DNA of 5,186 bases from IMG/VR virus record IMGVR_UViG_2667527592_000010. One strand, written 5' to 3'. How positions within the stretch are numbered: position 1 is the first letter of the stretch; the number at the start of each line of letters is the position of its first letter. A model generated the notes under the pieces. It was not told where the DNA came from. It worked only from the letters and a program-made list of their open reading frames with translations, and did no database searches. Origin of the DNA: a virus. Taxonomy: Duplodnaviria; Heunggongvirae; Uroviricota; Caudoviricetes. Position numbers and translations under genes: made by a program. This document shows, in pieces, positions 1-5,186 of this stretch.

Positions 1-114
1 TTTACTGAAGATGCCATTAACAAGAGAAAACAAGAACGGGAGCTATTAAATAAAATATGCATTGTTTCAATGCTGGCTCGTTTACGTCTGATGCCAAAAG
101 GATGTGCACAATGA
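1..114 (+). CDS. 3' end of an upstream prophage gene (partial; start lies outside the window); product unknown
   Basis: Frame 1 is open from the window edge (…FTEDAINKRKQERELLNKICIVSMLARLRLMPKGCAQ*) to TGA at 112-114. The stop overlaps the ATG at 111 of the next gene (ATGA), a typical coupled-operon junction. No start codon is visible in the window, so the call rests on the open frame and the junction only. Confidence 0.3.
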   Translation, partial: FTEDAINKRKQERELLNKICIVSMLARLRLMPKGCAQ

Positions 115-314
115 ATTCAGCATTTGCGCTTGTTCTGACAGTTTTTCTTGTTTCCGGAGAGCCAGTTGATATTGCAGTCAGTGTTCACAGGACAATGCAG
201 GAGTGTATGACTGCAGCAACCGAACAGAAAATTCCCGGTAACTGTTACCCGGTTGATAAAGTTATTCGCATGGACAATAACGAAATCCCGGCAGGACTTA
301 AAGCAGCACCGTAA
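111..314 (+). CDS. Small hypothetical protein (67 aa) with N-terminal signal-peptide-like hydrophobic segment and two Cys; likely exported
   Basis: ATG at 111 is preceded by AAGGA (98-102) at about 8 nt spacing. The N-terminus MNSAFALVLTVFLVSGEP is a hydrophobic h-region with a possible signal peptidase I site after VSG and no lipobox. Stop is TAA at 312-314. The ORF track starts this frame at 57, but that start has no Shine-Dalgarno and would bury the hydrophobic segment. Confidence 0.55.
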   Translation: MNSAFALVLTVFLVSGEPVDIAVSVHRTMQECMTAATEQKIPGNCYPVDKVIRMDNNEIPAGLKAAP

Positions 315-394
315 TTAATATCCGGTTTCATTTTTAGATGCCAGCAATGGCAGGGATTTGTTCACCCTTAAATCTGTAATGAGGTTAAAACAAA

Positions 395-2866
395 ATGAGT
401 AAAGTCTTTATTTGCGCCGCCATTCCGGACGAACAGGCAATAAAGGAAGAAGGTGCAGTTGCTGTAGCCACTGCCATTGAAGCCGGTGACGAACGCCGCG
501 CCCGTGCCAAATTTACCTGGCAATTCCTGGAGCGATATCCGGCTGCTCAGGACTGCGCTTATAAATTTCTTGTCTGCGAGGATAAACCCGGCATGCCCCG
601 CCCTGCTATCGACTCCTGGGATACCGAATATATGCAGGAAAACCGCTGGGATGAGGAATCCGCTTCCTTTATTCCGGTCGAACCAGAATCCGATCCGATG
701 AACGTCAATTTTGACAAGCTGGCCCCTGAAGTACAGAACGCTGTCATGGTTAAGTTCGGTACATGTGAAAACATCTCCGTTGATATGGTGATTAGTGCAC
801 AGGAACTGTTGCAGGAAGACATGGCAACATTCGACGGACATATCGTTGAAGCGTTGATGAAAATGCCAGAAGTTAACGCCATGTATCCGGAGCTTAAGCT
901 GCATGCCATCGGGTGGGTTAAACATAAATGTAAGCCTGGTGCCAAATGGCCCGAAATTCAGGCAGAGATGCGCATCTGGAAAAAACGTCGCGAAGGTGAA
1001 CGCAAGGAAACCGGAAAATACACGTCTGTTGTTGATCTCGCCCGCGCCAGAGCCAATCAACAGTACACTGAAAATTCAACAGGAAAAATCAACCCGGTCA
1101 TTGCTGCCACTCATCGCGAATACAAGCAGACATGGAAAACACTGGATGACGAACTGGCCTACGCTCTCTGGCCTGGTGATGTGGATGCCGGAAACATTGA
1201 CGGCAGCATCCATCGCTGGGCAAAAAATGAAGTTATCGACAACGACCGCGAAGACTGGAAGCGTATCTCGGCATCAATGCGCAAACAGCCTGATGCCCTT
1301 CGCTACGACCGCCAGACTATTTTTGGCCTTGTCCGTGAACGTCCGATCGACATTCACAAAGCCCCTGTGGCACTGAACAAATACATTACTGAATACCTGA
1401 CTACAAAGGGCGTGTTTGAAGATGAAGGAAGAAATCAGAGCGCAACTGATACTCTCTCGTCGCCAGTACCAGAAACTGATGCAGTGGAAACGGCAATTCC
1501 GGACAACGAAAAAACCGAATGCGAAGTGGAAGCCGAACCATCTGTAGAGCGTGAGGGACCGTTCTACTTCCTTTTCACCGATAAGGACGGCAAAAAATAC
1601 GGTCGCGCAAACAAACTTTCTGGTCTGGAAAAAGCACTGGCCTTGGGAGCTACGGAAATCACAAAAGAGGAATACTTCGCACGTAAAAACGGCACGCACT
1701 CAGGTTCACAACAAAATACTGGTGCATCTGACACGACCACACAACCAGAGCCGGTAAAAGTTACCGCTGACGAAGTAAACAAAATTATGCAGGCAGCCAA
1801 TATCAGCCAGCCTGACGCCGATAAGTTGCTTGCTGCCTCTCGCGGAGAATTTGTTGCAGGGATTAGCGACCCGAATGATCCGAAATGGGTGAAGGGGATT
1901 GAAACCCGCGATTCTGTAAACCAGAACCAGCAAGAATCGGAACAGAACGACCAGAAAGCGGAACAAAACAGTCAAAATGCGTTACAAAACGAGCCTGAAA
2001 CGAAACAACCTGAGCCAGTAGCGCAACAGGAACCGGAAAAAGTCTGCACCGCCTGCGGTCAGAGCGGTGGCGGCAACTGCCCTGATTGTGGCGCGGTGAT
2101 GGGCGACGCAACATACCAGGAAACATTCGATGAAGAGAATCAGGTTGAAGTTCAGGAAAATGATCCGGAGGAAACGGAAGGCGCTGAACATCCACACAAG
2201 GAGAACCCTGGCGGCAATCAGCATCACGCCAGCGATAATAAAACTGGCGAGGCGACAGATCCCTTAATTAAGGTGAATGGTCATCATAAGCTCACATCCA
2301 CCAGCAGAGCGGGGATTCATCTGATGATCGACCTTGAAACCATGGGAAAAAATCCCGATGCCCCGATTATCTCAATAGGCGCAATATTTTTCGATCCACA
2401 AACCGGAGATATGGGACCGGAATTTAGCAAGACCATCGATCTGGATACTGCTGGCGGAGTCATTGATCGTGACGTCATTAAATGGTGGCTAAAGCGATCA
2501 CGTGAAGCGCAGTCTGCCATTATGACCGATGAAATCCCGTTAGATGATGCACTACTGCAATTGCGGGAATTTATCGACGAAAACTCCGGTGAATTTTTTG
2601 TTCAGGTCTGGGGTAATGGGGCCAACTTCGACAACGTGATTTTACGCCGTTCATACGAACGACAGGGTATCCCCTGCCCGTGGCGCTACTGCAACGATCG
2701 CGATGTACGCACAATCGTTGAGCTGGGGAAAGCCATAGACTTCGATGCCAGAACTGCTATCCCATTCGAAGGTGAGCGCCATAATGCACTTGATGACGCT
2801 CGTTACCAGGCAAAATACGTTTCAGCTATCTGGCAAAAACTGATCCCGAGTCAGGCTGATTTTTAA
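395..2866 (+). CDS. Large multidomain phage nuclease (823 aa): N-terminal domain of unknown function, central block recalled as RecE (exonuclease VIII)-like, acidic Q/E/N-rich linker with a Cys4 zinc ribbon, and C-terminal DnaQ-like DEDDh 3'-5' exonuclease domain
   Basis: Single uninterrupted 2472-nt ORF with GAGG (381-384) about 10 nt upstream of ATG 395 and TAA at 2864-2866. C-terminal motifs are visible directly: Exo I LMIDLETMG (D646, E648), Exo II GNGANFDNVIL (D745), Exo III HNALDDARY (H796, D801). The central block KLLAASRGEFVAGISDPNDPKWVKGIETRD (aa 476-506) matches my recollection of a conserved block in Rac RecE; this is from memory and unverified. Confidence 0.9.
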   Translation: MSKVFICAAIPDEQAIKEEGAVAVATAIEAGDERRARAKFTWQFLERYPAAQDCAYKFLVCEDKPGMPRPAIDSWDTEYMQENRWDEESASFIPVEPESDPMNVNFDKLAPEVQNAVMVKFGTCENISVDMVISAQELLQEDMATFDGHIVEALMKMPEVNAMYPELKLHAIGWVKHKCKPGAKWPEIQAEMRIWKKRREGERKETGKYTSVVDLARARANQQYTENSTGKINPVIAATHREYKQTWKTLDDELAYALWPGDVDAGNIDGSIHRWAKNEVIDNDREDWKRISASMRKQPDALRYDRQTIFGLVRERPIDIHKAPVALNKYITEYLTTKGVFEDEGRNQSATDTLSSPVPETDAVETAIPDNEKTECEVEAEPSVEREGPFYFLFTDKDGKKYGRANKLSGLEKALALGATEITKEEYFARKNGTHSGSQQNTGASDTTTQPEPVKVTADEVNKIMQAANISQPDADKLLAASRGEFVAGISDPNDPKWVKGIETRDSVNQNQQESEQNDQKAEQNSQNALQNEPETKQPEPVAQQEPEKVCTACGQSGGGNCPDCGAVMGDATYQETFDEENQVEVQENDPEETEGAEHPHKENPGGNQHHASDNKTGEATDPLIKVNGHHKLTSTSRAGIHLMIDLETMGKNPDAPIISIGAIFFDPQTGDMGPEFSKTIDLDTAGGVIDRDVIKWWLKRSREAQSAIMTDEIPLDDALLQLREFIDENSGEFFVQVWGNGANFDNVILRRSYERQGIPCPWRYCNDRDVRTIVELGKAIDFDARTAIPFEGERHNALDDARYQAKYVSAIWQKLIPSQADF
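2306..2863 (+). other. DEDDh (DnaQ/RNase T-like) 3'-5' exonuclease domain within the 823-aa protein
   Basis: All three exonuclease motifs are present with normal spacing: D-x-E (nt 2330-2338), the FD motif (nt about 2618-2632) and H-x4-D (nt 2780-2797). Domain boundaries are approximate. Confidence 0.75.
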
Positions 2867-2881
2867 TGTTCAACCCTAATT

Positions 2882-2907
2882 GCCGCTAACCGTATATAGT
2901 TAGCGGC
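2882..2907. promoter_or_regulatory. Perfect 9-bp inverted repeat (GCCGCTAAC-N8-GTTAGCGGC) in the 58-bp spacer between the nuclease gene and the xis-like gene; candidate protein-binding palindrome or RNA hairpin
   Basis: Stem arms at 2882-2890 and 2899-2907 are exact reverse complements, with loop CGTATATA. No T-tract follows on either strand, so it is not a canonical intrinsic terminator. Confidence 0.35.
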
Positions 2908-2924
2908 GGTTATGAGATATAGCT

Positions 2925-3128
2925 ATGAGCAGCTTATTTTTAACCGAAGATGAATTGCTAATATTAACGGGCTGCAAATATGCAAGCCACCAGCGAAAAT
3001 GGTTAATGGAAAACGGGCTTCCGTTCTATACCAATCGTAGTGGCAAACCGATTGTCAGCCGGGATCTATTTACCTGCAATAAAACTTTACCACCACGCGA
3101 GGTAGAGCCCAATTTTGGTGCGATCTGA
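2925..3128 (+). CDS. Small integrase-associated protein (67 aa), DUF4224-like; putative excisionase / recombination directionality factor
   Basis: ORF lies immediately upstream of int and its TGA stop (3126-3128) overlaps the int ATG (3128-3130) as TGATG. The sequence MSSLFLTEDELLILTGCKYASHQRKWLMENGLPF resembles, from memory, the small DUF4224 proteins commonly found next to lambdoid integrases. The Xis function is inferred from position and size, not shown. Confidence 0.65.
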   Translation: MSSLFLTEDELLILTGCKYASHQRKWLMENGLPFYTNRSGKPIVSRDLFTCNKTLPPREVEPNFGAI

Positions 3129-4153
3129 TGGGAAGACGAAGGAAAAATCCTGAACACGAAAAATTACCTCCAAATGTATACCCAAATAAATATAGTTATG
3201 TATGGAAACCAACATCCAGAGAATCTGTCACACTAACCGCCATCAAGGATGGTTTAGCTGCTTTATGGAAAAAGTATGAGGAAACTGTAAATAATCGCGA
3301 TCGTGCAATGACATTCGGTCGCTTGTGGGAAAAATTCCTCGCCAGCGCCTATTACAGTGACCTTAGTCCAAGAACACAAAAAGATTATCTGCAACATCAA
3401 AAAAAGTTGCTTGCCGTATTCGGTAAGGTACCAGCGGATTCCATAAAACCAGAACACATCCGTCGATACATGGACAAAAGAGGGGAGCAGAGTAAAACGC
3501 AAGCCAACCATGAAAAAAGCAGTATGTCCCGTGTTTACAGTTGGGGGTATGAGCGAGGGTACGTGAAGGCTAACCCATGTGCAGGTGTAAGTAAATTCAA
3601 GGCCAAAAACCGCGAACGATATGTAACCGACAAAGAATACCAGGCAGTATTAAGCGTTGCACCTCTTCCTGTTTTTATCGCAATGGAAATTGCCTATCTG
3701 TGTGCAGCGAGGGTTTCCGATGTGTTATCGCTGAAATGGGAACAGATTGGAAACGACGGGATATTCATCCAGCAAGGGAAAACCGGAAAAAAACAGATAA
3801 AAGCATGGAGCCCACGATTACAGGCAGCGATCGAAAAAGCAAAACAGTTACCAAAATCTGCCTATGTGATCAGCAATCAATACGGCAACCGATATATGTA
3901 CAAAGGCTTTAACGAAATGTGGGTAGATGCAAGAAATCGTGCTGGAAAAATTTCAGGTATTTTAACCGACTTCACCTTTCATGATCTGAAGGCGAAAGGA
4001 ATTTCAGACTATGAAGGAAGCAGCCGGGATAAGCAACTTTTCTCTGGTCACAAAACCGAAGGGCAAGTGCTAATCTATGACAGGAAGGTTAAAGTTTCAC
4101 CAACACTTGATGTCCCGTTACCTGAAAATATTCCAAGAAAATATTCCAAGTAA
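3128..4153 (+). CDS. int: Lambda-family tyrosine integrase (341 aa)
   Basis: N-terminus MGRRRKNPEHEKLPPNVYP parallels the lambda Int arm-binding N-terminus (MGRRR…LPPNLY, from memory). Catalytic-region signatures are present: R195 in ARVSDVLSLKW, H285-x-x-K288, H308 and Y317 in GHKTEGQVLIYDRK. It sits adjacent to a tRNA 3' end, with GGTG 8 nt upstream of the ATG and TAA at 4151-4153. Confidence 0.93.
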   Translation: MGRRRKNPEHEKLPPNVYPNKYSYVWKPTSRESVTLTAIKDGLAALWKKYEETVNNRDRAMTFGRLWEKFLASAYYSDLSPRTQKDYLQHQKKLLAVFGKVPADSIKPEHIRRYMDKRGEQSKTQANHEKSSMSRVYSWGYERGYVKANPCAGVSKFKAKNRERYVTDKEYQAVLSVAPLPVFIAMEIAYLCAARVSDVLSLKWEQIGNDGIFIQQGKTGKKQIKAWSPRLQAAIEKAKQLPKSAYVISNQYGNRYMYKGFNEMWVDARNRAGKISGILTDFTFHDLKAKGISDYEGSSRDKQLFSGHKTEGQVLIYDRKVKVSPTLDVPLPENIPRKYSK

Positions 4154-4160
4154 TTCCAAG
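4125..4160 (+). repeat. Tandem direct repeats (13-bp unit AAAATATTCCAAG x2 plus a partial third copy TAATTCCAAG) spanning the int stop codon; candidate integrase arm-type binding sites
   Basis: Units at 4125-4137 and 4138-4150 are identical; 4151-4160 is a 10-bp partial copy with one mismatch. The array overlaps the last codons of int (…NIPRKYSK*) and lies about 45 bp from the tRNA 3' end, where the P' arm of an attL would be expected. Confidence 0.6.
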
Positions 4161-4205
4161 TGTGATTTTTGTCACTGACTTAATGATGTGTAAGTGATTG
4201 AATTT

Positions 4206-4295
4206 TGGCGGAGAGAGGGGGATTTGAACCCCCGGTGGAGTTGCCCCCACTCCGGTTTTCGAGACCGGTCCGTTCAGCCGCTCCGGCATCTCTCC
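4206..4295 (-). tRNA. serU: tRNA-Ser, anticodon CGA (type II tRNA with long variable arm), intact with encoded CCA
   Basis: Reverse complement of 4206..4295 reads GGAGAGATGCCGGAGCGGCTGAACGGACCGGTCTCGAAAACCGGAGTGGGGGCAACTCCACCGGGGGTTCAAATCCCCCTCTCTCCGCCA. It has a 7-bp acceptor stem, anticodon loop CTCGAAA, a 6-bp variable stem (GUGGGG/CUCCAC with one G-U pair), T-arm GGGGG-TTCAAAT-CCCCC, discriminator G and CCA. Confidence 0.95.
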
Positions 4296-4330
4296 GTTCA
4301 GATGGTTGCCATGATGCCAGGAAATTTGGC

Positions 4331-4339
4331 ATTTTAACA
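4331..4339 (-). promoter_or_regulatory. Candidate extended -10 element (TGtTAAAAT) for serU transcription
   Basis: The minus strand reads cTGTTAAAATgc about 35 nt upstream of the tRNA 5' end. No convincing -35 is present, so this is a weak call. Confidence 0.2.
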
Positions 4340-4388
4340 GTCCCTGTCCGTGCAATTTTGTTCAAGTGACGAGTTTGCGAGCAAAACG

Positions 4389-5186
4389 ATGATTAAGTGG
4401 CCCTGGAAAGTACAAGAATCAGCACATCAAACTGCCCTTCCCTGGCAGGAAGCACTATCGATCCCCCTTTTAACGTGTCTGACAGAACAGGAACAAAGCA
4501 AATTGGTCGCTCTTGCCGAACGTTTTTTACAGCAAAAACGGCTTGTTCCTTTACAGGGCTTTGAGCTGAATTCATTAAGAAGCTGCCGGATAGCACTTCT
4601 ATTTTGCCTGCCCGTTCTGGAGTTAGGACTGGAATGGCTGGATGGTTTTCATGAAATCTTAATTTATCCTGCGCCATTTGTGGTCGATGATGAATGGGAA
4701 GACGATATCGGTCTGGTGCATAACCAACGTATTGTTCAGTCAGGTCAGAGCTGGCAGCAAGGGCCTATCGTTTTGAACTGGTTGGATATACAAGATTCTT
4801 TTGATGCTTCTGGTTTTAACCTGATTATTCATGAAGTCGCTCATAAGCTGGACACCCGTAACGGCGATCGCGCCAGCGGAGTTCCCTTTATTTCGTTGCG
4901 TGAGGTTGCTGGCTGGGAACACGATCTTCATGCTGCAATGAACAACATTCAGGAAGAAATCGAATTAGTTGGTGAGAATGCGGCGAGCATTGATGCTTAT
5001 GCTGCCAGTGATCCTGCTGAATGTTTTGCCGTACTTTCTGAATATTTCTTTAGCGCCCCAGAACTTTTTGCTCCTCGTTTCCCTTCATTGTGGCAACGTT
5101 TCTGTCAATTTTATCAACAAGATCCTTTGCAGAGACTGCATCACGCTAATGATACAGACTCGTTTTCGGCGACGAATGTTCATTAA
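4389..5186 (+). CDS. mtfA: MtfA (Mlc titration factor A), zinc-dependent peptidase with HEXXH motif; chromosomal gene
   Basis: The protein from ATG 4389 ([23 protein letters not shown]…HEVAHKLD…SATNVH) matches my memory of E. coli MtfA at about 265 aa. TAA is at 5184-5186. The ORF track's start at 4350 adds 13 codons that I consider unlikely to be translated. Confidence 0.93.

Follow-up and report, generated by a model that had tools for sequence, protein, structure and literature searches.

A 67-residue allele of ydfD (DUF1482) behind dicB in a lambdoid early-left operon

YdfD, a 63-residue protein encoded by the Qin prophage of Escherichia coli K-12, lyses nearly all cells in which it is over-expressed (PMC8835842); its toxicity has been re-confirmed (PMC9782134), and it is described as a lysis protein (PMC10448788). 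Because co-expression of either dicB or sulA blocks this lysis, cell division is needed for it to occur (PMC8835842). The gene is carried on a 1,608-nt ydfABC-dicFB-ydfD transcript that is under DicA repression (PMC10448788). When the dicBF operon is induced, the plating of lambda-vir falls to 4%, an effect that maps to dicB, whose deletion abolishes the protection, while loss of ydfD alters the EOP of lambda-vir only minimally (PMC6832061).

The target proposed for YdfD is IspG, an Fe-S enzyme of the MEP isoprenoid pathway, which was pulled down by YdfD, co-eluted with it on SEC, bound it with an ITC Kd of 18 uM and, as cytoplasmic IspG-YFP, gave in vivo FRET with YdfD-CFP (PMC8835842). The IspG-binding part was assigned to the hydrophobic N-terminal 28 residues of YdfD; Cys mutants still bind IspG, and cells are rescued by ispG over-expression or by added HMBPP (PMC8835842). 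The loss of one residue at either end of the protein, or mutation of L63, abolishes killing (PMC8835842), and the C-terminal domain alone, according to Masuda 2016 as summarized in PMC8835842, keeps a reduced toxicity.

The window analyzed here, i.e., the whole stretch of 5,186 nucleotides, contains near its left edge an open reading frame that extends on the + strand from an ATG at 111-113 to a TAA at 312-314 and specifies the 67-aa product MNSAFALVLTVFLVSGEPVDIAVSVHRTMQECMTAATEQKIPGNCYPVDKVIRMDNNEIPAGLKAAP. This frame is almost certainly a full-length, 67-aa allele of ydfD. Its product matches PF07358 (DUF1482) with 89.8 bits against a cut-off of 25 (E 1e-25), residues 4-61 covering all of the profile (positions 1-57 of 57), and it matches phrog_1092 with an E-value of 5.8e-37. 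Identity to the K-12 Qin protein, which RefSeq names 'lysis protein', is 94% over 63 residues and reaches 98% in the core (residues 1-52). RefSeq calls the same position ydfD or DUF1482 in near-identical genomes, and the exact 67-aa protein is found in the same context on 18 public contigs. The gene itself is already known: it is annotated in thousands of E. coli genomes, and both the phenotype of the K-12 allele and a proposed target have been published. The coordinates of the features discussed below are collected in Table 1.

Table 1. Positions of ydfD, its sequence elements and the adjoining genes in the 5,186-nt window.
Feature	Position	Strand	Evidence or remark
dicB 3' end (last 37 codons and TGA), running off the window	1..114	+	PF05358 DicB, E 2e-20
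Shine-Dalgarno-like AAAGGA, inside the dicB 3' end	97..102	+	8 nt before the ydfD ATG
ATGA start/stop overlap of dicB and ydfD	111..114	+	4 nt; read from sequence
ydfD, 67-aa allele (DUF1482)	111..314	+	TAA stop included; PF07358, phrog_1092, identity to K-12 YdfD
Hydrophobic N-terminal segment AFALVLTVFLV, codons 4-14	120..152	+	modeled beta-strand 1
Cys32 codon, TGT, in QECMTAA	204..206	+	Cys in 184/187 family sequences
Cys45 codon, TGT, in GNCYPV	243..245	+	Cys in 179/187 family sequences
KAAP tail, codons 64-67	300..311	+	not in the characterized 63-aa K-12 protein
823-aa exonuclease, full-length form of K-12 pseudogene ydfE	395..2866	+	PF16473 Rv2179c-like, E 6e-65; YdfE_N and YdfE_C domains; phrog_2082
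Excisionase-like DUF4224 gene (xis)	2925..3128	+	PF13986, E 1.9e-15; phrog_1266
Tyrosine integrase	3128..4153	+	PF00589
tRNA-Ser(CGA), prophage attachment site	4206..4295	-	ARAGORN; phage-borne part to ~4267

The frame is a real gene and did not arise by chance. In addition to the DUF1482 match, positions 60-330 are matched in 3963 of 5426 complete E. coli genomes, and when ydfD alleles are compared, pN/pS is about 0.2-0.5 in those pairs that have diverged more. Homologues down to 31% identity begin one to five residues ahead of a conserved [FY]AL motif, which identifies position 111 as the true start. An in-frame ATG at position 57, which would yield an 85-aa product, was considered and rejected: it lies inside dicB, and both the homologues and the Pfam profile agree with a start at 111. 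Some metagenome gene callers use the ATG at 57 as the start of ydfD.

The reading frame that enters the window from the left ends in ...KGCAQ, and its translation is identical to the C-terminus of K-12 DicB. The same 4-nt overlap between dicB and ydfD is annotated in both K-12 Qin and AR_0089, and the AAAGGA element within the end of dicB is unchanged across these two in a DNA alignment. On the 3' side of ydfD, the search for a terminator returned only a weak 5-bp hairpin at 339-352 (fold z-score -0.55).

The order of genes in the window (dicB'-ydfD-exonuclease-xis-int-tRNA-mtfA) is that of the left arm of a lambdoid prophage, and E. coli CP076714.1 is 100% identical to the window. Six public loci, that of CP076714.1 among them, share an arrangement in which a cI-like repressor/cro/ydaT is followed by ydfA, (ydfB), ydfC, the DicF RNA, dicB, ydfD, the exonuclease and the DUF4224 xis, with DicF RNA present upstream of dicB in the identical locus among them (L006). 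The tRNA-Ser/mtfA pair comes next in five of the six, int being called in four of these; the flank of the sixth (L008) differs past the attachment-site boundary, where it and the window part company after 4267. The dicB-ydfD-exonuclease block is also present in phage genome records such as Tritos, HannyBb, mEp460 and vB_EcoS-640R1, and in these phages ydfD occupies the early-left region, where its neighbors are exonuclease, xis and int, at a distance from every lysis cassette. By this gene order, ydfD is the last small gene of a DicA/cI-repressed dicBF early-left operon in a lambdoid prophage that sits at tRNA-Ser beside mtfA.

An earlier note, written from the sequence of this DNA, had taken the 67-aa frame at 111-314 for a real small gene of a temperate-phage early operon, and the DUF1482 match and the synteny bear this out. 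Its proposal that the ATGA at 111-114 couples the gene to one lying off the window agrees with the finding that the upstream gene is dicB, whose TGA occupies 112-114, and the check that it advised, of homologues and their neighborhoods, shows the frame to be conserved in related prophages, both in the six loci and in the phage genomes. Its statement that the gene lies immediately upstream of a nuclease needs amending: the exonuclease is indeed the next gene, but its start (395) is separated from ydfD by a gap of 80 nt.

Among distant members of the family (31-53% identity), the gene again follows closely on cI/cro on every contig that extends far enough to include this flank. These homologues are preceded by a small open reading frame of 41-67 aa, which meets them in a 4-nt (ATGA) or 1-nt overlap or leaves a 2-nt gap. 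A conserved toxin/antidote pair of DicB and YdfD can be discarded, in that the upstream frames of the distant homologues are unrelated to DicB and mostly also to each other. What is conserved is the tight packing with a small upstream frame and not the specific DicB partner.

DUF1482 is a small family: when 1.84 billion representative proteins were scanned exhaustively with HMMER, only 39 matched at E<=0.001. That library carries no organism names; in separate word-indexed searches, every match that bears an organism name is from Escherichia or Shigella. Four repeat proteins of 764-1598 aa from the representative library (P0134, P0136, P0141 and P0148) were set aside, their scores being sums of weak matches to unrelated repeats. 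The window protein shows the complete family signature ([FY]ALV N-terminus, Gly16, Cys32 and Cys45); L7, C32 and C45 are invariant in an alignment of 25 sequences that reaches down to 31% identity, and A6, L7, G16, C32 and C45 are invariant in a set of 14 diverse members. Searches beyond the family offered no clue to function: NCBIfam has no model for the window protein, a PDB sequence search gave no match at E<=10, and Foldseek found nothing below E=1 in the PDB and only uncharacterized small phage proteins in BFVD, none at E<=0.001 (best 0.005) and one of them a DUF1482 member. BFVD holds many uncharacterized phage proteins of 47-70 aa with a similar small fold.

The new detail offered by this locus lies at the C-terminus. 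The family has 63-aa and 67-aa classes, and the K-12-type alleles differ by one extra T (CTTTAAA vs. CTTAAA, in the context GGT CTT TAA AAC vs. GGA CTT AAA GCA in the window), which places a TAA directly after Leu63 and removes the tail. An out-of-frame remnant of the lost tail, AAA ACA G(T/C)(T/A) CCG TAA or KT(V/A)P-stop, is kept in K-12, AR_0089, Tritos and 640R1. Alleles of 67 aa that end in GLKTAP are common, and members of the 67-aa class occur widely across E. coli, E. albertii and E. marmotae. The 63-aa protein on which experiments were done is a shortened version of this common 67-aa form. Whereas Qin-type proteins end at Leu63, the window allele runs on through KAAP to 67 aa and keeps the tail that the characterized K-12 form lost. 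It differs from the tested K-12 protein by V6A, H53R, Q54M and I57N as well as by the tail, so that a K-12-type core, with only V6A in residues 1-52, is joined to an end of the 67-aa class (R53, M54, N57, KAAP). C-terminal tails across the family are of variable length, poorly conserved and modeled with low pLDDT, a pattern that suggests tolerance of variation at this end.

The earlier note described the N-terminus as signal-peptide-like and without a lipobox. The segment is hydrophobic, the best 9-residue Kyte-Doolittle mean being 3.10 (residues 6-14), and no lipobox is found at the N-terminus of the window protein. The note had gone on to propose an exported mature part whose two Cys could form a disulfide in the periplasm. 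In its fullest form, this explanation posits cleavage by the Sec pathway (e.g., VSG|EP after residue 16), releasing a periplasmic protein of about 50 aa with a Cys32-Cys45 disulfide that serves in superinfection exclusion or receptor blocking. It can draw on the apolar run A4-V14 (11 residues), which has the length of an h-region and is followed by V-S-G|E in the manner of a c-region, V14-S15-G16 fitting the -3/-1 rule with an acidic residue at +1; on the invariance of both Cys; on the adjoining dicB, a genuine phage-exclusion factor (PMC6832061); and on lysis phenotypes that are compatible with an envelope target. Nonetheless, we consider it highly improbable that YdfD is exported, and equally so that this explanation as a whole is correct. 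The window protein begins MNSA, and neither here nor in 12 of 14 diverse homologues is there any K or R ahead of the hydrophobic core to form a positive n-region; in one of the two exceptions bearing K or R, an internal Met stands at the canonical start position. Many homologues have N-T-G at the would-be cleavage site, which is not a good -3/-1 site. A signal peptide usually evolves more quickly than the protein that it precedes, but in this family conservation is highest at residues 5-11 (FALVLTV), with a mean pairwise identity of 0.66 vs. 0.36 for residues 17-52. The segment also forms a confident core beta-strand in both AF2 models that we made: the window protein, with a mean pLDDT of 82 (84-93 over residues 1-50), is predicted to adopt a beta-beta-alpha-beta topology (E4-12 / E18-26 / H29-39 / E44-48), and a 37%-identical homologue is given the same topology at a pLDDT of 85. 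The agreement shows that the two models are consistent but does not amount to separate proof, the underlying alignments being shallow (25 and 15 sequences) and sharing members. Moreover, residues 12 and 18, which face each other where the modeled hairpin closes, are both Cys in 3 of 187 sequences (YebW, P0145 and P0155), and neither is ever Cys without the other, which speaks against cleavage because a Cys in a cleaved signal peptide has no reason to pair with one in the mature part. GFP-family proteins that are exported through Sec do not fluoresce. YdfD-CFP, a C-terminal fusion, does fluoresce and shows FRET with a cytoplasmic enzyme; His-, GST- or MBP-tagged YdfD (each tag N-terminal) was recovered soluble without detergent; and deltaN1, deltaN2 and an N-terminal point mutant all lost killing (PMC8835842), findings that count against both the signal peptide and a periplasmic location. 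Superinfection exclusion, which the note had also suggested, is not borne out either: lambda resistance belongs to dicB and is barely altered by deletion of ydfD (PMC6832061), and PADLOC gives no match for YdfD. The note fared better with a role in host modulation, in that the published YdfD acts on the host through division-dependent lysis (PMC8835842), and with its two Cys (QECMTAA and GNCYPV), which are placed as it said and whose invariance in the 25-sequence alignment marks them as important.

A hydrophobic N-terminus that is not cleaved might still enter a membrane. In the model put forward in the first YdfD paper, residues ~1-22 would lie in the inner membrane and the C-terminal 40-45 residues would block a membrane-associated step of wall synthesis or division, as phiX174 E does with MraY and LysM with MurJ; the pull-down of IspG would then be an artefact caused by a sticky hydrophobic peptide. 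The hydropathy over residues 5-23 (1.87 in a 19-residue Kyte-Doolittle window) exceeds the classical threshold of 1.6, and both faces of strand 1 are hydrophobic, a property equally compatible with a soluble monomer and with an interface to a membrane or within an oligomer. The division dependence of lysis and the reduced toxicity that the C-terminal domain alone retains (Masuda 2016 as summarized in PMC8835842) agree with this view, as do the weakness of the IspG interaction (Kd 18 uM) and the fact that inhibition of IspG was put forward without an enzymatic assay. We nevertheless judge a membrane anchor unlikely: its span would have to hold the invariant Gly16 together with Glu17, Pro18 and Asp20, the uninterrupted apolar run being only 11 residues long; AF2 predicts a beta-hairpin and not a helix; and YdfD was purified without detergent, the cleaved protein being concentrated to 90 uM, and rescue by ispG over-expression has been reported (PMC8835842). 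From the models and the pattern of conservation, we infer that the hydrophobic N-terminus is retained as part of a small hairpin/helix/strand domain. Membrane association or oligomerization through the hydrophobic face of the sheet is plausible, and in the modeled fold this exposed face probably drives self-association or peripheral binding to a membrane or a partner. The invariant Cys pair is suggestive in another way: one would sooner expect it of a disulfide or a metal site than of a simple inhibitor in the cytoplasm. For annotation, caution is advised: the hydrophobic N-terminus of YdfD should not be labeled a signal peptide or a transmembrane anchor without experiment.

Taken together, it seems reasonably probable that the window encodes an intracellular toxin of the phage early operon that kills or modulates the host, with division-dependent lysis and an IspG step. 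The gene identity, operon position, coupling signals, conservation pattern and predicted fold come from our analysis of the window; the lysis, its masking by DicB and the interaction with IspG are taken from the literature on the K-12 and BL21 allele. The ATGA overlap, along with the Shine-Dalgarno element inside dicB, suggests that ribosomes finishing dicB would re-initiate on ydfD, such that DicB and YdfD would be made together. By extension from the 94%-identical K-12 protein, excess YdfD would cause rapid, division-dependent lysis, which co-made DicB (or SulA) would mask by halting division; lysis would then ensue only once YdfD outruns DicB or division resumes. The final step, proposed in one study, is that YdfD would bind and inhibit cytoplasmic IspG and thereby starve the cell of isoprenoids and of the undecaprenyl-phosphate carrier. 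To this mechanism we assign a little short of an even chance. It is the weakest link of the scheme, coming from one laboratory and involving a Kd of 18 uM and binding through a sticky hydrophobic stretch of 28 residues; the rescue by HMBPP is surprising for an externally added, charged diphosphate, whose uptake is doubtful. The question has some reach, in that IspG as a true phage lysis target would bear on antibiotic-target work, and it hinges on the compartment of YdfD and on the role of its Cys pair. On this reading, YdfD would be neither a secreted factor nor part of the regular lysis cassette of the phage: its early-left position, between dicB and exonuclease/xis/int, and the lack of a convincing transmembrane helix do not fit a holin.

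Since the Leu63 terminus is reported to be critical for killing, lysis by the 67-aa form is a putative activity in this scheme, though the point is a minor one. Taken to its extreme, the argument would hold that lysis is not the main role of the natural 67-aa form, the 63-aa protein of K-12 being a hyper-toxic frameshift truncation, and that the full-length protein acts more mildly, e.g., by tuning host isoprenoid/Fe-S metabolism or by modulating DicB and division during lytic growth. The single inserted T and the KT(V/A)P-stop remnant still present behind it are in line with such a history, as is the wide occurrence of 67-aa alleles in three Escherichia species; the 63-aa form is reported to depend very sharply on its last residue for killing (PMC8835842), and ydfD lies early-left beside exonuclease, xis and int, far from the lysis cassettes. 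Yet the near-identity to the lytic K-12 protein through residue 52, and homologue tails of widely varying length and low pLDDT, suggesting tolerance, lead us to regard it as a very unlikely account. Only slightly less improbable is a broader proposal, in which the DUF1482 proteins are neither secreted nor membrane proteins but soluble beta-beta-alpha-beta mini-proteins that engage the Fe-S enzyme IspG through a metal or redox site made up of their invariant Cys pair (or of four Cys in the YebW branch), and in which the 67-aa form is native and the frameshift-truncated 63-aa form has altered, possibly exaggerated toxicity. Within that proposal, the 63-aa derivative might be partly restored by +1 slippage at the CUU-UAA-A site.

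Compared with systems already described, the intracellular toxin that we favor for the window is closest to K-12 Qin YdfD (b1576), with which the gene shares the ATGA overlap with dicB, a place upstream of a ydfE-type exonuclease and the invariant Cys pair. Qin, however, is a decayed element in which ydfE is a pseudogene disrupted by IS2, whereas the prophage of the window has an uninterrupted exonuclease along with xis and int open reading frames and lies at tRNA-Ser/mtfA. The K-12 paralogue YebW (b1837) is of similar length and shares the MFALVL... N-terminus, with which it begins directly, as well as Gly16 and the two invariant Cys; in contrast, it is encoded beside yebV and pphA and not after dicB, has an additional Cys pair at the base of the hairpin, shows less than 40% identity, and has no reported lysis phenotype.

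An analogy has also been drawn with the single-gene lysis proteins (phiX174 E/MraY, Qbeta A2/MurA and phage M LysM/MurJ), which are likewise small and, by cutting off the supply of wall precursors without degrading the wall, lyse cells in a growth- or division-dependent way (PMC8835842). Each of those proteins is the only lysis factor of a very small ssDNA or ssRNA phage, whereas ydfD comes from a dsDNA lambdoid phage with a genome of 45-53 kb and lies in its early-left operon; the reported target of YdfD is the cytoplasmic IspG, and the protein is without sequence or fold relationship to any of them. Lambda Kil and Qin DicB are, like YdfD, small, toxic, host-modulating proteins of a repressor-controlled early-left operon. 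DicB acts through MinC and FtsZ and blocks ManYZ-dependent phage entry, whereas YdfD has no measurable part in exclusion (PMC8835842, PMC6832061); and where division inhibitors of the lambda Kil/DicB type cause cells to filament, YdfD lyses them.

The tRNA-Ser gene that serves as the attachment site of this prophage is itself a composite of phage and host sequence. Alignment of the window with L008, a comparison locus carrying the same phage arm, revealed near-identity up to position 4267 (nine scattered mismatches) and divergence from 4268, which indicates that the 3′ portion of the gene, about 62 nt, derives from the prophage and its 5′ part from the host. In L008, the phage arm adjoins other DNA, with one GIY-YIG and one resolvase gene. 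The integrase and the excisionase-like gene that precedes it overlap by 1 nt (TGATG), and the integrase is intact in the window but frameshifted in AR_0089, the closest complete RefSeq genome. On the host side, the mtfA stop codon is the exact end of the window, and RefSeq annotation of the homologous locus places the mtfA start at an ATG at 4389, as opposed to the GTG chosen in the mechanical ORF list.

Features of the window and of comparison loci
Feature	Location	Strand	Remarks
ORF, 176 aa	L003-L007, 6825-7355	minus	phrog_1244 (unknown function); upstream of window
Exonuclease, 823 aa	395-2866		YdfE_N and YdfE_C domains; C-terminal Rv2179c-like DEDDh 3′-5′ exonuclease domain
Excisionase-like gene	2925-3128		DUF4224
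Integrase	3128-4153
tRNA-Ser	4206-4295	minus	CGA; phage/host boundary near 4267
mtfA	4350-5186		mechanical ORF list; start GTG 4350
yebW	L009 (K-12), 5122-5313		chromosomal DUF1482 paralogue

The exonuclease is the intact form of a gene, ydfE, that persists in K-12 as an IS2-disrupted pseudogene, and contains a zinc-ribbon-like CxxC...CxxC motif (CTACGQSGGGNCPDCG; about 2047-2094). Because its match to the NCBIfam exodeoxyribonuclease VIII model is only partial (284 bits vs. a cut-off of 1269), the common 'exonuclease VIII' label is doubtful. In source-type prophages, the phrog_1244 ORF lies between ydfC and DicF on the opposite strand. K-12 Qin lacks this ORF, which may be a moron insertion.

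The chromosomal paralogue of YdfD, YebW, is encoded next to yebV and pphA, where no prophage is annotated. Its N-terminus begins straight away with the conserved FALVL motif, and it has four cysteines (C9, C15, C29 and C43), the additional pair of which maps to the base of the hairpin in the predicted fold.

The 63-aa alleles of ydfD result from a single additional T in CTT(T)AAA and retain an out-of-frame KT(V/A)P-stop remnant (window 294-314 vs. 5975-5998 of L002, and likewise L001, L021 and L022). That a +1 slip at their stop codon and its surroundings, CUU UAA A, would restore a 67-aa product in these alleles is pure speculation, and the idea does not apply to the 67-aa allele of the window. 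The 63-aa alleles share their P-site codon, and its placement before the stop, with prfB, whose site of +1 frameshifting reads CUU UGA C.

Follow-up and report, generated by a model that had tools for sequence, protein, structure and literature searches.

Between the early genes of a lambdoid prophage and its excisionase and integrase genes lies a short spacer that contains an inverted repeat. This raises the question of whether the repeat is a product of chance, a DNA site for a protein or an RNA structure, and, in the last case, what such a structure would do directly in front of xis and int. The window, by which we mean the whole stretch of 5,186 nt that was analysed, is the integrase end of the prophage, which is integrated at serU. 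Its + strand carries an ORF of 823 aa (395–2866 in the ORF list, with the stop codon TAA at 2864–2866), whose C-terminal domain (aa 642–813) is a Rv2179c-like 3′–5′ exo(ribo)nuclease (Pfam PF16473, E = 6e-65). RefSeq matches of this ORF are annotated as exonuclease or 3′–5′ exonuclease. It is followed on the same strand by a xis-like gene of 67 aa (2925–3128; DUF4224, Pfam PF13986, E = 2e-15) and by a tyrosine integrase gene of 341 aa (3128–4153; Pfam PF00589 and PF22022). The gene for tRNA-Ser(CGA), serU, is located on the - strand at 4206–4295 (ARAGORN, an Rfam tRNA match and RefSeq) and adjoins int as the prophage attachment site. Beyond serU, mtfA begins at 4350 according to the RefSeq annotation of matching loci. 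The exonuclease stop codon and the ATG of the xis-like gene (2925) are separated by 58 nt, and the hairpin lies inside this spacer.

The record of the phage vB_EcoM-606R7 is 99.7% identical to the window, and its genes are ordered DicA-like repressor, YdfB, YdfC, DicB, YdfD, exonuclease, xis, int and serU. As DicB and YdfD are annotated upstream of the exonuclease in this record, the early-left operon is of the Qin/dicB type. Within the window, the ORF at 57–314 encodes a DUF1482 protein, and a weak terminator-like hairpin, TGCCAGCAATGGCA and then GGGATTTGTT, is seen at 339–352, just 5′ of the exonuclease start. Residues ~380–640 of the 823-aa nuclease form a long acidic, Q/E/P-rich linker of low complexity, with a CxxC...CxxC motif (CTACGQSGGGNCPDCG) before the nuclease domain. 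The nuclease gene is annotated as two CDS in the near-identical phage record and as frameshifted in PPompW prophages, so this region seems to be indel-prone. At the other end, a sub-threshold Rfam match to the ‘Plastid-psbl-rps4 3′UTR’ (38.6 bits; gathering score 68) was found at 4209–4260 (+), opposite the tRNA-Ser. The same match is seen in ST64B beside a tRNA-like att region, and it is almost certainly artefactual, arising from the structure of the tRNA antisense strand.

The preliminary description of this DNA had reported a perfect 9-bp inverted repeat at 2882–2907, and direct reading of the sequence confirmed it: the arms GCCGCTAAC (2882–2890) and GTTAGCGGC (2899–2907) enclose an 8-nt loop, CGTATATA (2891–2898). 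Extension of the arms by a find_repeats-type procedure added the pairs T-A, A-T, A-T, T.G and T.G, that is, three Watson-Crick and two G.U pairs. This yields a stem of 14 bp on the + strand, with 2877–2890 as its 5′ arm and 2899–2912 as its 3′ arm. Ten single-stranded nucleotides, TGTTCAACCC (2867–2876, +), separate the stop codon from the foot of the hairpin. On the other side, the GAGA at 2914–2917 (+), judged from its sequence to be the probable Shine-Dalgarno of the xis-like gene, starts 2 nt past the stem and ends 7 nt before the ATG. The RNA of the + strand is predicted to fold stably, with a centroid energy of -20.3 kcal/mol (z = -3.2), and the hairpin is retained when it is folded in a 161-nt context. 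The - strand RNA reaches -18.3 kcal/mol (z = -3.3) and the hairpin as single-stranded DNA -10.9 kcal/mol. The six nucleotides ATATAG of the loop recur 22 nt downstream (TATATAG at 2893–2899 and GATATAG at 2915–2921), between the Shine-Dalgarno and the xis ATG. This duplication is kept in the O157 serU variant and is missing from the ompW and Evi types.

An exhaustive scan of the 5186 bases bears out the earlier remark that this is the only long perfect hairpin in the window, as no other perfect inverted repeat of at least 8 bp with a loop of 3–10 nt was found. When the window was dinucleotide-shuffled 1000 times, 119 of the shuffles (12%; mean 0.16 per window) contained a perfect 9-bp repeat with such a loop. 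The 9-bp repeat alone is thus not significant, and we reject chance on the grounds of conservation and covariation and on no others. The hairpin has the GC-rich stem-loop of an intrinsic terminator (14 bp, ~-20 kcal/mol). A T-tract 3′ of the stem is absent on both strands, the + strand reading TGAGATAT and the - strand GGGTTGAA, and a terminator scan made no call at the hairpin. This agrees with the original view that it is not an ordinary intrinsic terminator. Searched against Rfam at E <= 1, the window and eight related loci gave no match at the hairpin.

To assess conservation, IMG/VR was scanned for the last 19 nt before the hairpin, and with further loci this gave at least 124 copies of the exonuclease 3′ end. 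Among the matches listed, a hairpin was found at the same position in 122 of 124 prophage copies. The same matches comprise 26 distinct downstream variants, 25 of which carry a hairpin with predicted energies of -15.6 to -23.1 kcal/mol; the lone variant without it (L093) is an isolated fragment of the exonuclease gene end. The hairpin stands upstream of at least four different downstream sequences (xis/int modules), two of them from non-homologous excisionase families, namely DUF4224 as in the window and the lambda-type Exc of ompW-integrating prophages. When five loci with different downstream modules were aligned, a GC-rich inverted repeat was seen in the same place each time, with a differing sequence. 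A search of IMG/VR with the 14-mer formed by the loop and 3′ arm found the hairpin only after the exonuclease gene, and the matches elsewhere were chance matches without a hairpin. Conservation in related prophages, the lack of which the preliminary description had named as part of what would refute its reading, was thus found: a hairpin is at the same position and shows compensatory changes.

By BLAST, 4078 of 5426 complete E. coli genomes and dozens of phages contain the exonuclease 3′ end. Of the downstream modules, the serU-type was found in 1102 E. coli genomes and the ompW-type in 1721; among the carriers are O157:H7 and further Shiga-toxin strains. In E. coli, either of these xis-int modules practically always comes with the exonuclease gene. 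BLAST homology of the exonuclease 3′ end mostly ends at window positions 2874–2876 (query positions 275–277), which is the foot of the hairpin. A segment of 48 nt from the end of the nuclease gene (2827–2874), which stops at this foot, also occurs alone in other contexts, for example inside a gene annotated as a YdaT-family toxin (H70) and beside a HTH repressor-like ORF (L093). This solitary fragment looks like a recombination scar at a mosaic junction. In one E. coli genome (NZ_CM132302.1, hit H110) only the hairpin and the next 21 nt (2877–2933) were matched, at 100% identity and with no gene annotated, which suggests a truncation or insertion just inside xis.

Base pairing was evaluated in 22 distinct Escherichia variants. 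In their alignment, 90.8% of the cells are standard-paired, compared to 19–72% when the 3′ partners are slid. Four of the 13 pairs are altered on both sides (alignment columns 13-44, 21-36, 17-40 and 12-45): A-U and G-C alternate at 13-44 in a ratio of 13:9, C-G and U-A at 21-36 in a ratio of 18:4, and 17-40 occurs as C-G, U.G and U-A. The covariation score was matched by 0 of 500 shuffles, a statistic that overstates independence, as the 22 variants share descent. In the ten core pairs, every one-sided change is U.G or G.U on the + strand and none is A.C. About ten independent transitions keep the pairing of the sense RNA and about two, both at helix ends, keep that of the antisense RNA instead; the bias thus rests on some ten independent substitutions, and C→T mutation favouring the non-template strand could inflate it. 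One-sided changes restricted to G.U on the + strand point to an RNA helix rather than a DNA operator. With regard to sequence, GGCGGCG of the 3′ arm is the best-conserved part across the variants, and next to no variation is seen in the TATA that makes up the 3′ half of the loop (columns T29, A30 and A32 invariant, T31 >90%). The 3′ arm begins with G in most variants and with T or A in a few. On this comparative evidence, the repeat is an evolutionarily maintained RNA stem-loop, predicted to form in the sense transcript.

Hairpins are also found after homologous exonucleases in other Enterobacterales. One genome per species was scanned with the nuclease domain, which gave 61 loci from many genera, of which 59 distinct ones were analysed. 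In the 70 nt past the nuclease stop codon the median best local fold was -16.1 kcal/mol, compared to -8.2 to -11.3 kcal/mol in controls (Wilcoxon p = 1e-8 to 2e-5), for which windows within the gene or 250 nt downstream were used. At 32 of the 59 loci the spacer wholly contains a hairpin of -12 kcal/mol or better. In loci that have no hairpin, about a third of all, the spacers are mostly short and of the coupling type; about a third of these are 34–45 nt long, with the fold excluded by the criteria used. The median distance from stop codon to stem is 10 nt, and that from stem to next start is 11 nt (29 other loci), with the Shine-Dalgarno within it. None of the 32 spacer hairpins is followed by five or more T within 8 nt of the stem (mean 1.5 T). 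When the best fold was chosen independently for each strand at the 59 species-level loci, the + strand was better at 32 and the - strand at 12 (p = 0.0015). As the G+T fraction in this test was 0.50, there is no G+T composition bias.

The sequences of these hairpins fall into at least five unrelated classes. Class A, GCCCGG-GTGCAG-CCGGGC, is the commonest elsewhere, has a stem of 6–7 bp and also occurs in Salmonella phage ST64B and in coliphage mEp460. Class B reads ATGGCCC-N4-6-GGGCCAT, class C has long stems of the CCAGCCGGTTAC type, class D is the Escherichia type of this window, and class E reads GTCGCCGGTTG...CAACCGGCGC. In about 19 class A loci, ranging from Salmonella to Erwinia (L127:1764-1800, L126:1762-1795 and L196-L248), a 14-nt core, CCGG-GTGCAG-CCGG, is invariant. 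Together with a conserved ATGGAG Shine-Dalgarno downstream, the class A hairpin is found in front of four excisionase-type families that are unrelated to one another (Exc, DUF4224, PrtN-like and an unassigned family of 68 aa). It is thus part of the nuclease cistron, at its 3′ end, and does not belong to any particular xis. The preliminary description had placed the repeat where regulation of xis and int would be expected. Its position in the spacer between nuclease and xis holds, and the regulatory link does not follow from it, since class A tracks the exonuclease 3′ end across these four families.

What we infer from these observations for the function is tentative. We put at a little short of an even chance that the hairpin is a non-terminating intercistronic stem-loop that serves as a decay barrier, a translational insulator or both. 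It has the features of a stabilising or insulating element, being a stable sense-strand stem-loop in an intercistronic spacer whose structure is kept rather than its sequence. The stem-loop would form in the + transcript of the early-left operon (Qin-like: dicB, ydfD, exonuclease, xis and int) and would constitute the 3′-terminal element of the exonuclease cistron. Since a U-tract is absent, it would not release RNA polymerase. It would rather act post-transcriptionally and, through its structure, insulate the early genes from xis-int. As a barrier, it would let 3′→5′ exonucleolytic decay from the unprotected int/att/host side consume xis-int and halt before the upstream early genes, which would result in a short-lived xis-int segment and protected upstream early messages. 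As a translational block, it would keep the terminating ribosome from the xis ribosome-binding site, so that xis would initiate de novo, uncoupled from translation of the exonuclease. The leading edge of a ribosome extends ~10 nt beyond the stop codon.

Several observations sit less easily with a barrier or insulator. The conserved loop TATAGT, TATATT or TATAAT resembles a -10 hexamer. Because about a third of the loci have no hairpin, the element is dispensable. A generic decay barrier needs no conserved loop, so the loops conserved within classes, TATA here and GTGCAG with the invariant CCGG/CCGG core in class A, hint at a sequence-specific trans factor that the barrier model leaves unexplained. 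The invariant class A loop in particular suggests that it may be recognised sequence-specifically. It is conceivable, if distinctly unlikely, that the class-specific loops are sites for a phage or host RNA-binding factor, and that the exo|xis stem-loops form an undescribed family of cis-regulatory RNAs which would time Xis and Int synthesis and prophage excision. One candidate for the loop-binding factor would be the adjacent Rv2179c-like 3′–5′ exoribonuclease, which might trim transcripts back to its own hairpin. If true, the recognition of the loop would make the element an upstream counterpart of lambda sib retroregulation.

The barrier or insulator reading has to be weighed against others. 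It is unlikely that transcription stops or pauses at the hairpin, weakly or conditionally, after the early-left genes. In that case the element would correspond in position to lambda tL3 and would restrict read-through into xis-int, except where RNA polymerase was modified or closely trailed by a ribosome. Such a role would fit a stable GC-rich hairpin right after the last early gene, given that lambda tL3 lies ~85 nt past exo, and it would fit the conservation on the sense strand; leaky expression of xis-int would presumably harm the lysogen. However, hairpin-dependent release by E. coli RNA polymerase requires a U-tract, and neither this hairpin nor any of the 32 homologous spacer hairpins has one. 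Moreover, no N-like antiterminator gene is annotated between the repressor and exonuclease genes of the near-identical phage, and a real terminator would thus shut off xis-int.

The preliminary description had also suggested a dimeric protein operator, which the present data disfavour. In its fullest form this reading takes the repeat as a DNA element, a palindromic operator of a dimeric regulator overlapping an activator-dependent xis-int promoter with TATAGT of the loop as its -10 hexamer. The loop hexamer reads T-A-(T/C)-A-(G/T/A)-T in all 22 Escherichia variants, with A2 and T6 kept and TATAAT in L007. Inverted repeats around a -10 hexamer are a classic repressor layout, and a start ~7 nt downstream would yield a short xis leader that includes the Shine-Dalgarno. 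We nevertheless consider it very unlikely, first for want of the other promoter elements: a -35 hexamer is absent at 16–18 bp (AACCCT), there is no extended -10 TG, and a promoter scan was silent. No lambda CII-type TTGC-N6-TTGC was found in 2860–4153, and its count over the window is that of chance. Second, the arms covary with no half-site sequence kept, their asymmetries are of the G.T type on the + strand only, and they are 12–14 bp long with centres 17 bp apart. In other genera the same slot is occupied by unrelated hairpins without a -10-like loop. Finally, a promoter 5′ of xis would express Xis along with Int, an output that is wrong for integration.

The suggestion that the hairpin is a site for RNase III, or another endonuclease, which would part the xis-int mRNA from the early-left transcript, is highly doubtful. 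In its favour, the element is double-stranded as RNA and belongs to a dicB-type operon, the DicF RNA of which is reportedly made by RNase III- and RNase E-dependent processing. Lambda int is controlled through the RNase III site sib, and an AU-rich single-stranded stretch lies 3′ of the stem. The usual substrate of RNase III extends over about two helical turns, and the enzyme is deterred by strong G-C pairs in the recognition boxes (antideterminants). The stem, however, is 14 bp and very GC-rich here and 6–7 bp in the widespread class A, short of the ~20 bp of two turns, and it has no conserved internal loop or bulge.

We find it quite improbable that the hairpin has no regulatory function, being a linker or recombination junction at a mosaic boundary, or the decaying remnant of an old terminator, kept by descent. 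The exact break of inter-prophage BLAST homology at the foot (2874–2876), the 48-nt fragment found alone elsewhere (H70 and L093) and the third or so of loci without a hairpin are all consistent with it. On the other hand, the compensatory double changes and the G.U-only intermediates indicate selection for pairing, and unrelated hairpin sequences in the same slot of many genera argue for convergence on a structure, not for inheritance of a linker.

The remaining candidates can be dismissed briefly. An attenuator, which had been named at the outset, is unsupported, as there is no U-tract, alternative pairing or leader peptide. Recoding at the T5 run by the stop codon (GATTTTTAA), with the hairpin 10 nt on, was rejected because the -1, +1 and readthrough frames all stop within 4–11 codons. 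An upstream small ORF with its ATG at 2912, at the foot of the stem, has 13 codons here and 2 in the Evi-type variant and is thus not conserved. A REP/BIME element would be dispersed in many copies, while this hairpin is found only after the exonuclease gene and without an Rfam or repeat match. The nut boxB of lambdoid phages has a 5-bp stem, a GNRA-like pentaloop and a boxA, and HK022 put is a two-stem structure just downstream of pL/pR; here the stem is 14 bp with an 8-nt loop, several kb from the repressor region and without an Rfam match. The prophage sRNAs HnrS, AsxR and AgvB are encoded in late or moron regions, and K-12 DLP12 exoD-xisD cannot serve as a model locus, since exoD is a homologue of lambda Exo and not of this nuclease.

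Searches of the literature on tL3, on exonuclease/excisionase stem-loops, on EcOnc prophage sRNAs, on terminators upstream of xis and on DUF4224 yielded nothing on this element. The hairpin appears to be unannotated so far and to have no Rfam family; in kind, it is a familiar intercistronic stem-loop. Prophages with this junction are extremely common in E. coli and require the xis-int genes immediately 3′ of it for their excision. Should the stem-loop set the ratio or timing of Xis/Int relative to the early genes, it would be a small and mutable point at which prophage stability and induction are controlled. If it is merely a generic decay barrier, it would be ordinary operon housekeeping. The locus is also a clean example of an RNA with conserved structure and divergent sequence exactly at a mosaic module boundary.

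As a barrier or insulator, the element can be compared to several known systems. One group comprises the stabilising hairpins of malE-malF (REP), Rhodobacter puf and papB-papA, which are likewise stable GC-rich sense-strand stem-loops within an operon, in a short spacer after a stop codon, without a U-tract and with structure kept over sequence. In contrast to these, the present element is not a REP and not repeated in the genome, and its loop is conserved within classes, which a pure barrier would not require. The stem-loop of the ompA 5′ UTR and insulators of ribosome-binding sites resemble it as hairpins a few nucleotides 5′ of a Shine-Dalgarno, and after an upstream cleavage it would protect the 5′ end of xis-int in the same manner; the ompA structure, however, is at a transcription start, whereas this one is intercistronic. 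Lambda tL3 shares the position, directly after the ‘exonuclease’ of an early-left operon and before the region toward xis-int. It is a canonical intrinsic terminator, GGCTGGG-tattt-CCCGGCC followed by TTTCTGTT, whereas the present element has no U-tract. The two have no sequence similarity, and the adjoining genes are non-homologous (lambda Exo and the Rv2179c-like 3′–5′ exonuclease, respectively). With lambda sib, finally, it would have in common an RNA hairpin that sets the effect of 3′→5′ decay on xis-int mRNA relative to other genes, and the same decision on Int/Xis timing. Sib is located downstream of int, past attP, and promotes decay as a target of RNase III that spans about two helical turns. 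The element described here is located 5′ of xis, its stem is shorter and richer in GC than a typical RNase III site would allow, and its effect would be to restrain decay.

Follow-up and report, generated by a model that had tools for sequence, protein, structure and literature searches.

Organization of the prophage end at serU

The stretch of DNA analyzed here (the window, 5,186 nucleotides) covers the integrase-proximal end of a lambdoid prophage together with the flanking chromosomal DNA, and corresponds to the serU-mtfA locus of Escherichia coli (table 1). In K-12, the site is empty and the gene order is yodB-serU-mtfA. DNA of the integrase gene (int) occurs in about one-fifth of the complete E. 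coli genomes (1148 of 5426).

Table 1. Features of the window, with the positions of the integrase active-site codons
Feature	Position	Strand	Remarks
Exonuclease, 823 residues	395-2866	+	C-terminal Rv2179c-like 3'-5' exonuclease domain
DUF4224 excisionase-like gene, 67 residues	2925-3128	+	Pfam PF13986
int, 341-residue lambda-type tyrosine integrase	3128-4153	+	Uninterrupted ORF; arm-binding, core-binding and catalytic domains
Cys192	3701-3703	+	Three residues upstream of R195; Thr in Arg-type relatives
R195 (Arg-I, AGG 3710-3712) and D198 (GAT 3719-3721), box I	3710-3721	+	Aligned to lambda R212 and D215 (phmmer, hhalign)
K218, Lys of the catalytic beta-hairpin	3779-3781	+	Equivalent of lambda K235 (phmmer, hhalign)
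H285-D-L-K288, box II (H-x-x-R) with Lys at Arg-II	3980-3991	+	K288 codon AAG, 3989-3991
H308 (His-III, CAC 4049-4051) and Y317 (nucleophile, TAT 4076-4078)	4049-4078	+	Aligned to lambda H333 and Y342 (MAFFT, hhalign)
Asp318	4079-4081	+	Adjoins the catalytic Tyr
WATTCCAAG, three in tandem, candidate arm-type (P'-like) Int sites	4129-4137, 4142-4150, 4152-4160	+	Overlap the int stop codon
att core, 62 bp	4206-4267		Second copy at the other end of the ~41.6-kb AR_0089 prophage (60/62 identical)
tRNA-Ser(CGA), serU, hybrid with phage-derived 3' part	4206-4295	-	ARAGORN
mtfA	from 4350	+

The first gene of the prophage end encodes a protein annotated as "exonuclease VIII". Its middle region is long, acidic, and Gln-rich, and the Rv2179c-like domain, of the 3'-5' exoribonuclease kind, covers residues 642-813. 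The RecE equivalog matches this protein weakly and partially (283 bits against a cut-off of 1269). In ST64B, Sb30 consists of the exonuclease domain alone (190 residues).

The stop codon of the DUF4224 gene overlaps the start of int by one base (TGATG, 3125-3130), which suggests translational coupling of the two genes. The DUF4224 protein matches the PHROG excisionase families (E 3e-21) and is homologous to the annotated excisionases of the phages ST64B, ZF40, and mEp390. The version of this protein in the prophages Sp4 and Sp14 has been considered "probably non-functional" as an excisionase (Asadulghani et al., PMC2669165). Genes of the DUF4224 type are conserved next to int in ST64B, ZF40, mEp390, and BUCT708.

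In the genome of AR_0089, where int is identical to that of the window, the distal copy of the att core is located 41.6 kb away, beside yodB/zinT. The duplicated core by which site-specific integration is recognized is therefore present, as seen both from this repeat and from the hybrid tRNA compared with the empty K-12 site. The prophage of AR_0089 also carries four tRNA genes (Ile, Lys, Thr, and Gly), clustered downstream of the Q antiterminator gene (L012 16270-16579), and its early region includes a 2.8-kb gene with a SEC-C domain.

In order to follow the parts of the tRNA, the tRNA of the window, the empty attB of K-12, the distal att copy, and the attP regions of ST64B and the Citrobacter phage Chris1 were aligned. 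Beside int, both of these phages have a segment of ~78 bp that is homologous to positions 4190-4267 of the window and includes the 3' portion of tRNA-Ser as far as the anticodon stem. No homology to the serU core was seen in ZF40 and mEp390, which thus probably have other integration sites. The distal copy is like K-12 both in its 3' flank and in the A and T of the variable-arm stem. The tRNA of the window has a phage-like 3' flank and the phage-type bases G (4237) and C (4248), so that a compensatory G-C pair replaces A-U. Since both positions are of the phage type, against A and T in K-12 and in the distal copy, the crossover would lie within 4249-4267 (anticodon stem-loop). The tRNA beside int is thus half host and half phage. 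Such a hybrid is the expected product of Int-mediated recombination between attP and attB and represents the footprint of site-specific integration. The displaced 3' half of the native serU survives at the far end of the prophage. Through the changed pair of the variable arm (4237 and 4248), lysogens express a slightly different tRNA-Ser(CGA).

At the 3' end of int there is a perfect 13-bp tandem duplication (4124-4149, GAAAATATTCCAA twice), followed by a third partial copy up to 4160, and these give rise to the three WATTCCAAG motifs, where 0.12 would be expected in the window by chance. The 50-kb locus of AR_0089 contains five matches, all within ~150 bp of the two att cores. The distal two (AR_0089 L012 42329-42337 and 42393-42401, one of them inverted) are located within ~110 bp of the distal core. 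By analogy with the P'1-P'3 sites of lambda, the repeats are probably arm-type binding sites of Int. The conserved C-terminal end of the protein (...KYSK) may partly reflect a constraint that the repeat imposes at the DNA level.

The same repeats bear on an annotation of this gene. In two genomes, RefSeq/PGAP flags the identical or orthologous integrase gene as a "frameshifted" pseudogene (AR_0089 L012 945-1995 and O157 ECP19-198 L005 3501-4548). The flagged feature extends 25 nt beyond the stop at 4153, to a TGA at 4176-4178, which corresponds to the frame with a single copy of the 13-bp repeat. The flag was rejected as a sign of real disruption: the ORF is intact, thousands of sequences have the same 341 codons and ...KYSK ending, and homologues with as little as 62% identity retain them. 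It looks like an annotation artefact arising from variation in repeat number.

Lysine in the Arg-II position of a lambda-type integrase

The integrase is a member of the tyrosine recombinase/phage integrase superfamily according to PF00589 (44.7 bits, cut-off 27.1, E 1.7e-11). It also contains the Pfam domains PF22022 and PF14659 and matches PHROG 1 "integrase" (E 6e-54). NCBIfam gave only weak, sub-threshold Xer matches and no specific family name, and none of the Pfam arm-domain models matched below E 0.01. The order of arm-binding, core-binding, and catalytic domains is nevertheless seen in the alignment with lambda Int, in which residues 1-313/317 pair with 1-338/342 of lambda, including the MGRRR...LPPN.Y segment (phmmer and hhalign). 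Structures of lambda Int in the PDB were retrieved by phmmer at E 1e-12 over integrase residues 1-313.

The AF2 model of the protein (mean pLDDT 86.2) has full-length lambda Int (1z1b_A) as its best PDB match in Foldseek (E 6.6e-15, TM 0.63, 343 aligned columns), and the top matches include lambda Int, Tn1549 Int, XerA/XerD, IntI, and Cre. As modelled, the catalytic domain is predicted to have the fold of the superfamily. K288 falls within a helix of residues 285-294, with a mean pLDDT of ~90 in its 10-residue block. Residues 312-318 (4061-4081), which bear Tyr317, have pLDDT <50, and the remaining catalytic domain is confident. In this respect it recalls the C-terminal segment of lambda Int, which carries the Tyr and is mobile.

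The earlier note on this DNA had placed a Lys where tyrosine recombinases carry the second catalytic Arg, and this placement holds. Bases 3980-3991 read CAT GAT CTG AAG, which in the int ORF gives H285-D286-L287-K288, as (3989-3128)/3+1 = 288. Three methods agree on the column. In phmmer against the lambda Int chains of the PDB (1z1b and others, E 1e-12), "ftfHdlKakg" stands opposite "PTFHELRSLS", and K288 shares its column with R311. A MAFFT alignment that included lambda Int and three homologues from phages again sets K288 opposite R311. In hhalign, lambda Int was compared with a family profile of 54 sequences (99.2% probability), and here too K288 falls on R311, and Y317 on Y342. H285 pairs with lambda H308.

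A misalignment, in which the true Arg-II would be elsewhere in box II, has a negligible probability, and nothing was found in its favor. Apart from the agreement of the methods, the spacing is that of lambda, both from His to Lys (three residues) and from His-III to Tyr (nine in both proteins), and there is no Arg between H285 and R301. In addition, the 38 Arg-type representatives among the distant relatives retain the motif FHD[LI]RAK, with Arg in exactly the column of K288. These relatives bridge both forms through an otherwise identical motif, and the column is thus unambiguous.

In the integrase, therefore, the Tyr nucleophile, Arg-I, Asp-I, the beta-hairpin Lys, His-II, and His-III of the superfamily are all found, and the canonical Arg-II is replaced by Lys. 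This replacement does not exclude the protein from the superfamily, as Lys is a documented minority state of the position and supports catalysis in Cre and TopIB. In ~12,000 family members, the position is Arg in 99.1% and Lys in 0.5% (Gibb et al. 2010, PMC2943603).

Descent of the lysine and probable activity of the enzyme

Two sets of relatives were used. The close set consists of the top 120 homologues in the database; they come from Escherichia, Salmonella, Klebsiella, Citrobacter, Dickeya, Pectobacterium, and Sodalis, among others. Lys occupies the 288 column in all 120 (55-100% identity), or in 121/121 with the query. R195, K218, H285, and Y317 are also invariant in these 121 sequences, and H308 is present in 120 of them. 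The distant set was drawn from 1.84 billion cluster representatives, which were searched exhaustively; this gave 119 full-length relatives, and the query and lambda Int completed the set. Among the 118 with Lys or Arg in the column, 80 have Lys (32-60% identity to the query) and 38 have Arg. R195 is invariant in the distant set as well, and so is K218, in all 121 + 121 aligned sequences.

In the NJ tree rooted on lambda Int, Arg is the ancestral state and only two state changes are required. The Lys-type sequences form approximately a single clade beside Arg-type sisters, the largest pure-Lys clade containing 71 clusters. Most members of this clade belong to enterobacteria or to phages of these bacteria (ST64B, ZF40, mEp390, and Sp14/CP-933U of O157). 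Among phage genomes, Lys is conserved and its codon varies: it is AAG in ST64B, ZF40, a Klebsiella phage, and BUCT708, and AAA in mEp390, Evi, and Chris1. Against its O157 orthologue, the integrase has dN 0.013, dS 0.278, and dN/dS 0.045, and this is the only usable ratio, since dS is saturated against all other homologues (nearly so for Evi, dS ~3). The invariant Lys, the variation of its codon, and the low dN/dS indicate an old substitution under purifying selection and not a recent inactivation. Of the two explanations offered by the earlier note, the lineage-specific variant of the active site is thus borne out by a deep clade whose close members invariably have Lys.

The other explanation was an impaired integrase and a prophage unable to excise. 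To this question, the relatives with the same Lys are the most informative. The integrase of prophage Sp14 of E. coli O157:H7 Sakai (ECs_2773; Sp14 is equivalent to CP-933U of EDL933) is 97% identical to that of the window, with an identical FTFHDLKAKG and residues 121-341 almost unchanged. Circular Sp14 DNA was detected after mitomycin C by PCR across attP, and its site-specific origin from attL and attR was confirmed by sequencing (Asadulghani et al. 2009, PMC2669165). In the same study, these circles were much scarcer than those of other prophages and were seen only after mitomycin C, and the authors linked the induction of Sp14 to regional replication driven by the neighbouring Sp15. ST64B, with an HDLK integrase of 59% identity, excises, as its attP was detected by qPCR; the chromosomal integrase IntA also acts on the att sites of ST64B, and therefore excision cannot be assigned cleanly to the Lys-type Int (PMC12455584). 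The Pectobacterium phage ZF40 (HDLK) was obtained from an induced lysogen, and the lambdoid coliphage mEp390 (HDLK), which has an annotated attP, was isolated as a phage. The motif FHDLKAKG is common to the integrases of ST64B, ZF40, mEp390, and Sp14.

Escherichia phage vB_EcoS-689R5, with a 100% identical Int, was also considered as an excising phage and was rejected. Its record has the host flanks serU, mtfA, and asnT and, according to the associated preprint, is a prophage predicted by PHASTER and not an isolate.

Substitutions of the same kind have been characterized in other enzymes. [quoted passage not shown] 2010; PMC2943603). Of two natural recombinases with Lys at Arg-II in a 2026 study, Pal_Y-Int_1 achieved integration in 18.7% of the plasmid-receiving cells and Pal_Y-Int_2 failed in the same assay (PMC12884075).

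A damaging K288, with an integrase dead or nearly so and the prophage locked in the chromosome, is on this evidence extremely improbable. The near-universal Arg of the family, the single transition that separates AAG from AGG (correctly pointed out before), the scarcity of circular Sp14 in Sakai, and the pseudogene mark in two genomes would all agree with it. However, a Lys shared by 120 close homologues and 80 divergent clusters, encoded by either codon and accompanied by a dN/dS of 0.045, is unlike a recent damaging mutation. Other elements whose integrases have this Lys are known to excise or were isolated as phages, the R-to-K mutants of Cre and TopIB keep activity, and the pseudogene flag affects no more than the final few codons of an ORF whose ending is conserved among homologues. 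Homologues of demonstrated activity that carry Lys had been named beforehand as evidence against impairment, and Sp14, ST64B, ZF40, and mEp390 provide them; the suggestion of a trapped prophage is contradicted by these relatives, by the clade-wide Lys, and by purifying selection.

The reading favored here, with a probability of about 0.9, is that the window encodes what is most likely a functional lambda-type integrase of a lambdoid prophage in serU, in which Arg-II changed to Lys long ago and Lys has been kept by selection across a large clade. On this reading, the window's own copy would also be active, for which the published excision of Sp14 and of ST64B is indirect evidence. Homology and the published R-to-K mutants suggest standard chemistry with K288 in place of Arg-II. 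Y317 would attack the scissile phosphate, and R195, K218, H285, and H308 would have the same roles as their counterparts in lambda Int. The ammonium group of K288 would supply the positive charge and the hydrogen bond to a non-bridging oxygen that normally come from Arg-II.

Two further positions differ between the Lys-type and Arg-type integrases. Position 192 tracks position 288: of the 80 Lys-type sequences, 70 have Cys there, and of the 38 Arg-type sequences, 36 have Thr (mutual information 0.79 of 0.91 bits). The pattern holds for the nearest, otherwise similar Arg-type sisters, and Cys192 takes the place of a widely conserved Thr in the "TGxR" motif of box I. At position 318, the Lys clade has Asp or Asn, and hydrophobic residues predominate in the Arg group. 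The build-up of covalent intermediate in Cre R292K points to a ligation defect, and thus Lys may have a kinetic cost unless it is compensated. It is conceivable, though unlikely, that the enzyme works with altered kinetics (slower ligation or a shifted balance of cleavage and ligation) and that Cys192 and Asp/Asn318 have co-evolved in order to compensate for the Lys or to exploit it. The behavior of the Cre mutant, the near-perfect covariation of 192 with 288, and the residues at 318 are in favor of this. On the other hand, the covariation may simply be due to shared ancestry, as only one or two independent origins of Lys were deduced. That K288, Cys192, and Asp/Asn318 would together constitute a distinct, co-evolved design of the active site and not a neutral exchange is rather unlikely. 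If it were true, these integrases should have a cleavage/ligation balance unlike that of the Arg-type, for instance with longer-lived covalent intermediates or a different dependence on accessory factors.

Another Arg could also have taken over the role of Arg-II and left K288 as a bystander. There is a precedent in the CTnDOT integrase IntDOT, in which R285 replaces a missing Arg-I (PMC8138268). A scan for Arg positions enriched in the Lys clade retrieved R319 (Tyr+2), which is Arg in 90% of the Lys-type against 50% of the Arg-type sequences, and R230, present in 82% against 21%. R230 is, however, also found in the nearest Arg-type sisters and hence predates the Lys, and position 319 is Arg or Lys in about three-quarters of the Arg-type sequences too, so it is not specific to the clade. 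An invariant Lys288 is unexpected of a bystander, and Lys at Arg-II supports catalysis in Cre and TopIB. A relocated Arg is for these reasons very improbable.

For annotation, the favored reading of an active Lys-type enzyme means that the absence of the "invariant" Arg-II should not be equated with a dead integrase or a trapped prophage. Beyond E. coli, the Lys-type integrase has relatives across many other enterobacteria. If Lys and its covarying neighbors do alter kinetics, the clade would offer a natural system for the role of Arg-II in ligation, a question of modest and specialist interest.

Comparison with known recombination systems

The protein and the occurrence of Lys at Arg-II are both already known from literature and databases. 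In the literature search, no paper was found that singles out the clade of ST64B, ZF40, mEp390, and Sp14 as Lys-type, searches with box II motif strings gave nothing relevant, and the paper on the classification of tyrosine recombinases does not mention Lys at Arg-II. The integrase is of the Sp14/CP-933U type, within the ST64B/ZF40/mEp390 group of lambda-type integrases.

Cre R292K, TopIB R223K, and Pal_Y-Int_1 resemble K288 in having Lys at the Arg-II position with retained recombination or relaxation activity. In the Cre and TopIB mutants, Lys is a single change introduced into an Arg-type enzyme and is accompanied by a ligation defect, whereas in the integrase of the window Lys is the evolved wild-type state.

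Sp14 shares with the window the integration site in serU and the gene order exonuclease, DUF4224 gene, int, serU, and mtfA. Its integrase differs by a one-residue deletion near the N-terminus and nine substitutions. The remaining parts of the prophages also differ, as the AR_0089 type has HK97-like head genes and Sp14 has espJ/tccP cargo and an IS.

The integrases of the Salmonella phage ST64B (Sb28), ZF40 (gp02), and mEp390 (gp27) are 48-59% identical to that of the window. They have the same three-domain layout, the H-D-L-K box II, and a YDRK/YNRK Tyr region, and in all three phages a DUF4224-type excisionase is adjacent to int, as in the window.

Lambda Int has the same fold and domain order, and Arg-I, Asp, Lys, His-II, His-III, and Tyr align between the two proteins. 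Lambda has its P' arm sites where the window has the tandem repeats beside int, the repeats at both ends of the AR_0089 prophage resemble the layout of the P' and P arm sites, and the excisionase gene is upstream in both. The two integrases are only 20-25% identical, however; that of the window has Lys in place of R311 and Cys in place of the Thr in the "TGxR" box I motif. The element of the window also targets a tRNA gene and not the attB of lambda, and its excisionase family (DUF4224) is unrelated to that of lambda.

Follow-up and report, generated by a model that had tools for sequence, protein, structure and literature searches.

The 3' end of the phage integrase gene int carries three direct copies of the motif ATTCCAAG, which, judging from sequence comparison, very probably constitute the P'-arm arm-type sites of a lambda-like heterobivalent integrase (Table 1). 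The copies start at positions 4130, 4143 and 4153, and no others occur in the window, that is, the whole stretch of 5,186 nucleotides that was analysed; 0.24 copies were expected, and at least three were reached in one of 200 shuffles. Tandem Repeats Finder reported a 13-bp unit, GAAAATATTCCAA, present in 2.1 copies with 100% match (4124-4150), and a 10-bp unit present in 1.9 copies (4143-4161). In the register of an earlier sequence-only reading of this DNA, AAAATATTCCAAG occupies 4125-4137 and again 4138-4150, followed by TAATTCCAAG at 4151-4160, the third copy being a 10-bp unit that is three bases short of the 13-bp unit. The figure of 2.8 tandem copies given there is a fair description of two exact 13-bp units plus a partial unit of 10 bp. 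The integrase tail reads ...ENIPRKYSK and its final eight sense codons lie within the array, while the innermost candidate site, P'1, covers the final two bases of the stop codon. No promoter or terminator that would give the spacer such a role was seen near the array (3950-4450 examined).

Table 1. Position of the genes, candidate sites and att elements of the int-serU region (window coordinates).
Feature	Position	Strand	Remarks
Putative excisionase (recombination directionality factor), 67 aa	2925-3128	+	Stop codon overlaps int start
Tyrosine integrase (int), 341 aa	3128-4153	+	Lambda-like three-domain layout; Pfam PF00589, PF22022, PF14659
Candidate arm-type site P'3, TATTCCAAG	4129-4137	+	Within int coding sequence; outermost from core
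Candidate arm-type site P'2, TATTCCAAG	4142-4150	+	13 bp from P'3; ends before int stop codon (4151-4153)
Candidate arm-type site P'1, AATTCCAAG	4152-4160	+	10 bp from P'2
Spacer element TTGTCACTGAC	4169-4179		Its TGA (4176-4178) terminates int in alleles that have a single 13-bp unit or lack the 10-bp unit
IHF-like site, ATTCAATCACTTA	4191-4203	-	One mismatch to consensus WATCAANNNNTTR; H' candidate between array and core
serU, tRNA-Ser(CGA)	4206-4295	-	ARAGORN
Block common to attL and attR	4206-4267		62 bp, two differences; region shared by attP and attB
Predicted core	4252-4268		Inverted core-type half-sites in the anticodon stem (CCGGT / ACCGG)

The array motif is found in both arms of attP, where it is distinct from the core and lies away from the crossover. 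The 9-mer TATTCCAAG occurs four times in 49.9 kb comprising the prophage and its chromosomal flanks (0.47 expected; none of 100 shuffles reached four), and no copy was detected outside the two att arms in these 49.9 kb. Two copies belong to the int-proximal array and two are beside the attR core copy, about 41.6 kb distant from the array in the prophage. Measured from the centre of the anticodon loop (4260), the four are located at -127 (the centre of the P'3 candidate), -114, +51 in inverted and +115 in direct orientation, and a variant stands at -104. In three IMG/VR contigs (L105, L107 and L114) array, core and other arm are contiguous and match the predicted attP. The sequence-only reading had proposed the repeats as candidate int-proximal (P') arm-type sites. 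This proposal is supported by the other end of the prophage, where the array 9-mer appears once inverted and once direct, as well as by the retention of the layout and by the way the motif tracks the N-terminal domain of the integrase, both described below.

The layout is also conserved among related integrases. Relatives whose integrases are 44-65% identical have their own 8-9-mer in three direct copies spaced 13 and then 10 or 11 bp apart, at a fixed distance to the tRNA gene, and their other arm bears one inverted and one direct copy. Phages Chris1, KpF5, P7641, ST64B and BUCT708, which have an intact attP and integrases 58-61% identical to the one studied here, carry the motifs TATACCAAG, TTTTCTCA or TATTCTAAG. 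Their direct copies occupy matching positions with respect to the tRNA T loop (-93, -80 and -70). An inverted copy with at most one mismatch is located at +86 in KpF5 and P7641 and at +83 in BUCT708, and a direct copy of the other arm at +148/+150 in Chris1, KpF5, P7641 and ST64B. The serU relatives lack the present repeat sequence, yet they bear an array of their own motif at the same position, and these equivalent arrays therefore support the arm-site idea and do not refute it.

A wider survey covered 80 loci with relatives, one genome per species, using as strict criterion three copies of an 8-mer close to the end of int. Such a triple was present at 30 of the 80 loci, which are phylogenetically related so that the counts are not independent events, versus 31 of 1940 control windows (1.6%). 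The first spacing was 13 bp in 29 of the 30 arrays (the exception having 12 and then 10 bp), the second was 10 or 11 bp in all of them, and the orientation was uniform, whereas the spacings of the control triples were scattered. Some loci that failed the strict criterion carry degenerate arrays. In 13 loci the array starts 76-80 bp before the tRNA-Ser gene's 3' end; in two of these int ends 366 and 1061 bp upstream, which indicates that the array follows the tRNA gene and not the int stop codon.

These observations bear on the possibility that the repeats are merely a neutral product of replication slippage, devoid of binding function, and that the matches in the other arm are coincidental. 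The two 13-bp units are indeed 100% identical, and the existence of one-, two- and three-unit alleles in E. coli indicates that slippage happens here. We nevertheless consider this explanation very unlikely, given that distant relatives share the spacing and orientation despite unrelated motifs, that the array-to-tRNA distance is fixed, that the 9-mer is confined to the att arms, and that L006, a diverged allele of int with numerous synonymous changes close by, retains the three-site layout. The exact 13-bp duplication is not a product of random slippage; 13 and then 10 or 11 bp is the conserved site spacing of the family.

The motif co-varies with the N-terminal domain of the integrase and is not coupled to the excisionase. 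Between motif classes, integrase residues 1-60 are 38% identical versus 59% for the remaining protein, while within a motif class the respective values are 76% and 75%. The 67-aa product encoded next to int is a putative excisionase by its family annotation (Pfam DUF4224, E 1.9e-15; PHROG phrog_1266 'excisionase', E 3e-21). The array could then consist of sites for this DUF4224 protein instead of the integrase, by analogy with the tandem X1, X1.5 and X2 sites of lambda. Three direct repeats in close succession, roughly a helical turn from one another, look like the site of an excisionase filament (lambda Xis sites, PMC4880445), and an excisionase-family gene adjoins int. Against this, both arms contain the motif, and it is found at the outer attP ends, whereas the lambda Xis sites are in one arm. 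Moreover, relatives L021 and L016 have 91% identical excisionases and different motifs, their integrase N-terminal domains being just 47% identical, and L020 and L021 have a motif in common despite excisionases that are only 39% identical. The motif thus neither co-varies with the excisionase nor keeps to a single arm, between core and arm sites, and there is little chance that it marks excisionase sites.

The reading of the repeats as integrase arm-type sites agrees with the predicted structure of the enzyme. In lambda Int the arm-binding domain corresponds to residues 1-64, and residues 1 to about 60 are predicted to play this role here. Among solved structures, the best match to the integrase was full-length lambda Int, aligned from residue 1 (phmmer, E 1.2e-12), with the N-terminal alignment reading MGRRR...LPPN.Y. 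The AF2 model (pLDDT about 87) has strands at residues 17-19, 23-26 and 34-38 followed by a helix at 43-58, and the top Foldseek hit of the whole model was lambda Int 1z1b_A (E 3e-16). With the N-terminal domain alone, the top hit was 2wcc, lambda Int 1-64 in complex with P'2 DNA, although this match was not significant (E 0.26, TM 0.52). The Pfam arm-binding model PF09003 scored 15.7 bits (E 0.016), under its 22-bit cut-off, and covered residues 1-20 only, past which the two N-terminal domains have little in common. The lambda-like N-terminus ascribed to this integrase from the DNA letters is supported by the alignment from residue 1, the predicted three strands and helix, and the Foldseek result.

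A second suggestion of the sequence-only reading concerned the spacer element TTGTCACTGAC, which is correctly placed at 4169-4179 and contains GTCACT (4171-4176), regarded as a candidate arm site of lambda type. This hexamer is found in the P1, P2 and P'1 sites of lambda, the element lies within the P' arm, and KpF5 and P7641 have GTCACTGA at an identical offset; in the Klebsiella and Citrobacter relatives a partly similar RTCRYTGA stands there, 35 bp ahead of the tRNA end. However, that the integrase reads the lambda consensus at this place is scarcely credible, as the element occurs just once, the other arm lacks it, neither Chris1 nor ST64B conserves it, and it has three mismatches to AGTCACTAT, our 9-base rendering of the lambda consensus, while the N-terminal domain is only slightly similar to that of lambda outside residues 1-20. 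GTCACT is found three times in the window in either orientation, close to the roughly 2.5 estimated for a hexamer when both strands are counted, and AGTCACTAT with at most two mismatches 12 times versus 10.1 expected, none of them at 4169-4179. The claim is not supported, and the hexamer is probably a chance resemblance in an integrase family that seems to use other motifs.

The crossover was located by comparison of attL, attR, attP and the empty site. In all relatives examined, the block common to attL and attR stops shortly after the anticodon loop. A pair of variable-arm positions, 4237/4248, is G/C in attL (8 of 8) and attP (3 of 3), and A/T in attR (14 of 14) and in an empty site. Being phage-type in the former and host-type in the latter, this pair places the crossover between 4249 and 4267, and it rules out a crossover in the T loop, where the longest exact attL/attR match (4206-4236) is found. 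The phage contributes the 3' part of serU (4206 to about 4256). Many tyrosine integrases insert into tRNA genes with crossover in the anticodon loop, and following this general pattern the 7-nt loop TTTCGAG (4257-4263) is presumed to be the overlap region. The 80-bp int-to-tRNA spacer had been taken as the P' arm; it is indeed part of it, but as the crossover falls in the anticodon stem-loop, the arm extends over 4129 to about 4256, taking in the phage-borne 3' half of the tRNA gene. Matches to the IHF consensus WATCAANNNNTTR were obtained at -63 (one mismatch), +31 and +86 (both perfect), as consensus matches only; relatives have matches at corresponding positions, the one at -63 being present in Chris1, KpF5 and ST64B.

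From these elements we infer a model for integrase binding, for the roles of the sites in integration and excision, and for those of IHF and Xis. The N-terminal domain of Int would bind the array sites and the two further copies in the other arm of attP, lying inverted at +51 and direct at +115 relative to the crossover, while the C-terminal domains would bind the core, at about 4252-4268 in the anticodon stem-loop of serU, and cut there. DNA bending at the IHF-like sites (4191-4203, +31 and +86) could allow one Int to bridge an arm site and a core site, and the putative DUF4224 excisionase may bias the complex towards excision.

The arrangement is strongly supported as a further case of the known lambda type, on the basis of the sequences compared, and leaves the lambda paradigm unchanged. 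In lambda, five arm-type sites, with IHF sites between them and the core, make up a 240-bp att site (PMC4880445). The lambda sites used for comparison were taken from its genome (NC_001416), in which P1 is direct, P2 is inverted and P'1 to P'3 are direct beside int, P'3 overlapping the int stop codon. With P2 inverted, the layout found here is that of lambda. Both systems have five copies of a short non-core motif, three of them in direct tandem by int, and in both the other arm has an inverted core-proximal and a direct distal copy. In each, the end of int is overlapped by the outermost P' site and sequences of IHF consensus are placed between the arm sites and the core (PMC4880445), the candidate set spans about 254 bp (about 250 bp by the site centres) compared with the 240 bp of lambda, and the integrases align from residue 1 with the same predicted domain order.

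Several features set the present system apart from lambda, its arm sites being proposed from sequence comparison. The motif is TATTCCAAG instead of (C/A)AGTCACTAT, the tandem spacing is 13 then 10 bp instead of 10 then 11, and the other-arm sites are 64 bp apart instead of 31. All three array sites overlap the int ORF (last eight sense codons and stop), whereas in lambda only the stop codon is overlapped. The core is a tRNA anticodon stem-loop, the P' arm including the tRNA 3' half. The array is 104-127 bp from the crossover versus 58-79 bp in lambda, and a simple bend of the lambda kind at a single H' site may not suffice over this greater distance.

Further counterparts are the serU elements of the same integrase family (58-60% identity), namely Salmonella ST64B, Klebsiella KpF5 and P7641, Citrobacter Chris1 and, in E. 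coli, those of the CP-933U/Sp14 type; the ST64B record itself notes the likeness of its Int to CP-933U. They share the target tRNA and, to within 1-2 bp, the arm-site geometry, and differ in their arm motifs (TTTTCTCA or TATACCAAG) and, for ST64B, KpF5 and P7641, in an array located entirely downstream of the stop codon of int. In the literature searched, we found no description of arm sites for these serU relatives, ST64B and CP-933U included, and no binding or recombination data for the present integrase; an ST64B study (PMC12455584) deals with a different integrase, IntA, and holds no arm-site data. As in other members of the anticodon-loop class, attP/attB identity begins at the tRNA 3' end and reaches slightly beyond the anticodon loop, a symmetric anticodon stem encloses a 7-nt loop and the phage restores the 3' half of the tRNA gene, the crossover being established here to the interval 4249-4267.

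The serU gene is a frequent docking site of lambdoid prophages in pathogenic E. coli, and is occupied by effector-carrying prophages of the CP-933U/Sp14 type. The integrase is present in about one fifth of complete E. coli genomes, and serU has been reported as a Stx-phage insertion site (PMC8065619). The proposed att architecture, with five arm sites, candidate IHF sites and a stem-loop crossover, would permit exact delimitation of such prophages and the design of excision or curing assays, integration assays and serU integration vectors. The pairs of N-terminal domain and motif on a fixed scaffold could provide a data set on how arm-site specificity is encoded, as well as a source of orthogonal integrase/att pairs.

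Among E. coli genomes the 13-bp unit is present once, twice or three times, and each variant alters the integrase tail. With the ORF ending inside the array, this agrees with the earlier remark that the repeats shape the C-terminal tail. The two-unit allele occurs in about 1050 genomes, the three-unit allele in at most 32, those listed being mostly named O157:H7 strains, and the one-unit allele in at most about 26 (by subtraction). The window has the two-unit allele, whereas strain 135 has one unit and O157:H7 TW14359 three. Slippage within the array does occur, altering both site number and tail, and the variants look rare and clonally inherited. When one unit is removed, the ORF ends at the TGA at 4176-4178. 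In a genome 100% identical over window positions 3100-5186, PGAP labels int as 'frameshifted'. The 13-bp duplication as a recent frameshifting mutation of int was rejected as the main explanation, the two-unit allele being common; the diverged allele that keeps the array and the family-wide 13-bp spacing also counter it. A more speculative view, which we regard as unlikely, is that array and N-terminal domain form a rapidly re-specified modular pair, with slippage as a tuning knob in E. coli for the P' sites and the tail. If so, the P' sites would number two, three or four, the tail would change via the reading frame, and lineages such as the O157:H7 strains carrying four sites would differ in the efficiency of prophage integration or excision. 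At least six motif classes were seen on the one scaffold of 13 and then 10 or 11 bp.

The window comprises the right end of a lambdoid prophage followed by E. coli chromosomal genes (see the feature table). E. coli AR_0089 (NZ_CP032265.1) was 100% identical over window 3100-5186, and at least 80% of the int/tRNA/mtfA stretch was present in about 1135 of 5426 complete E. coli genomes. The exonuclease-like ORF bears a Rv2179c-like 3'-5' exoribonuclease domain at its C-terminus (PF16473, E 6e-65), and its Q/E/N-rich linker contains 2.3 copies of a 21-bp tandem repeat (1922-1969).

Features of the window
Feature	Position	Strand	Annotation
Exonuclease-like ORF, 823 aa	395-2866		
DUF4224 protein, 67 aa	2925-3128		PHROGs: excisionase family
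Tyrosine integrase (int), 341 aa	3128-4153		
serU, tRNA-Ser(CGA)	4206-4295	minus	
mtfA	within window		among the chromosomal genes

Tandem Repeats Finder confirmed the tandem repeats of the sequence-only reading: at 4124-4150 it detected a 13-bp unit in two exact copies, and at 4143-4161 a period of 10 bp. The int stop codon (4151-4153) falls within this array. The sequence ATTCCAAG occurs at 4130, 4143 and 4153 and nowhere else in the window (0.24 copies expected). Window 4206-4267 has a 62-bp copy in AR_0089, differing at 2 positions and located about 41.6 kb leftward, on the zinT side of the chromosome. Just prophage-inward of this attR copy, where recurrence of the repeats had been proposed as a check, the 9-mer TATTCCAAG is found twice, once inverted and once direct. 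It has four copies in the 49.9 kb of prophage and flanks, all of them in the two att arms (0.47 expected), a number reached in 0 of 100 shuffles of this sequence. The attP reconstructed from attL and attR predicts a contiguous site, and array, core and other arm are indeed contiguous as one attP in three IMG/VR contigs (L105, L107 and L114).

Taken with the conserved layout and the covariation of motif and integrase N-terminus described below, this recurrence makes it very probable, on the basis of sequence comparison and structural models, that the repeats are P'-arm arm-type sites, as had been suggested, of a lambda-like integrase directing integration into the serU anticodon stem-loop. The searched literature, mostly outside subscription journals, yielded no account of arm sites in this family of integrases. 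For specialists, the possible value lies in motif/N-domain pairs that switch on a scaffold fixed across the family, and in a site number coupled to the integrase tail.

The block common to attL and attR stops at 4267, just beyond the anticodon loop, and at the equivalent position in all relatives examined. Positions 4237 and 4248, which pair in the tRNA variable arm, are G/C in attL (8/8 loci) and attP (3/3), whereas they are A/T in attR (14/14) and in the empty serU site (L095). Thus, 4206 to at least 4248 is phage DNA, and this pattern together with the block end places strand exchange between 4249 and 4267. It corresponds to the anticodon stem-loop (CCGGT, TTTCGAG, ACCGG at 4252-4268), and we infer that the 7-bp overlap lies in the loop. 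Counted from the centre of the loop (4260), the motif's five copies are at -127, -114, -104, +51 (inverted) and +115 (direct), spanning about 254 bp from first to last base. Between arm and core, the IHF consensus is matched at -63 (window 4191-4203, 1 mismatch) and, without mismatch, at +31 and +86; relatives have matches at these positions too.

The variable-arm change is compensatory, G:C in the phage 3' half of serU versus A:T in the empty site and attR, so lysogeny substitutes a variant, still paired, tRNA-Ser 3' half. The bacterial flank GATAAGTCATTGATAAAG, just left of the serU 3' end (L095 and the AR_0089 attR), resembles the phage spacer GTGTAAGTGATTGAATTT, and its opposite strand carries an IHF consensus without mismatch; this flank may have been left by earlier integrations, or may function as part of attB. 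In some strains (L094, L098, L101, L104, L108, L109, L115, L118), serU is occupied by another element with a DUF6387 protein and the flank GTAAGTGATTGATTTTGTTGAATGAT. Its tandem arrangement with the present prophage in several genomes indicates that multiple elements can reside at serU simultaneously.

The att site of lambda covers 240 bp with five arm-type and three IHF sites (H', H2 and H1), which the putative IHF sites here would parallel (PMC4880445). In lambda (NC_001416), GTCACT-type sites are at -138 (P1, direct), -107 (P2, inverted) and +58/+68/+79 (P'1-3, direct), P'3 overlapping the int stop codon. With the window flipped to lambda's int side, the present sites are at -115 (direct), -51 (inverted) and +104/+114/+127 (direct): order and orientation are identical, but the distances differ.

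As had also been proposed, attP regions of related phages (tblastn, integrases 55-61% identical) were compared, and they share this layout, each phage with its own motif: TATACCAAG in Chris1, TTTTCTCA in KpF5, P7641 and ST64B, and TATTCTAAG in BUCT708. Relatives with a serU-type or other tRNA-Ser core have three direct repeats at -93, -80 and -70 from the T-loop centre (-92, -79 and -69 in the present prophage). With at most one mismatch, an inverted copy lies at +86 in KpF5 and P7641 and at +83 in BUCT708. A direct copy lies at +148/+150 in Chris1, KpF5, P7641 and ST64B.

A survey of one genome per species covered 80 loci with relatives (44-99% identity). Near the end of int, 30 of them had three 8-mer copies with at most one mismatch, always in the same orientation; the spacing was 13 then 11 (24 loci), 13 then 10 (5) or 12 then 10 (1). 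Control windows from the same loci gave any triple in 31/1940 cases (1.6%), with scattered spacings. Some loci failing this strict criterion (L021, L023, L068) have degenerate arrays at the expected place. Since the 13-bp spacing is family-wide, the 13-bp "tandem duplication" of the window corresponds to the conserved spacing of two outer sites. In 13 loci, the start of the array precedes the 3' end of tRNA-Ser by 76-80 bp. Two of these, L032 and L039, keep this distance with int genes ending 366 and 1061 bp upstream; the distance is fixed to the tRNA, not to int.

The same 13 + 11 array occurs beside a tRNA-Leu/Cys/Gly cluster (L048, L049, L058, L059, L075, L087, L089 and others), but its start precedes the 3' end of tRNA-Leu by about 115 bp (range 71-126) rather than by 76-80 bp; these relatives may have a different crossover sublocation or a different spacer. 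At another tRNA-Ser target (L013, L017, L023, L033, L035, L039), a strong GC-rich hairpin, AAGGGGTTACCTTTCGGTAACCCCTT, lies between array and tRNA 3' end and probably serves the tRNA as a phage-supplied terminator; serU-type phages lack it. In Escherichia phage Evi (L012), the target tRNA has the opposite direction, with a single CTTGGTATA in the arm next to int and a tandem of three copies past the tRNA; relative to int, the entire att site seems to be inverted.

Several observations implicate the N-terminal domain of Int as the predicted binder of the repeats. In a comparison of 22 loci that fall into six motif classes, identity over Int residues 1-60 is 76% within classes and 38% between them, versus 75% and 59% for the remainder. 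Relative to the window Int, KpF5 and Chris1 are 65% and 59% identical in the catalytic part, and 33% and 48% in the N-domain, the KpF5 motif being much the more different. The motif does not follow the excisionase: L021 and L016 have excisionases 91% identical, N-domains 47% identical and different motifs (TATACCAAG versus TACGCTAAC), and L020 and L021 share a motif with excisionases 39% identical. The lambda-like N-terminus noted earlier gained support: MGRRRKNPEHEKLPPNVY... can be aligned to lambda Int from residue 1 and full-length lambda Int was the first Foldseek match of the Int model (1z1b_A, E 3e-16). The AF2 model (pLDDT 87) has strands at 17-19, 23-26 and 34-38, then a helix at 43-58. 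The isolated domain matched first the lambda Int(1-64)/P'2 DNA complex 2wcc, non-significant alone (E 0.26, TM 0.52), and the Pfam arm-binding model PF09003 scored 15.7 bits on Int, under its 22-bit threshold.

GTCACT is, as noted, part of lambda arm sites (P1, P2 and P'1), and TTGTCACTGAC is indeed at 4169-4179. Its proposed role as an arm site was not supported: it is a single copy, no second one being found in the other arm, and has three mismatches to AGTCACTAT, our own 9-base rendering of the lambda consensus. At up to two mismatches, AGTCACTAT had 12 matches versus 10.1 expected, none at 4169-4179, and the three GTCACT occurrences in the window are near chance. Some relatives have a partly similar RTCRYTGA at this offset, which may reflect shared spacer ancestry or another binding site.

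The repeats also shape the integrase C-terminal tail, as had been suggested, each copy-number allele having a different one (see the allele table).

Copy-number alleles of the repeat array
Allele	Sites	Int tail	Genomes
13+13+10 (window)	3	...ENIPRKYSK	about 1050
13+10 (strain 135)	2	...ENIPSNSKCDFCH	at most about 26, by subtraction
13+13+13+10 (O157:H7 TR01 = L004, TW14359, EC4115, SS17, SS52, others)	4		at most 32 complete genomes
13+13, without 10-bp unit (FDAARGOS_944)	2	...ENIPRKYSKCDFCH	one fetched genome

The four-site allele (L004 and genome-search matches H131-H142) has a tail 18 residues longer. Past the conserved ...SPTLD, the tail shows no conservation in the family and AF2 confidence is low (pLDDT 60, then 45, in the final two residue blocks), so frame changes are probably tolerated there. 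TGA 4176-4178, in the GTCACT element, is the int stop codon in some alleles. PGAP labels the AR_0089 int a "frameshifted" pseudogene (window 3128-4178; NZ_CP032265.1, L001 1645-2695); because the common allele carries the same frame, this flag is probably spurious and due to the copy-number polymorphism of the repeats relative to the reference proteins. The copy-number variants appear to be rare and inherited clonally rather than hypermutable.
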